Virus record (IMG/VR): IMGVR_UViG_3300044844_001309 | Span: 1 to 53,356 of that record | Strand: one strand, 5' to 3' | Length of the DNA stretch: 53,356 nucleotides | DNA from: a virus | Lineage: Duplodnaviria > Caudoviricetes | Part shown: positions 1 to 53,356 of the stretch, piece by piece | How positions within the stretch are numbered: position 1 is the stretch's first letter | Layout: each line of letters begins with the position of its first letter | Program-made: the position numbers and the translations under genes | Notes under the pieces: generated by a model | What the model saw: the letters and a program-made list of their open reading frames with translations, nothing else | The model's database searches: none | Told to the model about the DNA's origin: nothing

Positions 1-127
1 TCGGTGGTCATGGTCTCTCTCGTTTCTGCCGGGTGCGCTGTCACGCCCCGACGAGAGAGACTCTACGCGTTCTCTGGTTCGTGGTCTACCGTAATTCAAA
101 CAATCGTACAACCGTAGCAACGGCGGC
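1..127. repeat. Terminal direct repeat, left copy (circular assembly overlap)
   Basis: Identical to 53230-53356; 127 nt matches a common assembler k-mer length. Confidence 0.95.
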
Positions 128-130
128 AAC

Positions 131-634
131 TTACGCGGGCGGGTCCGTCTTCGCACGCGAGGGCGTGAGCGACGCCGGCAGGTCCGGCGTGGGGTCCGGA
201 TCGTCGCGGAGGGGGACCGGGGGCGCGACCAGGCGGTGACCGTCGGGCGGGGTCTCGGCCAACGGATCGAGCGCGGTCGTGACCGTGCTGTGGCCCATGC
301 CTGGCGTCGGGCGCACGCCCACGCGGGCGAGCACGTCGCGCACCTCGCGCTGGCGTGTGGTGCGCTCGATCTGTAGCTCGCGGGCCAGCTGCTCGGCGCG
401 CTCGACACACGCGGCCTCGGCGGCTCGAGACTCGTGGGCGATCGCAGCCATGTCTGCGGCGAGCCGGCGCTGCGTATCGACGATCTGTAGCCATGCCGCA
501 CCCTGGGCCTGGCTCACGCTCGCCTCGACGCCCGCGACCTCGGCGCGAGCTCGGCGCCGGCCCGTGACCCAGCCGACCGCGCCGGTGCACGCACTGATGG
601 CTGCTGCTACGAGGTCGCTCGGGTCGAGGGGCAT
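131..634 (-). CDS. Hypothetical protein with N-terminal hydrophobic segment and coiled coil (possible lysis accessory)
   Basis: MPLDPSDLVAAAISACTGAVGWV followed by an Ala/Glu/Arg helical region. Confidence 0.5.
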   Translation of the reverse strand: MPLDPSDLVAAAISACTGAVGWVTGRRRARAEVAGVEASVSQAQGAAWLQIVDTQRRLAADMAAIAHESRAAEAACVERAEQLARELQIERTTRQREVRDVLARVGVRPTPGMGHSTVTTALDPLAETPPDGHRLVAPPVPLRDDPDPTPDLPASLTPSRAKTDPPA

Positions 635-635
635 A

Positions 636-977
636 TCATGGTCTCCCGCGGCGATCGCTCGCTGGCCACCACGTCGCGAGCGGGCGCGGAGCCGCGAGCC
701 CGGACAGGCGTGGAGGGTCCGCGGCGCCGGCCGCGGGTGCGCAGGGTGGAGCCACGTCCGGCGCCGTGGGTGCGCCACCGTCGGGCGCAGAGAGTGATGC
801 GGCCGCCCGCGCGACCGCGGCTAGTGCCTGGCGTAGCTCGGAGCACTCCGCCCGCACCCGCTCCAGCTCATCGGTCCGCGCCTGTAGCGCCCGATGGAGC
901 GCAGCCTCAGGCGCGACGGTGATCCCGGCCGCTCGGCGCTCGGCCATGACGTCGTCCACGATCTCGGGGCGGCTCAT
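636..977 (-). CDS. Hypothetical coiled-coil protein
   Basis: ATGA overlap with the upstream gene; MSRPEIVDDVMAERR. Confidence 0.5.
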   Translation of the reverse strand: MSRPEIVDDVMAERRAAGITVAPEAALHRALQARTDELERVRAECSELRQALAAVARAAASLSAPDGGAPTAPDVAPPCAPAAGAADPPRLSGLAAPRPLATWWPASDRRGRP

Positions 978-1216
978 GCGTCCACCACCGGGGGCGTGCA
1001 CACGGGCCAGAGTAGCGCGCGCTCGCGCGGTGGCCCCATGTCGATCGTGCGCCCGTCGCCAAGGTCGACCGTTGGCGGGATGATCGTCACCGCGTGGTCG
1101 CCGCGGAACATGGCGGCTAGCACCTGCTGATCGCGGTTCTCCATCACCAAGTTGTAGATGTCGGATGCGATGCGGACGCTCCAGTTGCTGTCGAGCATGG
1201 TCTTGGGGTCACCCAT
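974..1216 (-). CDS. Hypothetical protein
   Basis: Normal amino-acid composition; coupled to neighbouring ORFs. Confidence 0.55.
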   Translation of the reverse strand: MGDPKTMLDSNWSVRIASDIYNLVMENRDQQVLAAMFRGDHAVTIIPPTVDLGDGRTIDMGPPRERALLWPVCTPPVVDA

Positions 1217-1760
1217 TGCCTGACTCCTTCACCAGCCGGAACGCCCGCTGCTTCCACTCCGGCCACGTCGCGACCTCGGCCGCGTTGGCCTCCAAGAATG
1301 CGAGGAATCGCGCGCGGTCCTTTTCGCTGACCTGCGGCACCATGTCGGGCGCGAAGTCGCTCGCCACCATGAGGATAGGGCCGCGGACACCATCGCTCAT
1401 ACCCTCCACGTACGGCGCCACCGTCTGCCGTGCCATCACCGCCGGGAACGCGCGCGCCCCCTCGGCCAGCATCTCCGCGAGCGTGCACTCACGGTCGACG
1501 ATCAGCGCGCTGTTGCTGTTGCCACGCCTGTCGCCCGTGCGGTCCCACCACGCGAGGATGGTCACCGTCTCGCCCCCGCGGCGCAGCACCGACAGGCGTG
1601 CGAGGCCCTGCGTCTGCGGCTCCGGCGGCGTGTGCCTCATGTCGAGGGTCTCACCACGCAGCCCCATCGGTGCGGCGGCATCCCAGCTTCGTGAGCCCTC
1701 GCGGTAGACGTAGTGGCCAGCCGTTGGAGGCTCCAGCACGCCGAAGTACCAGCAGGTCAC
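1209..1760 (-). CDS. Hypothetical protein
   Basis: GTG start in a GTGA overlap; aromatic-rich sequence (WYFGV...LAWWDRTGDRRGNSNSALIV). Confidence 0.6.
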   Translation of the reverse strand: MTCWYFGVLEPPTAGHYVYREGSRSWDAAAPMGLRGETLDMRHTPPEPQTQGLARLSVLRRGGETVTILAWWDRTGDRRGNSNSALIVDRECTLAEMLAEGARAFPAVMARQTVAPYVEGMSDGVRGPILMVASDFAPDMVPQVSEKDRARFLAFLEANAAEVATWPEWKQRAFRLVKESGNG

Positions 1761-2269
1761 CGCACACCCCCACAAGCCGCCCACGCTCCGAGCGCCACAC
1801 CCCCGCCGCAGAGCGCGCACGCGCCCCCGTGCGAGAGCAGATCGATCCACGTGGGCCGCTCTCCAGGGCAACTGTTCGAAGACGTCGAAGGGTTGGGCTG
1901 CTCGCACACCACCGGCGCCCGCGTCGCCGTCACCACGCGCACCTCCGCCGCCGCGCCCATCGCCCGAGACCACGCCTCCAGCGCGCACGCGTGCTCGGCC
2001 TGGGCACGGGCCACCAGCGCGGCCTCGGTGGCGCTCACGCCTGCGGACGCGGTGCGGGTGCGGTACTCGCGCTGGACGCACGCGACCTGTGCGGTGCGGG
2101 CCGCGGTGAGGGTGGCGGGCTCGGCGTGAGCAGAGAAGGCAAACATCAGGACTGCGGCGCTGAGGAAGATCACGGCCAGAGTGACCGGGCTCCGCTTCAA
2201 GAGCACGTCACCGAACAGCCACCCCAGTCCGAACGCGAGTAGCCACGGGCCCAACTCCGCCGCACTCAC
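1757..2269 (-). CDS. Membrane protein, possible spanin component
   Basis: N-terminal hydrophobic segments, several Cys, hydrophobic C-terminus; follows an Rz-like gene. Confidence 0.4.
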   Translation of the reverse strand: MSAAELGPWLLAFGLGWLFGDVLLKRSPVTLAVIFLSAAVLMFAFSAHAEPATLTAARTAQVACVQREYRTRTASAGVSATEAALVARAQAEHACALEAWSRAMGAAAEVRVVTATRAPVVCEQPNPSTSSNSCPGERPTWIDLLSHGGACALCGGGVALGAWAACGGVR

Positions 2270-2553
2270 GACGCCGGCCCCTTCGGCGGTCCCGCCCACG
2301 TCGACACCTCGTCTCGCGTCACCGGCCCCGCGGGCGCACTCCCCCGCGCGCCGTCGACCGCCGCCGCGGTGTCCTCGCGCACGCGCGCTACAGCCGCGGC
2401 ACGGTCGCGCTCGGCGGCCTCGGTGTCGCGGCGCACCTGTTCGATCGCATCGAGGCGTCCGCGCTGCTCGGCGGTGATGACCTCGCGGCCGTGCCACCAG
2501 CGCGCGAGGGCGATGAGCGCAGCGACGATGGCGCCGACGATGACCGCGATCAT
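2266..2553 (-). CDS. Putative i-spanin (Rz-like)
   Basis: Single N-terminal TM segment (MIAVIVGAIVAALIALARWW) followed by a coiled coil. Confidence 0.45.
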   Translation of the reverse strand: MIAVIVGAIVAALIALARWWHGREVITAEQRGRLDAIEQVRRDTEAAERDRAAAVARVREDTAAAVDGARGSAPAGPVTRDEVSTWAGPPKGPAS

Positions 2554-2795
2554 GGGCGCACGCTCGGGATGCGTGCGAGGAGCTGGGCCTCGACATCGTC
2601 GATGACGCCGCGCAGGCTATCCGTCAGCTTGCGCACCCCAGCGGGGTCGGGCTTCATCTCGCCACGCTCGGCGCCGTCCATGACCTTCGCCAGGATCTCG
2701 GCGGACATCAGCATATCGTTCTTCACGGCTTGCAGGTCCGCTCGGCTCTCGTCGGTCTCACGCATGGTCGTCACCCGATCAACCGCGAGGTGCAT
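2550..2795 (-). CDS. Hypothetical protein
   Basis: Helical protein with normal composition; coupled to the next gene. Confidence 0.5.
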   Translation of the reverse strand: MHLAVDRVTTMRETDESRADLQAVKNDMLMSAEILAKVMDGAERGEMKPDPAGVRKLTDSLRGVIDDVEAQLLARIPSVRP

Positions 2796-2808
2796 GGTCA
2801 AGCCCACG

Positions 2809-3084
2809 CTACACCCGAGGCCGTACGTCGAGCACCTGCGCAGGCAGCGCGAAGCTCGTGCCGCTGATGCCGAGCTGGAACTGCACCCGATACTGGCCCT
2901 CCAGAGTCCACACACCCGCGGGGACGATGGCCGTGCACTCGTCGCCGTCGGGCGAGCCCGCCACCGACGTCGTCGATGCGTCGGGGCGACGCACGCGGAG
3001 CGTGATCGTGTAGCCGGTGAGGTCGGCGATGTCCGTCACCTGCTGTCGCACAACGGTGCCGATGTCGTTGACGTGTACGGTCAC
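2809..3084 (-). CDS. Small beta-rich virion protein (BppU N-terminal-like)
   Basis: NDIGT...DLTGYTITLRVRRPD...GQYRVQFQL pattern. Confidence 0.5.
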   Translation of the reverse strand: MTVHVNDIGTVVRQQVTDIADLTGYTITLRVRRPDASTTSVAGSPDGDECTAIVPAGVWTLEGQYRVQFQLGISGTSFALPAQVLDVRPRV

Positions 3085-3707
3085 AGCCGAACCTCCACGC
3101 TCGCGCTGGCGCGCGTCAGCGTCTCCGTCGTTTGCAGGGCGGCCCTGCCCAGCACCAGCCGCTCGCCGCCGCCTACGCTGACGAGCGCGGGTGTGGCCGT
3201 GGCCTCCGCCGGCAGGCCCACGGCCGAGCTGGCGCGCGCGGGTAGTTGCTCCGTCTCGCTCGCCAGCGTCAGGGTCGGGCTGCCTACCTCGGCGGCCTGG
3301 GTGGCCAGCGCGGTGAACTCGAGCACGTGCGCCTGCACCAGCGTCGCCGAGGCCAGCGCGGCCGCCGGAGCTGCGAGCGAGGACGCCGCCATGCCGATGT
3401 TCTGCGCCATCGTCGGCGACGACAGCGCGGCCGCGGGCGCCTCGAGCGCGGTCGCCGTGAGCGCGTGGACCTGCGACAGCGCCGCGGACCCGACGCTAGC
3501 CTGAGGCGCCGACAGCGACGCGGGCGCGAGGGCGTGCGCCTGCGTGAGCGCGGACGTGCCCAGCACCGCCTGAGGCGCCGACAGCGACGCGGGCGTGAGG
3601 GCGTGCGTCTGCGTGAGCGCGGACGTGCCCAGCACCGCCTGAGGTGCCGCCAGCGGCGACGCGGTCAGTGCGAGACTGGCCGCGCCTCTGAGCAGGAGCA
3701 GCAGCAC
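3081..3707 (-). CDS. Repetitive Ala/Ser/Thr-rich tail-associated protein
   Basis: 23-aa tandem repeats such as ALTPASLSAPQAVLGTSALTQAH. Confidence 0.55.
   Translation of the reverse strand: MLLLLLRGAASLALTASPLAAPQAVLGTSALTQTHALTPASLSAPQAVLGTSALTQAHALAPASLSAPQASVGSAALSQVHALTATALEAPAAALSSPTMAQNIGMAASSLAAPAAALASATLVQAHVLEFTALATQAAEVGSPTLTLASETEQLPARASSAVGLPAEATATPALVSVGGGERLVLGRAALQTTETLTRASASVEVRL
3500..3670. repeat. About 69-bp coding tandem repeats
   Basis: cctgaggcgccgacagcgacgcgggc and tgcgtgagcgcggacgtgcccagcaccgcctgagg recur at 69-nt spacing. Confidence 0.8.
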
Positions 3708-3708
3708 G

Positions 3709-5142
3709 TCAGATCACCATGCACCGGAGCATGACGGTGGAGGTGTTCAGGACCATGTAGATGAACACCACGTCGGTCGCGCCATCGCGGTACGTCACAT
3801 CAAAGGCCGTGTCGCCGAGGACCGCGGTGCCCTGCGGTAGAAGCATCGTGCCCCACCCGTCCATGATCGCGCGCGCGAAATCATAGCGGAACCATCGGCC
3901 CGTCGCGTTCTGCTGGATGTAGAGCGCATCGCCCGCGTACGCGTACTTCGTGCCGGTCGTAAGCGTCTCGGTCGCAGGTGAGTACGTGACCGCGGACCAA
4001 GAGTTGGCCGCGATGTCGTAGCGGTCCAGCAGCGCGCCGCCCGCGCCGCGAAAGCTGTAGATGTAGCGCCCGTTCTGGATGGCCGCCGCCGAGGTCCAGT
4101 CGGCCGCCGTCACGCCCCACACCCAGTGCGCAGACATGCCCGTCGTCGGTGCGCCGCTGCGAGCGACGCCGGGCGAGAGCGTCGACCACGAGTTGCCGCT
4201 GATGCTGTAGCGGTACATCGTGACTGCGTTGTTGCCCAGGAAATATAGGTAATCGTCGTTGCCCTCGATGGAGTACGTCGAGGTCGCGTCCGGCGTCACC
4301 GTCCACGTCGCGACGGTCAGCGTCGTGCTGGTGTTCGCCGTGATGCTGCGGATCTGCCCAGCCCCAGTGCCGCCCGTGATGCGGACCTGAGCGTTGATCC
4401 ACTGGCTCGCGGTCCACCCACCGCCGGAGTCCACCAACGTCGTCGCGGTTGCTGACGTCGCGGTGCCGGTGTCGTGCGCGAGATATCCGTCATCCATCCA
4501 GCTCGGCGTCGACACAAGCCGCCCGTCGGTGCCGACCGTCGCAGGGAGCCCGGTGATCGTGAGGCTCGTCCACGTGTTCGTGGCGAGATCGTATTTTCTG
4601 AACGAGCCCGTTGCCAGCGTGCCAGCGCCGAGCACGTACCAAACCGGCGTGATGAGGCGATAGACCGTGGACGCCGAGAACGCCGAGCCGCTCGCCGCGG
4701 TGAACGTGATCACCGCGTTGGTGCCGATCGTGTTGCGCTCGATGACTTTAGTCTCGCCCGCGTTCGGCCCAGAGAGGATATGAACGCTGTACCCGCGCAG
4801 CTCGCACGCCAGCGTTTGGTTGGTCGTGATCGACGTCGTCGTGCCCGCGGTCGCGGTGAGGCTTGCAGCGGCGACCGTCGTACCGGTCGAGAATCCTCCA
4901 GCGACACCGCACGCGCCTGCGCCGAACGTGCCCGCGAGGGCCGGCGACGGGACCTGCACCCACCCGTTCGTCCCCGGCTTGAACAGGTAGGCAACGGTGT
5001 TCGACGTGACGTAGAGCTGACGCTGCTCGAAATGGCGCGACGACACGACGAACGTCGCCGCGCCCGTGGCGACCGGTGCGGGCGTCATGTACTCCCAGCG
5101 CGAGGCGTCGAGGATCTGTCGGAGGCCGATGGTCGTGGTCAT
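3709..5142 (-). CDS. Tail fibre / receptor-binding protein with Kelch-like beta-propeller repeats
   Basis: Repeated YD/YSxxxNxW motifs (KYDLATNTW, RYSISGNSW, RYDIAANSW); Thr/Gly-rich. Confidence 0.6.
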   Translation of the reverse strand: MTTTIGLRQILDASRWEYMTPAPVATGAATFVVSSRHFEQRQLYVTSNTVAYLFKPGTNGWVQVPSPALAGTFGAGACGVAGGFSTGTTVAAASLTATAGTTTSITTNQTLACELRGYSVHILSGPNAGETKVIERNTIGTNAVITFTAASGSAFSASTVYRLITPVWYVLGAGTLATGSFRKYDLATNTWTSLTITGLPATVGTDGRLVSTPSWMDDGYLAHDTGTATSATATTLVDSGGGWTASQWINAQVRITGGTGAGQIRSITANTSTTLTVATWTVTPDATSTYSIEGNDDYLYFLGNNAVTMYRYSISGNSWSTLSPGVARSGAPTTGMSAHWVWGVTAADWTSAAAIQNGRYIYSFRGAGGALLDRYDIAANSWSAVTYSPATETLTTGTKYAYAGDALYIQQNATGRWFRYDFARAIMDGWGTMLLPQGTAVLGDTAFDVTYRDGATDVVFIYMVLNTSTVMLRCMVI

Positions 5143-5143
5143 G

Positions 5144-5554
5144 TTAGGTCACCGTGATCTTTCCGCGCAGGGCGTCCGCCGCGATGCGCATGAGCGCGGG
5201 CACCTGGTCGCTTGCCGCGACGCCGCCCACCTGGCTCACCGTCGTCACCGTGCCCAGCGTCAGCGAGCCCGTGATCGCGTCCAGCAACACGCGCTGCCGG
5301 CCCGCGGTGTCCGGCATGACTTGGCCGACCGTGCGCGCGAGGCTCTGCACCGTCATGCGCAGGGCCTCGATCGCCTCCATCAGCTCGCCGACGCCCTGCA
5401 CAGGGAGGCCGCTCGCGCTCGAGACCAGCGCGGCCGCGCCGTCCACGCCGTGCGCGAGCTTGACGAGCTGGAACTGCCGAAGCCCCGCGCCGTCGTCAAC
5501 TTCGTCCGTCGCGATCGATGCGCCCGTGCCGGGCAGCGTGACGTTGTCCGGCAT
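5144..5554 (-). CDS. Putative tail-associated structural protein
   Basis: MPDNVTLPGTGASIATDEV start; lies among tail-like genes. Confidence 0.55.
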   Translation of the reverse strand: MPDNVTLPGTGASIATDEVDDGAGLRQFQLVKLAHGVDGAAALVSSASGLPVQGVGELMEAIEALRMTVQSLARTVGQVMPDTAGRQRVLLDAITGSLTLGTVTTVSQVGGVAASDQVPALMRIAADALRGKITVT

Positions 5555-5556
5555 GG

Positions 5557-5928
5557 CTAGCTCACATCCGGGAAGCGCACGGTGAAGGACCCGAGCGCAA
5601 AGGTGTTGCCGGACGTCACCGCCTGCGAGGCCGTGAGCGTAGACGACGCCAGCAACCGCGAGTTGACCGAGTCCACGATCGCGTAGTGGGTGGCCGTGCC
5701 GCTCGCGGTGATGTTGCCGCCCGAGGCTGCGGCGACCGTCACCGCGCGGCCGTCCGGGGTGCCATCCGCGGGCGCGCCGACCGAGACACCGGTGACGTTG
5801 CCGAGCGCGTACGTGCTCGTCGCCTCGGCGTACGTGGCTGGCTGCTGGCTGCACAGGTAGATGCGGTCCGCCTCGGTGTCGAGGATCGCGAGCCCGCCGT
5901 CGAACACGCGGTCATTGAGATATGCCAT
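5557..5928 (-). CDS. Small virion/tail protein
   Basis: MAYLNDRVFDGGL...ASGTATHYAIVD...QAVTSGNTF; GGAG RBS upstream. Confidence 0.65.
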   Translation of the reverse strand: MAYLNDRVFDGGLAILDTEADRIYLCSQQPATYAEATSTYALGNVTGVSVGAPADGTPDGRAVTVAAASGGNITASGTATHYAIVDSVNSRLLASSTLTASQAVTSGNTFALGSFTVRFPDVS

Positions 5929-6172
5929 CGCTTGGTCCCTCCTTTGATCCTGGCGCGCGCCACGCCTGCACGCCCGCGACGATGTGCCGCGCGCCGGCCT
6001 CGCCCAGCCCACCCACGATACCGAGCACAACGACGCCCACCGCGAGGGCCAGGCCGAGGGTGTCGGTCATGCGCTCGGCGTGGATGAGATGCGCACCGAA
6101 GCCCGCGAGCGAGAGCTGGCCGATCAACATCGACAGCACACGCCAGGTGAGCGAGCGGAGGAGCGCCTTCAC
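5912..6172 (-). CDS. Putative holin
   Basis: Small protein with two hydrophobic segments, two genes downstream of the endolysin. Confidence 0.5.
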   Translation of the reverse strand: MKALLRSLTWRVLSMLIGQLSLAGFGAHLIHAERMTDTLGLALAVGVVVLGIVGGLGEAGARHIVAGVQAWRAPGSKEGPSDGISQ

Positions 6173-6357
6173 TGCGCCTTCTCCCACGCCCGATACAGGC
6201 CCCAGAAGATGCCGCCTGCCACGCCGATGCCGAGCATGGCCGACGTGATGCGCTGGCCCATCTCGCCCGGCTCGGTGATGAGCTGGTAGCCCATGACGGC
6301 GGAGCCAAAGCCCAGCATGACGCCCATGCCGATGATGATGCCCTTGGTGATGCTCAT
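6169..6357 (-). CDS. Small two-TM membrane protein (holin/antiholin candidate)
   Basis: Two Gly-rich hydrophobic helices; directly follows the amidase. Confidence 0.5.
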   Translation of the reverse strand: MSITKGIIIGMGVMLGFGSAVMGYQLITEPGEMGQRITSAMLGIGVAGGIFWGLYRAWEKAQ

Positions 6358-6902
6358 GCCTTGGTCCTCCAACTGGACGGCACGTCTGCCGTGGTGTTGC
6401 GCTCGCGCAGCGTCGCGTAGACGTCAGCCACCTCGGGCAGCGTCCCGAGGGTCATCGCTTGCGCGACGGTCTCGCGGAACAGGTCCATCGGGTACGACGG
6501 GCACAGCTTGCCTTGCGCCTTGCCCGAGTCGGTCTCGTAGTGCCCGAGCACGTGGCGCGGGGCGAGCTGGTGCACGATCGCGATGGCCGCTACCAGGTGC
6601 GCCGTGCGGTGGAGTTGGAGCCCGGTGAACTCGGGCCCGATCATGCACACGCCCAGCGTGCCGGCGTTCAGGCCGGAGACGTGCGCCCCGGCGATTGTCT
6701 CGGGGCGACCGTCCTCAATCAGCCCGTCGGCGGCGACGTCGTATAGGCCCTTTCTGGTGCGCCGGCCGTTGCTCACGACCCAGTGGTAGCCGATCGCGCC
6801 GTGCTTCCACTTGAAGCCCCGCTCCGCATGCCAGCGGTCGATCTCCGCAGCCGAGCCCCAGGGCGAGGCGGAGCAGTGGAGGATGATGAACTTGGCGCTC
6901 AT
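6354..6902 (-). CDS. Endolysin, N-acetylmuramoyl-L-alanine amidase (Amidase_2, T7 lysozyme-like)
   Basis: IILHCSAS, IDRWH..RGF, IGYHWVV, GAHVSGLN, GHYE and KLCP zinc-amidase motifs. Confidence 0.9.
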   Translation of the reverse strand: MSAKFIILHCSASPWGSAAEIDRWHAERGFKWKHGAIGYHWVVSNGRRTRKGLYDVAADGLIEDGRPETIAGAHVSGLNAGTLGVCMIGPEFTGLQLHRTAHLVAAIAIVHQLAPRHVLGHYETDSGKAQGKLCPSYPMDLFRETVAQAMTLGTLPEVADVYATLRERNTTADVPSSWRTKA

Positions 6903-7678
6903 GACGGCAGGCTCCGCACCAAGAGGCAGCCCTCGAGCAGATAGAACCGCAGCGTGACCGCGGTCTGGCCACTGGCCAGCGGGCCGGGGCTGGCGTTGAG
7001 CTCCAAGCCCTTGAGCGTGCCGGCCGTCCCGCTTGGCGTGAACGTGCGCGAGTCCGCGATCACCGGCGCGTCCGAGTCAGAGAGGTCGATCAGCACCGCG
7101 TAGGCCGTCGTCGACCCCGCCGCGCACGCCACGATCGCATCGTAGCGGCGGCCATCCGTAGGCGCAGAGCCCGTGCACGCGACCGTCGAGCCCGGCGTGC
7201 CGTTGTACCAGCGCAACACCCGCGCGTCGCCCGAGCCCTTGGTCCAGCCGTCGCCCGAGATCGTGCCGTCCGGCTCGAAGTCGCCCGCAAAATTCGCGGC
7301 CTGGAGCGCGCCGCCGCGGCCCGCGGTGGTGATGTCCAGCGCGAGGATCGCGCGCCACACGTAGCCCGCGCGCGTGGTCAGGAGCATCGACAACGACGGC
7401 AGGCCGAACCGACCCGCGGTCTCCGAGGCGCCGTCACCGCTGGTGATGAGCGTGTGCAGGTACTGTGCGGGCTCGGCGCCGGCGGGGTTGGGTGCCACCG
7501 TGGCCGTGCTGGCCGGCGTAGCCCCGCCCGCGTCCAGCGCCATCCCGCGCTCGTCGTAGGTGCCCGAGGCCGAGGGCCGAACAACGAACGGGATCTCACC
7601 CACGCGCTGCGGCCCGGCGCGCAGGATGCCCGCGATCGGCGCGGGCAGCGTCCCGAGGAAGGCCTCGGTGTACCTCAC
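6899..7678 (-). CDS. Putative minor tail protein
   Basis: Gly/Thr/Ala beta-rich sequence; coupled within the tail operon. Confidence 0.5.
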   Translation of the reverse strand: MRYTEAFLGTLPAPIAGILRAGPQRVGEIPFVVRPSASGTYDERGMALDAGGATPASTATVAPNPAGAEPAQYLHTLITSGDGASETAGRFGLPSLSMLLTTRAGYVWRAILALDITTAGRGGALQAANFAGDFEPDGTISGDGWTKGSGDARVLRWYNGTPGSTVACTGSAPTDGRRYDAIVACAAGSTTAYAVLIDLSDSDAPVIADSRTFTPSGTAGTLKGLELNASPGPLASGQTAVTLRFYLLEGCLLVRSLPS

Positions 7679-8448
7679 GCGGGCTGCCCCACGGCGATGT
7701 ACGCGACGTCGAGGCCGCTGGTGCCAACGCCGCCGTTGTTCGCCAACACAGAGACGTGCAGCACCGCGCCGGCAGGGAGGTTGGTCGTGTGCGTGGCGTC
7801 AGGATAGTCCACGCCGGTCTCAAGGTTGCGGACCTTGAACGTGGCGACCCCGTCGACCACGCGCACCGAGCACATGATCCACTGATCCTCATCGCGCGCG
7901 CCGGTGATGGTCGTGCGCGTGCGAGTGCCGGCGGTGGTGCCGCTGGTCGAGATGGCCTCGAGGTCGCCGATCGCGGTGTCGGTGTCGACGGTCGTGTAGC
8001 CCACGCCGATCACGTCGGCCAGGCCGTAGAGGTCAGCGAACGGGAACGGGCCCGCGCTCGCGAACGCCACCACGCCGCCCCACTGCCCGACGCGCGTCTG
8101 CGTGTAGCGCAGCACGGCCAAGATCTCGAAGCCGGCCTCCACCGTGACGCTCGCGTTGCCGTCCGCGCCCGTGCCGTCGAGCGCCTCGCGGATGATGCAC
8201 GCGGTCGTGCCCGTGCTATTGTTGTCGGTCATCGCGCGGTGCCGGATCGACGCCGCGAGCGATGCGCCCGTGGGCGCTACCAACGTGTCCGTCGTGGCAA
8301 ATCGGATCAACGTTGCCGGGAATCCGGTCTGCGTGAGATCGGGCCGCCACTCGGCGACACGCGGCCACCGCGCGGAGATCGCCGCGATGTCGTCCACGTC
8401 GTAGGCTGCGCCCGAACCGCCGCCGAAGCCGCGCTCGTAGATGGCCAT
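7675..8448 (-). CDS. Putative minor tail protein (beta-sandwich)
   Basis: MAIYERGFGGGSG start; beta-rich C-terminus ending LDVAYIAVGQ. Confidence 0.5.
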   Translation of the reverse strand: MAIYERGFGGGSGAAYDVDDIAAISARWPRVAEWRPDLTQTGFPATLIRFATTDTLVAPTGASLAASIRHRAMTDNNSTGTTACIIREALDGTGADGNASVTVEAGFEILAVLRYTQTRVGQWGGVVAFASAGPFPFADLYGLADVIGVGYTTVDTDTAIGDLEAISTSGTTAGTRTRTTITGARDEDQWIMCSVRVVDGVATFKVRNLETGVDYPDATHTTNLPAGAVLHVSVLANNGGVGTSGLDVAYIAVGQPA

Positions 8449-8450
8449 GG

Positions 8451-8762
8451 TCAGTTTGCCTTGAGGTAGACCTGGAAGGTCCAGGCCGAGCTCGAGCCCA
8501 CCGACGCCACCGGGCGGACGACGGAGTAGTTGCCGTTGTACGTGTACGCGTTGGTGCCGACGGCCGGGCTCTCGCTCTCGACCTCGCTCCACGCGCCCGC
8601 GTCATCCTGCACCTGGAGGGTGACCGTGCACGCGCGGTCGGTGATGACCGTCATCGTCAGGCTCTGGCTGTTGAGGGGCGCCGTGTGCGTGTCGCCCGTA
8701 ACGCTCGTCTCGGTCGTGGCAGTCTGGGAGATGCAACGGTAGCGCGAGAAAGGTCCGGCCAT
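8451..8762 (-). CDS. Putative small tail protein
   Basis: Thr/Ser/Val beta-rich sequence within the tail region. Confidence 0.5.
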   Translation of the reverse strand: MAGPFSRYRCISQTATTETSVTGDTHTAPLNSQSLTMTVITDRACTVTLQVQDDAGAWSEVESESPAVGTNAYTYNGNYSVVRPVASVGSSSAWTFQVYLKAN

Positions 8763-8823
8763 GCCCGGCATCCTCACGCGCGCGCACGCGACCCGTCCCG
8801 CCTAGGCCGGGGGCCCACAGGGC

Positions 8824-8851
8824 TTGACGCGCCACCGCATCGACGTACCGT
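8824..8851 (+). promoter_or_regulatory. Sigma70-like promoter for the lipoprotein gene (likely leaderless)
   Basis: TTGACG-16 nt-TACCGT, then ATG 6 nt later. Confidence 0.5.
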
Positions 8852-8857
8852 GGGGGG

Positions 8858-9253
8858 ATGCGGTCTCCCCTGCCCCTGCTCCTGCTCTGTGTGGCCGCCT
8901 GCGGTGAGGGGCGTGAGCCGCCCGCCGGCGGGCGCCCGTCCTACGAGGTCGTCGACGTCAGCGACCCGGACGCGCTGGCCGACTGCTACGCGCCGAAGAT
9001 GATCCTCATCCCGAACGACCCGGACCGCTTCTCGCAGTATGCGGGGCAGCCCACCGAGAACTGCGCCACCGAGTGCACCCAGATAAGCCGGTGCCGCAGC
9101 GTGTGTGCCGACACACCGGACGCATGCCCGCCGGGTGATGGGGCCGAGGGCCAGGCTGGGACCTGCGAACCGCAGCTCGCGGACTCGGTGCGGATGTTGG
9201 GCTACGTGGTGCCGCGCTGGCCGCTGAAGCGCTGCGACGAGCCGCCGGGCTAG
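8858..9253 (+). CDS. Cys-rich lipoprotein (moron; superinfection-exclusion candidate)
   Basis: Signal peptide with lipobox-like LLCVAAC; multiple Cys; opposite strand to the tail operon. Confidence 0.7.
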   Translation: MRSPLPLLLLCVAACGEGREPPAGGRPSYEVVDVSDPDALADCYAPKMILIPNDPDRFSQYAGQPTENCATECTQISRCRSVCADTPDACPPGDGAEGQAGTCEPQLADSVRMLGYVVPRWPLKRCDEPPG

Positions 9254-11178
9254 TCTTCGCGGACGAGCGCGAGGGTCCACTGGATCGACGCGGTATCGAC
9301 TTCTTTGCTAACCACCTCCCAGAACACCGTCGCATCCGCGCCGTCGACGCCCGTCCGGGCGTAGGCCTCGAGGTCGAGCGTGATGACGTCCCCGATCTGC
9401 ACGCCGAGCTCACCCAGCCCCGTCCGCACCGGCATCGTCGGCGCACCGTAGGCGAAGCGGTCGATCCAGCCCGAGGCGATGGCCCGCCCGATCGTGATGT
9501 CAAAGACCACCGGGAGCGCCGTCAGCGTGTTGAAGCTGAGCGCCGTCGTGCCGAACTGCTCGCGCACGATCGTGTAGCGGTACTGGCGGGGGTGGCTGTA
9601 CTGCCCCAGCGACGTCTCGCGCGGGTCCGAAAACGCCTGCGTGGAGGGCACCGCCACGCCGGCCGTGGCCCGCACGATCTCGATGCGCGCCGGGTCCTCG
9701 GCGTCGTCGCAGATCAAGAAGACCGCCTCGCGCCCGCTGGCCAGCGTGTCGAGCGGGTCCTGCTCGGGGTGGATGAAGCCGGTCTGGTCGGCCATCGCGC
9801 CGTCCGCGCCGACGAGCGGGATGGTGATGGTGCTGGCGTCGATGACCGTGCACGCCACGGGCGTGGCCGCGTTCACCGTGATGCCCGAGGTCGTGATGTA
9901 GGCGCCGGTCTCGAGCCAGTGGCCCGCGCACCCGAGGGTGGCCACGTTGCTGGTGATCGACGCGCTCGTGATCGCGATGCCGCCGCCTGCCGAGCCCCGG
10001 AATCCATAGCGGTAACGTGCGCCGCAGAAACCGATCTCCGAGGCGCGCTCGATGTCGAGCGTCAGGTCGGTGTCGGCGATGGCACCGAAGGCGATCGGCG
10101 CGTGGGACACCGCCCTCAGCCAGTCGTTGTCCAACTCCTCGGCCAGCACCCGGCCGATGGCCGACCCGGCCACCGCAAGGTCGCTCTGCGACGTCGTGTC
10201 CTCGACGACGTGGACCTGGTCGTTGGCCTGCGCGTAGTCGGACGTGCGGAAGGTGCTCCCGCTGGTGCCCGCCCGGACCGCGGCCGTGAGGTTCACGCGG
10301 TTGACGATGTTGCCGACGTAGTCGACCTCTCCGATCTCGACCCACGTCCCACGGTCCCAGTGCGCCACCGCCGTCGCGGCCGCGTCGTAGGCCGCGAACT
10401 CCAGGCGGCCCGCGCTGTCGAGTCGGAGGGTGCCGCCGGCCAACTCGGCCAGCTCGAGCATCAGCTCCCAGGCGTTCCGGGGCGTCTCCAGGAGCGAGTC
10501 GCTGACCAGCTCGCGGCGCGGCGTCACGATGAGGCGCGACTCGCGGTCCTTGGCACGGGCGTAGGCGTCGAGCGCGCTGCTGATGGTCGACGTCAGGCGC
10601 GCGTCGTAGCGGCTGACGCTCCAGTGTGAGCGCGTCGTGTCGGCCTCGAAGTTGAAGCCCGCCGCGGCCCATAGGTCCGAGGCCACGTGCGTCGCCAGGA
10701 TCTGGCGCATCACCTCCAGCGGGTGCTGGCTGATGATGCCGAGCGTGATCTCCAGGTTCTGGAGGTAGCCGATGGCGTCGATCCCCTGGAATACGACCTC
10801 GCCGTCCGTCGTCGTCGTGTACGACGCGATGACCCCGCGCCACTCGTGGACGAAGTCCGTCACGAGGACGTCGGCCGTCCCGAAGCGCACGCGCATCACC
10901 TTCCCCACCACGTAGTTGCCGGTGATGAGTTGGCGCGCCACGCCGTCCGCCCGGAACGTCACGGCGCACTCGCCGGCCTCGACCTCGCGCGTCCGCGGGT
11001 CGATGCTCAGGGACGTCGGACTGACCTTCTCCACCGACGGGAGGTAGCCGAATAGCGGCCCCTCGCCGTCGACGAAGTGGTGCTCCACGCCGCTGCGCAG
11101 GGTCAGGCTCACGATGCGGCGCACCGGGGGCGCGGCGGAGCGCAGCGAGGCCAGGAGCGCGTCCGAGAGGGTCAGCAT
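9250..11178 (-). CDS. Large tail tip / hub protein
   Basis: About 640 aa, downstream of the tape measure and Dit-like genes; C-terminal LGVQIGDVITL motif. Confidence 0.65.
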   Translation of the reverse strand: MLTLSDALLASLRSAAPPVRRIVSLTLRSGVEHHFVDGEGPLFGYLPSVEKVSPTSLSIDPRTREVEAGECAVTFRADGVARQLITGNYVVGKVMRVRFGTADVLVTDFVHEWRGVIASYTTTTDGEVVFQGIDAIGYLQNLEITLGIISQHPLEVMRQILATHVASDLWAAAGFNFEADTTRSHWSVSRYDARLTSTISSALDAYARAKDRESRLIVTPRRELVSDSLLETPRNAWELMLELAELAGGTLRLDSAGRLEFAAYDAAATAVAHWDRGTWVEIGEVDYVGNIVNRVNLTAAVRAGTSGSTFRTSDYAQANDQVHVVEDTTSQSDLAVAGSAIGRVLAEELDNDWLRAVSHAPIAFGAIADTDLTLDIERASEIGFCGARYRYGFRGSAGGGIAITSASITSNVATLGCAGHWLETGAYITTSGITVNAATPVACTVIDASTITIPLVGADGAMADQTGFIHPEQDPLDTLASGREAVFLICDDAEDPARIEIVRATAGVAVPSTQAFSDPRETSLGQYSHPRQYRYTIVREQFGTTALSFNTLTALPVVFDITIGRAIASGWIDRFAYGAPTMPVRTGLGELGVQIGDVITLDLEAYARTGVDGADATVFWEVVSKEVDTASIQWTLALVRED

Positions 11179-12203
11179 CAGCTCTGCTCCTTGCTCACGT
11201 AGGGCGCGAGCTCGTCGAGCGCGACCTCCACCGTGTGCGTGCCGCCCTCGACGTTGGACACGCTGACGTCGCCGGTCACCCGCACGAAGTAGCAGATCCG
11301 CTCGTCGGTGTCCGGCTCGGGGATGTACAGCGCGGGTGCGTGACCCCACTGCGTCCCGGCGAAGAAGTCGCGGAACAGGTCCACGTAGTCGTCATCGTCC
11401 GGCATCCACAACAGCGATGTCTGGAGCCGACCCGTCCACCGCGGCACGCGCTGCCGGGCGCCGTCGTCGGCCACCGTCTCCTCGTAGCTCGAGGCCAGGC
11501 GCTGCTCGTCGGTGTCCACGTCCTGGCGGTGGTCGGGGCTGTAGCGTGTGCCTAGGTACACCTCGCCGATCTCCGGGATGCCGGTGGCGCCCTCGATCAC
11601 GAGGCGAAGGTACGTGACCGCGCTGTAGCGCGCCCCGTCGGTGTTGCCGACCTCGAACCCCGCGCCGAGCTGCGTCTCCACCAGCCGCCGCCCGAAGTCG
11701 CCGGACCACTCGGCCAGCGTTTGCAAGCGCGTCGTGAAGGCCTCGTCGTCCGCGATCTCGAGCCGCGCGACGAGCGTGGACGTGCCGTCGATGTCGGCGA
11801 AGTTGTGGCCGAGGATGGCCACGACGTCGAAGGCCACCGAGTCCAGGTGGCAGATCAGGTGCTGCGGGTCGTCGAACGCGCCCGCCGAGGGCACGTCGGC
11901 CAGGCCATCGTACAGGCGCGGCGTGCGCCAGGCGATGACCGTGTCCGTCAGCGTCTCATCCGTGCCGGTCGCCCACGAGCCACCGTTCCGCCACTGCGGC
12001 GCGCCCTCGGCGCCGAGCTCGGCCATGACGTTGTTCGCCACCAGCATCGGCAGATCCGCGGCCGCGTTGGCGACCTGCGCCGCGGTCAGCGCGGTGGAGA
12101 CCCAGACGGGCGGCGCGACGTCGACGTCTCCGCCGACAGCCACCACACCCACCGCCACAACGACGGCGGAAACCGCCGTGCCGATGTCCTGAATGACGGC
12201 CAT
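11178..12203 (-). CDS. Minor tail protein (Dit-like), paralog of 13175-14065
   Basis: Shares FD..A...N.A, ADxxAF.T.L.T and Y.RL....P..GE motifs with its paralog. Confidence 0.6.
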   Translation of the reverse strand: MAVIQDIGTAVSAVVVAVGVVAVGGDVDVAPPVWVSTALTAAQVANAAADLPMLVANNVMAELGAEGAPQWRNGGSWATGTDETLTDTVIAWRTPRLYDGLADVPSAGAFDDPQHLICHLDSVAFDVVAILGHNFADIDGTSTLVARLEIADDEAFTTRLQTLAEWSGDFGRRLVETQLGAGFEVGNTDGARYSAVTYLRLVIEGATGIPEIGEVYLGTRYSPDHRQDVDTDEQRLASSYEETVADDGARQRVPRWTGRLQTSLLWMPDDDDYVDLFRDFFAGTQWGHAPALYIPEPDTDERICYFVRVTGDVSVSNVEGGTHTVEVALDELAPYVSKEQS

Positions 12204-12211
12204 GGGTCACC

Positions 12212-13171
12212 TCACGCGAAAGGCAGGCTAGCGGTGGGCGCATAAAGCGCGATGTCGCCGACCACGACGCGCCGCTGCGTCTGCGCGGTCTCGGAGTCGT
12301 CGAGCGTACCGAACGCGAGATCCAGCGGCACCGCGTAGGTGTCAATCCACTGGCCGAGTTGGCGGCCCGTAGACACGCCGTTGGCGCCCAGCTCGATGAT
12401 CCCCATGACCGTCTCGCCGCTGTAGTCGAGGCCACTTAGCCAGCTGCTCATGCCCCACGCGAGACCCGAAAACGCCGACGTCGTCACCGCGGAGGCGCCG
12501 CCGCTGGACAGTGACGACGAGTAGCTCGCGTTAGTCAGGAAGCTCGATGTGATCGCACCCGCCGCAGAGGTGATCTGCGTGATCCACCATCGGTTGTCTC
12601 CACGCCCGCCACCATTGCCGACCGCGTTGCTGCAAATCACAATGAACGACGTGAAGAAGCTCGTGCCGAGCGTCTTGACCGCGAACATGATGTCGCCGCG
12701 CGAACTGCGCCACGTCGCGTAACGCGCATCCACCGCCGTCGTGTGGCCAAGGATGTTGGCCGAGGTAGAGACGGCCGTGGCCGTGCTGCTCGCAGTGGGA
12801 AGCGCCGACACGGACCCGCCGGAGTACGTGCCGGTGATGCCTCGGATCGCGAACCCCTGCGGGGTCGTGTCGGCGGAGGCGTTGTCCATGTAGAGGATGA
12901 CCGACGCTACACCCGAGGCCCAGCCCACGGGGCTCGTGAGCACGATCCACGCGCCGGATCCGCTGGTGTTGATTTCCAGGGCTGCGGCGCTGGTCCAGTA
13001 GTCGGCCGCGCCGGCGGTCGTGCCGTCACTAGACAGCGAGACCGACCAGCCTGCGGCGACCATCAGGACCTTGAGCGCGAAGGCCGCCTCTCGGTATTGC
13101 ACCTGCTGATCGCTGGTGCTGCTGAAGGTCTGATTGATCGCGATCGTCCACGTGCGGTTCGGATTCGGCAT
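12212..13171 (-). CDS. Minor tail protein
   Basis: Ser/Thr/Gly-rich; position in the tail-tip cluster. Confidence 0.55.
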   Translation of the reverse strand: MPNPNRTWTIAINQTFSSTSDQQVQYREAAFALKVLMVAAGWSVSLSSDGTTAGAADYWTSAAALEINTSGSGAWIVLTSPVGWASGVASVILYMDNASADTTPQGFAIRGITGTYSGGSVSALPTASSTATAVSTSANILGHTTAVDARYATWRSSRGDIMFAVKTLGTSFFTSFIVICSNAVGNGGGRGDNRWWITQITSAAGAITSSFLTNASYSSSLSSGGASAVTTSAFSGLAWGMSSWLSGLDYSGETVMGIIELGANGVSTGRQLGQWIDTYAVPLDLAFGTLDDSETAQTQRRVVVGDIALYAPTASLPFA

Positions 13172-13174
13172 AGG

Positions 13175-14065
13175 TCACTCCGCCGCCTGGAAGGGCGGGG
13201 TCTCGGTCCACGTCTGCTCCAGGACCTGCTCGTAGGGTCCGCTCGCGCGGGGCAGGTCCAACTCGGTGGCCTCGGTGGTCATGATGTGGACGCGGTGGGG
13301 GCTGGCGACGCTGGCGCGATACAGGAAGGGCCGGACGCCGTAGTCGGTCTCGGCCCACCACGCGCGCACCGACGCGCTGTCCAGCAGCGTGGGCGCGGTG
13401 TCGAGGACGCGAATGGACGCCGGCCAGCGATGCGCCCCCAGGGCGCGCGCGCGGCTGATGACCGACGGGCCCTCGGCCGACGTGAGCCCCAGCCTGGAGC
13501 TCAGGCCGTAGACGTCGCGGCCGGTCCGGATGCCGCCCCGCAGCTGACGTGAGTGCCCGATCCACGCCTCGCCCAGCCGAGGCACGAAGGCCGACGCGGC
13601 GGTGAGGTGGAGGCGCGCGTAGCCGAAGCCTGTCCAACGCTCGTCCATGCGGTCAAGCCAGCGGTCTTGCGTGGGCGTCGCGCTGTAGACCGTCTCCAGG
13701 TTGGTGCTAAAAGCCGCGTTGTCGGCCACCTGCACCTCGCACACGATGCCGCCCGCGATGGCGAGGGATGCGAGGTTGGTGTTGATGAGCGCGAGATGAT
13801 CGAACGTGCCGCTCACGGCGCCCAGGACGAGCCACCACTCTGTGGCGGCGGTCGTGCCGGGGTAGCTCTGGCGCGAGCCCCTGCGGTCGACGGCGTAGTA
13901 GCCCTCCGCGCCGGTGGCGGCCTCGTCGGTGTCGGTCGCGGCTCCGGTGTCGCTGGTCCAGATCGGGAGCGTGCCGTCGCCGAGGTGCGAGCCGATGAGC
14001 AGGGGGCGGCCCGCGGTCCGCGCCGCCGTCTCCGCCGCCAAGAACGCCGCCGACGTCCAGGTCAC
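13175..14065 (-). CDS. Distal tail (Dit-like) protein
   Basis: Immediately follows the tape measure gene. Confidence 0.6.
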   Translation of the reverse strand: MTWTSAAFLAAETAARTAGRPLLIGSHLGDGTLPIWTSDTGAATDTDEAATGAEGYYAVDRRGSRQSYPGTTAATEWWLVLGAVSGTFDHLALINTNLASLAIAGGIVCEVQVADNAAFSTNLETVYSATPTQDRWLDRMDERWTGFGYARLHLTAASAFVPRLGEAWIGHSRQLRGGIRTGRDVYGLSSRLGLTSAEGPSVISRARALGAHRWPASIRVLDTAPTLLDSASVRAWWAETDYGVRPFLYRASVASPHRVHIMTTEATELDLPRASGPYEQVLEQTWTETPPFQAAE

Positions 14066-15876
14066 GTGCGGAGCCGACCCTTCCGTGACAGGCGCTCAAG
14101 CGCGGGGACGAGTTGGCGGTGGATGGCCCGGTCCAGGTCCGCGGCCGAGGGCGCCACCATCGACTGCACCACCACGGTCCCGCTCACGGACGAGCCGCCC
14201 CCTCCCCCGCCAGCAGCGCGCGCCTGGCCGGAGTCGTCGGGTGCCCGGCCGCTGCGGACGTTCTCCCGCACCTGCGCGGCGGGGATGACGTACTCGCCGG
14301 GCATGAGCATCGCGGGGACGCTGTCCTGGCCGGACATGCCGCCGACGATCAGACCACCGCTGGCCAGCGCCAGCGCCTGAAACGCCATGGTCTCGGCGAA
14401 AGCCTTGGCGGCGGCTGCTGGCGCGAGGATGGGGCCGAAGATGGGGATGGCCGCCGTCGACGCGTACGCCGCGGCTGCGGCCTCGGCCGCGTAGCCCGCG
14501 ATCCCCGCCTTGCGCAGCGCGGAGCCGAGCACCGCGTTGATGAGCGCCGTGATGCCGGTCTGCACCGCGATGCTGATGAGCGTGTCGATGATGGCCCGGC
14601 CGACGTTGCCGAAGAAGCCGAGGATGATCTCCGACGCCGTCTGCGTCTGCTCGATCGCGGCCGAGATCATCCCGGTAAACGCCGAGCCGATGCCGTTGGC
14701 GATGCCGGTGACAACGTCGCGCAGCCCCTGCGTCTTGGTGGTGGCCTCCGACAGCGCGGCCTGTGCGCCCGCGAGCGACCCCGTCATCCGCAGCGCGGCA
14801 TCGGCGGCGCCGCCGTACTCCTCGCGGAGCGCGGCCAGGCCGGTGCGGAGTTGGTCGGTGGCCTCGGCATTCTGCGCGACGCGCTCGTACTCGGTGGCGA
14901 CCGTGCGCAGCTTGGACGCCAGCTGGTCGGCGCCGAGCGCGATGTTGGCCTGGGCGAGCGCGAGCGTACGCGTGCGCCACTCCGCGATGAGCGTGTTGAT
15001 CCCGGCGATCTTGGGATTCCACTCCTCGATCTCTTTGCCGGTGAGACGGATGGCCGACCGCAGGTTGCCCGCGATCTTGGCGCCCGCGTCGCCGAGGCCC
15101 GACTGGACCGCGAACGCGACGTCCGCGATCTTCTTCTCCAGCGCCGACAACTCCGCACCCTGCGCGGCGAGCGCGGCGCTGCTCTTGTCGGCCGCCTGCG
15201 CGCCGGCTTCACCCAGCAGGCCCGTCAGCCGGGACAGCGCCTGGAGCTTCTGTGCCTCCTCAGGGCTGGCGATGGCCGCGACCGACTTCTGGAGGCGGCT
15301 CGCCCACGTCGCGCCGGCGCTGGCCATGCCGAGGAACGACGTCTTGGCCGCCTCGATGGCCATCCCCCAGCCGTACCAAGCACGCGTGACCAGCAGGACC
15401 GCGACCGCGATGCCCGACGTGAGCCCCTGCGCGACCTGTACGATCCAGCCGGTGAGGTTGGTGGCGATGATGTCCCGGTTCGCGTTGACCCAGGTCGTCA
15501 TGCTCTGGAGCACGGGCGCGAGCGCCTGAGCTAAGGTGCGGATGACGGGCAAGAGCGCGTTGCCGATCGAGACCTGGAGCCCCTCGGCCGCCTTGGCCAG
15601 CGCCTCCATGTCCCGGCGCGTGGGGTCGTTGGCCGCCCGCAGCGCGAGCGCCCGGCCCACCGTCGCCTCGTAGCCCGCCGACACCAGCGCGAGCGCCTTC
15701 TTCACGAGCTCGAGCCCCTGGTTCAGACTCACCGCCGCGCCGCCCGCGATACTGAAGGCGCGCTTGATGCCCGCGGCGAGCTGGCCCACGCGATCGCCGG
15801 TGGCCTTGACCACGGCCGAGGCCGTGTCACGGGCGCGGATGACGAGGGAGACCGTCTTCTCTGTCGTCGCCATCAT
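14062..15876 (-). CDS. Tape measure protein
   Basis: Ala-rich helical 604 aa; N-terminal VSLVIRARDTAS; C-terminal ASGGLI.G..GQDSVPAMLMPGEYVI. Confidence 0.9.
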   Translation of the reverse strand: MMATTEKTVSLVIRARDTASAVVKATGDRVGQLAAGIKRAFSIAGGAAVSLNQGLELVKKALALVSAGYEATVGRALALRAANDPTRRDMEALAKAAEGLQVSIGNALLPVIRTLAQALAPVLQSMTTWVNANRDIIATNLTGWIVQVAQGLTSGIAVAVLLVTRAWYGWGMAIEAAKTSFLGMASAGATWASRLQKSVAAIASPEEAQKLQALSRLTGLLGEAGAQAADKSSAALAAQGAELSALEKKIADVAFAVQSGLGDAGAKIAGNLRSAIRLTGKEIEEWNPKIAGINTLIAEWRTRTLALAQANIALGADQLASKLRTVATEYERVAQNAEATDQLRTGLAALREEYGGAADAALRMTGSLAGAQAALSEATTKTQGLRDVVTGIANGIGSAFTGMISAAIEQTQTASEIILGFFGNVGRAIIDTLISIAVQTGITALINAVLGSALRKAGIAGYAAEAAAAAYASTAAIPIFGPILAPAAAAKAFAETMAFQALALASGGLIVGGMSGQDSVPAMLMPGEYVIPAAQVRENVRSGRAPDDSGQARAAGGGGGGSSVSGTVVVQSMVAPSAADLDRAIHRQLVPALERLSRKGRLRT

Positions 15877-16295
15877 CGACCTCCGCGGCCCTTGGGGGCC
15901 TTCTTCTTACCGTCAGGGGGTGGCTCGACCTTGGACCACTCGTCCGCCATCTCTCGGGCCGTCGCCTCGCAGATCGAGATCTCCGCCACGACCGGCGCCG
16001 GCTGGTCCGCCCCCGCGCCCGGGTACGGCCAGAGCTGAAGCGTCCGCCACAGCGACCACCGGCTCACCGCCACCTCGTCCTCGGCCTGCACCTGCGACCA
16101 CGGGCACCGCTTCAGCTTTGGGTGCTCCGCCAGGTAGAAGCCGCCGTTGCTCTCCTCGTCGCAGTTCCGGACGCTGCGCCGCAGCGCCTCGTCCGTCTCC
16201 GCCTGCGGCGACGTGTCCTGGCGACCGCAGCGGCTGCACCCCCATGTCAGCGCCGGCGACGGCGTGCGCGCTTGGAGCACGCGCATCGCCGTCAC
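15873..16295 (-). CDS. Tail assembly chaperone, frameshift extension (gpT-like)
   Basis: Lies in the -1 frame of the upstream chaperone after a slippery site; WPYPGAGADQP motif. Confidence 0.7.
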   Translation of the reverse strand: MTAMRVLQARTPSPALTWGCSRCGRQDTSPQAETDEALRRSVRNCDEESNGGFYLAEHPKLKRCPWSQVQAEDEVAVSRWSLWRTLQLWPYPGAGADQPAPVVAEISICEATAREMADEWSKVEPPPDGKKKAPKGRGGR

Positions 16296-16693
16296 GAGTT
16301 TGGGCGGCGGCCCTCCTCAAGCGCGCTCATGTCGACGATCGCGCCGTAGAGCTCCTCCAGCAGGCCGGCCAGCGCGGGGTCCGCGCTCTTGAGCACGGCG
16401 GCCACGAGCGCCTTGCCGTCCTCGATGGCCACACCGTCCTCCATGGCGACGCCGTGCACGACGGAGACGCGTGCCGCAACGACGCTGTGCAAGTGCTTCC
16501 GCGCAGCGGCCATGGCCTGGTTCGCCTTGGTGATGGCGAGGTCACGCGAGCGAGCGGCCTCGTACTCGGCGTGGGTCATCGGCAGCAGCTCGACCCAGAA
16601 CGGGTCGGCGGCCAGGCGGTTGCCCCGGAACTCGGGCACGTAGGCCGCGCTGGTGGCCGGCGAAGCTGCGGCGGTGGCGATCTTGAGTCCCAT
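16292..16693 (-). CDS. Tail assembly chaperone (gpG-like)
   Basis: Between the major tail and tape measure genes; GAGGAGG RBS. Confidence 0.75.
   Translation of the reverse strand: MGLKIATAAASPATSAAYVPEFRGNRLAADPFWVELLPMTHAEYEAARSRDLAITKANQAMAAARKHLHSVVAARVSVVHGVAMEDGVAIEDGKALVAAVLKSADPALAGLLEELYGAIVDMSALEEGRRPNS
16298..16304 (-). other. Programmed -1 ribosomal frameshift site C CCA AAC
   Basis: In-frame X XXY YYZ heptamer just before the chaperone stop; the -1 frame stays open to 15873. Confidence 0.75.
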
Positions 16694-16704
16694 GTCTGCC
16701 CTCC

Positions 16705-17889
16705 TCAGGTGAACGTGATCGTGATGGCGTTGGCGCTGGTCGTGTTCTGCTCCAGGCACGTGAACGGGACCTGGACGGTCGCCTCCTCGTCCTCGGGGAA
16801 GTCCACGGCGCTGAACTCGAGCTCGCAGCGGTCCATATCGATCGTGCAGATCGAGCCCGCGACCGAGCCGAGCACCAGCTGGCAGTCGATGGCGGTAAAG
16901 TTGCTGTTCTTCCGGATGCCCAGCGCGGCGAGCTGGTCCGCACGCACGCGCATCGTGAAGCTGCCCGTCACGCTACGGCGGCCCCGGATGATGTCGGGCA
17001 CGTGGACGGCGAAGGCGAAGTCGTCGAGCGGCTTTACGCCGTTGTCGATCGTGACCTCGCCGCTCACCACCTGGAGTGCGCCGCCGTCGAAGGTGAACGC
17101 GCCCAGGATGCCCGCGATCGGGTTGCCCGCCAGCGTGGGCGTCGGCATGTACGGCACCACCGCAGCGTCGTCGGCCGCGGACTGCGTCGTCTCCAACGTG
17201 AAGCTCGGGCGCGCGGTGTCGACCGTGACCCGGTAGCCCGTGCCGGTGTTGGTGTTCGCGCCGACCTGGATGATCGAGTCCTGCTCGACCAGCAGCGCCG
17301 TGCGGTCGTTGTCGAGGACCATTGTCGCCGACGTGACCATCGCGCCGTTGAGCTGCGACCGGCCGGTGTGCACCATGCGCGAGGCGCCGCCGCTGAACGC
17401 CACCCGCGGCTCGTCGGCGCCGGAGAAGCTGAACTTCGTGGTGTTGACCCACGCGCCGATCAGCGTCTCCATGTACACGGGGAAGGTGCCTGCGCCGCCC
17501 GGGTAGGCTGCGCGCGTCAGCGTGTTGACCTGCATCGCCTGGGTGTTGCTCAGGCCGTAGACCACCGACGTGCCCGCGTTGACCGTCTCCGAGCCGAGGC
17601 CGCTCTGGAAGAACTCCTGCATGTCGGGCGCCGTGCCGGCCGTGCCGCTCGGGATGAGGTAGCCCTCGACCTCGTAGCTGATGGTCCGCTTGCCTGACGT
17701 GCGCGAGACGAGGCCCGCGGTGTCGCGGTTGTCGTTGCGGTCCATCCGCGCCTGCGCGTAGTCGATCGAGACCTTGAGCGCGTTGAAGCCGCCCGCGGCC
17801 GTCGCACGGACCATGGTGTCCATGGCCGACTGCGCCTCGATCGCGAAGCGCTGTGATCGCCCGAGGGCGTGCTCCTGTGTGATACCCAT
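16705..17889 (-). CDS. Major tail (tube) protein
   Basis: Beta-rich 394 aa upstream of the chaperones; GEVTIDN...RRSVTGSFT tube-like motifs. Confidence 0.75.
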   Translation of the reverse strand: MGITQEHALGRSQRFAIEAQSAMDTMVRATAAGGFNALKVSIDYAQARMDRNDNRDTAGLVSRTSGKRTISYEVEGYLIPSGTAGTAPDMQEFFQSGLGSETVNAGTSVVYGLSNTQAMQVNTLTRAAYPGGAGTFPVYMETLIGAWVNTTKFSFSGADEPRVAFSGGASRMVHTGRSQLNGAMVTSATMVLDNDRTALLVEQDSIIQVGANTNTGTGYRVTVDTARPSFTLETTQSAADDAAVVPYMPTPTLAGNPIAGILGAFTFDGGALQVVSGEVTIDNGVKPLDDFAFAVHVPDIIRGRRSVTGSFTMRVRADQLAALGIRKNSNFTAIDCQLVLGSVAGSICTIDMDRCELEFSAVDFPEDEEATVQVPFTCLEQNTTSANAITITFT

Positions 17890-17895
17890 AGCGGA

Positions 17896-18165
17896 TCAGC
17901 CTCCATCGCCGGCCGGCGGGGCGGGCGGGTCCAAGGTGAGGGTGCGCAGCCCATCGCGGACGCGCTTGGCCAGGACGTAGCCGCGGGCCTCGCCGGCCTC
18001 GACCACCGCGGCCGCAGCGACGTAGACCGTCGAGCCGACGACGGCCGTGACGATGCCGGAGCCCTGCTCGACGGACGCGCCCGCGGCGGGGCTCTCGCCC
18101 TCGTCGGCGGCGGCGGTGATGATGGGCGGCTGTCCGGCCTCCGTGCGCATGCGTGTGATCTGCAT
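17896..18165 (-). CDS. Hypothetical protein
   Basis: GAGGAG RBS; within the neck/tail operon. Confidence 0.5.
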   Translation of the reverse strand: MQITRMRTEAGQPPIITAAADEGESPAAGASVEQGSGIVTAVVGSTVYVAAAAVVEAGEARGYVLAKRVRDGLRTLTLDPPAPPAGDGG

Positions 18166-18176
18166 CGGTCGTCTCC

Positions 18177-18692
18177 TCAGGATGTCGGGGGCGTCAGGGT
18201 GAAGGGCTCGTAGTAGACGACGTCCACCAGCATGCGCAGCGTCCCCTGGGCGCCGCGCGAGTCGCGCTCCGCGGGCGCCCCGGTCGTGTCCATGTACTCG
18301 CGGGCGCGCACCATCGTCGCGACACCGCCTTGGCCATGGAGCGCGGCCGAGCCGTACAGCGCAGCCTTGAAGTCGTCGCGGAGGCGCGCGTTGTTCGTGC
18401 GTCGCTCGAGCGCGGCGGCCGCGTCGGACGTCGCCGTCACGGCCGTGTAGCCGGTGAGCAGCCACGTCGCGACGCACCGGCGGTGGCCGACGCTGTCCAC
18501 GGCCTCCTCGCCCTGGAAGACAAGGTCGACCGCGGGCAGCGCCGTGCGGGGGATGGCGGTGATCTCGCGCTGGACGCGGCTGATCGACGTGGTCGCCACC
18601 GTGTAGTTGTAGGAGCCCACGCCCGCAGCGATGGAGCCCACGGCCGTGACGAGCGCCGACTCGATGTCGATCAGGTTCGGGGACGAGCTCAT
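18177..18692 (-). CDS. Tail terminator / completion protein
   Basis: Position and size; LPAVDL motif. Confidence 0.55.
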   Translation of the reverse strand: MSSSPNLIDIESALVTAVGSIAAGVGSYNYTVATTSISRVQREITAIPRTALPAVDLVFQGEEAVDSVGHRRCVATWLLTGYTAVTATSDAAAALERRTNNARLRDDFKAALYGSAALHGQGGVATMVRAREYMDTTGAPAERDSRGAQGTLRMLVDVVYYEPFTLTPPTS

Positions 18693-19288
18693 GCGTCGCC
18701 CTCCAGCGCCTCGTCGACGCCCTCGCGGACGATGGCCTGGACCTCGTCGCCGATGCGGCGCGCGGTCTCGGCGATGTACCCCTGCGGCTTGAGCGTGACC
18801 TTGGGGACGAGCACGAAGATCGGCTTCACGCTCAGCGTCTCGCCCTTCTTGTTCTTCTTCACCTGCGCCAACAGCGGCGGCTTGCCGGGCCGCGGAATGA
18901 AGTGGAGCGCCTGCGGCCCCTCCTTCGGGAAGTGGCGCGGCCACTTGCCTGGCGCGACCTTGGCGAAGCTGAGCGGGACGGCCAGCGTCTTGCGCGTGCG
19001 CGGGAGGATCGTGCCGCCCTCCTCCTGGATGCGCGCGTAGACGAGGTCGGAGTAGCTCTCGGCGCCGACGACGTCTGCACCCTCGGCCACCAGGCGCTCG
19101 CGGAAACTGCGGGCCAGGCCGCCGCGGGCGCTGATGTTGCGGCTGTAGAGCGTGCGTCGGATCTCGCCGGTGGCGAACTGCGCCGCGCGGAGCACCGCCT
19201 TGACCAGCGCGGGGCGCAGGCGCTGGCTCGCGCGGGCCATGAACGAGCGCGCCTCGCCCACGTCGACCTCGACCGCGAGGCTCACCAC
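18689..19288 (-). CDS. Neck / virion morphogenesis protein (HK97 gp10-like)
   Basis: GGLARSF and YARIQEEGGTILPR motifs; basic composition. Confidence 0.7.
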   Translation of the reverse strand: MVSLAVEVDVGEARSFMARASQRLRPALVKAVLRAAQFATGEIRRTLYSRNISARGGLARSFRERLVAEGADVVGAESYSDLVYARIQEEGGTILPRTRKTLAVPLSFAKVAPGKWPRHFPKEGPQALHFIPRPGKPPLLAQVKKNKKGETLSVKPIFVLVPKVTLKPQGYIAETARRIGDEVQAIVREGVDEALEGDA

Positions 19289-19722
19289 AGCTTGTCCATC
19301 CCCACGCTGAAGGCGCGCGGCGTGATGTCGGTGCGCGCCGCGGTCGCGCGGGCCTCGGCGGCGGAGAGCCCGCCGACGTAGGCGCCCGTGTCTGCGGTCT
19401 GCATCTCGCGCTCGAGCTGGCCGAGGAGGTCCTTGAACTGCTGGAAGACCTGCGTCCGGGACGTGCTGATGCTGCCAGCGGTGAAGTCGGTGTCCCGGGC
19501 GATGTCGGCCAGGATGGCCCGCACCGCCTCGACCGAGGCGCGCAGGACGCTGGGGTGCAGCGTGTAGATCGCGGTGATACGCTCGTCGGTGAGGTACACG
19601 CGGGCCGTGCCGTCGAGCCCGCCCACGTCACCGATACGCGACCGGATCTGGGAGAGCGCGGTCGTGTAGTCGGTCGTCGTGTCCGTCGCGGTGACGGCCG
19701 GCTGTGGGAGGGTGACGGTCAT
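19282..19722 (-). CDS. Head-tail connector (adaptor) protein
   Basis: IRSRIGD...LTDERI motif; position after the capsid genes. Confidence 0.65.
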   Translation of the reverse strand: MTVTLPQPAVTATDTTTDYTTALSQIRSRIGDVGGLDGTARVYLTDERITAIYTLHPSVLRASVEAVRAILADIARDTDFTAGSISTSRTQVFQQFKDLLGQLEREMQTADTGAYVGGLSAAEARATAARTDITPRAFSVGMDKLW

Positions 19723-19775
19723 ATGGGGCGCTCACCTCTCTGGCGCTCGGCGCCACGGTCACTCGATCCTTGGAC

Positions 19776-20216
19776 TCAGCGCCCGCCCTTGGACGCGGAG
19801 GGCACCGCCATCGGGGCGGGCGCTGAGCCCTCGGCCTTGGACTCGAGCGCGGCCACTCGAGCGAGAAGAGACGCGTGCTCCGCCGCCTGCGCCTGGAGCT
19901 TGGCGGCCAGGTCGGCGCTGCGGGCGCGCTCGGCGGACAGCGCGTCCGAGAGCTGCTCCGAGTCCTTCGGCTCGACGGGCTCGGTCTTCTGGATCTTGGC
20001 AAGACGCGCCTCTAGGCGCTTCTTCTTCTCGCCTTCCAGCTTGAGCGCCGCGGTCGTGAAGGGGCCGAACTCTCCGCCCGGCCCCTCCCACTTCACGTAG
20101 CCGCTGCGGACGAGCGCCAGCGCGGCCTCGACGTCGCCCTTGAGCATGTCGGGCAGGTGGTCGCCGGGGCGCTTCTCGCCCTCGACGTGCTTGTGAGCAT
20201 TGACGGTGATGAACAT
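19776..20216 (-). CDS. Hypothetical head-associated protein with coiled coil
   Basis: GGAGG RBS; follows the capsid gene. Confidence 0.55.
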   Translation of the reverse strand: MFITVNAHKHVEGEKRPGDHLPDMLKGDVEAALALVRSGYVKWEGPGGEFGPFTTAALKLEGEKKKRLEARLAKIQKTEPVEPKDSEQLSDALSAERARSADLAAKLQAQAAEHASLLARVAALESKAEGSAPAPMAVPSASKGGR

Positions 20217-20244
20217 AGTTGTGCCCTCCGGATGCGAAACAGGA

Positions 20245-21240
20245 TCAGGTCAGGATCGAGGTGAAGAGGTAGCCGGCGTCAGCCGACACGAGCTGCACAT
20301 CGTGGAACAGCTCGGCCTCCCAGTAGTCGGTCTTCAGCTCGTCCTTGCGGAACGAGTCGATTCGCACTGCGCCGTTCGCGGCGAGCCCGTCGATCTCGTT
20401 GTGCACGAACGTGTACGCCGCCGACTCCGAGAACGCGTTGGGGTTCTGCTCGACGTACCCGATGAACATCGTCTGCGCGACGAGGTAGCTCATCGACGCC
20501 GTCTGGCCCGGCGCCGCTGAGTTGTAGACGCCGCCCAGCTCGACCACCGACCCGGCCGCGAGGCCGAGGATGTCCTCCATGCCGGTGAACGACACCACGC
20601 CGTTGCGGGCGTCAGAGGCCGCGCCGCGGCTGGTGAAGTTCGTGAAGTCGCTGTGGCGCCGAATCACCTTGAGCACGTCCGGCGACCCGCCCACGAAGTT
20701 CGGCATCTTGCCGGTCCGCTGCCGGACCGCGTCGATCGCGTCGGTGATGTCGACCAGCGGCGTGCTGTTGGGCAGCGACCAGCCGATCACCGAGGTGTTG
20801 GCCACGGCCGAGGCCGCGCCCACGAGCTCGGTGCCCCAGCCCACGCCCGCGGTGAGCAGGTTGGTGGCCGCGAGGCTGCTCGCGCTCAGGATCGCCTGGT
20901 ACTGGAGGAACTCGGCGACGAACTTGTCCAGGCCCTGGCGCAGGGGCCAGAGCTTCTGGTCGTCGTCGCTGAGGCCGACCTTGGCCGCGAACTTGTCGAG
21001 ACGCGTGGTCGCGTTGGCCAGGCCGAAGTCGAGCTCGGCGCTCTCCTTCTTGTTGCCGCGGCGCTGCATGCCGTTGCGGAACCAGTCGGCCTTGCTGAAC
21101 ACCTTGTAGGTGGCGTCCTTGGAGGCCTGCGGCACGGGCGGCGCGAGGAGGCGCGCCCAGTTGGCGCTCGGGTCGGGCTTGTAGGCGACGGCGTAGTCCG
21201 TCGCCGGCTGATTGAAGGTGGACTGGTTGAGCGTAGGCAT
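20245..21240 (-). CDS. Major capsid protein
   Basis: 331 aa; WSLPNSTPLVDI, GKMPN and AGYLFTSIL pattern; AGGAG RBS. Confidence 0.85.
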   Translation of the reverse strand: MPTLNQSTFNQPATDYAVAYKPDPSANWARLLAPPVPQASKDATYKVFSKADWFRNGMQRRGNKKESAELDFGLANATTRLDKFAAKVGLSDDDQKLWPLRQGLDKFVAEFLQYQAILSASSLAATNLLTAGVGWGTELVGAASAVANTSVIGWSLPNSTPLVDITDAIDAVRQRTGKMPNFVGGSPDVLKVIRRHSDFTNFTSRGAASDARNGVVSFTGMEDILGLAAGSVVELGGVYNSAAPGQTASMSYLVAQTMFIGYVEQNPNAFSESAAYTFVHNEIDGLAANGAVRIDSFRKDELKTDYWEAELFHDVQLVSADAGYLFTSILT

Positions 21241-21261
21241 GGTGTCTCCTGTGGTCCTGGC

Positions 21262-22023
21262 TCAGGCGCGCACGTAGCCGACGGTCAGGAAGCCCGACCC
21301 GGCGGTGAAGGCGGTGGTCACCGCGACCTCGAGCGAGATCGCATCGGTGGCGGTGAAGGCGTTGGCGGCGGTCACCGCGGTCCCGGCGATCCGGGTGCCA
21401 GCGGGCGTGCTGGTCGCCAGGGTCACGGTCACGACGCCGCCGGTGACGTTGGTCGTCCCGATCTCGGCGTTGAGCGCGATCGACGCGCCCGCGCCCGTGC
21501 CCACGATCTGCGTGGTCCACGAGAGCGAGACGATGCGGCCGGCGAACCCGGGGACCCAGTCCGTCATCAGGTCGCCGGACGCGGCGATGACGAGCGAGAG
21601 CGGGAAATTCCAGTACTCGACGCCGCTCGACGGCGTCGCCGGCTGGAGCACCATCACGGCACGGCGGTCGCCCGAGACGCCCGCGTAGATCGCGCGCGCG
21701 ATCGGGAATCCCGCCTGCGTGGGCCCGGCGCCGACGAGGCCGGCGCTGATGAGCGCGCCGTTCGCGTCGGGCACCAGCGCATCGCCCACGGCGACGGTGC
21801 CGCCGTAGATCGCGGGGAAGATCTCGCCCGCGGTGGCGAGCTCGGCGATCTCGCCACTGTATGGGTTGTTCTTCAGGATGCCGATGGCACGCTGACCCAG
21901 CGCGGAGCAGAGCACCGCGGTCTGGTTGGTCTGGATCACCGCGCGGTACTGCCCGGTGACCGAGTAGTCCGCGGCGGCGGTGAGGATGGGGCCCTGGCCG
22001 GGCGGAAGGCGAAGGTCGGACAT
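21262..22023 (-). CDS. Capsid decoration/cement protein with extra C-terminal domain
   Basis: AAADYS..QYRAV, AIGILKN and GGTVAVGDALVPDANG (DUF2190-like). Confidence 0.65.
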   Translation of the reverse strand: MSDLRLPPGQGPILTAAADYSVTGQYRAVIQTNQTAVLCSALGQRAIGILKNNPYSGEIAELATAGEIFPAIYGGTVAVGDALVPDANGALISAGLVGAGPTQAGFPIARAIYAGVSGDRRAVMVLQPATPSSGVEYWNFPLSLVIAASGDLMTDWVPGFAGRIVSLSWTTQIVGTGAGASIALNAEIGTTNVTGGVVTVTLATSTPAGTRIAGTAVTAANAFTATDAISLEVAVTTAFTAGSGFLTVGYVRA

Positions 22024-22035
22024 GGTGTTGGCTCC

Positions 22036-22728
22036 TCAGTTCCCGCGGGTCTGCTGGTACAGCTCGGGGTGGGCGTCGTAGACGCGGGTGCGCGCGATGG
22101 GCATGGACTTGGCGACCGGCATGGCGCGGAGGGTCTCGTCGGCGGCGATGATGGCCTTCGCCTTCGCCTCGATCTGCGCCTGGGCACTGCCCTCCTCCGG
22201 CGTCTTGCTCGAGCCCACGGTGACCAGCGTCTTAGCGACCGCCTCCGAGGACCTGAGCAGCGCCTCGGTGAGGATCTCGCCCGCGCTCTTGCCGTCCGCC
22301 GACTTCGCGGTGAGCGAGTCCGCCGCGCGCAGGGCGAAGATCAGGTCGTCCGTGGACGCACCGATGACCCCCCGCATCTTGGCGACCTTCTCGCCGTACA
22401 CGCGCTTGGTCTCGATCTCGCGCATCGCGAGGAGGTCAGCCTCGAGCTTGTCGCTGCGGGCCTTCTCATCCACCAGGCGCTTGCGCACCGGCTCCGGGAG
22501 GGCGGCCATCGCGGCGGCGTCGCGCTGCTCGGGCGTGAGCTTGGCCTCGGCCTCGATCTCGGCGAGGCGGCGCTTGGCCGCGGCCTCGCCGGCCTTGGCC
22601 TGCTCGGCCTGGGCCTTCATGGCCTCCATGTCCATGTCGTCGCTGGGCTTCGACGCGCTCTTGATCTGCTCCAGGACGTAGGCCTGCTCCTCGGGCGAGA
22701 GCTTCGCCAGGATCTGCTCCATGTTCAT
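22036..22728 (-). CDS. Probable nested scaffolding protein (internal in-frame start)
   Basis: AGGAG RBS 9 nt before the in-frame ATG of MNMEQILAKLS. Confidence 0.55.
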   Translation of the reverse strand: MNMEQILAKLSPEEQAYVLEQIKSASKPSDDMDMEAMKAQAEQAKAGEAAAKRRLAEIEAEAKLTPEQRDAAAMAALPEPVRKRLVDEKARSDKLEADLLAMREIETKRVYGEKVAKMRGVIGASTDDLIFALRAADSLTAKSADGKSAGEILTEALLRSSEAVAKTLVTVGSSKTPEEGSAQAQIEAKAKAIIAADETLRAMPVAKSMPIARTRVYDAHPELYQQTRGN

Positions 22729-23475
22729 CGCGTTGGACTCCTGCCGTGCCTTGACGGCTTCGATGCGGACGCCGATGCCGGCTCCGGCGTCGACGAGGGT
22801 GACGCGATCCACGTGCAGATCGCGGAAGATGGTGGTGCCGTCCGGCTGCGGCTCCTTGAGGGCCGTGGCCTCGATCGAGAACTCGCGCAGCTCGCCCGCG
22901 CGCACGCGCTTGGCGGCCGGGCCGAGGATGCGGGCCGAGACCCACCAGCCCGTCGGGCCGGTGCCGTCGAGGCCCATCGCGATACGCGTCGCGGGCGTCA
23001 TCACCACGGACTCGGTGAGGTAGCCGCAGGGTTCGTCGTAGTGCGTGACCGCGTTGAACTCGCGGCTCGCGATGAGGAACCGCTTGGCGGCGGCCTCGAG
23101 CACGGGGACGGGGATGATGTCGCTCTGGTGGTCGACAACGACACGGCCCTGCGCGTCGAGGGCGACGCTGGCCCAACCGCTCACCTCGACCGAGTCGTCC
23201 GCGCCGTCGATCTTCGTAACGGGCAGGCGCATCGTGACCGCGTTGCCGTCGCGGCGCTTGGTGACCTGGAGCCCCGCGGGCGGGCGCCACGTGCCGTCCG
23301 CGTCCTTGGACCACCCCGCGTTCGTGAGCCCGCGCCACGCGAGCGCCGATGCCTTGGCGTCGTCCTCGCCTGCGTTGGCCGCGGCGGTGAAGACGCGCAG
23401 CCAGTGTGCCTGGGCGAGCTCGGGGAGCACGCCACGCACATCCGGCGGCAGATCGGTGATCGAGGCGTACGGCAC
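22036..23475 (-). CDS. Prohead protease (XkdF-like) with N-terminal ChaB-like domain and C-terminal scaffold
   Basis: MPYASITDLPPDVRGVLPELAQ (ChaB-like); VSGWASV, VVDHQSDII, GELREFSIE (XkdF-like); helical C-terminus. Confidence 0.8.
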   Translation of the reverse strand: MPYASITDLPPDVRGVLPELAQAHWLRVFTAAANAGEDDAKASALAWRGLTNAGWSKDADGTWRPPAGLQVTKRRDGNAVTMRLPVTKIDGADDSVEVSGWASVALDAQGRVVVDHQSDIIPVPVLEAAAKRFLIASREFNAVTHYDEPCGYLTESVVMTPATRIAMGLDGTGPTGWWVSARILGPAAKRVRAGELREFSIEATALKEPQPDGTTIFRDLHVDRVTLVDAGAGIGVRIEAVKARQESNAMNMEQILAKLSPEEQAYVLEQIKSASKPSDDMDMEAMKAQAEQAKAGEAAAKRRLAEIEAEAKLTPEQRDAAAMAALPEPVRKRLVDEKARSDKLEADLLAMREIETKRVYGEKVAKMRGVIGASTDDLIFALRAADSLTAKSADGKSAGEILTEALLRSSEAVAKTLVTVGSSKTPEEGSAQAQIEAKAKAIIAADETLRAMPVAKSMPIARTRVYDAHPELYQQTRGN

Positions 23476-23555
23476 GCGCGCCCACCGTGCAGCCCTAGGC
23501 CGATGGCCTGTACGATTCGCGTGTGACCTACAGGCCCACGAGGCTAGAGTGGGTC

Positions 23556-23909
23556 ATGCAGCCGTACGGTCGTGGTCATCTCGCCAAGGCGCTCCGCGAA
23601 GCGCGCGCGCATCTCGACGTGTCGCAGTACTCGGTGGCGCACCACATCGGTGTCCACCTCACGAGCTACGGCCAGGCCGAGCTCGGGCGGAAGCTCTTGC
23701 GGGATGACCGCCTCCTGCTGGCGGAGCAGTTCCTCGAGTGCCCGGCCGGCACGCTGGTGCGCGCGGCCGCGCAGGACCGTCAGGAGGTCAAGCTTCCGGT
23801 GGGCCAGGAGGACCGCGACGACGTGGTGGTGATGTTGGCGGTGCGCTGGCGCGACCTGTCGCGCGCGCAGATCGACGGCATCCGCGACGTGCTACGGGCC
23901 GCTGGGTGA
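23556..23909 (+). CDS. XRE-family HTH transcriptional regulator
   Basis: LREARAHLDVSQYSVAHHIGVHLTSYGQAELG; preceded by GTGACC-16 nt-TAGAGT. Confidence 0.8.
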   Translation: MQPYGRGHLAKALREARAHLDVSQYSVAHHIGVHLTSYGQAELGRKLLRDDRLLLAEQFLECPAGTLVRAAAQDRQEVKLPVGQEDRDDVVVMLAVRWRDLSRAQIDGIRDVLRAAG

Positions 23910-25550
23910 CGCGTCGTCGGCCGGGACGAAGCCCCGGCCCACCTCGCCCATGATGCGCTCGGCGCGCGCGGGGTCGAGGTTGAAGAATTCCTGCAACATC
24001 GCCACGCCCGTGCTGCGCGGCAGTCGGCCGGCGGCCACCTCGCCCACGATCTCGACAGCGGACGTGACCTGCGCACCGTTGAGCGCGGTCTCTGCGGCGG
24101 GCACCGGCTCGGCGCTGGGGTCGACCACCGGGGCCGCGGCCGGAGCCTGAGCCTGCTCATCCACCAGGCGGAGGGGGGGGTATGCGTCGTCCCGGACTTC
24201 CTTCGCCGGCAGTTCGCCGCGGCGGCGGATCTCGGCCTCCAGCGCTTCGTCGTAGGTCAGCCCACCGGCGGTCATCAGGCTGCTCACGTACGCGCCCCAC
24301 TCCTGGAGCGACGCCTTGTCGATGTCGCCGAAGCGGTGCGTCGGCCAGAGCGCGCGCGGCACGCCGTTGAGGCGCAGCATGCGGGCGGCCTCGACGTTGA
24401 TCGTCTCCGACAGCGCGCCCAGCAGCGAGTCACCCTGGAGGCGGAACGCGTCGGTCTTCGACTCGTCGAGGCTCTTGGCGCCCACGCCGTCCATGCCGGC
24501 GTACATGAACGCGGCGCCCAGGCCCACGCTCATCTCGCCGCGGATGCGCCGAATGACGTCGGATGTGTTGACCTGGCGTGAGCCACCCGAGGCCATCAGA
24601 CGGAAGCGGAACTGGGTGGGGTTGCCGTCCGGGTCGAGCTCGGCGGGGATGACCACGCCCTCGAGCCCGTCGCGCTCCACCAGCGTGACCAGCTCCTTCA
24701 TCTGGCGCAGCGTCTCCTGCTCGTCCGCGCTGGCGCCGGCGCCGAACAGCTTGGGCGGCACCTCCATCACGGGCATGCCGGTGAGGTCGCGCTTGATACC
24801 GATCGCTTCGAGCTCCTCGAAGATGCGCTTGAAATAGTAGGCTCTCTCGGCGAGCGAGAGCATCGACAACCCCTCCGGGTTGTTCTTCGTGTGGCGGAAC
24901 CGGAAGTGGACGACCTTGGACATCGGGATCCACACCAGGGACCGCGTCTCCTGCGGCGATTGCCAGAAGCCCAGAAGCTCCCGCTTGTCGTCCGACCACT
25001 CCCAGCGATCGACGGACTCGAGCGGCCGGATGTCCCACGACCGCCACGCGAGCCAGCCGTCGTTGTAGTCGCTGGCGAACATAGGGTCGTCGACGTCGCC
25101 GCGACAGACCTTGTAGGTGACTTCCATCGGCGCCGCGCCGTCGCGGGCGGTGTGCTCGATGACCGTCGACATGCGCGCTCGGGGCGTCTCGTCCATGTCC
25201 TCCCAGGCGCCCGCCATCCGGTCCGCGATGCGCTGCGCCTCGGGGGAGGGAGAGGCGTCGCTCTCCCCGATCGGCTTGGCTGGCTCCCACAGCGAGGGCG
25301 CGCGGTTGAGGAAGTTCACCAGGTTGTTGATGAAGCCACCGGCCGTCGTGTCGCTCTCGCCCATCTCGCGGAAGACCTTGAACCGCTGGCCGCCGACGAG
25401 CCGCGGGCGCCACTCCTCGTAGACGTGGCCCGAGGTCTGGCGGAGGGAGGGGAGGCCGAGCTTGAGGAGGGGGGAGGCGGGCGGGCGCGCGCGGGACGAA
25501 CGGGAGCGGGCCACGCCGCAGTCTGGGCCGGCTGTCCACCGCTGCGCCAC
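23892..25550 (-). CDS. Portal protein (DUF935 / Mu gp29-like)
   Basis: VVHFRF..TKNNPEGLSML...AYYFKR..E..GIKRDLTGMPV; position after terminase and MuF. Confidence 0.85.
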   Translation of the reverse strand: MAQRWTAGPDCGVARSRSSRARPPASPLLKLGLPSLRQTSGHVYEEWRPRLVGGQRFKVFREMGESDTTAGGFINNLVNFLNRAPSLWEPAKPIGESDASPSPEAQRIADRMAGAWEDMDETPRARMSTVIEHTARDGAAPMEVTYKVCRGDVDDPMFASDYNDGWLAWRSWDIRPLESVDRWEWSDDKRELLGFWQSPQETRSLVWIPMSKVVHFRFRHTKNNPEGLSMLSLAERAYYFKRIFEELEAIGIKRDLTGMPVMEVPPKLFGAGASADEQETLRQMKELVTLVERDGLEGVVIPAELDPDGNPTQFRFRLMASGGSRQVNTSDVIRRIRGEMSVGLGAAFMYAGMDGVGAKSLDESKTDAFRLQGDSLLGALSETINVEAARMLRLNGVPRALWPTHRFGDIDKASLQEWGAYVSSLMTAGGLTYDEALEAEIRRRGELPAKEVRDDAYPPLRLVDEQAQAPAAAPVVDPSAEPVPAAETALNGAQVTSAVEIVGEVAAGRLPRSTGVAMLQEFFNLDPARAERIMGEVGRGFVPADDASPSGP

Positions 25551-25571
25551 CGCGCGAGGTAGACCGCTGGC

Positions 25572-25883
25572 CTACCCCCGGAAGACCATGCGCTGCACCG
25601 CCAGCGAGAACTCGCCGCTCACGTGGCCCCAGGAAGACGTCCGCGTCGGTGGCGCCTCGACCCACGCGCACGCGTAGCCGATGCCGTTCATGAGGCCGTA
25701 CACCTGCCACATGAGGTCGAGCTGTGGCCCCAGCGACATGCGGTCGATGCGCGTTCGGATGGACTGCGGCCCTAGCCCTGGACGCACGCTCGGTGTCTCT
25801 GCGATGAGGTCTCCACCCTCCTCCCGCAGCGTCCACACCACGTCGCCATCTTGCACCGTGAGGGCTTCGCTCGTCGTCATCAT
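25572..25883 (-). CDS. Hypothetical protein
   Basis: GGAGG RBS; coupled to the MuF stop. Confidence 0.5.
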   Translation of the reverse strand: MMTTSEALTVQDGDVVWTLREEGGDLIAETPSVRPGLGPQSIRTRIDRMSLGPQLDLMWQVYGLMNGIGYACAWVEAPPTRTSSWGHVSGEFSLAVQRMVFRG

Positions 25884-27166
25884 CCCCTCCCGTGTCGTAG
25901 CTTCAGCGTCGCCACCTCGCCGCGCGTCAGCGTGACGGCGTCGGGCAGCTCCGCGGTGATGGCCTTCGCCGTACGCCGACGGATGACCGGGGCAGTCGTG
26001 CACTGGCAGTTGATGGTCTCGCCAATGGGCGCGCTCGGGTCGCCAGGGTAGCGCAGCCGGTTCCCGCGCTCGGTCACGAAATACTCGCCGAGCTTCACGC
26101 GCTTGCCGTTCATGTGGCCGTGCCGCTCGGAGCCCAGCCGCGCCAGCCACTCAATCTCCTCGACGCCCGTCGCCTTGTAGCCCTCGACGATGCCGGTGTT
26201 CTCGGCCTGCGCCAGCTCCGTCTGCGCGATGATGGCGGCCCGCTCCGGCGAGAAGACGCGGATGCGGCCGTCGACCTCGCGCCCGTGAAACTGCGTATGG
26301 ATGCGCCGCGCGATCTCGCCCATGCTCGGGACCTTCGCCTCGCTCTGCGCCTCCGCCACGATCTGGCGCACGCTCGCGCGCACCTCGTCCTTCGTCGTGG
26401 CCAGGAGGTCGTCGACCCGCTCCACCACGCCGTTGCGGTACTCCCAGAACCACTTGATCTTGGTCGGCTTGCCCTCGACCGCGTCGCGCATCAGCGTGCC
26501 GCGGAACGCGAGGTCGTCCATCACGGGCGCCTTCGGCTTGCCTCCTGCGGGCGGCTCGACACCGACACGCCGCCGGACCACGGTCTCGTCCTCGGGGTCG
26601 ACGGTCACCGGCACACGCGTCACGCCGAGGTCGCGGAGAGCGGCCAGGCGGTGTCGACCGTCGCGGACCGAGATGTCGCCGCCCGACCGCACTACGATCT
26701 CTGGCATGTTCACTGGGGTGCCGTTGCGGATGGCGGCTCGCAGGAACTCGATCGCCTGCCGATAGCGGTCACCGATGCCACCCGCGCCACCCGAGCCCAC
26801 GTAGAACGAAGGCGATCGGCGGAGCTCGCCGTCCAGGGCTTCGATGTCCACCCAGACCACGCGCCGCCCCTCCTCCTCGGCGATCGGCGACCGCCCGAAG
26901 ACCGGCCCACCCCCCGTCTGCGCCGCCGCCCGTGAGGCTGCGCTGGCCGCCTGGCGGATGCCGAAGCGCGACAGCAGCGCGATGAGCTCGTCGCGGAGCT
27001 CGGCCTCGGTGGCCTCGCGCGCCTTCGCCGACGCGCCCATCTCCGCGAGCACGCGCCGCGCCTCCAGCTCACCGAGCCGCCCCAGCAGGCGCGCCACCTG
27101 GACCGCGAGCGGCTTCGCGCGGGCCACGACCTCCGCCCGCGTCTGGGCCTGTCGGCGGGACGTCAC
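25880..27166 (-). CDS. MuF-like minor head protein with an inserted ParB/Srx-like domain
   Basis: RAAIIAQTELAQAEN, EIEW, RHGHMNG and PGDPSAPIGETINCQC (MuF); PEIVV...VRDGRHRLAALRDLG..RVPV (ParB-N). Confidence 0.8.
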   Translation of the reverse strand: MTSRRQAQTRAEVVARAKPLAVQVARLLGRLGELEARRVLAEMGASAKAREATEAELRDELIALLSRFGIRQAASAASRAAAQTGGGPVFGRSPIAEEEGRRVVWVDIEALDGELRRSPSFYVGSGGAGGIGDRYRQAIEFLRAAIRNGTPVNMPEIVVRSGGDISVRDGRHRLAALRDLGVTRVPVTVDPEDETVVRRRVGVEPPAGGKPKAPVMDDLAFRGTLMRDAVEGKPTKIKWFWEYRNGVVERVDDLLATTKDEVRASVRQIVAEAQSEAKVPSMGEIARRIHTQFHGREVDGRIRVFSPERAAIIAQTELAQAENTGIVEGYKATGVEEIEWLARLGSERHGHMNGKRVKLGEYFVTERGNRLRYPGDPSAPIGETINCQCTTAPVIRRRTAKAITAELPDAVTLTRGEVATLKLRHGRG

Positions 27167-27197
27167 CCCGCCACCGTCCCCGCCAGAGCGCGCACGG

Positions 27198-28634
27198 TCA
27201 AGCGCCTCGGATGGTCGAGGGCCGCGCGTTCAAGCCCAGCCGCGGCGCGACCACCGACGGCGTGCGCAGCACCAGGTTTGTCGCCGCCCACACGAGCGCG
27301 TCGAGTCGATCGGGCGAGTCGTTCCCGGGCTCCCACCCGCAGAGCTGGTCCTCAAGGTCCGAGAACGCCCCCGCGTGGAAGACGCGCCCCTGCTCGTACA
27401 GCGCGGCCACCGGCTCGGCGCGCGTGCGCTTGCCGTCGCTGGCGTGCTCGCGCTTGATCGGGAGGTCGATGTCCGCGGCGCGCAGGATGCTCTCGACCAT
27501 GTCGCCGCCTTGGTTGTCCTCGGCCACCACGCGGTCCGCCTTCCAGCGCGCGAAGGCCTTGGCCGTCGCACGCGCCCAGCCTTCGGGGCTGTAGATGTCC
27601 GAGAGGTCCTCCAGCACCCACAGCTTGCGGCTCGACGTCACGCCCGCCACCACGATGCCGGTCTCGTTGCTCTCCTCGTCCTTGTTCGCGCTGCGCTTCT
27701 GCGAGATCGCGGGGTCCACCGCGACCACGATGCGATCGAGCTGGCCCACCAAGGCCTCGCGCACGCGGAGCGCCCGCTCGTCGCGCATCTCGTCGGTAAT
27801 GACCGGCGCCACCGCCCAGCGGCGGCGGACGTTGTCGGGCACCACGTCCATGCGGCGCGCCTGCTCGACCATCGCCCGCTTCCACAGCGCCCCGGGCGCC
27901 TCGTCGAACATCTCACCGTCGAGCTCCTGCCGCCCCAGCGTCGTCCCGTCGTACCGCTCCAGCACCTCGCGCAAGTACTCCGGGTCGAGGTTGCCCGCGT
28001 TGTCCGCGGTGCGGCCGCGCGTCAACGTCGTGCTCCTGCGCTGGATAATCTGTCGCAGCCACTCCTTGGGGCGCGGGGTCGTCGTCAGGATCGCGCGGGG
28101 GCCGTCCGGGTGCGGCAGGCGCAGACCGAACGAGAGCTGATCCCACGCGTCCCGTGTCCGCCAGGCCGCGGCCTCGTCGCCCCAGGCGAAATCGTGCTGG
28201 GGCCCGCGGAGCTGGTCCGGCTTCTCCGCGCTGTACGTGTAGCCGACCGCACCGTTGGGCCACTTCAGCAGCGTCTGCGATGGGATCCACTTCGGCCGGA
28301 AGTCGTCCGGGCTCAGCGTCAGCAGGCCCGAGGGGCCCTCCAACATCACGCGGATGTCGCCCGCCGTCCGCCCCAGCAGCGCGACCCGCCGGTAGCCACG
28401 CTCGCGCACGGCCTCGATCACCGTCCCCGAGCCCGTGTGCGACTTCCCGACGCCGCGGCCGCCCATGTACAGCCACGTGCGCCAGCGCCCCTTGGGCCAC
28501 GACTGCTCGGGCCGCCGCCAGAACTTCCACGACTTGCGGAGCTGGCCCGCCTGCGTCTCCGTCAGGCCGCCCAGCAGCGCGCGCCGATCTTCGTCGGGCA
28601 GCAGCGCCAGCGTCTCAGCGAGGCTCCGCCCCAC
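27198..28634 (-). CDS. terL: Terminase large subunit
   Basis: Walker A GGRGVGKS, Walker B FAWGDE, TTTP coupling motif; nuclease motifs VVAVDP and DRLDALVWA. Confidence 0.95.
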   Translation of the reverse strand: MGRSLAETLALLPDEDRRALLGGLTETQAGQLRKSWKFWRRPEQSWPKGRWRTWLYMGGRGVGKSHTGSGTVIEAVRERGYRRVALLGRTAGDIRVMLEGPSGLLTLSPDDFRPKWIPSQTLLKWPNGAVGYTYSAEKPDQLRGPQHDFAWGDEAAAWRTRDAWDQLSFGLRLPHPDGPRAILTTTPRPKEWLRQIIQRRSTTLTRGRTADNAGNLDPEYLREVLERYDGTTLGRQELDGEMFDEAPGALWKRAMVEQARRMDVVPDNVRRRWAVAPVITDEMRDERALRVREALVGQLDRIVVAVDPAISQKRSANKDEESNETGIVVAGVTSSRKLWVLEDLSDIYSPEGWARATAKAFARWKADRVVAEDNQGGDMVESILRAADIDLPIKREHASDGKRTRAEPVAALYEQGRVFHAGAFSDLEDQLCGWEPGNDSPDRLDALVWAATNLVLRTPSVVAPRLGLNARPSTIRGA

Positions 28635-29109
28635 CCTCGTCCTCGTCGCGCGCCTGGCCCGTGAGGCGCCCGCGCAGGTCCGTGATCATCGCGTCCAGCG
28701 CCAGCAGGTTGTCGGTCTTCTGCGTCACGCTGAATGCCTCGGCCGCGTCCAGACCCATCAGCTTCGCGCGGCGCTGCTGCACGCGGATGATCGACAGCGT
28801 CGCCGCGGCCAGGCCCTCACCGTCGCCGGCGGCGTGCGCGGCCTCGGCCTGCGCGAGGCCCATGCGCTCGAGCTCGTCCAGGGTCGCGAGGTCGAGCTGG
28901 CGCAGCTCCTCCGCGCTCTCGGCCGTCGCCTCCCGGAGCGCCGTGAGCGCGCGCTCCACCGCCTTGCGCGCGCCGCTCTCCTCGGCGTACCCGCACTCCG
29001 CCGCGATCACGCGGTAGGGCAGCCGCTTCTTGCGCAGGTCCACCGCCTTGGCGACACGCTCGGCCTCGGTGAGCACGGCCGCGCCGGTCTTGCTTCTGCT
29101 ACGCGCCAT
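28615..29109 (-). CDS. terS: Terminase small subunit
   Basis: N-terminal HTH (LPYRVIAAECGY); RRAKLMGLDA; directly upstream of terL. Confidence 0.8.
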   Translation of the reverse strand: MARSRSKTGAAVLTEAERVAKAVDLRKKRLPYRVIAAECGYAEESGARKAVERALTALREATAESAEELRQLDLATLDELERMGLAQAEAAHAAGDGEGLAAATLSIIRVQQRRAKLMGLDAAEAFSVTQKTDNLLALDAMITDLRGRLTGQARDEDEGGAEPR

Positions 29110-29926
29110 CGGAACCCCTCAGGTCGGATTGTAGCACGGTCTCTCGTGGCGGCTCGACACGACCAACGCCCAGCCGCGTCCGCTCCGCTTCATCTCGGGC
29201 CCGGATGGCCCGTATCTCGTCGCGGTAGTAGGTCCACTCGTGCTCCACGCGGCCGCGCTCGGCGCCGCGCTCCTCGGCCAGCATGTCCACGCGCAGGTGC
29301 TCGCGGTCGAACAGCCCGCCCATGGTCATCGCGTAGATCGGGTGGACCGGCAGGTCGTGGGCTTCCAGGTAGGCAAACACGTCCTTCGTCGTCCACCAGC
29401 CGAGGGGCATCGAGCCACTGGCCGAGTTCTCGCCGAACTTGCACATGCTGATGCGGCGCACCCGGGACTCTTGCGCGCGCACGCCGGTGATGTGGCCCGG
29501 TCCGTGACGGCGCACCGCCTCGGCCAACCCGTGGCGGAAGTACAGCGACGACGCGGCGGTCAGCTCCCGCGTGTAGTCGTACTCCACCACGATCTCCTCG
29601 TAGCGGAGGCCGGGGTGCTGCTGGAGAAACGCGTCCCGCACGCGCTCGCAGTCGGGGTTGAACCACCACGAGCCCTTCACCCAGACGAGCGGGAGATCGA
29701 TCTCGTGGCGAAGCAGCCAGGCCAGGTGCGCGACCACGGTGGAGTCTTTGCCCCACGAGACGGAGACGTAGGCGCGCGTCGTCGCGACGAAGTCACGGAT
29801 GGCCTGAAGGGCACGCGCGGGCTTCTTCCCGCGCGCGAGCATGCGCCCCAGGATGGCGTCCGTCCGCGCGTGCGTCGCCCACACCTCCAGGTCACGCGCC
29901 GTGTGCCGGGGGCTGGCGATCAGCAT
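29099..29926 (-). CDS. cysH: CysH-like / PAPS-reductase-family protein associated with type IV-B Cas
   Basis: PP-loop VSVSWGKDSTVV; TGVRAQESRVR; PLGWWTTKDVFAYL. Confidence 0.85.
   Translation of the reverse strand: MLIASPRHTARDLEVWATHARTDAILGRMLARGKKPARALQAIRDFVATTRAYVSVSWGKDSTVVAHLAWLLRHEIDLPLVWVKGSWWFNPDCERVRDAFLQQHPGLRYEEIVVEYDYTRELTAASSLYFRHGLAEAVRRHGPGHITGVRAQESRVRRISMCKFGENSASGSMPLGWWTTKDVFAYLEAHDLPVHPIYAMTMGGLFDREHLRVDMLAEERGAERGRVEHEWTYYRDEIRAIRARDEAERTRLGVGRVEPPRETVLQSDLRGSDGA
29128..29136 (-). promoter_or_regulatory. Possible extended -10 promoter (TGcTACAAT) for the packaging operon
   Basis: TGCTACAAT about 18 nt upstream of the terS ATG. Confidence 0.35.
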
Positions 29927-30206
29927 GCCGCCCCCGCCGCTTCCACCCGTCGTGCTCGGGCAGCACCGTCACCAGGTCGGGGCGCTCGCCCGGCCCATGC
30001 GGCACCACAACAAATCGCAGCCGGTGCGGCCGGCCCGTGCGCCAGACCTCCCCGGTGCGCCCGTCCTCGAGCGTCTTGACCTTGGTCCGATGCGCCACCA
30101 GCGACAAGCGGATGAGTCGGCCCAAGGCCTGGCTCGGTGTGAGCTCGGGCGCGACCCGCTCCCGGTAGCGGTCGACGGCGTGGCTCGTGATGCGCCATGG
30201 TCCTAC
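29892..30206 (-). CDS. RelE/DUF4258-like (BECR fold) small protein; start codon unclear
   Basis: WRITSHAVDRYRERV...LRFVV...DLVTVL; no in-frame ATG/GTG near the expected start. Confidence 0.45.
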   Translation of the reverse strand, partial: VGPWRITSHAVDRYRERVAPELTPSQALGRLIRLSLVAHRTKVKTLEDGRTGEVWRTGRPHRLRFVVVPHGPGERPDLVTVLPEHDGWKRRGRHADRQPPAHGA

Positions 30207-30754
30207 GAGCCCCCGACCTTCGTGAGCCGCCAGTGCCCCCGGGATGGGCGCGTCACCACCCGCTCGCCCATCGCCACCAGCGTGTGCGTCACCGTCGACG
30301 TCGATTTGCCCACGTCGTCCGCCAGCTCGCGCGTCGTCGCCTCTCCACCACGCGCCTTCAGCGCCTGACGTAGCGTCTCCGCCGCCACACCCGACCCCGA
30401 GGCGTGCACCATCCGGCCCGGCGTCGGTGCTCGGGGCGCCAACACCGGCCGCGTAGGGCGCGGCCGCGCATCCACCGCAGGCAGCACGGTGCCCAGAGTC
30501 CGGACCTCGGCCGGCCGCAGGCGCGCGAGTACGATCTCCAGCGCCTGCCGCGCCTCGTCCTCCGGCACGCCCTCGATCGCCTCGCCCAGGCGCACGATGA
30601 GCGCGCCGAACTTCTGGACCTTGAGGGTGCGGCTCGTGAGCTCCACCGTCTTGGCCGGGGGCGCCGCCACCGCCAGGCCCTGCCCCGCCACGTAGCGCCG
30701 CCCGCGCGCAGTCTCCTCGCCGATCACGTCCTGGATGTCGCTGTCGGTCGTCAT
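30203..30754 (-). CDS. Protein with C-terminal winged HTH
   Basis: ATTRELADDVGKSTSTVTHTLVAM...RPSRGHWRL; AGGAG RBS. Confidence 0.7.
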   Translation of the reverse strand: MTTDSDIQDVIGEETARGRRYVAGQGLAVAAPPAKTVELTSRTLKVQKFGALIVRLGEAIEGVPEDEARQALEIVLARLRPAEVRTLGTVLPAVDARPRPTRPVLAPRAPTPGRMVHASGSGVAAETLRQALKARGGEATTRELADDVGKSTSTVTHTLVAMGERVVTRPSRGHWRLTKVGGS

Positions 30755-31494
30755 GCCGTCTTCTCCTGTGCCGCGTGTGCGGCGGTCTCATGCACCCGAA
30801 CCATGCCGAAGCCGAAGCCTCGGTGCCGGCCGATGCCGCGCAGCATGGCGGTCTGCCGCTGCTCGTAGGTCGACCACTGCGCGTAGCCGGTGACCTCGAC
30901 CGCCGTGGTACTCCACGACAGCGCCCGGCGTCCCCGCGCAGGGCCTCGCTGCGTCTGGCGCACCAGCGTCACGTCCCAGCTGCGGGCGTGGTCCACCAGC
31001 ACGAGCGGCGCGCCCGCGGACTCCAGGCGCTGCGTCACCCACGCTACCCGTGCGTCCAGCGCCTCGGCCGGGGTGAGCGTCCGCCCGTGCAACTGGGCCT
31101 GTGTCACCACGTCGACTTCGGCCCCCGCGGCGTAGCCCCCGAGCGGCTTCGACAGCCGCACGACGGGCAGCGCCACCACGGCGATCGGTGTCCGCAGATC
31201 GTGCACCAGCTCGCCGAGCCCGACGCACTCGATCTTGAGCGTCGACGTCGCGGCCCGCACCTCCGCTGAGGCGTGCAGGTTGCGCCAGCCGAGCCACTCC
31301 GCGGGCTGGTACATCTCGGCCTCGACCGTCGGGCCCACCCGCGTGAGGTGGAACGTCTGCGGCGGGACGTCGAACGCCTCCGCCAGCAGCACGTGCATCA
31401 GGTAGCCGATGTCCGAGAGCGGGTAGCCGCGCGCCCGAGCCAGCGTCTCCAGCCCACCGCGCGCGACCGACAGGCGGATGAGGTACAGGCTCAC
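30751..31494 (-). CDS. cas6: Cas6 endoribonuclease (Cas6e/CasE-like)
   Basis: N-terminal LYLIRL, DIGYLMH..LAEAF; C-terminal G-rich loop RGIGRHRGFGFGMV. Confidence 0.85.
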   Translation of the reverse strand: MSLYLIRLSVARGGLETLARARGYPLSDIGYLMHVLLAEAFDVPPQTFHLTRVGPTVEAEMYQPAEWLGWRNLHASAEVRAATSTLKIECVGLGELVHDLRTPIAVVALPVVRLSKPLGGYAAGAEVDVVTQAQLHGRTLTPAEALDARVAWVTQRLESAGAPLVLVDHARSWDVTLVRQTQRGPARGRRALSWSTTAVEVTGYAQWSTYEQRQTAMLRGIGRHRGFGFGMVRVHETAAHAAQEKTA

Positions 31495-32186
31495 GCGGCC
31501 TCCGGGATCACGCATACCTCCTCGGCGGCGCGATTCCAGTACGGGTAGCTCAGCACCGCGTAGGCACGCGTGGCCTCGGGCCGCACGTCGGGCCACCCAT
31601 CGGGCAGCGGGCGCATCGGCCAGCCGTCGCGCACAAGCGGGAACGTCTCACTCCACGGCGCGCACCCCTCGACCGTCCAGCGCAGCACCGCACCACGGCC
31701 CACCGCCCGGCGCTTGCCGAGGTAGCCCACGTACTGAAGCAGATCCGCTACAGCCGCGCCGTCGCCCACGGCCCACCACGTAAGCCGGTCGTCCTCCATG
31801 TGCCGTGTCTCCAGCGGCAGGCGGTAGGTTTTCTGGGCGCCGGCCGCGATGTTGATGCGCGTGAACTTCTCCACCGCCATCTCCTGCGCCTCGGCCAACG
31901 GGAAGCGGCGGTTGATCCACACGTGCTCTCGCTCGTCGACGTTGCCCACTGACGTCGTGCACAGGTGGAATCGTCCGCCCTCAGCGCGCGCAAGCGGGAT
32001 CTCGATCGGCCGCAGCTCGGACACGCGCAGCGCGGGCGGCAGGTCCTGGACCTGGGCGACCGCCCACGCGAGGAGACCGTCCAGGCGCACCTCGGCCGAG
32101 GCCAGGCCGGCCCGCAGGGTGGCCGTGATGCGGAGCGGCTGGCGCGCGTCGCCCGCGGCCAGCCCTGCCGTGACCACCTCGGTCAC
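31491..32186 (-). CDS. csf3: Type IV Cas5-family subunit Csf3
   Basis: PLRITATL, LDGLLAWA, GAQKTYRLPL, WWAVGD...LL, LGKRRAVGRGAV..W, RPLP, PYW. Confidence 0.85.
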   Translation of the reverse strand: MTEVVTAGLAAGDARQPLRITATLRAGLASAEVRLDGLLAWAVAQVQDLPPALRVSELRPIEIPLARAEGGRFHLCTTSVGNVDEREHVWINRRFPLAEAQEMAVEKFTRINIAAGAQKTYRLPLETRHMEDDRLTWWAVGDGAAVADLLQYVGYLGKRRAVGRGAVLRWTVEGCAPWSETFPLVRDGWPMRPLPDGWPDVRPEATRAYAVLSYPYWNRAAEEVCVIPEAA

Positions 32187-33208
32187 GCGTCCACCCCGCG
32201 CAGCAGCGCTACGATCGCCTCGCGCCGGTCGGCCACGTGCGCGCGGAAGATCTCACCGACCCCCACATCACCGAACGTCATCGCCGTGGCGCTCTCGGAC
32301 GGGCGCGCGATCGCGCACGACCAGCCCTGCACCGGCTTGATGTAGCCGTGGCCCGTGCCTGACTTCCCGCCGACGCGGGCGTGGGCGAGGAAGGCCGAGA
32401 GCATCAGGCGGAAGGTGTCGCGCTCGAGCTCCGAGTGAGTGCGCGCCTCGACACCCCAATAGAACAGCGACCCGGTGGCAATCGTCTCGAAGCTCCGGGG
32501 CATCATGGACGACTTGCTGTGCTCCTTGCCCACGGCGTCGTCCTCGGCGGACGCCGTCTCGCTGGCCAGGAGCCGCCCCTCGACCGCGGCGCGCGAGGCC
32601 GGCAACAGCAGCTCCCGCTTCTCGGGTACCAGGGTCGGGTCCATGCGGACGCGGACGACCTCGTCGATGTGGGCGCGGCAGGTGTCCTCGGGCCCGGCGT
32701 ACGTCTCGGCCCAGGCGCGCACGCGGTCGGGCACCACGCGGGCCGACTCGCGGCAGATGAGCACCGCGCGCTCGACAGCCATCTTGCCCGGGATGACGCG
32801 GTTCTCCGCGCACCCGCCCAGCAACTCCATGCTGGGGATGAGCTCGCAGAGGCGCCGGTAGTGGTCGAGCTTGACCACACTGCCGTCGCCGTTACCCGTG
32901 ACCATGCCGCCCGCAAACAGCAGCCGGAGGGCCGCCTCGGTGAGCCGGGACTCCAGCAGCCCCGCTGCGTCAAGAAACACGTAGCTGGCCGCCTCGCGCA
33001 GCTTGTGACGCATGGTGTCCCCGGTGATGATCGGCACGCGCGCAAAGCCGCCATCCACCTGGCGGACCTTCTCTGTCATCGCCAGCGCGGCGTTGCCGAT
33101 GGTCTCGCCATGGTGCGCGATCGGGCTGGCTGCCTCCAGCGCGACCTCGTAGCGGAGCACCTCGAAGCGGCGCGCGGGGGTGGGGTTCGTGGTTTCGGTG
33201 GTCTGCAT
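32183..33208 (-). CDS. csf2: Type IV Cas7-family backbone subunit Csf2
   Basis: LEAASPIAH, VPIITGDTMRHKLR, LLFAGG, PSMELLGG...IPGKMAV, C-terminal VGGKSGTGHG. Confidence 0.9.
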   Translation of the reverse strand: MQTTETTNPTPARRFEVLRYEVALEAASPIAHHGETIGNAALAMTEKVRQVDGGFARVPIITGDTMRHKLREAASYVFLDAAGLLESRLTEAALRLLFAGGMVTGNGDGSVVKLDHYRRLCELIPSMELLGGCAENRVIPGKMAVERAVLICRESARVVPDRVRAWAETYAGPEDTCRAHIDEVVRVRMDPTLVPEKRELLLPASRAAVEGRLLASETASAEDDAVGKEHSKSSMMPRSFETIATGSLFYWGVEARTHSELERDTFRLMLSAFLAHARVGGKSGTGHGYIKPVQGWSCAIARPSESATAMTFGDVGVGEIFRAHVADRREAIVALLRGVDA

Positions 33209-33218
33209 GGTGCTCTCC

Positions 33219-33707
33219 TCAGGCCTTCGGCAGGGTCATGGTGATGGACTCGAAGTGCTCGCGGTCGACGGCGTCACGCGCCTCCCGGCGCTTCTCGACG
33301 GCCTCCCGCGCGAGGGCCACGAGCAGTCCGCGCTCCGCCTCGATCAGGCCCAGGAACCGGTCCGGTGTCAGGACGCCCACGCTGCACAGCCCGTCGACGT
33401 GACGCACCAGCGCCAGCATGGCCGAAGAGGTCGCCTTGCTCGGCCCCGGCAGCCGGAGCCCCCGCGCCACCAGCGTCGGCCACTCCATCGGCCCGGACGA
33501 CCGCTTCGCCGCACTGACCATCCGCGTCTCGATCTGCTCCCACTGCTTCAGCGCGCTTCCGCCGCCCGCGAGAAACTGCTGGCGCCACGCCAGCATCAGG
33601 TCCACCACCAGCAGGCGCACCGTCTCCAGTTCCACCGCCGAGATCGTCGGGGGCCGCGCCTTGAACATGCCCGCCGGCGCGGGGCTTCCGTTGCTGCTTT
33701 CGCTCAC
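33219..33707 (-). CDS. cas11: Type IV-B small subunit (Cas11-like)
   Basis: All-helical, about 160 aa, between csf1 and csf2; GAGGAG RBS before the GTG. Confidence 0.7.
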   Translation of the reverse strand: MSESSNGSPAPAGMFKARPPTISAVELETVRLLVVDLMLAWRQQFLAGGGSALKQWEQIETRMVSAAKRSSGPMEWPTLVARGLRLPGPSKATSSAMLALVRHVDGLCSVGVLTPDRFLGLIEAERGLLVALAREAVEKRREARDAVDREHFESITMTLPKA

Positions 33708-34485
33708 GCTTCTGCTCCTCTTTCTTCGCCGCGGTCGCGGCCTTCTCGCGCGCCATGCGCGCCTGCACCTCGACTTCGTCACGCTGGGCCAGCCATAGCG
33801 CGAGCGCGAACCACGTCCCGCCCCGCAACGCCCGGCCGTATCGCGCCTCGAAGGCCTCGATGAGCGGCCGACACAGCCCGTACGCGCGCGCCGTGTACGT
33901 GCCCAAGCCGACCTCCTCCTTAGTCGCGCCCGACGTCAGCATCACCACGAGGTCGTCGATGATCGCCCAGCCCTCGGGCCCCGGGAGCACCACCTCGGTC
34001 TCCTCGAACAGCACGCGGCCGCGCGTCGTGCCCGGCAGGTTCAGCGGGGTCCATTGCAGGACGTGCTTCTGGCCGCTGTCGGCGATGGCCGCGAACCACG
34101 CCCCGCGCTTCGGCCGCCGGAGGAACGCGAGGATCGCAGGCTTCTCGCCCTTGCTCGCGTTGATGTACCGCGGCTCGGCGCCACCGTCGTAAAGGTGTGA
34201 GTAGTTGCGGTACGACCCGCCAAAGATCTTGCCCTCTTTCGGGGGCCGGCCCGGCACTGGGACCGTGCGCTGGGCGAAGTAGACGCAGCTCTCGCACACG
34301 TGCGTCCCGTCGACGTAGCGGACGCGGTTCTGGCCAACAAAGCCCGAGCCCATCCAGTCCTCGCGCACCATGCCGCGGGTGAGCGGCCCGGCGCACACCC
34401 AACACAGCCCCGCAACCGGCGCGCAGTCAGCCACCGCTGGAGAGCCGAGTTCGGCGTGGAGCACCTGCGCCGCTGTGAGAGCCAC
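33274..34485 (-). CDS. csf1: Type IV large subunit Csf1 (Cas8-like); conserved part ends near 33710
   Basis: Zn finger CWVC...VCESC, RNYSHLY, WFAAIADSGQKHVL..TPLN. Confidence 0.85.
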   Translation of the reverse strand: MALTAAQVLHAELGSPAVADCAPVAGLCWVCAGPLTRGMVREDWMGSGFVGQNRVRYVDGTHVCESCVYFAQRTVPVPGRPPKEGKIFGGSYRNYSHLYDGGAEPRYINASKGEKPAILAFLRRPKRGAWFAAIADSGQKHVLQWTPLNLPGTTRGRVLFEETEVVLPGPEGWAIIDDLVVMLTSGATKEEVGLGTYTARAYGLCRPLIEAFEARYGRALRGGTWFALALWLAQRDEVEVQARMAREKAATAAKKEEQKRERKQQRKPRAGGHVQGAAPDDLGGGTGDGAPAGGGPDAGVAPAVSRGRRKRAEAVGADRDADGQCGEAVVRADGVADAGGAGAPAAGAEQGDLFGHAGAGASRRRAVQRGRPDTGPVPGPDRGGARTARGPRAGGRREAPGGA

Positions 34486-34491
34486 GAGTGC

Positions 34492-34520
34492 AGCGCCTCA
34501 CCCGGATGACGCGCGGTCAA
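34492..34520 (-). promoter_or_regulatory. Possible leaderless promoter of the cas operon
   Basis: TTGACC begins 35 nt upstream of the csf1 GTG; weak -10; no RBS. Confidence 0.35.
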
Positions 34521-34708
34521 GAGGCCTGTGGGTCTGAGGCCTCGACGCGTCGCGCTCGCCACGCCGCGAGGTCGACGACCTCCGCCACCTGCGGCCGCGC
34601 ACGGCGCTCGGGCTGGAGGCGCTCCAGCAGCGCGCGCCAGAGCTCGGGCGGGACGTCGGCCAGGTGGCGCACGGGGCGCCGGCGCGGGAACGGCAGCACG
34701 CGGCCCAT
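34517..34708 (-). CDS. Hypothetical protein
   Basis: MGRVLPFPRR...AEVVDLAAWRARR. Confidence 0.5.
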   Translation of the reverse strand: MGRVLPFPRRRPVRHLADVPPELWRALLERLQPERRARPQVAEVVDLAAWRARRVEASDPQAS

Positions 34709-35178
34709 CACCCTGCCCTCCGCGCAGCTCGAGCCTCGGCCCGGAACGCGTCGATCTCGCCCTCGCTCACCTTGTGCCCCGCCGCGATGCGCGACAGGAG
34801 CCACCGCGTCGTGACGTGGTTGACCTCGACCTCCAGCGGGGAGAGCGAGGCGCACGCGGCGAGCTGGCGGTCCTGCTCGCGCTGGGCCTGCGCCCGCCGG
34901 CGCTCGGCGCGGACCTCGTCCATCGCCTCGACCAGGTCCCCGAGCGTGACCCAGCGGTCTGTCAGTCGCTCCGCGACCCGGCCGACGCCCTCTTGCGCTG
35001 TGGCCACGTCCCACGGCCCGGCCATGAGGCGCCGAAGCCAGAGCTTCGACGCGCTCGACGGGCCGGCCTTTGTGCCCGCGGCCTTGTCGCCCTCGATCAC
35101 CAGCAGCGCCCGAGCCCCCGGGACCGCGGCACCGATCAGCAGCGAGAGCACGCCTCGCGCTTCCGCTTCGGACATCAT
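34708..35178 (-). CDS. Replication accessory protein (possible helicase loader)
   Basis: Directly downstream of the initiator; helical. Confidence 0.4.
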   Translation of the reverse strand: MMSEAEARGVLSLLIGAAVPGARALLVIEGDKAAGTKAGPSSASKLWLRRLMAGPWDVATAQEGVGRVAERLTDRWVTLGDLVEAMDEVRAERRRAQAQREQDRQLAACASLSPLEVEVNHVTTRWLLSRIAAGHKVSEGEIDAFRAEARAARRAG

Positions 35179-36362
35179 CGCGACACCTCCGTCGGGTCCA
35201 GCGGGGCCAGCGTCTCGCTCGGCCGCATGGACCACTCGCCTTCGAGAAACATCTCCACCGAGTCACCCGGCGTAGGTACCGCACGGGCGTAGCCGGCCGA
35301 CGTCGGGCGGAGCACGAGCGCGCCCTGCGGCGGCGGGTCCGGGTCGTCCGGCATCGGCGGCACCGGCCGGGCCTCGAGCGTCCACGCGACCATGGCCTCC
35401 ACGGCGTCCTGCTGGGCGTTGCGGCGGGGGGCCGCCGTCGCCGTGCGGGCGGGGGCGCGCATCGCCTCCTTGTCCTGCTCACGCGTCAGCCAGCGCACGG
35501 CGAAGCGGTGGCCGTTGGAGCGCGGCCGCTCGGCGGGGTTGGCTTTGAGCCACGCGACCATCCGCGCGAGCTGGGCCCGCACGTCGACGGCCGGGTAGGC
35601 CTCGGACCACTCGCCCACGTCCGCCTCGGTCACCGTCTCGGTCCGCGTGCCGATGAGCGGAAGGACCACGACCACGGGCGAGGTCGTTCCCCGAACGGCG
35701 GGCGGCGTGCCCGCCGCTTCGGCGGGTCGCGCCGCGTCCTGCGCCGGCACCTCTGCTTGAGAAAGAACTACTGTTCCTCTCTGCTCCTCTCCTCTCCTCT
35801 CCTCTCTAGAGCACGGTGGGGCCACGGTGGCCCCACCGTGGTCCACGCGTGCGCCACCGTGGTCCACGCGTGCGCCACGCACCGGCACGCGTGCGCCACC
35901 GTGGTCCACGCGTGCGCCACCGTGGTCCACGCGTGCCGCACTCTGGCTCACGCGTGACGCACGCGGCTCTGTTTTGGCGGCTTTCTCGTCTTCCACGGAA
36001 GCCACCCGCGTGGCCTTTGCCGCGGCGCGTCGTTCGCGCTCCGAGGCGGCTCGTCGGTAGGAAGCAGCTCGCTCGCTCCACCCGTGGACCTCCAACGACC
36101 CGTCATCGGTGGTGCGGTCAAGCCAGCGGGAGGTCACGAGGGCGGCCACGAGCCGGCCGTCCTCGCCGGTCCACTCGAGCACGGCCTCGAGTTCCGCGTC
36201 GGAGATGCCGTCGAGCATGCCGCTGGGGCGTGTCTGGAGGACCCACGCCCAGAGGTCGGAGATCACGCCGATCGCCTCGCGTCGCGAGACCCCGAGCTCG
36301 CGGGCGAGCCGAAGCGTTTTGTGGTGTCGGGGGAGGCTGGCCTCCCACTGTAGGTAGCTCAT
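35175..36362 (-). CDS. Phage replication initiator / replisome organiser
   Basis: HHKTLRLARELG...LWAW...LEVHGW N-terminus; REERRGEE linker; YPAVDV...AWL..NP...RF..RWL C-domain; internal iterons. Confidence 0.8.
   Translation of the reverse strand: MSYLQWEASLPRHHKTLRLARELGVSRREAIGVISDLWAWVLQTRPSGMLDGISDAELEAVLEWTGEDGRLVAALVTSRWLDRTTDDGSLEVHGWSERAASYRRAASERERRAAAKATRVASVEDEKAAKTEPRASRVSQSAARVDHGGARVDHGGARVPVRGARVDHGGARVDHGGATVAPPCSREERRGEEQRGTVVLSQAEVPAQDAARPAEAAGTPPAVRGTTSPVVVVLPLIGTRTETVTEADVGEWSEAYPAVDVRAQLARMVAWLKANPAERPRSNGHRFAVRWLTREQDKEAMRAPARTATAAPRRNAQQDAVEAMVAWTLEARPVPPMPDDPDPPPQGALVLRPTSAGYARAVPTPGDSVEMFLEGEWSMRPSETLAPLDPTEVSR
35833..35936. repeat. Five tandem 21-bp iterons (one variant); likely replication origin
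   Basis: ccaccgtggtccacgcgtgcg at 35833, 35854, 35896, 35917 plus a variant at 35875; next to a pyrimidine tract. Confidence 0.8.
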
Positions 36363-36472
36363 CGCCACGTCCCCCAGCGCCGCAGCGCCCACGCGAGCAC
36401 GGCCACCAGCTGGCCAGCGAACAGCAGCAAGGCCCCGAGGACCATGAAAAGCAGAGCTTCCAGCGGGGTCAC
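36359..36472 (-). CDS. Small membrane peptide
   Basis: 37 aa, hydrophobic; coupled on both sides. Confidence 0.45.
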   Translation of the reverse strand: MTPLEALLFMVLGALLLFAGQLVAVLAWALRRWGTWR

Positions 36473-36744
36473 GCCATCCTCCGTCTCTTGCCGCTCTTGG
36501 TCGGGAACCACAGCACGGACCGCTCGCCCGGGACCTTCGCCGCCTTCCGCGCGTCGACTCGCGTGGGGACGGGCGGCAGGGGCTGCTCCATCGTGCGGGC
36601 GATCTTCCGCGCCCCGCTCAGCGTGAGGTTGAAGCGGGCCTTGAAGTCGGGCCCCGACACGCCGTCGAGGATCGCGTCCGCCCAGCGGCGCACGTCCTCC
36701 GGGGTGTGCACCCGGCGTCGGCCGGGCATGGTGGTGCGGCTCAT
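36469..36744 (-). CDS. Small HTH-like protein
   Basis: HTPEDVRRWADAILDGVSGPDFKARFNL; resembles 38339-38581. Confidence 0.45.
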   Translation of the reverse strand: MSRTTMPGRRRVHTPEDVRRWADAILDGVSGPDFKARFNLTLSGARKIARTMEQPLPPVPTRVDARKAAKVPGERSVLWFPTKSGKRRRMA

Positions 36745-37085
36745 GACTGGGGCTCCTTCGGCGCCGGCCGTGGTCCTGCGCTCAGCGCCAGCGCCGTGTA
36801 CGCAATCCCATCCACGAGCCGGGCGAGCTGGTCGAAATCCTCGAGCGCGCCACGCGCCACCTCCTCGCGCCGCTGCGCCTCCTCCAGGGCGATCGCGGCC
36901 AAGTCCCGCTCCCACGGGTTCAGCGCCAGGTACGCGCGCGCGGCGTCCTCTGTCGCTCGAGCCGCGGCACCGGCAGCGCGAGCGAACGCGTCCCGCTCCG
37001 TCCTCAGGGCCGGCGCCCACTGGAGATCGCGCGTCAGCCGGTCGACATCCAGAAGCCACTCGGTCTCAGCTCTGGTCATGCTCAT
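36741..37085 (-). CDS. Hypothetical protein
   Basis: Helical ORF coupled to neighbours. Confidence 0.5.
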   Translation of the reverse strand: MSMTRAETEWLLDVDRLTRDLQWAPALRTERDAFARAAGAAARATEDAARAYLALNPWERDLAAIALEEAQRREEVARGALEDFDQLARLVDGIAYTALALSAGPRPAPKEPQS

Positions 37086-37528
37086 CCCTTGGTCCCCTTC
37101 AGCGACTGCTGTGTACCGGGCGCCATCTCCCGCAGCGCCGCCGCCAGCGCGTTCAGCGTCAGCCACATGGCGTCAATTTCGGGTTCTCGGTCCCGCAGCC
37201 GCTCGATCTGCCGGGTGACGTACGGGAGCGCCAGACGCACACTCGGCAGATCCGCGCCCACCGCGTGCGCGAGCCAGCGCAGCCCACGGTCCGCGTCAGC
37301 CGCGGCCAGGTCGGCGCGGAGCTGGCGCACGTCGTCGCCCACGTGTTCCGCGTCGCCGGTGCCCCAGCACGTCGAGCACGTGTCCCAGGGCATGCCGACC
37401 TGCATCCCGCCGCGCCAGCCGTCGACGGCCCGGCCCAAGCCTCGGCACCGCGGGCACGGAGTGTGGACGCGACGCGCACGGCACGCCGCGGCTAGGTCCT
37501 CGGGAGTGATATGGTGGCGGTGGCTCAC
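37082..37528 (-). CDS. Protein with DnaJ-type zinc finger
   Basis: CPRCRGLG and CSTCWGTG motifs. Confidence 0.55.
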   Translation of the reverse strand: MSHRHHITPEDLAAACRARRVHTPCPRCRGLGRAVDGWRGGMQVGMPWDTCSTCWGTGDAEHVGDDVRQLRADLAAADADRGLRWLAHAVGADLPSVRLALPYVTRQIERLRDREPEIDAMWLTLNALAAALREMAPGTQQSLKGTKG

Positions 37529-37728
37529 CGCCCACCTCGCGGGTGCGCGGCGAGCAGGTCCGCCACAGCGTCGTCAGCAATCTTCACCGCCCCGCGCGTG
37601 TTCAGCTCCTCGCGCACGTACGCCGCCGCATACGCCGCCGCCCACACCGCTTCGAGGCTCACGGCCTCGGCCAGCGGTCGGCCCAGCGGCGCGCAGCCGG
37701 TCTCGGGCGTCTTGGTCTCGCTCATCAC
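37525..37728 (-). CDS. Hypothetical protein
   Basis: VWAAAYAAAY; coupled ORF with AAGGAG RBS. Confidence 0.5.
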   Translation of the reverse strand: MMSETKTPETGCAPLGRPLAEAVSLEAVWAAAYAAAYVREELNTRGAVKIADDAVADLLAAHPRGGR

Positions 37729-38342
37729 TCGGTCTCCTTGACGGCCGCGCCGTCGTCACGTCGTACAGAGGGTGCCCGCCGCCGCTCGCCGAAGATCTCG
37801 CGCACGGTCAGCGACCGGCGCAGCACCCAGGCGGTCACGCCCTCGGCGGGGCGGCTGCGGTTCTCGGGGGTCGGGTCGACGAAGGCCACGCGGCCGGGGC
37901 CCTCGATCGGGTCACGGTGCGCGACCAGCCCCGGCGGTACGTGCTCGAGATGGCGCCACCACGGGGTGTCGAACCGCGACGGAGCCAGCAGCACCACCAG
38001 CCGCCAGCGCCCCGCCCGCACCTCACGCATCGCCAGCTCCGCGAACGGCGCGACGCGCGCGAACGGCGGGTTGAGCCACACGTCGAGCCCCCCGCGCTCG
38101 GCCATGTGCGGGTGGCAGAAGTCGAGGTAGGGGAGCGACGCCTCCAGGTCGCCGAGCGCGTCTTCCACCAGCGACGACCCCGGCCCGAGCCAGTGCTCCG
38201 CGATGGCGTTGTCGGCCGTGGCCGCCGCATCCAAGTCGAACCCGTCGGGCACGTAGCGCGCCTCCAGCGCACGCCACAGGGGCTCGGGCGTGGCCCAGGT
38301 CTGCGGCGCCTTGCCGCTCGTCTGCCGCTTGTGGCCGCTCAT
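37725..38342 (-). CDS. Phage DNA N6-adenine methyltransferase (Dam-like)
   Basis: WATP, FDLDAAA, VWLNPPF, VLLAPSRFDTPWW. Confidence 0.85.
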   Translation of the reverse strand: MSGHKRQTSGKAPQTWATPEPLWRALEARYVPDGFDLDAAATADNAIAEHWLGPGSSLVEDALGDLEASLPYLDFCHPHMAERGGLDVWLNPPFARVAPFAELAMREVRAGRWRLVVLLAPSRFDTPWWRHLEHVPPGLVAHRDPIEGPGRVAFVDPTPENRSRPAEGVTAWVLRRSLTVREIFGERRRAPSVRRDDGAAVKETE

Positions 38343-38581
38343 GCTGACCTCCGGCGCAGACGGAACGGCGCCACGGGCGGGGCCTTGGCGTCCCTGAAGC
38401 GGTGGACGGTCGCGCCCGAGCTCGGCGGCTCGGGCCACGCCACCCCCAGGCGCTCGCAGGCCCGGCGGGCGTCGCCGGTGCGGATGCCGTGGCGGTCGAC
38501 GAAGTCGGCGCCGCGGGTGCCTGCGGCGTAGGTGGCGACGAAGGCCTCGGCCTCGGCGCGGGTGTAGTGGTGGCGGCTCAC
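38339..38581 (-). CDS. Small HTH-like protein
   Basis: HYTRAEAEAFVATYAAGTRGADFVDRHGI. Confidence 0.45.
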   Translation of the reverse strand: MSRHHYTRAEAEAFVATYAAGTRGADFVDRHGIRTGDARRACERLGVAWPEPPSSGATVHRFRDAKAPPVAPFRLRRRSA

Positions 38582-38796
38582 CGGGCACCTCCCGGCGACG
38601 GCCGCGAGGCTACGGCGCGCGCACCGCGAAGCGTCGTGTGCTCCTGGCCGGCCCAGCGCACGCCGTCGACGATGCGCACGACACGGTAATGATGCTTCCC
38701 GCACCGGCTGCCGTCAAAACGCAGCACCGGCGCGGACTCGATCGAGACCGTGTCCGAGAGCTTCTCTCTCACTGTCCATGGACCTAGGTTCATCAT
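38578..38796 (-). CDS. Hypothetical protein
   Basis: Coupled ORF with normal composition. Confidence 0.5.
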   Translation of the reverse strand: MMNLGPWTVREKLSDTVSIESAPVLRFDGSRCGKHHYRVVRIVDGVRWAGQEHTTLRGARAVASRPSPGGAR

Positions 38797-40307
38797 CCGA
38801 CCCTCAGGGTGAGTTGCTTGGTGGCGCGCACCGTGCGCGCGAAGTTGGCCTTGACCAGCGCCTCCGCCATCACCGGCGACACGCTGTTGCCGACCATGCG
38901 GACCTGCTCCGTCTTGGTCAGCGGCGCGCCGTCCGCGCCCTCGTCGATCACGTAGCTGTCCGGGAAGCCTTGGCAGCGGAAGAGCTCGCGGGGGCTCAGC
39001 ATCCGCATGCCGATGTCGACCACCACGTAGGTCTCACCGTCGATCGTCACCGTCGCCAGCTCGGCCGCGGCGTCGTAGCCCTCGAACCGCTGGAGGAGCG
39101 AGTACACCGCCGCGATATGCGTCCCGCCCGCGGTGATCGTCGGCGCGGGCGCCTCGACCGACCGGCCGCCACGGTCCGAGCCGCGGAGGTGCACCAGGTG
39201 GGCCGCCACGAGCGCGTGGTGGTCGACGGTGGTGATGGTGCCCGCGGGCTTGTCGAGCGGGACACCGGCGACCTTGTCGTTGCGCTTGCCGCCGTAGTGC
39301 TTCGCGAGGAACGCGACCGAGAGCGCGTGCTTCACGCCCTCGGCCATCACCGTGCCGAGGGGCTGCTGGATGTCGTAGACGCGCGGCGCCTGGCCCGGCC
39401 GCTCCCCGTTGCCCGAGTGGTAGAGCACCGGGGCCACGAGGGCGAAGCGGTCGCGCGTGACGATGGTGTCGAGCGGTGCGTCCAGGTCACGCGGGCCGCC
39501 CGTGCCGTAGTACTTCACGATGAACGGCCGCGCCGACTTGAGTACGAAGCGCCGGACACCTCGGGCGATGCGGGCCAGCGTCTTGTCCGCCAGCGGGCGC
39601 GGGCGCTCGAAGATCGACGGACACGGGATGCTCCAGTCGATGCACTCGGCCGCGGTGCGGTACGGGTGCGCGCGGCCAGGTCCGTGCGTCGGCTCGGGCC
39701 AGACGATCGGCTGGCCCGTGGACGTGGCGATGATGAACAGCCGCCGGCGCGTGGTCGGCGCGCCGTAGTCGCACGCGCGGAGCTGGCGCCACTCGACGGT
39801 GTACCCGAGCGCACGGAGCTTCCCGACCCACACGCGGAACGACCGGCCCGCCTTCGCAGGGTCGGGCTTGCCGTCGTGGCCCAGCGGCCCCCAGGCCTGG
39901 AACTCCTCGACGTTCTCGACGAACAGCCAGTCCGGCCGCGCCGTCTTCGCCCAGCGCAGCAGCACGCCGGCCAGCGCCCGGCGCTTGTTCGCGCCGCGCG
40001 GGTCGCGGAACGGCGCCGAGCCTCGAGCCTTGCTATGGAAGGTGCAGTCCGGCGAGCCCCACAGCAGCGTGAGCGGGCGGCCGCGGACCACGTCCTCGGG
40101 GCGCGTGTGCCAGATGTCGCCCACCCGGTGCTCGGTCAGGGGGTGGTTGCGGGCGTGCATCGCCAGCGCCTGGCGGTCGTGGTTGATCGCGACGTCGGGC
40201 CCGCGACCCAAGGCCCACTCGATCCCCAGGCTCGCCCCGCCGCCGCCGGCGAAGGCGTCGACGATGAGCCCGTCCGGGTGGATGCGCAGAAGCTTCACCG
40301 CCTTCAC
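38793..40307 (-). CDS. DNA cytosine-C5 methyltransferase
   Basis: DAFAGGGG (I), SPDC (IV), ENV (VI), TRRRLFIIA (VIII), RELFRCQGF (IX), VGNSV (X). Confidence 0.92.
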   Translation of the reverse strand: MKAVKLLRIHPDGLIVDAFAGGGGASLGIEWALGRGPDVAINHDRQALAMHARNHPLTEHRVGDIWHTRPEDVVRGRPLTLLWGSPDCTFHSKARGSAPFRDPRGANKRRALAGVLLRWAKTARPDWLFVENVEEFQAWGPLGHDGKPDPAKAGRSFRVWVGKLRALGYTVEWRQLRACDYGAPTTRRRLFIIATSTGQPIVWPEPTHGPGRAHPYRTAAECIDWSIPCPSIFERPRPLADKTLARIARGVRRFVLKSARPFIVKYYGTGGPRDLDAPLDTIVTRDRFALVAPVLYHSGNGERPGQAPRVYDIQQPLGTVMAEGVKHALSVAFLAKHYGGKRNDKVAGVPLDKPAGTITTVDHHALVAAHLVHLRGSDRGGRSVEAPAPTITAGGTHIAAVYSLLQRFEGYDAAAELATVTIDGETYVVVDIGMRMLSPRELFRCQGFPDSYVIDEGADGAPLTKTEQVRMVGNSVSPVMAEALVKANFARTVRATKQLTLRVG

Positions 40308-42355
40308 GCCGCCACCTCCTGCGCACGCGCGGCCAAGCGCACCACGTGGACGCCTTCGACCTCGGGTACCGTGTCCGGGCATCCTGCCACCAGCACCTGG
40401 TCCACACGCCCCGCGCGGTACGCCGCCACCAGCGCGGCCAGCAGCGCCTCGCGGTACTCGAGCGAGACGGTCTCGATGCCGTCCAGCAGCACCACCCGCC
40501 ACCCGGGCGTATGCTCCGCCAGCAGCACCAGCAGCGCGCCGAGGAAGCGGGTCCGCTCTCCCGTCGACAGCCCGGCCACGTCGACCCCGCCGACGGTCAG
40601 CCGGCAGGCCTCCCCGCCGCGGGCGTCGACCAGCTCGATCGCGACGGGCGCGCCCATCGACGCCGAGAGCGGCGCCTCCAGCTGCGCGCGGGTCGCCGTC
40701 AGGGCCTCGACCTCCCACGTGCGGACCGCGGCGAGCGCATCCACCCAGCCCTCCACGTCGTGGGCCGCGTCGGCCGCCTCGCCCTCGGTGGAGATGGCGC
40801 GGGCCTTCAGCTCGGCGACGGCGCCGGCCGTGGCCAAGAGCTGCTCCACGGTGCGGATCTCGGTCTCGATCGCGTCGGGGTCCCGAGCCGGCGGCATCGC
40901 GTCGATGCGAGAGCGCAGGTCCACGGCCAGGGCCGCCTCGCGCATCGTGCGGAGGGCGTCGGTGAGCGCGTCCACCGCGGCCTGGTGGGTGGCCTGTGCC
41001 GCGCGGCGCGCGCGCGCCAGCGTCCGGCCACGCTCCACCCGCTCGACCACGGGCCACACCTCGGCCAGCAGCATCCGAGCGGCGTTGCCCCACTCGGCGC
41101 GCCGCAGGGCCTCGCGGGCCGTGCGCAGGCGGACGCCGGTGGCGGCGGCCTGCGCCTCCGCCTCAGCGGCCATGAGCTCCAGGTCCGCCACCGCGCCCTC
41201 GGCCGCTTCGGCCAGGCCGGCGAACGCCGCCGCCAGGTCGCAGTCGCAGTCGGGGCAGTGGGAGATCGCCGAGTCGAATGGCTGGCGCAGCATCGTCGCT
41301 CGAGCCCGGCCCTCGGCCAGCGCGGCGTGGATGTTCTGGACCGGGGCGCGGGCGCCCTCGTCGGCGCTCCGCGCCAGCGCCACGTCCGCCTCGGCCAGGT
41401 CCACGTCCGCCTCGTCGGCGGTGCCGTCGGTGTCCCGTCGGGCGTCGGCCAGCGTCCGGGCCGCCGCGTCGAGCCGGGTCCAGTCCTCGTCCGTGGAGGG
41501 GTCCTCGGCCTCGGCATCTTCGGCCGCGGTGAGCGCCGTCGCCGCCTGGTCCACCGCCGCGCGCAGGGCCTCGACGTCGACGTTCGGCCCCTCGGCCGGG
41601 AGCGAGGCCAGCTGGCGCCGCAGGTCGGCCAGGGCCTGAGCGTCGGCCAGCTCGGCGCGGAGGGTCGCGAGGCTCTGCTGCAGCGAGGCGATCGACGCCA
41701 TGGCCGGGGTGTCGTCGGCCGCCTCGACCGCCGCCACGTGGGCGGCGTGGGCCTGCCTCGCCGCGGCGCGGGCCTTCGCCAGCCGGTCGGCCAGGTAGGC
41801 CAGCGCCCGGCCGCGCCAGGCGTCGGGCGTCTCGCCGGCCTCGCCCGCGGGCACCAGCCCCCGGAGCTCGGCGCCGGGCTCGGGCAGCCCGCCGACCAGC
41901 GCCAGCAGCCGCGCCCGAAGGCGGGCCTCGGGCATCGTCAGCAGCGCGTCGGGCGTCCACACGTCGCTCGAGCCGCCGAGCGCCAGCCCGATCGCCCCGA
42001 GGGCCTGGGCGAGCGACGCCCCCGACGGGAGCGCCGAGCGGCCGTCGGGCCCGCACAGCGTCCCGGAGCGGCGGATCGAGCCCCTGTCGTCGCGGGCCCA
42101 GCCGCGCGACATCACCGTGCCGTCGTCGAACGTGCCGCGCACCAGCACGGCGTCCCCCGAGGCCAGGCGCATCACGCCGTCATCGGTGGCCTCGACGCCC
42201 GGGGCGCGCCCGCGGGCCAGCAGGTGGAGGCTGATCAGGGCCTCGCTCTTGCCGGCCCCGTTGGCGCCCACCAGCAGCGTCACCGGGGCCAGCGTCAGCA
42301 CGCGGTCGTGCGCCTTGAGTCCGTCCGTGTACAGGGAGGTGAGGCGGCGGGTCAT
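40304..42355 (-). CDS. Rad50/SbcC/SMC-like ABC ATPase
   Basis: Walker A GANGAGKS, long coiled coil with CPDC zinc hook, signature LSTGE, Walker B VLLDGIE. Confidence 0.85.
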   Translation of the reverse strand: MTRRLTSLYTDGLKAHDRVLTLAPVTLLVGANGAGKSEALISLHLLARGRAPGVEATDDGVMRLASGDAVLVRGTFDDGTVMSRGWARDDRGSIRRSGTLCGPDGRSALPSGASLAQALGAIGLALGGSSDVWTPDALLTMPEARLRARLLALVGGLPEPGAELRGLVPAGEAGETPDAWRGRALAYLADRLAKARAAARQAHAAHVAAVEAADDTPAMASIASLQQSLATLRAELADAQALADLRRQLASLPAEGPNVDVEALRAAVDQAATALTAAEDAEAEDPSTDEDWTRLDAAARTLADARRDTDGTADEADVDLAEADVALARSADEGARAPVQNIHAALAEGRARATMLRQPFDSAISHCPDCDCDLAAAFAGLAEAAEGAVADLELMAAEAEAQAAATGVRLRTAREALRRAEWGNAARMLLAEVWPVVERVERGRTLARARRAAQATHQAAVDALTDALRTMREAALAVDLRSRIDAMPPARDPDAIETEIRTVEQLLATAGAVAELKARAISTEGEAADAAHDVEGWVDALAAVRTWEVEALTATRAQLEAPLSASMGAPVAIELVDARGGEACRLTVGGVDVAGLSTGERTRFLGALLVLLAEHTPGWRVVLLDGIETVSLEYREALLAALVAAYRAGRVDQVLVAGCPDTVPEVEGVHVVRLAARAQEVAA

Positions 42356-43236
42356 CGCGCACCTCGCGCGGCGCGCTGCTGGCGTCGGACGTCCTGCTGC
42401 TCGGCCGCGGCCTCGGCCGCCTCGCGGGCCACCTCCCGCGCCTCGTCGAGCACGGGCCGGGCGCCGCTCATGTCGCGCTCGGGGGCGCCGGCGCGCCGGG
42501 CCTCGGTCAGCACGGCGGCGCGCTGGTCGGGCGTGAGCTTGCGCGGCGAGTCGACGGAGAACATCCGCGCGGCCAGCGCCTTGGTGGCGTCGGCCGTGTA
42601 GCCCGCCTCCTGCATACCGGCCCACCACGCCGCGAACGCCTCGTCCCTGACGGGAGCCGCCGGCGGGGGCGTCTTGGCCGTGGCCTCGGCGGGCCGCTCG
42701 GGCTCGCGCGGCGGCGCCTTCGCGGGCGCGCGGTCCCCTCCCCCGCCCTGACGGCGCTTGTCCCAGCCGCGGTCGTCGCGGTTGTCGACGTCGGCGCTCG
42801 CCTCGTCCTCGCCGCGAGGCAGCAGCAGCAGCGACCGGAGCATGTAGCTCAGGTCATAGGTCTTGGCCGCGGCCAGCGCCTTGTCCCACGGCCGGCCTTT
42901 CTCCGGCATGATGGGCGTCTCGCTGGTGATCTCGCGGCTCTCGCCCGCGGCGTGGATGAGCGCGTAGCGGATGCGCACCGAGAGCGTGGGCTCGACCTCG
43001 GGCCCGCCCGGGATCATCGTCGCGATCTCGTGGCTCATGGCCAGGATGGCCAGGTCGCCCTCGCTCAGCGCGTCGCGGGCCGCGCGGATGACGTCCTCGG
43101 CCGACGCGTAGTTGTAGCCGTGGAACTTGTTGCGGCCGCCCTTGGCGACGGCATGCGCCTCGCGCTGGGCGCGCACGAGCCCGGCGGCCAGGGTCGCGGT
43201 GGGGGTGTGAGCGGTGACGGTCTCGGTGTCGTTCAT
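42352..43236 (-). CDS. ERF-family single-strand annealing protein
   Basis: VAKGGRNKFHGYNYASAEDV...AAAKTY...LLLL..GED. Confidence 0.85.
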   Translation of the reverse strand: MNDTETVTAHTPTATLAAGLVRAQREAHAVAKGGRNKFHGYNYASAEDVIRAARDALSEGDLAILAMSHEIATMIPGGPEVEPTLSVRIRYALIHAAGESREITSETPIMPEKGRPWDKALAAAKTYDLSYMLRSLLLLPRGEDEASADVDNRDDRGWDKRRQGGGGDRAPAKAPPREPERPAEATAKTPPPAAPVRDEAFAAWWAGMQEAGYTADATKALAARMFSVDSPRKLTPDQRAAVLTEARRAGAPERDMSGARPVLDEAREVAREAAEAAAEQQDVRRQQRAARGAR

Positions 43237-43814
43237 CGGCAGGTCTCCTCGGTGCGCACCAGGCGCAGGGTCCAGCGGTGGGGGTGCAGCGACAGGCGCT
43301 CGGCGCCGTCGCAGGTTGGGCAGGGCTCGCCGCGGGCGGTCTCGCCGGGGCGGGGGTCGCAGGCGCAGGCCGGGCACTCGACCGACGTGGCGCGCTGGGC
43401 GGCCAGCTCGGCGGCGAGGGTCAGGACCGACGACACGTCGTCCTCCGTCGCGACCGTGCGCTCCCACGCAAGCACGCTGGAGATCGCATCGGCGCCCGTG
43501 CGCGGGTGCTCCCAGACGCCGGTGTGCCGAGCAAGCGCCAGCGTGATGGCGTCCCACAGGGGGCGCCACTCGGCACGCGACAGGTCGGGCACGGCCAGGA
43601 CCTCGAGCCCCGTCACGCGGTGGAGCGCGCCGCACAGGGTCAGGCTCTCGACCGGGAGATCGTCGCCGACCCCACGCCAGGGCTCGCGCTCGTCGATGAG
43701 CCCCAACATCAGGTCCGCGCCCGAGGGCCGGCACCACATGTGCTCGACCTCCAGCGCGGCCAGGTGGAGCACGTGCGCCACGTCGCCGGGCGCATCGAAC
43801 ACCGCGCCGCTCAC
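43233..43814 (-). CDS. Hypothetical protein with C-terminal zinc finger
   Basis: CPAC...CPTCDG. Confidence 0.5.
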   Translation of the reverse strand: MSGAVFDAPGDVAHVLHLAALEVEHMWCRPSGADLMLGLIDEREPWRGVGDDLPVESLTLCGALHRVTGLEVLAVPDLSRAEWRPLWDAITLALARHTGVWEHPRTGADAISSVLAWERTVATEDDVSSVLTLAAELAAQRATSVECPACACDPRPGETARGEPCPTCDGAERLSLHPHRWTLRLVRTEETCR

Positions 43815-44053
43815 CGCACACCTCCGACCTGACGGATCTCCAGCCAGTGGAGACGGCGCTCCCAACGGTCACGCTCCAGGTGCAGCGTGGTGTGAGCCTC
43901 GTCCAGCGTGCTGCGCAGGTCATGCGGGAGCGAGAGCCGCGCGAGGCTCAGGTGCTGGAGGGCCTCGGTGAGGGCCTCGATCTGCGCCCGGGCCTCGGCC
44001 CGCGCCTCCCCCGCCTCCTCGGCCAGGGTCGCCAACCCCTCGCGGACGCTCAC
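43811..44053 (-). CDS. Hypothetical protein
   Basis: Helical ORF coupled to neighbours. Confidence 0.45.
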   Translation of the reverse strand: MSVREGLATLAEEAGEARAEARAQIEALTEALQHLSLARLSLPHDLRSTLDEAHTTLHLERDRWERRLHWLEIRQVGGVR

Positions 44054-44436
44054 TGGGCACGCTCCCACGAGGCGCGCTCGGCCTGGGCCTCACGCAGCGC
44101 CGCCGACAGCGTGGCGCGGAGCGTGGTCACGCGGTGGCTCTCGGTGTCGGACACCGGCAGGCCCGCGAGGGCGTCGGCGATGGCGCCCACCACGCCGTCG
44201 AGGTCCGCCACCGCCGCCTGCGCGCGGCACGACGGGCAGAGGGTGCAGCTGTCGGGGCGACCCGTGAGGAAGTTGGGGCGCGCGATCGTGGCCACGTTGG
44301 CCTCGGTGCCCTGGTCGCAGTGGTCGACGGCGTAGCCCTCGCACCACTCGCCACCCTCGGCGGGCATGCGGTTGTCGTAGGCGGACTGGAAGGCGCGGCG
44401 AGTGGTGGGGTCGGAGAGGAGAGCGGCGCGAGTCAT
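44050..44436 (-). CDS. Hypothetical Cys-containing protein, first gene of the recombination/replication operon
   Basis: ATG 36 nt downstream of TTGACG. Confidence 0.55.
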   Translation of the reverse strand: MTRAALLSDPTTRRAFQSAYDNRMPAEGGEWCEGYAVDHCDQGTEANVATIARPNFLTGRPDSCTLCPSCRAQAAVADLDGVVGAIADALAGLPVSDTESHRVTTLRATLSAALREAQAERASWERAQ

Positions 44437-44443
44437 CGTGTTA

Positions 44444-44472
44444 TTTGTATATACACGCTGATACGACGTCAA
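44444..44472 (-). promoter_or_regulatory. Sigma70-like promoter (leaderless)
   Basis: TTGACG-17 nt-TACAAA in an AT-rich island, with an A-rich upstream element. Confidence 0.65.
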
Positions 44473-44535
44473 TCCTCTTTTTAGAAGATAGCGGCATAGC
44501 CCGCAAGTGCCCGGTTTCGTTGACCGTTACCGGGG

Positions 44536-45216
44536 TTAGGCGTGGACGCGACCCTTGCGGGGTGAGCCCTTCGGCGCGAGCTGGATGTCGGCCAGCGTGA
44601 GCTTGCGCTTGCCCCGCGCGGCGGGCGCTGGCGTGGCGCGGCCGTCGGTGCCGGTCGCGGCCAGCACCTGCTCGGGGCGCAGCGCCGCGAGCCAGTAGAC
44701 CTGGCCGGTGTCGCCGGTGGCGAGCTGCTGGGCCTGCTGGACCTCGATCGCAGCGGCGCCGTGGCGCTGGGCCACCTCGTCGAACCAGCCGAACTCGCGA
44801 TCGTGCGGGCGCATCTTCAGCTTCGGCCGGTCGTACTGGTCGCGCGCGGCCTCCGTCTCGGGCTCGCCGTCGGGGCCCATGACCACCTTGCCCGCGTCGT
44901 CGCGCTTCGGCTGGCGCTTGACCGTGAGGTGGGTCAGCTCGTGGTCGTAGATCGCGGTGCGGGTCTCGTCGCTGTGGTCGTCCCAGCTCAGGCCGTCGAT
45001 CGTGATGACCGCGTCCGGCGAGCCGAGGGCACGCTCTCGCGGTGGGGTGATGCGGATGGCGGCGTAGGCGCGCGTCCCACGCAGCTTCAGCTCCTTGCGC
45101 GAGCGCAGCACCGTGATGGTCACGCCCGCGGCATGGAGCTCGGGATGATGCTCGGCGATGATGGCGCGGACGCGGTCGTGCTCGGTGTGGTCGGTGACGT
45201 AGAGATCGGCGGTCAT
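44536..45216 (-). CDS. Putative phage metallopeptidase
   Basis: IYDHELTH (HExxH) plus RPHD.E.GWFDEVAQRHG. Confidence 0.8.
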   Translation of the reverse strand: MTADLYVTDHTEHDRVRAIIAEHHPELHAAGVTITVLRSRKELKLRGTRAYAAIRITPPRERALGSPDAVITIDGLSWDDHSDETRTAIYDHELTHLTVKRQPKRDDAGKVVMGPDGEPETEAARDQYDRPKLKMRPHDREFGWFDEVAQRHGAAAIEVQQAQQLATGDTGQVYWLAALRPEQVLAATGTDGRATPAPAARGKRKLTLADIQLAPKGSPRKGRVHA

Positions 45217-45226
45217 AGGTCCTCGG

Positions 45227-45430
45227 CTACGCCGCGGGGCGGCGGGTGATGGGCGGGAGCGGGCGGGTTCGCTCGGCGCCGGTGGAGATGCGGGCACGGC
45301 ACAGGCCGCACGTGACCTCGGTGGGGTCGGCGGTGACGTGCACCTGAGGGCGTGTCGAGCACGCGGCGAAGCTACGCCCGGACGGACGGAGGTGGATGCG
45401 GTGGGGTGAGGGCGGGCGGGCGCGGGTCAT
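45227..45430 (-). CDS. Small zinc-binding hypothetical protein
   Basis: H...AAC...VTCGLC. Confidence 0.4.
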   Translation of the reverse strand: MTRARPPSPHRIHLRPSGRSFAACSTRPQVHVTADPTEVTCGLCRARISTGAERTRPLPPITRRPAA

Positions 45431-45536
45431 CGCCTGACTCCGGTGCCGGTCTGTTGGATGCGCTGAAGCCGCGCGCGCGCCGCCCGGTACGACGCTTTCT
45501 TCTGCAGCCACAGACGGCAGCGCGAGCACGTCGCGC

Positions 45537-45800
45537 TCATCGCCCACACCGCACCGCCGCGCGGATGGCCGCCAGCGCCTCATCGCAGCCCGAGAGGTCC
45601 GTGGGCGTCACGTCCTCGTCGGCCGCCAGCAGGCCCCGCCGCACGCGACGCGGGGGCATCGGCGCGCGGGGCTCGTCCTCGGTCACGGCCACCCGGCCGT
45701 TGCTCAGCAGCCGGATGGCCCGGCCGTCGCTCCGCGTCTCGCGCGGCTCGACCGCCTCGGGCGCGTTGTCCTTGGTCTGGATCCGTCGCATGGCTGACAC
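45537..45800 (-). CDS. Hypothetical protein
   Basis: ORF coupled to neighbours. Confidence 0.4.
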   Translation of the reverse strand: MSAMRRIQTKDNAPEAVEPRETRSDGRAIRLLSNGRVAVTEDEPRAPMPPRRVRRGLLAADEDVTPTDLSGCDEALAAIRAAVRCGR

Positions 45801-45801
45801 C

Positions 45802-46110
45802 TCACCAGTCCATCGAGCCGAGGTACGGCTCCAGTCGCCCGGACGTGACGGCCTCGACCCACCGGGCGCACGGAGCCCTTTGCTTGCGCATCTCTACGTC
45901 GAGCACCTGCTCCCAGGGCTCGCTGGGCAGCATGAGCGGTTCGTCATCGCTCATGACGAAGGACAGCTCATCGTCGGGAGACAGCGCCTCCCACGACGCA
46001 AGAGGGCTGTCGTCCTCACACATGCCAGTGATCGTCCGCGCAACCTCTGCGCTCGACGCTACGACCCAACTGTTACCGTCCGTCCAAACGCTCATCATCT
46101 CTGTGCTCAC
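45802..46110 (-). CDS. Acidic hypothetical protein
   Basis: Normal composition; GGAGG RBS. Confidence 0.55.
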   Translation of the reverse strand: MSTEMMSVWTDGNSWVVASSAEVARTITGMCEDDSPLASWEALSPDDELSFVMSDDEPLMLPSEPWEQVLDVEMRKQRAPCARWVEAVTSGRLEPYLGSMDW

Positions 46111-46346
46111 ATCAGCCTCCGCATCTCGGTCTCGACGCGAGCGCGGGCCGCGCGCATCAGCGCCGGCACCTCGCTCGCCCACAGGGCCACGCGCTCCCCG
46201 GTCCACACCGGATCCACGCGGTCGTGCCGCCACACCGTCGCCCGCACGGTGTGACCCTCGGCGCGGACCTCGCCCTCGCACTCGGCGTGGTGCGTCGTCG
46301 GCCGGGCGCACCAGCGCCGCGTCTCGGGCTCGGTCCACGTGATCAC
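46107..46346 (-). CDS. Hypothetical protein
   Basis: GTGA-coupled; Trp-rich. Confidence 0.45.
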   Translation of the reverse strand: MITWTEPETRRWCARPTTHHAECEGEVRAEGHTVRATVWRHDRVDPVWTGERVALWASEVPALMRAARARVETEMRRLM

Positions 46347-47023
46347 GCCACGAGCCTCAGCGGCTCGGGCGCCGCGCCCTTGCGCCGGACGTAGGCGCCC
46401 AGGCTCCCCGGCTCCCGGAGCGCCCAGCAGCCCAGACACACGGCCTCGGCGGCGTCGTGGTCGAGCGCCGTCGCGGGGCCGGTGTAGCGGTCCCGGAGCT
46501 CGAGCTCCGCCAACCGCACCGCCTGGGCCTTGAGGAACGCCGACCGCTCCGCCTTCGGCCGGCGCGCGAGGTGCGGCGCCTTCGTGGCCAGCCCCAGCGG
46601 CGCGCGCCAGCGGTCGGGGGTGGGCGCGAGGATGAGCGGCCGGCGGTACGCCTGACGGAGCGCCTTGGCACGCTCGCGCGCGAAGCTCTCGACCCACGTG
46701 ATGGCCTCGGCGCGGGCGACGATGGGCGCCGAGCCCTCGCCCCGACGCATCGGCGGGAACATCTCCACGCACGCCACCCACGGACGGTCGATCGGGACGT
46801 GGCTCGCGAGGTCGAGCCACACGTGGCGGAGCGACCCCTCGGCGCGCGCGGCGCCCGAGCCGTAGGCCAGCACCCGGCGCGACCCACCGATGAGCCGGAG
46901 CCGATCGGCGGTCGGGTCGATCGGCGCGGCCAGCACCGCCCAGCCCGTGCGCGTGAGGGAGGGGTCGATCGCGATGATGGTGGCCCATGTCTCGGGGGCG
47001 GCGAGCGGTACCGCGGCGCTCAC
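46343..47023 (-). CDS. RuvC-like Holliday junction resolvase
   Basis: IIAIDPSLTRTGWAVL, ACVE, PTPDRWR, DHDAAEAVCLG. Confidence 0.8.
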   Translation of the reverse strand: MSAAVPLAAPETWATIIAIDPSLTRTGWAVLAAPIDPTADRLRLIGGSRRVLAYGSGAARAEGSLRHVWLDLASHVPIDRPWVACVEMFPPMRRGEGSAPIVARAEAITWVESFARERAKALRQAYRRPLILAPTPDRWRAPLGLATKAPHLARRPKAERSAFLKAQAVRLAELELRDRYTGPATALDHDAAEAVCLGCWALREPGSLGAYVRRKGAAPEPLRLVA

Positions 47024-47205
47024 CGCGCCACCCCGTCGATCGTCGTGAGCAGTCGGGCCACGCGCTCTACCAGCGTGCCCTCGGTGTAGCCGGCCTCGCT
47101 CAGCAGCGACTCCAGCGCGGCGCGCTCGGTCTCCAACTCCAACACGTCGACGACGCACGCGGTCTCGTGCTCGGCGGTCGTGCGGTCGATCTCTCGGGTC
47201 GTCAT
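47020..47205 (-). CDS. Hypothetical protein
   Basis: Coupled ORF with GGAGG RBS. Confidence 0.45.
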   Translation of the reverse strand: MTTREIDRTTAEHETACVVDVLELETERAALESLLSEAGYTEGTLVERVARLLTTIDGVAR

Positions 47206-47717
47206 GCAGCCTCCCGCGCCCGCAGGCGCTCTCGGTCGTGGAGGAGCTGGCGCCCCTCGTCGGTGATGGACCACCCCTGCGCGGGCCGGCCCCAGGCCGG
47301 TGCGAGGCGGGTCGCGGTGACAAGCGCCGGGTCGCGGCGTGCGTGGGTGAGGAGCCGTCGGGCCACGGCGATCGTCAGCCCGAGCGCGGCGCGCAGCTCG
47401 GCGAGGCTGACCGGCGCGGGCGCGCGGTCCAGCAGCACCAGCATCGTGCGCAGGCCGGGGCCGAGCCGGGTCATGCCGTGCCGGACGCGGGCCTCGTACA
47501 TGGGTGTGAGCGCCCACGTCGCCGGCTCAGCGGTCGACCAGCGGTGGCCGGTCGTCGTGATGCGCCCATGCCCCGCGAGGATGCGCAGGGACCCGCGCAC
47601 GCTCTCCGCGCCGGACGTGGGGAGGAGCGCCCGGATCTGGCGGGTCGTCGCGGGCCCGTCGAGGAGCCGGGTGATGATGGTGCGCTGCACCGCCGTGAGC
47701 GCGCGGTCGGTGATCAT
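47202..47717 (-). CDS. Tandem winged-HTH protein
   Basis: Two wHTH-like units (GPATTRQI...; PVSLAELRAALGL...WSITDEGRQLL). Confidence 0.65.
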   Translation of the reverse strand: MITDRALTAVQRTIITRLLDGPATTRQIRALLPTSGAESVRGSLRILAGHGRITTTGHRWSTAEPATWALTPMYEARVRHGMTRLGPGLRTMLVLLDRAPAPVSLAELRAALGLTIAVARRLLTHARRDPALVTATRLAPAWGRPAQGWSITDEGRQLLHDRERLRAREAA

Positions 47718-48571
47718 GCCGCCCCCTGTGCGTCGACGAGGGCCCGGCCTCGCGCCGTGACGGTCCAGGTGGCGGGCGCCCGCGGGTGCGCGCCGAGCTG
47801 GCGCTCCACGTAGCCTCCGCCGGTAACGACGGCGCCCAGCCGCCGGGAGACCATGCGCGACGACAGGCCGACCACCTCGGCCAGCGCGGCGACGGTCCAG
47901 CCGCCGTCGCCCATCGCGGCGAGGAGGCGCACGAGGTCCGGGTGGACGCGCTGCGGGGTGACCTGGTCGCGCTGCGCCAGAATCCAGCGCCGCCGACCCA
48001 CAGCGTCGAGCTCCACGGCGCGGGCCCCCTCCCCGTCCGCCGTCACCGCCCAGAGCAGGGCGCGAGCGCCGGGGCGCACGAGCCCCGCGGAGGCGATGTA
48101 GCCCGACCGCGACAGCTCGCGGATCGAGGCGTGGATGTTCTGGACCGGTGCGCTCGTCCAGTCGGCCAGGTCCGCGGCGCCGCACGTCCCGGCCTCGGCG
48201 ATCAGATCGAGCACGTGGCGGGTCTGCGGCGGCAGGTAAGCCGGGGGTGTGCGGGCCAGGGACAGCGGCTCGGCGCGCCCGTCGCGGACGTGGCGCACCA
48301 GCTTGTCCGTGACGCCGAGCTGGCGCCGGATCGTGCGCTGGGAGGTGCCCATCGCCAGCATGGCCTCGACCTCGTCGTAGAGCGCCGCGTCGATGCGGTG
48401 CGGGCCGCGGGGTGCGCCGCGGGCGGCGGCGTCTCGGCGGAGGCCAGCGGCGTGCGCGAGACCCCAGACGCGCTGGCGGCTCACGCCCGCGTCGGCGGCG
48501 ATGGCGCGGACGCAGTCCCCGGCGCGGTAGCGGTCGAGGATGGTGGCGTTGCGGGCGGCGAGATCGGTCAT
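47714..48571 (-). CDS. Multi-HTH DNA-binding protein (about four HTH units)
   Basis: IAADAGVSRQRV, SQRTIRRQLGV, ADLADWT, TVAALAEVVGLSSRMVSRRL. Confidence 0.7.
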   Translation of the reverse strand: MTDLAARNATILDRYRAGDCVRAIAADAGVSRQRVWGLAHAAGLRRDAAARGAPRGPHRIDAALYDEVEAMLAMGTSQRTIRRQLGVTDKLVRHVRDGRAEPLSLARTPPAYLPPQTRHVLDLIAEAGTCGAADLADWTSAPVQNIHASIRELSRSGYIASAGLVRPGARALLWAVTADGEGARAVELDAVGRRRWILAQRDQVTPQRVHPDLVRLLAAMGDGGWTVAALAEVVGLSSRMVSRRLGAVVTGGGYVERQLGAHPRAPATWTVTARGRALVDAQGAA

Positions 48572-48954
48572 GACCCGACCTCCTCGTCCACGGGCGCGGA
48601 CAGCCAGGCGTTGCCGTCGGTCAGCGGCGCCGCGGGCGGGCGTCCACGGCGGGCCGCCAACGCCACGCCGAGCTGCGCGAGCACCTGGGCGCGCGCGTGG
48701 TTGGTGTTCGTCGCCTCACCCGGGACGCGGGTCGGCGCGGCACCCGACTCGACGGCGGCGATCTCGCGCTCGAGCGCGGCGAGGTAGGTGCCCGTGCGGC
48801 GGATGTCCTCGGCGATGTCCAGCCGCGTGCGGATCTCCAGCGGCCGGCGCTGCTGTGTCGTGGCCAGCGTCTCGCGCAGGCGGGCCAGGGTGGCCGTGGT
48901 GGTGTCGCGGTCGTGCCGCAGCACGTCCAGGCGGGTGATGCCGGGGGCGTTCAC
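48568..48954 (-). CDS. Hypothetical coiled-coil protein
   Basis: ORF coupled to neighbours. Confidence 0.45.
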   Translation of the reverse strand: MNAPGITRLDVLRHDRDTTTATLARLRETLATTQQRRPLEIRTRLDIAEDIRRTGTYLAALEREIAAVESGAAPTRVPGEATNTNHARAQVLAQLGVALAARRGRPPAAPLTDGNAWLSAPVDEEVGS

Positions 48955-49130
48955 AGGACACCGCCCAGCACGCCACCCAGCGCCCAGGCGAGGCGGAGCG
49001 CGGTCCAGACGAAGGCCACGAGCACAAGCCCCAGCGTGAGCGTGCGCAGGCTGCGCCGCGGGCGGGGGACGGGGATCGATTCCAGGCGGGGGAGGTCAGC
49101 GGCCGAGCGGCCGGCGCGGCGGGCGATCAC
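48951..49130 (-). CDS. Small membrane protein
   Basis: C-terminal hydrophobic segment LTLGLVLVAFVWTAL. Confidence 0.4.
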   Translation of the reverse strand: MIARRAGRSAADLPRLESIPVPRPRRSLRTLTLGLVLVAFVWTALRLAWALGGVLGGVL

Positions 49131-49332
49131 AAGGCACCTCGCCCGCACCCACGGCGCGACCGGTCGCACTGCCCGATGCGTCGACCGCAGGCGCACCAGG
49201 GCTCGGCGCTGGCCAAGACGCGGTCATCGACATGGGCGCCCTCTGCGGGGTCGGATGCCTCAGGCGCAGCCCCCGCCGCCCCCACCACCCGCGCGCGGAG
49301 AGACTCGGACTCGGTGAGCGTGATCGCGCCGC

Positions 49333-49683
49333 TCACCCCCCACCCCCCACAACGCCCACGCCCCACTCCGCCAGCGCCAACTCGCGCGCCTTCTTCGCCG
49401 TGTCGCAGCCGTGCTCCAGGTGCCAGGCCACGCGCTGCGCTAGGAACGCGGTCTCGCCGCTGAGGTCGGCGATGCGCTGGCGCAGCGTCGCGTCTGCCGC
49501 CCGGTCGCGCATCATCATCGCGTTGGCGACACGCTCGCTCACGCTGGCATTCGCCGCGGCCACGCTGGCCTTCATCGTGTCGCGCTCCGACTCCAGGTCG
49601 GCGATGCGCTGGCGCGCGTGCCTCAGGTCGCGGCGCATGGTGTCGACCACGTCGGCGCTGTAGACCTTCTCCCCGCCGCTCAC
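49333..49683 (-). CDS. Hypothetical coiled-coil protein
   Basis: RQRIADL occurs twice. Confidence 0.45.
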   Translation of the reverse strand: MSGGEKVYSADVVDTMRRDLRHARQRIADLESERDTMKASVAAANASVSERVANAMMMRDRAADATLRQRIADLSGETAFLAQRVAWHLEHGCDTAKKARELALAEWGVGVVGGGG

Positions 49684-49928
49684 GCCCGCACCTCCACACC
49701 CTCGGCCAGCGCCGGCAGCACGCGCTCGGTCGGGCGCTCGTGGCGGTCGGCAAGGAGGTCCTCTCGGCCGTAGTCGTGGAGCTGCGCGCGGAGCGAGGCC
49801 AACGCCGCCGCCGCCGCACGCGAGCGGTCGAGGTCGGCGAGCGAGCACGCGGGGCGCGTCACAGCGGCCGAGAGCTCGCGGGTGATGGCCAGGATCTTGG
49901 GGTCGGTCAGGACGAGTCGAAGGCTCAT
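49680..49928 (-). CDS. Hypothetical protein, first gene of an early operon
   Basis: ATG 35 nt downstream of TTGACG. Confidence 0.55.
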   Translation of the reverse strand: MSLRLVLTDPKILAITRELSAAVTRPACSLADLDRSRAAAAALASLRAQLHDYGREDLLADRHERPTERVLPALAEGVEVRA

Positions 49929-49934
49929 GTCCTG

Positions 49935-49963
49935 TATCTAGTATTTAGATGATAGAGCGTCAA
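49935..49963 (-). promoter_or_regulatory. Sigma70-like promoter (leaderless)
   Basis: TTGACG-17 nt-TAGATA-6 nt-ATG in an AT-rich island. Confidence 0.65.
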
Positions 49964-49964
49964 G

Positions 49965-51086
49965 CTACTCGCTAAAAGATATTCCGCCACCGAAGCGCAG
50001 CCGCAGCTGCTCGGGCTCGGTGACGGGCGCCGGTGCGATCTCGCCCGCGAACGGGATCCGCTCGACTTCCGCGGCGATCTGGCTCCACTCCGTCCGCGAG
50101 TAGCCCTCGACCACGTCCCGGCTCCGGGCGTGGGTCACTTGCCGGATGAGCCCCGGCTCACACCGTGCGGCGCGGGCGGCTGTGAGGAACGTGTGCCGGA
50201 GCGCGTGGGGTGACCGACCCTTGCGCAGCCCCAGCACGGCCAGGTCCTGCCGCATCCGCGCCGCGGCATTGTCGCCGCGCACAGGGGTGCCGTTGCCTGT
50301 GGGCACCAGCAGGTCCTCCCCGCGCGGGATGCGGCCGTGCCGACCGGCCCAGCCGAGGGCGTGCCACCAGGTCAGGCCGCGGGCGAGGGTCGAGTGGACC
50401 GGGACCCGGCGCACCGTCGCGGTCTTCGTCGCGCCCATCCGCCGCTCGCGGCAGTCGAACGACCGGGCCACGAACAGCTCGAGCCCGCCCACCGAGCTCC
50501 GCCGCAGGTCCGACCAGCGCAGCGCGGCGACCTCCCCGATCCGCATCCCCGCCATGCCGCACAGTCCCCACAGCACCCGCCGCTGGGCAGGCACCCGAGG
50601 GTCCGAGACCAGCTGAGCCAGCTCGTCCAGCGCGAACCAGAACCCCGCCCGCCACTCCGGGTCGGCGTCCGCATCCGCCGGGAGGTCGGCCGGCCCCAGG
50701 ATGCACGGCGTTGAGGGGATGATGCCGTCCACCACCGCGTCCCGCAGCACCCAGCTCAGCGTCGCGTAGGCGTGCCGCACCGTGCGCGGCGCCAGGTCCT
50801 CGGCCAGCCGCGCCACCCAGACCCGCACCCACGCGGCCGTGATGTCGGCCAGCGGGACGCCCGCGAAGGCCGGCCGCGCGTAGCTCTCCAGCCGCTGCCG
50901 GTCCGTCCGTAGCGAGCGCGGACGCACCTGAGCCCGCCTCGCCAGCCACCGATCCACGTACACGCCGAAGGTGCAGTCGGGGGCCGCCGTCGGCGCCGAA
51001 AGGCGCGCCAGCTCGGCAGCGGGCACACGAGGAGAGCGAGAACGCATGAGCGATCTTCCTCCGAGGGCGCACGTCTGGTGCGTCAA
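49965..51086 (-). CDS. int: Tyrosine integrase
   Basis: Catalytic set GMRIGEVAALRW (R), TKT (K), HALRHTF (HxxR), VTH, EGY; adjacent to a tRNA-derived att core; start may be 51047. Confidence 0.93.
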   Translation of the reverse strand: MTHQTCALGGRSLMRSRSPRVPAAELARLSAPTAAPDCTFGVYVDRWLARRAQVRPRSLRTDRQRLESYARPAFAGVPLADITAAWVRVWVARLAEDLAPRTVRHAYATLSWVLRDAVVDGIIPSTPCILGPADLPADADADPEWRAGFWFALDELAQLVSDPRVPAQRRVLWGLCGMAGMRIGEVAALRWSDLRRSSVGGLELFVARSFDCRERRMGATKTATVRRVPVHSTLARGLTWWHALGWAGRHGRIPRGEDLLVPTGNGTPVRGDNAAARMRQDLAVLGLRKGRSPHALRHTFLTAARAARCEPGLIRQVTHARSRDVVEGYSRTEWSQIAAEVERIPFAGEIAPAPVTEPEQLRLRFGGGISFSE

Positions 51087-51143
51087 AGTAGCGTGGAAAT
51101 CATTGCGTTCGCGCGCGTGAGCAAGGCGGCGCGCGAATGAAAA

Positions 51144-51539
51144 TCAGGCGGCTTTCGCCGAGGGATTCTGATCGTGGCGAGCGCGCGGTTTCGTAAACCG
51201 CAGGTCACCGGTTCGATCCCGGTCGTTGGCTTCCCCACCCACGCGCCGCTTCCCCTTCCCGCCCCCACCCGGGGACGGTGCCGGCCCGCCGCTCAGCGCG
51301 ACCGCCATTGCCCGCGTCGACTCCAGCCGCTCCCGCGCCCGATCGAGGTCCGACGCAAAGCGCCAGACCACCGCGACCGACACACCATACTGCTCGGCCA
51401 GGGCCTGCGCCTCGGCGGCACGGTCGGCCTGCTCGGTGTGGGGGACATTGCGGTACAGGAGGCCCGAGTCCTTGGGACGCGGGCCGCGCTTCTTCGGCGA
51501 AGTTTTCGGGTCGGGGGCCGGCGGGATCTTCTTGCTCAT
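51144..51539 (-). CDS. Ribbon-helix-helix-like regulator whose 3' end spans attP
   Basis: Basic N-terminus; RNVPH...AQALAEQYGVSVAVVWRFA; open frame through attP ending SAKAA. Confidence 0.6.
   Translation of the reverse strand: MSKKIPPAPDPKTSPKKRGPRPKDSGLLYRNVPHTEQADRAAEAQALAEQYGVSVAVVWRFASDLDRARERLESTRAMAVALSGGPAPSPGGGGKGKRRVGGEANDRDRTGDLRFTKPRARHDQNPSAKAA
51185..51231 (+). other. attP core: 3' part of tRNA-Thr(CGT)
   Basis: gcggt-TTCGTAA-accgc anticodon arm, accgg-TTCGATC-ccggt T arm, cgttggc acceptor 3' strand; 5' acceptor strand and D arm absent. Confidence 0.85.
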
Positions 51540-51642
51540 ATCTACTCGTATGCAGACGTTTCGGTGCACCGTCAACGGCTGAACACCTGCTCCGGCCGGG
51601 GCGCGCGGCCGCCCTCACATCGCATCACGCTGATGTCCGGAT

Positions 51643-52020
51643 CTACGTCGCGAGCGCTGCCTCATACGCCTCACGGATCGTCGGGCCGTGACTGGTGCGG
51701 ATCATGTAGCCGCGCTGCACAACGACCGCCCACCCCTCGCCTCCCACGGCCTGAGCTCGCGCGACCTCGCGCCCGTCGTCGTAGATCACCGCGTGACCCC
51801 GACCGCGCAGTATGGGCCACGGCCCGGGCTCAAGCCCGAGCGCTCGCCGGGTGAGGGTGGCGACGGGCCAGCCGCACGCCGCGACCCACTCGGCGAGCTG
51901 CTCGGCCTGAGCCGCCGTCAGGCGGGGCGCGGCGAGCCGCTCGCCCGCCGCCCGGCCCGAGGGGCGGCGGCCCGCACCCGCTCGAGCGCCGCCCCGGCCG
52001 GGCTTCGCTGGGCGGGTCAT
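51643..52020 (-). CDS. RHH-like DNA-binding protein with RGGARAGAGR motif
   Basis: GRGGARAGAGRRP followed by RLTAAQAEQLAEW...VATLTRRAL. Confidence 0.55.
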   Translation of the reverse strand: MTRPAKPGRGGARAGAGRRPSGRAAGERLAAPRLTAAQAEQLAEWVAACGWPVATLTRRALGLEPGPWPILRGRGHAVIYDDGREVARAQAVGGEGWAVVVQRGYMIRTSHGPTIREAYEAALAT

Positions 52021-52412
52021 CGGCCGACCTGGGCTTGGGCCGCCGCTCCGACGATCGCCGCTGCGATCATGTTGAGGGGCCCCGCCGCACGCGCCCAAGC
52101 CTCTCTCACCTCGTCTGGAGACTCCACGCTGGGCCACCTCGACGACTCCCACCACTCACGGCGATAGGCGATGGTCTCATCTCTGCCTCTGGGGACCGAA
52201 GCGTCATCGACCTCGGCACGCGCGCGCTCGATGAGCGGCGCCAGCTCGGGGACCGCCACGGTCGCACGCCAGCGATCCAACGGGGTGGTCCAGGTCGCAC
52301 GCCACAACGCGACTAGAGACGTGGCGACCTCCACGCCGATGCTCTCTCGCGCGGCCTCGCCCACGCCGAGCGCCAGGTGGGCCAGGGCTAGGCGGCTCTC
52401 GTCGCGGCTCAC
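52017..52412 (-). CDS. Hypothetical protein
   Basis: GAGGT RBS; coupled. Confidence 0.5.
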   Translation of the reverse strand: MSRDESRLALAHLALGVGEAARESIGVEVATSLVALWRATWTTPLDRWRATVAVPELAPLIERARAEVDDASVPRGRDETIAYRREWWESSRWPSVESPDEVREAWARAAGPLNMIAAAIVGAAAQAQVGR

Positions 52413-52663
52413 GACGCCACCTCGACACTCTCGACGCTGCCCATGTCCTCGCCGCTCTGGCGAGTCCAGTAGGCGACCGCGAGCTCGGCCGCGCGCAGCG
52501 GGCGGTGCCGCGCGTCGGCAGTCTGGTACGGGAGCGTCTCGACGCTCTCACCGTCGCGGTCGACGGTGACGCTCTGGATAGGGGCCGAGGCCTGCGCCAG
52601 ATCGGCACGCATAATCCACTCGGTGCCGTCGCTCATGGTCACGATGTAGTCGGTGGTCTTCAT
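52409..52663 (-). CDS. Hypothetical early protein
   Basis: AGGAGAGACC before the ATG. Confidence 0.6.
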   Translation of the reverse strand: MKTTDYIVTMSDGTEWIMRADLAQASAPIQSVTVDRDGESVETLPYQTADARHRPLRAAELAVAYWTRQSGEDMGSVESVEVAS

Positions 52664-52731
52664 GGTCTCTCCTGTGGCGCGGGTTGTCCGCGCCGTGCAT
52701 GCTGGGCGCCCGCACACCGCTGTCACGGTGC

Positions 52732-52761
52732 GGGGCGCCCGGTGGTCTCTCCGGGCGCCCC
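52732..52761 (-). other. GC-rich 11-bp hairpin after a stop codon (no U-tract)
   Basis: ggggcgcccgg-8 nt-ccgggcgcccc. Confidence 0.6.
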
Positions 52762-52769
52762 GGGCGGGG

Positions 52770-53240
52770 CTAGGCGTTGGCCATCGCCCGAGTCCGCGTC
52801 TCGATGATCATTGCCTCGGCCTGGCTCCGGGCCACCGAGTCACGGGCGAGGGCCCGCCGCGCGAGCTGCGCGGTCGCGTCGTCGCCCGCCGCCTCCGCCT
52901 CGGCGCCGAGGGCGCGCACGTCGTCGTCGGTCGCGCTGATCTGGCACGCGGCGACCCAGGCGCGGCCGAGCAGGTCGGTGAGCTGCGCCTCGGTCACACG
53001 GCCGTCCGAGGCGTCTTCGATGTACGAGCCGCGGCGGACGTCGGGGCCCTCGCCCCGGATGCGGCACCCCTCGACCTCGCCCTGCCGAGTCGGCCGAACG
53101 GTGATCGACAGGTCGTCGCCCTCGTGAGCCGAGAGCCACTCGGTCATGTACGCGCAGCGTGCGGCGTGCTCCTCGGTGGTGACGGGGGCGCCCCAGGCAT
53201 CGGCGCTCAGTACGTGGGTCAGGCGGATCTCGGTGGTCAT
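52770..53240 (-). CDS. Hypothetical early protein
   Basis: GAGAGAGACC before the ATG; normal composition. Confidence 0.6.
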   Translation of the reverse strand: MTTEIRLTHVLSADAWGAPVTTEEHAARCAYMTEWLSAHEGDDLSITVRPTRQGEVEGCRIRGEGPDVRRGSYIEDASDGRVTEAQLTDLLGRAWVAACQISATDDDVRALGAEAEAAGDDATAQLARRALARDSVARSQAEAMIIETRTRAMANA

Positions 53241-53356
53241 GGTCTCTCTCGTTTCTGCCGGGTGCGCTGTCACGCCCCGACGAGAGAGACTCTACGCGTT
53301 CTCTGGTTCGTGGTCTACCGTAATTCAAACAATCGTACAACCGTAGCAACGGCGGC
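53230..53356. repeat. Terminal direct repeat, right copy
   Basis: Identical to 1-127. Confidence 0.95.

What the first reader, a model, noticed from the sequence alone, without database searches (positions are those of the whole stretch)
29099..34485. Phage-encoded type IV-B-like Cas effector operon that also carries Cas6, between the replication and packaging modules
Seen in sequence: a closely coupled run csf1 - cas11 - csf2 - csf3 - cas6 - wHTH - RelE-like - cysH, with clear motifs (Csf1 Zn finger and SGQKH; Csf2 GGKSGTGHG; Csf3 LGKRRAVGRG; Cas6 GIGRHRGFGFG; CysH SWGKDS). There is no cas1/cas2, DinG or Cas3. Established: subtype IV-B is defined by csf1/cas11/csf2/csf3 plus cysH, typically lacks both Cas6 and an array, and has no settled function. 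Inference: a IV-B module with its own Cas6e-like nuclease in a complete temperate phage is an atypical variant. It may be an RNA-guided, non-cutting system used for counter-defence, competition with other elements, or targeted modification via CysH.
Basis: partly seen in the sequence, partly recalled or inferred. Interest (0 to 1): 0.92.

Follow-up and report, generated by a model that had tools for sequence, protein, structure and literature searches.

The report
Phage type IV-B module with Cas6e
A complete temperate phage from lake water carries a genuine, array-less type IV-B CRISPR-like gene set with a Cas6e RNA-cutting enzyme in place of the Cas6 its relatives use, which gives a testable but not unique handle on which RNA these puzzling complexes bind.

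Summary
On the minus strand, 34485-29099 encodes csf1, cas11, csf2, csf3, a Cas6e-family gene, a wHTH gene, a small RelE-fold ORF and a CysH-like gene, directly upstream of terS/terL. The genome is a complete 53-kb phage (127-nt terminal repeat) with an integrase. Cas1, Cas2, Cas3, DinG and RecD domains are absent. So is any CRISPR array or I-E-type repeat.

The interpretation needs correcting. IV-B plus Cas6 is not exceptional in this phage clade: 22 of 35 related loci (19 of 31 distinct) carry a zinc-finger Cas6 of another family (PF10040). The window lacks that gene and has a Cas6e instead, as does one distant viral locus. One relative has a Cas12-like gene plus a six-repeat array.

The nearest relatives of the window's Cas6 sit in canonical type I-E loci. 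One operon was checked gene by gene, and 39 of the 81 loci examined have I-E arrays.

My best guess is that Cas6e captures host I-E pre-crRNA for the Csf complex. This is inferred, at about 0.35.

Two frame oddities appear without indels in contigs of four other metagenome runs: csf1 has no stop before cas11, and the small ORF has no start codon.

Earlier notes of this scan reported phage IV-B modules with Cas6 on other DNA. This is a new variant of a known kind, of moderate interest.

The parts
33274..34485 (-). csf1 (Cas8-like large subunit). The Csf1 domain is about 34485-33700. The ORF has no stop there and continues out of frame over cas11 to 33274.
   Evidence: PADLOC Csf1_0_IV 2.9e-16 over residues 16-240. 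NCBIfam TIGR03114 1.4e-5, below cut-off. GC3 frame switch at about 33720. Junction covered without indels by contigs of 4 runs.
33219..33707 (-). cas11-like small subunit. Likely start is GTG 33707, preceded by GAGGAG.
   Evidence: Sits between csf1 and csf2. GC3 0.9-0.97 in this frame. tblastn homologues at the same place in 32 of 35 related loci. Junction alignment. No HMM or PDB sequence match.
32183..33208 (-). csf2 (Cas7 backbone subunit)
   Evidence: PADLOC Csf2_0_IV 2.1e-49. The family profile's best PDB match is Csf2 of the type IV-B complex 7JHY, 3.1e-14. 650 homologues at E<=1e-5 among the 8000 candidates scored.
31491..32186 (-). csf3 (Cas5)
   Evidence: PADLOC Csf3_0_IV 9.8e-33. 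NCBIfam TIGR03116 9.1e-14, below cut-off.
30751..31515 (-). Cas6e-family endoribonuclease (254 aa, P0121)
   Evidence: Pfam PF08798 33.9 bits, above the cut-off of 25. AF2 model pLDDT 88.9. Foldseek best hit T. thermophilus Cse3 3QRP, 2.1e-10, then E. coli CasE. Profile versus PDB: Cse3 4.1e-13. Keeps all 12 invariant and 12 near-invariant family columns, including Y38 and H41.
30203..30754 (-). 183-aa protein with a C-terminal winged helix-turn-helix. The N-terminal half is unassigned.
   Evidence: No Pfam, NCBIfam or PHROG hit. ESM Atlas structure rows place residues about 110-183 on IclR/DeoR/MarR-type HTH domains; this is lead-level evidence only.
29892..30209 (-). Small conserved ORF (about 80-aa core, RelE/ParE-like fold) in the -1 frame of the wHTH gene, with no ATG/GTG/TTG start.
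   Evidence: Homologues next to the Csf genes in 7 other loci. In L032 it is fused in frame to an HTH_7 domain. AF2 pLDDT 74; top Foldseek hits are RelE/HigB/YoeB/ParE toxins, but E>=0.048. 3 of 5 natural substitutions are synonymous in this frame. No indels in contigs of 4 runs.
29099..29926 (-). CysH-like (CasCysH-type) PP-loop protein
   Evidence: Pfam PAPS_reduct 3.3e-12. Family profile versus PDB: CysD 6.8e-7, PAPS reductases 4.7e-5 to 3.9e-3. SWGKDS loop invariant and no invariant cysteine among 14 homologues.

Best explanation
Identity (about 0.95): this is a phage-borne subtype IV-B Csf effector module. It comprises Csf1, Cas11, Csf2 and Csf3 plus a CasCysH-type PP-loop enzyme. It is expressed in the lytic gene train just before the terminase genes. 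It carries a Cas6e-family endoribonuclease where most relatives carry a zinc-finger Cas6.

Mechanism (inferred, about 0.35): the complete phage genome has neither an array nor any I-E-like repeat. The Cas6 keeps the catalytic and RNA-binding signature of Cas6e enzymes that serve canonical type I-E arrays. I therefore propose that the phage Cas6e binds and cuts the repeat hairpins of the host's type I-E pre-crRNA and stays on the 3' hairpin. The Csf2/Cas11 filament, capped by Csf3 and Csf1, would then assemble on that RNA. This would divert guides away from host Cascade/Cas3 into a nuclease-free complex. The CysH-like enzyme would be the complex's effector, acting on a bound nucleic acid by adenylation-type chemistry.

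Shown here: gene identities, absence of an array or repeat, the I-E kinship of Cas6, and the recurrence of Cas6 in the clade. Inferred: the substrate, the loading step, and any role of CysH, the wHTH protein or the small RelE-fold protein.
For: - Gene identities.
- Complete temperate phage: 127-nt terminal repeat, 100% completeness, integrase.
- No array or repeat: repeat finders. I-E stem patterns gave 0 hits. A covariance model built from 34 I-E repeats gave a best E of 0.89.
- Cas6 kinship: of 81 loci examined (80 metagenome loci retrieved with the Cas6 family pattern, plus viral L038), 39 have canonical I-E arrays downstream. Only the viral L038 has Csf genes. L099 is a full cas3-cse1-cse2-cas7e-cas5e-cas6e-cas1e-cas2e operon.
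- The window's Cas6 keeps all 24 conserved family columns at only 23-29% overall identity. That pattern fits a retained activity.
- A processing nuclease looks needed in this clade: zinc-finger Cas6 in 22 of 35 related loci, Cas6e in the window and L038, Cas12-like plus array in L014.
- The window lacks the clade's usual Cas6 and carries an unrelated one. Such a replacement is easier to explain if the substrate is supplied by the host than if it co-evolves with the phage (inference).
Against: - Zhou et al. 2021 (PMC7937560, passages read) co-expressed a IV-B complex with a type I-E Cas6 and array. [quoted passage not shown] The same passage cites a negative co-occurrence of IV-B with other CRISPR systems.
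- The host is unknown, so I could not show that it has a I-E system.
- The phage Cas6 is at most about 32% identical over most of its length to any Cas6e found, so its specificity may have drifted.
- None of 1025 spacers from the I-E arrays in hand matches the phage over its full length.
- The zinc-finger Cas6 loci also show no array within 8 kb, so a non-CRISPR substrate common to the clade is equally possible.
Confidence: 0.4

Rival explanations
1. Cas6e processes a non-CRISPR structured RNA, such as a phage transcript or a host small RNA, into a defined scaffold for the Csf complex. The complex then acts in phage gene regulation or in CysH-dependent modification, independently of any CRISPR array.
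For: - The solved IV-B complex binds non-CRISPR RNA (PMC7937560).
- Only 2 of 36 related loci show an array within 8 kb, although Cas6 is common.
- The accessory enzyme is swappable: CysH-like in most loci, radical SAM in L013 and L032. That suggests a modification role.
- The operon is embedded in the lytic gene train.
Against: - No candidate RNA was found. The genes are tightly packed.
- The only I-E-like hairpin (30771-30782, inside cas6) is at chance level (E 0.89). Its region folds no better than shuffles (z 0.49).
- The replacement of one Cas6 family by another is harder to explain if the substrate is phage-encoded.
Confidence: 0.3
2. The module is a non-specific RNA or guide sponge, or otherwise acts without defined guides. 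Cas6e would be only a structural or vestigial subunit.
For: Heterogeneous RNA is found in the JS623 complex. The sponge hypotheses are reviewed in PMC8175902 and PMC7038947. The sister group L003-L007 has no Cas6 within 8 kb in L004, L005 and L007.
Against: The family-invariant Tyr and His and the G-rich loop are all retained. A confident Cas6e fold is predicted. Cas6 is kept in 22 of 35 relatives.
Confidence: 0.15
3. The cassette is decaying. The missing csf1 stop and the start-less small ORF would be lesions in a module no longer under selection.
For: csf1 runs 433 nt out of frame over cas11. The small ORF has no canonical start.
Against: - The same +1 csf1/cas11 arrangement occurs in 29 of 29 distinct loci, and cas11 has its own Shine-Dalgarno sequence and start.
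- Contigs of four other runs cover both junctions with no indels.
- 6 of the 9 substitutions in TerS, CysH and Cas6 are synonymous. In the small ORF, 3 of 5 are synonymous in its frame (one of the 5 also lies in CysH, where it is synonymous).
- All core motifs are intact.
Confidence: 0.08

Closest known systems
Subtype IV-B CRISPR-Cas, e.g. the Mycobacterium sp. JS623 Csf complex (PDB 7JHY; PMC7937560)
   Same: csf1-cas11-csf2-csf3 plus a CysH-like gene. No array, no adaptation genes, no helicase or nuclease. The Csf2 family profile's best PDB hit is 7JHY Csf2.
   Different: Phage-borne, not on a megaplasmid. Carries a Cas6e, a wHTH protein and a RelE-fold ORF inside the operon. The proteins score far below NCBIfam's curated cut-offs.
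Type I-E Cas6e (Cse3/CasE; T. thermophilus 2Y8W/3QRP, E. coli CasE)
   Same: Fold, G-rich loop, and the conserved Tyr/His near the N-terminus. The nearest sequence relatives lie in I-E operons next to canonical I-E arrays.
   Different: Not in a I-E operon. No cognate repeat anywhere in the genome. At most about 32% identity over most of its length to any relative.
Phage IV-B modules with a zinc-finger Cas6
   Same: Same Csf clade (Csf2 45-57% identical; tree). Same cassette logic, with a Cas6 but no array within 8 kb.
   Different: Their Cas6 is PF10040-type with an N-terminal zinc finger. It sits upstream of csf1, between csf3 and cysH, or after cysH. The window has no such gene and has a Cas6e instead.
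Type IV-A (Csf complex + Cas6/Csf5 + DinG + array)
   Same: A Csf complex combined with a dedicated Cas6. PADLOC type IV Cas6 models match weakly (4.3e-6).
   Different: No DinG and no array. Has Cas11 and CysH, which are IV-B features.
Fuxivirus IV-B with a mini-array (Bathyarchaeia viruses, PMC10848311) and Skermania phage SPI1 (KR011061)
   Same: Virus-encoded IV-B cassettes with CysH-like genes.
   Different: Fuxivirus has a two-repeat mini-array, and the word cas6 occurs nowhere in that paper's text. SPI1 has csf1-cas11-csf2-csf3-cysH only, all annotated as hypothetical. The window has Cas6e and no array.

Membership tests
Subtype IV-B CRISPR-Cas | Csf2 (type IV Cas7) present | tested here: met
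   PADLOC 2.1e-49. The family profile hits 7JHY Csf2 at 3.1e-14.
Subtype IV-B CRISPR-Cas | Csf1 (small Cas8-like) and Csf3 (Cas5) present | tested here: met
   PADLOC 2.9e-16 and 9.8e-33. NCBIfam matches are below the curated cut-offs.
Subtype IV-B CRISPR-Cas | Cas11 small subunit encoded between csf1 and csf2 | tested here: inconclusive
   A conserved ORF of about 160 aa sits at that place in the window and in 32 of 35 relatives.
Subtype IV-B CRISPR-Cas | Associated CysH-like gene lacking the catalytic cysteine | tested here: met
   PF01507 3.3e-12. SWGKDS loop invariant and no invariant Cys in 14 homologues. That CasCysH lacks the cysteine is from PMC8175902.
Subtype IV-B CRISPR-Cas | No helicase (DinG/RecD), no Cas3, no adaptation genes | tested here: met
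   0 matches in the whole genome for PF06733, PF13604, PF13538, TIGR01587, PF01867 and PF09827. Controls were positive.
Subtype IV-B CRISPR-Cas | No CRISPR array | tested here: met
   Rfam found nothing.
Subtype IV-B CRISPR-Cas | No Cas6 (as the subtype is usually described) | tested here: not met
   A Cas6e gene lies inside the operon. The literature allows rare exceptions: 12 instances (PMC7038947). In this clade Cas6 is common.
Cas6e (Cse3/CasE, PF08798) | Cas6e fold with a C-terminal G-rich loop | tested here: met
   Pfam 33.9 bits, above the cut-off of 25. Foldseek 2.1e-10 to Cse3, TM 0.55/0.64.
Cas6e (Cse3/CasE, PF08798) | Catalytic His (with Tyr) in the N-terminal domain | tested here: inconclusive
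   Y38 and H41 are invariant in the 31-sequence family alignment. Their equivalence to the catalytic Tyr/His of T. thermophilus Cse3 is recalled, not aligned here.
Cas6e (Cse3/CasE, PF08798) | Cognate I-E repeat array and I-E Cascade genes in cis | tested here: not met
   No repeat. The neighbours are Csf genes.
RelE/ParE toxin superfamily (small ORF) | alpha-alpha-beta4 RelE-like fold and family HMM match | tested here: inconclusive
   No Pfam, NCBIfam, PADLOC or PHROG hit. The AF2 topology is H-H-E-E-E-E. The top Foldseek hits are RelE/HigB/YoeB/ParE, but at E 0.048-0.5 and TM 0.35-0.5.
Type IV-A CRISPR-Cas | DinG helicase and CRISPR array | tested here: not met

The most novel reading that the evidence does not exclude
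Guide theft. The phage's own Cas6e intercepts the host's type I-E pre-crRNA and loads it into the nuclease-free Csf-CysH complex. This would disarm host Cascade/Cas3 or redirect the host's spacer repertoire to the phage's benefit. Cas6 replacement (zinc-finger Cas6 versus Cas6e) would track the CRISPR type of each phage's host. It would be the first mechanism assigned to subtype IV-B, and a counter-defence that works by stealing guides.
Probability: 0.2. Interest if true: 0.85.

Novelty: new variant of a known kind. Interest (0 to 1): 0.5.

Why it matters
Subtype IV-B is the main CRISPR-Cas subtype whose RNA partner and function are still unknown (PMC8175902 and PMC12669027, passages read). 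The usual description says it has neither Cas6 nor an array.

Here a large clade of uncultured-phage IV-B modules usually does carry a Cas6. In this complete phage that Cas6 belongs to the best-understood family, Cas6e, whose substrate class (the I-E repeat hairpin) is known. The open question therefore becomes a simple experiment: does this Cas6e cut I-E repeats, and does it load the product into the Csf complex?

A positive result would give IV-B a guide source and point to a phage counter-defence. A negative result would point to a non-CRISPR RNA.

Tried and rejected
- blastn of the operon against GenBank phages found no match. tblastn of the CysH-like protein found none at 1e-5.
- Single-sequence search for related loci with Csf2 and with Cas6 found nothing. 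Alignment queries were needed.
- Cas11 profile against PDB sequences: 0 hits at E<=1.
- Complex prediction of Csf2 with Cas6: no answer (score 0.01 against a mark of 0.32). This is not evidence either way.
- The look-up of sequencing runs: no RNA holder listed.
- Covariance model of I-E repeats on the window and on L038: best E 0.89 and 0.42, both short 12-nt hairpins at chance level. The hairpin at 30771-30782 lies in a stretch that folds no better than shuffles (z 0.49).
- Spacer matching: 1025 spacers from the 39 I-E arrays against the window. The longest exact match is 18 of 33 nt and the longest alignment is 28 nt with 4 mismatches, so there is no credible protospacer. The first output was cut and I re-ran it with a filter.
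- Exact 14-mer repeats genome-wide showed nothing array-like. The 21-nt repeat pair at 49463/49595 lies inside a coiled-coil ORF.
- Codon-shuffle test of whether the csf1 frame is kept open over cas11: individual P values range from 0.019 to 0.90 in 29 loci, compatible with chance given GC3. I therefore do not claim selection for a dual-coding tail or a Csf1-Cas11 frameshift fusion.
- Host identification failed. TerL relatives are at most 45.5% identical and come from many host groups.
- Supplementary Data S1 of PMC7038947 lists the 12 IV-B+Cas6 loci. Supplements are closed, so I cannot say whether any of them is a Cas6e or phage case.
- Print searches for IV-B with Cas6 or Cas6e in phages returned only the papers cited here. 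PMC8658065 is not held.

Full report
WHAT IS THERE

The window is an IMG/VR virus record of 53,356 bases. It has a 127-nt direct terminal repeat, and CheckV rates it 100% complete. G+C is about 72% and nearly all genes lie on the minus strand. From 34485 down to 29099 the minus strand carries a tightly coupled run of genes:
- csf1: ORF 34485-33274, with the Csf1 domain ending near 33700
- cas11: 33707-33219
- csf2: 33208-32183
- csf3: 32186-31491
- a Cas6e-family gene: 31515-30751
- a 183-aa protein ending in a winged HTH: 30754-30203
- a small conserved ORF: about 30209-29892
- a CysH-like gene: 29926-29099

The cysH stop overlaps terS (29109-28615), which is followed by terL (28634-27198).

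IDENTITY OF THE PARTS

- PADLOC type IV models match Csf1 (2.9e-16), Csf2 (2.1e-49) and Csf3 (9.8e-33).
- NCBIfam's Csf1/2/3 equivalogs match at 1.4e-5, 3.9e-12 and 9.1e-14, far below their curated cut-offs, so these are divergent members. Pfam has no hit for them.
- A profile of 24 Csf2 homologues finds Csf2 of the solved type IV-B complex 7JHY as its best PDB sequence match (3.1e-14).
- The Cas6 passes Pfam's own threshold for PF08798 (33.9 bits against 25). Its family profile hits Cse3/CasE structures (4.1e-13).
- An AlphaFold2 model of the Cas6 (pLDDT 88.9) matches T. thermophilus Cse3 and E. coli CasE best (2.1e-10, TM 0.55/0.64).
- The CysH-like protein hits PAPS_reduct (3.3e-12). In 14 homologues the SWGKDS loop is invariant and no cysteine is. 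This fits the CasCysH description in PMC8175902 (passages read).
- cas11 has no HMM or PDB match. It rests on position, size and a conserved family at that place.

CONTEXT

- Upstream lie a replication initiator with 21-nt iterons (35175-36392; phrog_9474 1.5e-22) and a Dam-type methyltransferase.
- Downstream lie terminase, a Mu-type portal and a MuF-like protein.
- A tyrosine integrase sits at 49965-51086.
- 'Complete temperate phage, between replication and packaging' therefore holds.
- Cas1, Cas2, Cas3 core, DinG (DEAD_2) and RecD-type domains give 0 matches in the whole genome, with positive controls.
- No array was found by the repeat finder, TRF, my own mini-array scan or Rfam.

RELATIVES, AND WHY 'ATYPICAL' NEEDS CORRECTING

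Csf2 has 650 homologues at E<=1e-5 among the 8000 candidates scored. All are metagenomic and the best is 74% identical. With an alignment query I fetched 27 IMG/VR loci and 8 MAG contigs (L003-L037). Four of these duplicate others. Nearly all have csf1-cas11-csf2-csf3 followed by a CysH-like gene.

tblastn with the window's Cas6 finds nothing in them. A systematic tblastn with the inserted ORF of L020 finds a homologue in 22 of the 35 loci, which is 19 of 31 distinct loci. That protein has an N-terminal zinc finger and a C-terminal Cas6 domain. L020 and L034 pass the PF10040 cut-off, and PADLOC Cas6 models match. It sits upstream of csf1, between csf3 and cysH, or after cysH.

The window has no such gene. 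Its sister group in the Csf2 tree (L003-L007, support 94/89) has no Cas6 of either kind in the flanks available.

A Cas6e-type gene was found in only one other viral locus, L038, in the order csf1-cas11-csf2-cas6e-csf3-small-cysH. L038's Csf2 is very distant.

One relative, L014, has a Cas12-like gene (PADLOC Cas12u1 6.6e-45) and a six-repeat array directly after the cassette. L032 has a five-repeat, 36-nt array 6.5 kb upstream.

In L013 and L032 a radical SAM enzyme stands where cysH usually is. L037 gives a weaker match to it.

The cassette therefore consists of a fixed Csf core and a variable accessory zone, and some RNA-processing function is usually present.

WHERE THE CAS6 COMES FROM

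An exhaustive HMMER search finds 113 relatives at E<=1e-3. None except the query itself scores below 1e-30. Identity is about 32% or less over most of the length, and higher only on short stretches.

The window keeps all 12 invariant and 12 near-invariant columns of a 31-sequence alignment. These include Y38, H41 and the GxGRHRxFGFG loop, at 23-29% overall identity.

I examined 81 loci: the 80 best metagenome loci retrieved with this family's pattern, plus viral L038. Of these, 39 have an array 1-2 kb downstream, and only L038 has Csf genes. All 39 repeats are the canonical I-E type. L099 is a complete I-E operon by NCBIfam.

Neither the I-E stem pattern (0 hits) nor a covariance model built from 34 such repeats (best E 0.89) finds a repeat in the phage.

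TWO FRAME ODDITIES, BOTH REPRODUCED IN OTHER ASSEMBLIES

First, csf1 has no stop at the end of its domain and reads on, one base out of frame, across cas11.
- The same +1 relation holds in 29 of 29 distinct loci.
- The overlap is 150-300 nt in most of them.
- cas11 has its own Shine-Dalgarno sequence and start, embedded in the conserved EKEAK-type end of Csf1.
- A synonymous-codon shuffle shows the open frame is compatible with chance at this GC3. I claim no dual coding.

Second, the small ORF lies in the -1 frame of the wHTH gene, just after a G5 run, and has no ATG/GTG/TTG.
- Its homologues start with Met. They occur beside the Csf genes in 7 other loci: L013, L014, L015, L022, L027, L032 and L038.
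- In L032 the domain is fused in frame to an HTH_7 domain. A wHTH::small fusion made by a -1 shift is therefore a reasonable idea.
- The site is not a classical slippery heptamer (read from the sequence).

Contigs from four other lake-water runs (four studies) cover both junctions with no insertion or deletion, although they differ by up to 12 substitutions. Of the 5 substitutions in the small ORF, 3 are synonymous in its frame. Of the 4 that also fall in the ATG-led alternative frame, 1 is synonymous there.

The small protein's model (pLDDT 74) has a helix-helix-four-strand topology. Its best Foldseek hits are RelE/HigB/YoeB/ParE toxins, but only at E 0.048 or worse. 'RelE-like' is a lead, not a finding.

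HOW IT MOST LIKELY WORKS

Shown here:
- The phage encodes a full IV-B core, a CasCysH and an apparently intact Cas6e.
- The phage has no repeat for that Cas6e.
- The Cas6e's kin serve I-E arrays.
- The clade as a whole usually keeps a Cas6, and this lineage carries a different one in its place.

Inferred: the Cas6e acts on host I-E pre-crRNA and seeds Csf assembly on it, taking guides away from Cascade/Cas3. The replacement argues for a host-supplied substrate, because a phage-encoded substrate would have had to be replaced together with the enzyme.

Against this:
- Zhou et al. 2021 found no enrichment of I-E crRNAs in a IV-B complex co-expressed with a I-E Cas6 and array.
- The host is unknown.
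- The zinc-finger-Cas6 relatives also lack nearby arrays.

I put this reading at about 0.35-0.4. A non-CRISPR RNA substrate is at about 0.3, a structural or vestigial Cas6 in a non-specific sponge at about 0.15, and decay at under 0.1.

COMPARISON AND NOVELTY

Phage- and virus-borne IV-B cassettes are in print (PMC7038947; PMC10848311).

Skermania phage SPI1 carries an unannotated csf1-cas11-csf2-csf3-cysH cassette.

Earlier notes of this scan report phage IV-B modules with Cas6 on other DNA, including a zinc-finger Cas6 with a radical SAM partner. I reproduced that pattern independently in the relatives fetched here.

My four print searches found no description of three things:
- a Cas6e inside an array-less IV-B operon of a complete phage
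- the non-orthologous replacement of the clade's Cas6
- the HTH/RelE-fold accessory pair

This makes it a new variant of a known kind. Interest is moderate, and mainly practical: the Cas6e makes the guide-source question testable.

LIMITS

- Related loci were seen only to 8 kb on each side.
- The zinc-finger Cas6 count rests on tblastn to two checked members.
- The Csf2 tree is poorly resolved, so the number of Cas6 gains and losses is open.
- No expression data were available.

Noticed in passing
window 33274-33720 (-); loci L003-L037: The csf1 reading frame has no stop at the end of the Csf1 domain. It overlaps cas11 one base out of frame in 29 of 29 distinct loci, by 150-300 nt in most and 433 nt here. 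The cas11 Shine-Dalgarno sequence is encoded in the conserved C-terminal EKEAK-type motif of Csf1. A codon-shuffle test finds the open frame compatible with chance.
   Followed up: partly
window 30190-30240 (-); L032:9957-10343: The small RelE-fold ORF has no canonical start and sits in the -1 frame of the wHTH gene after a G5 run. In L032 the same domain is fused in frame to an HTH_7 domain. Four other metagenome runs show no indel here. A -1 frameshift fusion is possible but unproven.
   Followed up: partly
L014:10562-12965: A 665-aa Cas12-like gene (PADLOC Cas12u1 6.6e-45, Cas12f 1.5e-41) and a six-repeat array of about 36-nt repeats follow directly after a IV-B cassette (csf1-cas11-csf2-csf3-cysH-small) in a viral contig.
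   Followed up: partly
L032:100-390: Five copies of a 36-nt repeat at a 72-74 nt period (not a multiple of three) lie just upstream of a phage dnaN-like gene, about 6.5 kb from the IV-B cassette. The region further upstream was not fetched.
   Followed up: no
L013:10224-11717; L032:10343-11818: A radical SAM enzyme of about 490 aa (Radical_SAM_N2 + Radical_SAM) takes the place of the CysH-like gene next to the Csf core and the small ORF. L037 has a weaker tblastn match. L013 and L028 also have an N6_N4_Mtase-like ORF after csf3.
   Followed up: partly
L001 (Skermania phage SPI1, KR011061) 32609-36242 of the record: Orf40-Orf44, all annotated 'hypothetical protein', form a csf1-cas11-csf2-csf3-cysH cassette in a cultured actinophage. 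Csf2, Csf3 and CysH matched by tblastn; Orf40 and Orf41 are assigned by position only.
   Followed up: partly
window 35822-35969: Six to seven 21-nt iterons lie inside the replication-initiator gene (phrog_9474).
   Followed up: no
They are present in the sequence. I did not test them, and there is no sign that they are Cas6 substrates.
   Followed up: no
L030-L037: The eight MAG contigs carrying this phage-type IV-B cassette are binned in seven different phyla-level groups (Pseudomonadota, Actinomycetota, Myxococcota, Acidobacteriota, Bacteroidota, Chloroflexota-type Dehalococcoidia). L036 is the same contig as the IMG/VR record L021. These bins probably hold phage contigs and are poor guides to host.
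   Followed up: no
window 3320-3655: About five copies of a 69-nt tandem repeat (23 codons) lie inside a minus-strand ORF. It is probably a repeat-containing structural protein.
   Followed up: no

Follow-up and report, generated by a model that had tools for sequence, protein, structure and literature searches.

The cas6e-like gene of a temperate phage was found to encode an intact, divergent protein of the Cas6e family, translationally coupled inside a type IV-B csf operon, and the phage encodes no repeat that its Cas6e could cut. The reading given most weight, with a probability of about 40%, is that a working Cas6e-family endoribonuclease would be the RNA-selecting subunit of an array-less phage IV-B module and would take its substrate in trans, likeliest as type I-E repeat RNA. 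In the clade of phage loci to which the operon belongs, most IV-B loci carry a Cas6 enzyme, more than one Cas6 family is used, and an array is almost never present.

To our knowledge, type IV-B is the one CRISPR-Cas subtype known neither by its RNA partner nor by its function. A IV-B module with a sequence-specific hairpin RNase of its own would offer a practical way in, the RNA bound by Cas6 being the RNA on which the complex is built, and the value of the finding lies in this concrete experimental route to the IV-B RNA. In the open-access literature, no paper was found which gives IV-B a function or an RNA, or which describes a Cas6e in IV-B beyond a remark on 12 instances. According to that remark, Cas6 occurs in IV-B as "rare exceptions", with only 12 instances (PMC7038947), and the lack of an array is described as the norm, or the defining state, of the subtype (PMC7038947, PMC8175902, PMC12669027). 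The 2025 classification still counts IV-B as array-less, lists no effector nuclease for it and reports no experimental result on it (PMC12669027).

Phage genome and its occurrence in metagenomes

The window, that is, the whole stretch of DNA analysed (53,356 nucleotides), is the entire virus record, with direct terminal repeats and an estimated completeness of 100%. Its first 127 bases are the same as its last 127, so that the genome closes into a circle with a true length of 53,229 bp; the original prediction had described it as apparently complete, and the terminal repeats, the estimated completeness and the closure through the 127-bp overlap all agree with it. The G+C content is about 72%, and the minus strand carries almost all of the genes. 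A tyrosine integrase is encoded beside a tRNA-Thr(CGU)-like attP core, and the other phage genes include a T4-type large terminase and C5 and Dam-like methylases. The tRNA-like core had no full-length match in five genomes, nor in 301 sampled genomes of one class, and relatives of the large terminase are scattered across many host phyla.

Near-identical DNA was found in lake-water and freshwater metagenome runs of several studies; the stretch occurs in 22 sequencing runs, none of which is recorded as RNA. Positions 31228-35862 were identical in the contigs of other runs from lakes and fresh water, where cas6e carried one SNP, and the contigs of four other runs over 29000-36500 showed no joints and no insertions. 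The operon is stable in the population.

Repeated elements of other kinds were also seen in the window. Iterons of 21 bp, with an origin-like look, lie at 35822-35970 inside the ORF 35175-36392, and a coding tandem repeat of 69 bp lies at 3332-3655. Hairpins that share an apex stand in the leaders of early genes at 52718-52727 and 53265-53274 (36-45 being the terminal duplicate) and fold well; they were considered as a Cas6 substrate and set aside, being not I-E-like, and no link to Cas6 was drawn.

The cas6e-like gene encodes an intact Cas6e-family protein

The enclosing ORF spans 30751..31596 on the minus strand, within which the GC3 signal stays in frame from about 30751-30780 to about 31500 and then passes over to the frame of csf3. 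A GTG start at 31494 shares bases with the csf3 stop and has a GGAGG 5-6 nt ahead of it; an ATG at 31515, seven codons upstream, is also possible since the database copy of the protein (P0002) has the 254 aa that this start would give.

The product matched PF08798 at 33.9 bits (cut-off 25, E 4.9e-8), a threshold also passed in a separate genome search, and the PADLOC Cas6/Cas6e models at 5.2e-9 and 1.7e-8, and its score with the Cas6e equivalog model TIGR01907 was 17.4 bits, below the cut-off of 45.2. By these profiles, the protein is a divergent member of the Cas6e family and not an equivalog as defined by TIGR01907. A HMMER search over 1.84 billion representatives returned 113 matches at E<=1e-3, 7 at <=1e-10 and only its own cluster at <=1e-30. 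In an alignment of 59 of these 113 matches with the query (60 sequences), ten columns are invariant and all are kept in the phage protein, namely Y31, H34, E126, D128, W152, R179, G220, G222, G228 and G230.

The AlphaFold2 (AF2) model built on this family alignment reached a pLDDT of 91.6 and a pTM of 0.87. The best PDB folds were Cse3/Cas6e, 2y8w and 3qrp (T. thermophilus Cse3; E ~1e-10, probability 1.00), and the top 17 Foldseek matches listed were all Cse3/CasE chains (probability 1.00, target-normalised TM 0.48-0.67), so that the model has the two-lobed RRM/ferredoxin-like fold of Cse3/CasE. Y31 and H34 lie in the first long helix, and the four invariant glycines lie in the C-terminal Gly-rich loop. 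The Cse3 chain 1wj9 has Y23-x-x-H26 in the matching N-terminal stretch, a correspondence by motif and position and not by superposition. The Tyr and His of the first long helix (Y31/H34, Y23/H26 in Cse3) and the Gly-rich loop are what we take to be the catalytic features of Cas6e.

The gene product is an intact Cas6e-family protein and, judging from its conserved residues and predicted fold, is probably active. The label "Cas6e-like" of the original prediction was therefore well chosen, with PF08798 above its cut-off, the Cse3 fold matched and Y31, H34 and the glycines invariant. A complex prediction of Csf2 with Cas6e scored 0.00 against a mark of 0.32 and gives no answer, neither for nor against binding.

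The gene lies inside a type IV-B operon

The genes listed in Table 1 follow each other in the order csf1-cas11-csf2-csf3-cas6e-wHTH-small ORF-cysH, tightly packed and partly overlapping, and the terminase genes come next. Overlaps of 4 nt join csf2 to csf3, csf3 to cas6e and cas6e to the wHTH gene, the start of which overlaps the cas6e stop. Thus, cas6e is translationally coupled inside the csf operon.

Table 1. Genes of the phage csf operon, with positions in the window and the evidence for each assignment
Gene	Position	Strand	Evidence
csf1 (type IV Cas8-like)	33274..34485	-	PADLOC Csf1_0_IV 1.3e-15; TIGR03114 1.4e-5
cas11-like small subunit	33219..33671	-	position; similarity to the gene that relatives have between csf1 and csf2; GC3 frame switch
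csf2 (type IV Cas7)	32183..33208	-	PADLOC Csf2_0_IV 2.1e-49
csf3 (type IV Cas5)	31491..32186	-	TIGR03116 9.1e-14, below curated cut-off; PADLOC Csf3_0_IV 9.8e-33
cas6e-like gene	30751..31494	-	247 aa from GTG 31494; PF08798, PADLOC Cas6e models, AF2/Foldseek Cse3
wHTH-like gene	30203..30754	-	GC3 frame; weak HVO_A0261_N match, E 0.01
small ORF, no obvious start codon	29892..30200	-	just upstream of cysH; GC3 frame
cysH-like gene, PAPS-reductase family, IV-B accessory gene	29099..29926	-	PF01507 3.3e-12

The NCBIfam type IV equivalogs match the csf genes below their cut-offs. The homology of csf1 ends near 33790, the frame staying free of stops until 33274 and running over cas11, and the csf1 sequence is identical in the contigs of three other runs. 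The cas11-like gene, a frame of 150 aa with coding GC3, had no Pfam or PADLOC profile match; of the 27 related viral loci, 25 gave a tblastn match in the syntenic position. For the wHTH gene, no homologue was found in any related locus examined, and together with cas6e it makes up an insert specific to this lineage, placed between csf3 and the pair made of the small ORF and cysH. The small ORF is 40% identical over 87 aa to L083 9163-9405, which directly precedes the cysH of that locus, and is matched in L186, L187, L188, L195 and L200 as well; in the relatives it travels with cysH. The cysH-like product is 32% identical to Orf44 of the Skermania phage SPI1 and 40% to the L083 CysH, and has a PP-loop-like SWGKDS motif, with its cysteines all away from the C-terminus.

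A Pfam scan of 30 window ORFs found no helicase family, and with it no DinG or RecD; the 683-aa ORF 40304-42355 had no Pfam match. Beside cas6e, the neighbours are csf1, cas11, csf2, csf3 and cysH, with neither I-E Cascade genes nor cas1, cas2 or cas3. The presence of cysH and of the cas11-like gene, together with the lack of a helicase and of an array, assigns the operon to subtype IV-B. The subtype is usually described as having no Cas6, a trait from which this operon departs by its cas6e-like gene.

Search for arrays, mini-arrays and solitary repeats

No repeat-spacer array was found in the whole genome with a repeat finder, TRF, Rfam and a k-mer detector for at least three copies, the last of which was validated by recovering the arrays of 48 of 80 cellular control loci in the same run. 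A two-copy scan, from 20 nt with 2 mismatches to 28 nt with 6 mismatches at spacings of 40-120, returned only the iterons and the tandem repeat mentioned above. A position weight matrix (PWM) made from 40 I-E repeats from relatives of the phage Cas6e family peaked at 7.5 bits in the window, as against at least 30 bits for true repeats and a mean maximum of 6.0 over 200 shuffles. The I-E repeat core was found 33 times with up to 3 mismatches, against 36 expected.

The original prediction had seen no array by eye, and the array detectors and the two-copy scan bear this out; the check it had proposed, carried out with I-E repeats allowing mismatches and with mini-array detection, found neither an I-E repeat nor a mini-array. 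It had also regarded the lack of an array as peculiar to this one genome, a view that does not hold, since array-less is the defining state of IV-B and 28 of the 29 loci of the clade described below have none. As one of two possible guide sources, it had further proposed a single cryptic hairpin in the phage. The only core match with one mismatch (about 0.3 expected, by estimate) lies at 33667-33684 on the minus strand, which is the sense strand of the operon, at the cas11 start codon. Its folding is no more stable than that of its shuffles (z 0.36), it is not conserved at that place in L083 or L023 and, with the core count at chance, this proposal was left without support.

Relatives of the phage Cas6e

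The phage Cas6e had no match among 50,697 phage records and among 72,556 plasmids, and a single-protein scan of viral contigs brought up none either. A word-index search with 4402 candidates gave two proteins, itself and one at 32% identity, and a scan of metagenomes with the phage Cas6e gave 80 loci, none above ~31% identity over full length. The closest other proteins are 32-37% identical, and nothing lies between ~37% and 100%. In the Cas6e tree, the phage branch has a length of 2.92 against a median of 0.41. This very long branch and the low identity suggest that the hairpin specificity may have drifted from I-E repeats. The window and L083 proteins are adjacent in the tree with an SH-aLRT of 56 and are both long-branched, which does not allow a common origin to be concluded, and the L023 Cas6e is placed elsewhere.

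Among cellular relatives of the Cas6e subfamily, arrays lie 1.3-3 kb away in 48 of 80 genome loci. The 47 repeat consensuses taken from arrays beside such relatives are nearly all of the classic 28-29-nt I-E type with a CCCCGC/GCGGGG stem, and it is this association that makes I-E-type repeat RNA, supplied in trans, the likeliest substrate of the phage enzyme. The metagenome-assembled genome behind L023 (G310; ~3 Mb, incomplete) has one Cas6e and seven scattered matches to the repeat core, with no array.

Cas6 genes in related phage IV-B loci

For the phage Csf2, 650 homologues were found at E<=1e-5; the best of those listed, itself left out, are 52-74% identical to it. An alignment of 42 Csf2 sequences led to 27 viral loci which, with the window and G001/L083, make a clade of 29. 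All 27 hold csf1, csf2 and csf3, and 25 of them have a match to cas11 and 25 a match to cysH. A Cas6-family gene is present in 20 of the 29 loci, 17 times as a canonical Cas6 and three times as a Cas6e type (the window, G001/L083 and L200), L200 being the only one of the 27 retrieved loci matched by the Cas6e profile. The remaining nine loci show no Cas6 with either the canonical Cas6 or the Cas6e profile in the flanks examined. Cas6 is therefore common in this phage clade, unlike the "rare exception" found in print.

The canonical Cas6 was first met in L193, as an insert between csf3 and cysH with PF10040 over its cut-off; 5 of 14 members match PF10040 and two match Cas_Cas6_C, and the structures that best match an AF2 model are those of canonical Cas6, one from type IV-A among them. 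Its position varies, being upstream of csf1, between csf3 and cysH, or after cysH. G001/L083, a second complete phage, has a Cas6e-type gene of reduced length between csf2 and csf3, and the same place is taken by the Cas6e-type gene of L200; neither has the wHTH gene. Across the clade, Cas6 genes occupy at least four different operon positions, and three lineages can be told apart, namely canonical Cas6, a 'GRHR-loop' Cas6e and the classic Cas6e of L200. In the window, the usual Cas6 of the clade seems to have been replaced by a non-orthologous Cas6e, inserted together with the wHTH gene.

An array was found in one of the 29 loci (L187) and in none of the other 28 in the sequence examined. It consists of six ~37-nt repeats at the very end of the contig, L187 having neither type of Cas6, and its five full spacers had no full-length match in any sequence searched. 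The five Cas6-bearing records that were scanned whole, namely the window, G001, G307, G308 (50% complete) and G309 (89% complete), are all without an array. Accessory genes are exchanged in some relatives, L182 having a PTPase-like gene and L186 a methylase and a radical SAM gene. Between the window and G001, no shared nucleotide motif above chance was found.

Such recurrence suggests that Cas6 is probably functional in the clade. The retention of several Cas6 lineages at shifting positions, in operons whose effector almost never comes with an array, argues that recognition of a hairpin RNA matters and that this RNA is made elsewhere.

Possible sources of the RNA

The repeats found beside its cellular relatives are the only clue to the RNA of the phage Cas6e, and transcripts of an I-E system in the host or in a co-resident element were for this reason ranked first as its source, with a non-CRISPR hairpin second. 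In the mechanism proposed, the enzyme would recognize I-E-style repeat hairpins with the CCCCGC/GCGGGG stem in the CRISPR transcripts of the host or co-resident element. On the model of Cas6e in Cascade and of Cas6/Csf5 in type IV-A, it would cleave the RNA at the hairpin base and remain bound to the hairpin. A Csf2 filament could then start from the bound Cas6e along the neighbouring spacer, with the CysH-like enzyme acting downstream, and the outcome would be either the sequestration of host guides, as an anti-CRISPR, or the reuse of host spacers against competing elements. The original prediction had named theft or sponging of host I-E crRNA as its other option, which is plausible as the leading reading; crRNA scavenging and a crRNA sponge are already published as hypotheses for IV-B (PMC8175902, PMC7038947), and the present finding bears on both. 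Counted against it are the long branch of the Cas6e, its TIGR01907 score below the cut-off and the absence of a full match to the attP core among the genomes sampled, as well as the negative correlation reported between IV-B and I-E and other CRISPR systems (PMC7038947) and the solved IV-B complex of Mycobacterium sp. JS623, described as not loading co-expressed I-E crRNAs (PMC8175902), in a system which, however, lacks Cas6. Since most members of the clade use another Cas6 family, the link to I-E cannot be general.

The second reading, tentative and on balance somewhat unlikely, is that the Cas6e-like subunit binds a hairpin RNA outside CRISPR, such as a host or phage transcript with a non-I-E stem, and loads it into the Csf complex, the module then working on a fixed RNA and not on guides. 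The JS623 complex was assembled on heterogeneous non-CRISPR RNA (PMC7937560, PMC8175902), and the long branch of the phage Cas6e fits a changed specificity. The clade has 28 of 29 loci without an array although 20 of the 29 hold a Cas6, and the exchanges of accessory enzymes in L182 and L186 point to RNA or DNA chemistry over guide-directed interference. However, no candidate stands out in the window, where repeat cores occur as often as by chance, no motif is shared with G001, and the hairpin at the cas11 start is neither conserved nor unusually stable.

A wider form of the preferred reading, in which the I-E link is one case among several, is more doubtful still. Array-less phage IV-B modules would here be built for loading by Cas6 with the repeat RNA of others, the Cas6 being matched to the CRISPR type of the host in order to pirate or neutralise its guides, and the window Cas6e would mark a switch to an I-E host. 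The three Cas6 lineages in at least four positions suggest that each phage keeps a Cas6 matched to its host.

It is improbable that the protein acts outside the Csf complex, as a regulator or processor of the mRNAs of its own operon or of other phage mRNAs, perhaps with the wHTH protein. The joint insertion of cas6e and wHTH between csf3 and the small-ORF/cysH pair would suit such a role, as would the near-match to the I-E core on the operon sense strand at the cas11 start codon, but this match is within chance and unconserved, and in G001 and L200 the Cas6e-type gene sits between csf2 and csf3 without a wHTH gene, which is the position of a complex subunit.

No better a prospect is that an I-E fragment was once captured and that the gene is what is left of it, decaying or catalytically idle and with no present role. 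A very long branch without close relatives and a failure to reach the TIGR01907 cut-off would be expected of such a remnant. A remnant is at odds with the open frame and its strong GC3 signal, the ten invariant columns kept among 60 aligned sequences, the confident AF2 model, the translational coupling to the neighbours and the single SNP across the contigs of other runs. Least probable is an array that exists and was missed, either collapsed or lost in assembly or lying beside the integration site in the host: the L187 array at a contig end indicates that arrays are possible in the clade and tend to break assemblies, but the record closes on itself through its 127-bp terminal overlap, the contigs of four other runs pass over 29000-36500 without joints or insertions, and three further phage records with a Cas6, complete or nearly so, are array-less too.

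Comparison with known systems

The phage locus resembles the JS623 IV-B system (PMC7937560, PMC8175902) in having csf1, a cas11-like gene, csf2, csf3 and a cysH-like gene on a mobile element, and in lacking an array, a helicase and a nuclease, as that system is described in these sources. It differs by the Cas6e-family gene, the wHTH gene and the small ORF added between csf3 and cysH, and by its carrier, a temperate phage and not a plasmid; the classical IV-B forms are found on plasmids of Rhodococcus, Gordonia and Mycobacterium, and the phage Csf2 is ~26-29% identical to plasmid forms.

A phage-borne csf1-cas11-csf2-csf3-cysH cassette is also present in Skermania phage SPI1 (KR011061), where Orf40-44 are annotated as hypothetical. 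Its Orf42 was the only Csf2 match among 50,697 GenBank phage records, at 28.7% identity to the phage Csf2. Unlike the locus of the window, the SPI1 cassette has no Cas6 gene and its cysH-like Orf44 comes directly after csf3. Fuxivirus, a virus of Bathyarchaeia, likewise encodes a IV-B module with cysH (PMC10541130). It has a two-repeat mini-array, and its main text makes no mention of Cas6, whereas the phage has a Cas6 and no array.

With the Cas6e of type I-E (T. thermophilus Cse3, 2y8w and 3qrp; E. coli CasE in Cascade, 4u7u and 4tvx), the phage protein shares the fold, the Y-x-x-H motif and the Gly-rich loop. It is set apart by an identity of 13-19% in the structural alignments listed and by a locus without Cascade partners, cas1, cas2, cas3 or an array. 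Type IV-A3, in which Cas6 was recruited from I-E (PMC7038947), is described there with DinG and an I-E-like array of its own and no cysH, the phage locus being the reverse on each of these points; the two are alike in joining a type IV effector to a Cas6e-type enzyme, and the phage protein matches the PADLOC model Cas6_0_IVA3 at 3.3e-6.

Canonical Cas6 proteins and a CRISPR-like array in related type IV-B loci

A canonical Cas6-family gene was found in 17 of the 27 related viral type IV-B loci (L181-L185, L189-L194, L196-L199, L201 and L202), where it occupies three different operon positions. The encoded proteins, some of which carry an N-terminal Cys-rich extension, gave weak to moderate matches to PF10040, and the best Foldseek matches were the Cas6 of T. 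thermophilus and a type IV-A Cas6.

The sole CRISPR-like array found in the IV-B clade lies at a contig end, in locus L187, and no Cas6 was detectable at that locus. It comprises six repeats, each about 37 nt long and with a GTGATC/GATCAC stem, separated by spacers of 28-38 nt, and lies 11 nt past an ORF of 665 aa that has no Pfam match. Spacer 5 of this array resembles one syntenic site of eight type I-E loci (L025, L005, L123, L088, L159, L158, L095 and L015) over a core of 15-18 nt, with 18-23 of 35 positions shared. The site is located about 700 nt upstream of cas6e, within the gene preceding it, and the frame read there resembles a Cas5 N-terminal motif. This similarity is borderline and could have arisen by chance in GC-rich DNA; should it be real, the phage IV-B array would target cas genes of the host I-E system.

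Organization and variation of the csf module

The csf1 frame of the window shows no stop where its homologous part ends and extends about 170 codons further, over cas11, whose reading frame differs. L083, the IV-B locus of the second complete phage (G001), and L200 show this overlap too, while csf1 and cas11 are separate genes in the related Cas6e locus L023 and in the Skermania phage SPI1. Since the window stretch is identical in contigs from three other runs, the overlap is not an assembly error. Possible explanations are a tolerated tail, fusion by a frameshift or internal initiation of cas11.

The small ORF preceding cysH, which has no evident start codon in the window, is conserved with 32-50% identity in L083, L186, L187, L188, L195 and L200. 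Its conservation and its usual place beside cysH in relatives suggest that it is another accessory gene of the IV-B module. Accessory genes are swapped in relatives: in L182, a tyrosine/dual-specificity phosphatase-like gene separates csf3 from cysH, and in L186 a DNA methylase-like gene and a radical SAM enzyme are found at the usual place of cysH.

Of the 13 single-base differences seen among lake populations, 12 map to cysH, to the small ORF or to the terminase small-subunit-like gene, in the last case at its 3' end; none was observed at 31228-35862.

Termini, attachment site and repeats

The record has a terminal repeat of 127 bp; its first copy thus duplicates features of the 3' end, the hairpin apex at 36-45 being one example. 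The integrase is adjoined by a tRNA-Thr(CGU)-like sequence, the likely attP core, with a well-preserved 3' half and a degenerate 5' half; it scored 26.6 bits with Rfam, under the gathering score of 29.

Coding tandem repeats of 69 bp are present in the structural-gene region of both the window and G001, which hints at a common repeat-bearing tail or fibre protein; nucleotide similarity between the two phages was nothing above chance.

Table. Coordinates of the features described
Feature	Sequence	Positions	Strand
Terminal repeat	window	1-127; 53230-53356	
69-bp coding repeats	window	3320-3655	
69-bp coding repeats	G001	1496-1662	
12 single-base differences	window	29041-30107	
Small ORF	window	29892-30200	-
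Small ORF	L083	9163-9405	
cas11	window	33219-33671	-
csf1 frame	window	33274-34485	-
csf1/cas11 overlap	L083	5773-6841	
csf1/cas11 overlap	L200	6868-8023	
405-aa ORF	window	35175-36392	-
21-bp iterons	window	35802-35969	
tRNA-Thr(CGU)-like	window	51157-51231	+
Phosphatase-like gene	L182	9610-10077	
Methylase-like gene, radical SAM enzyme	L186	9631-11717	
CRISPR-like array	L187	12570-13000	
Spacer 5-like site	L025	811-845	

Immediately upstream of the csf operon, five to seven copies of a 21-bp tandem iteron, containing the palindromes CACGCGTG and CCACGGTGG, sit in the middle of an ORF of 405 aa. This arrangement is reminiscent of the origin that lambda carries inside its initiator gene O.
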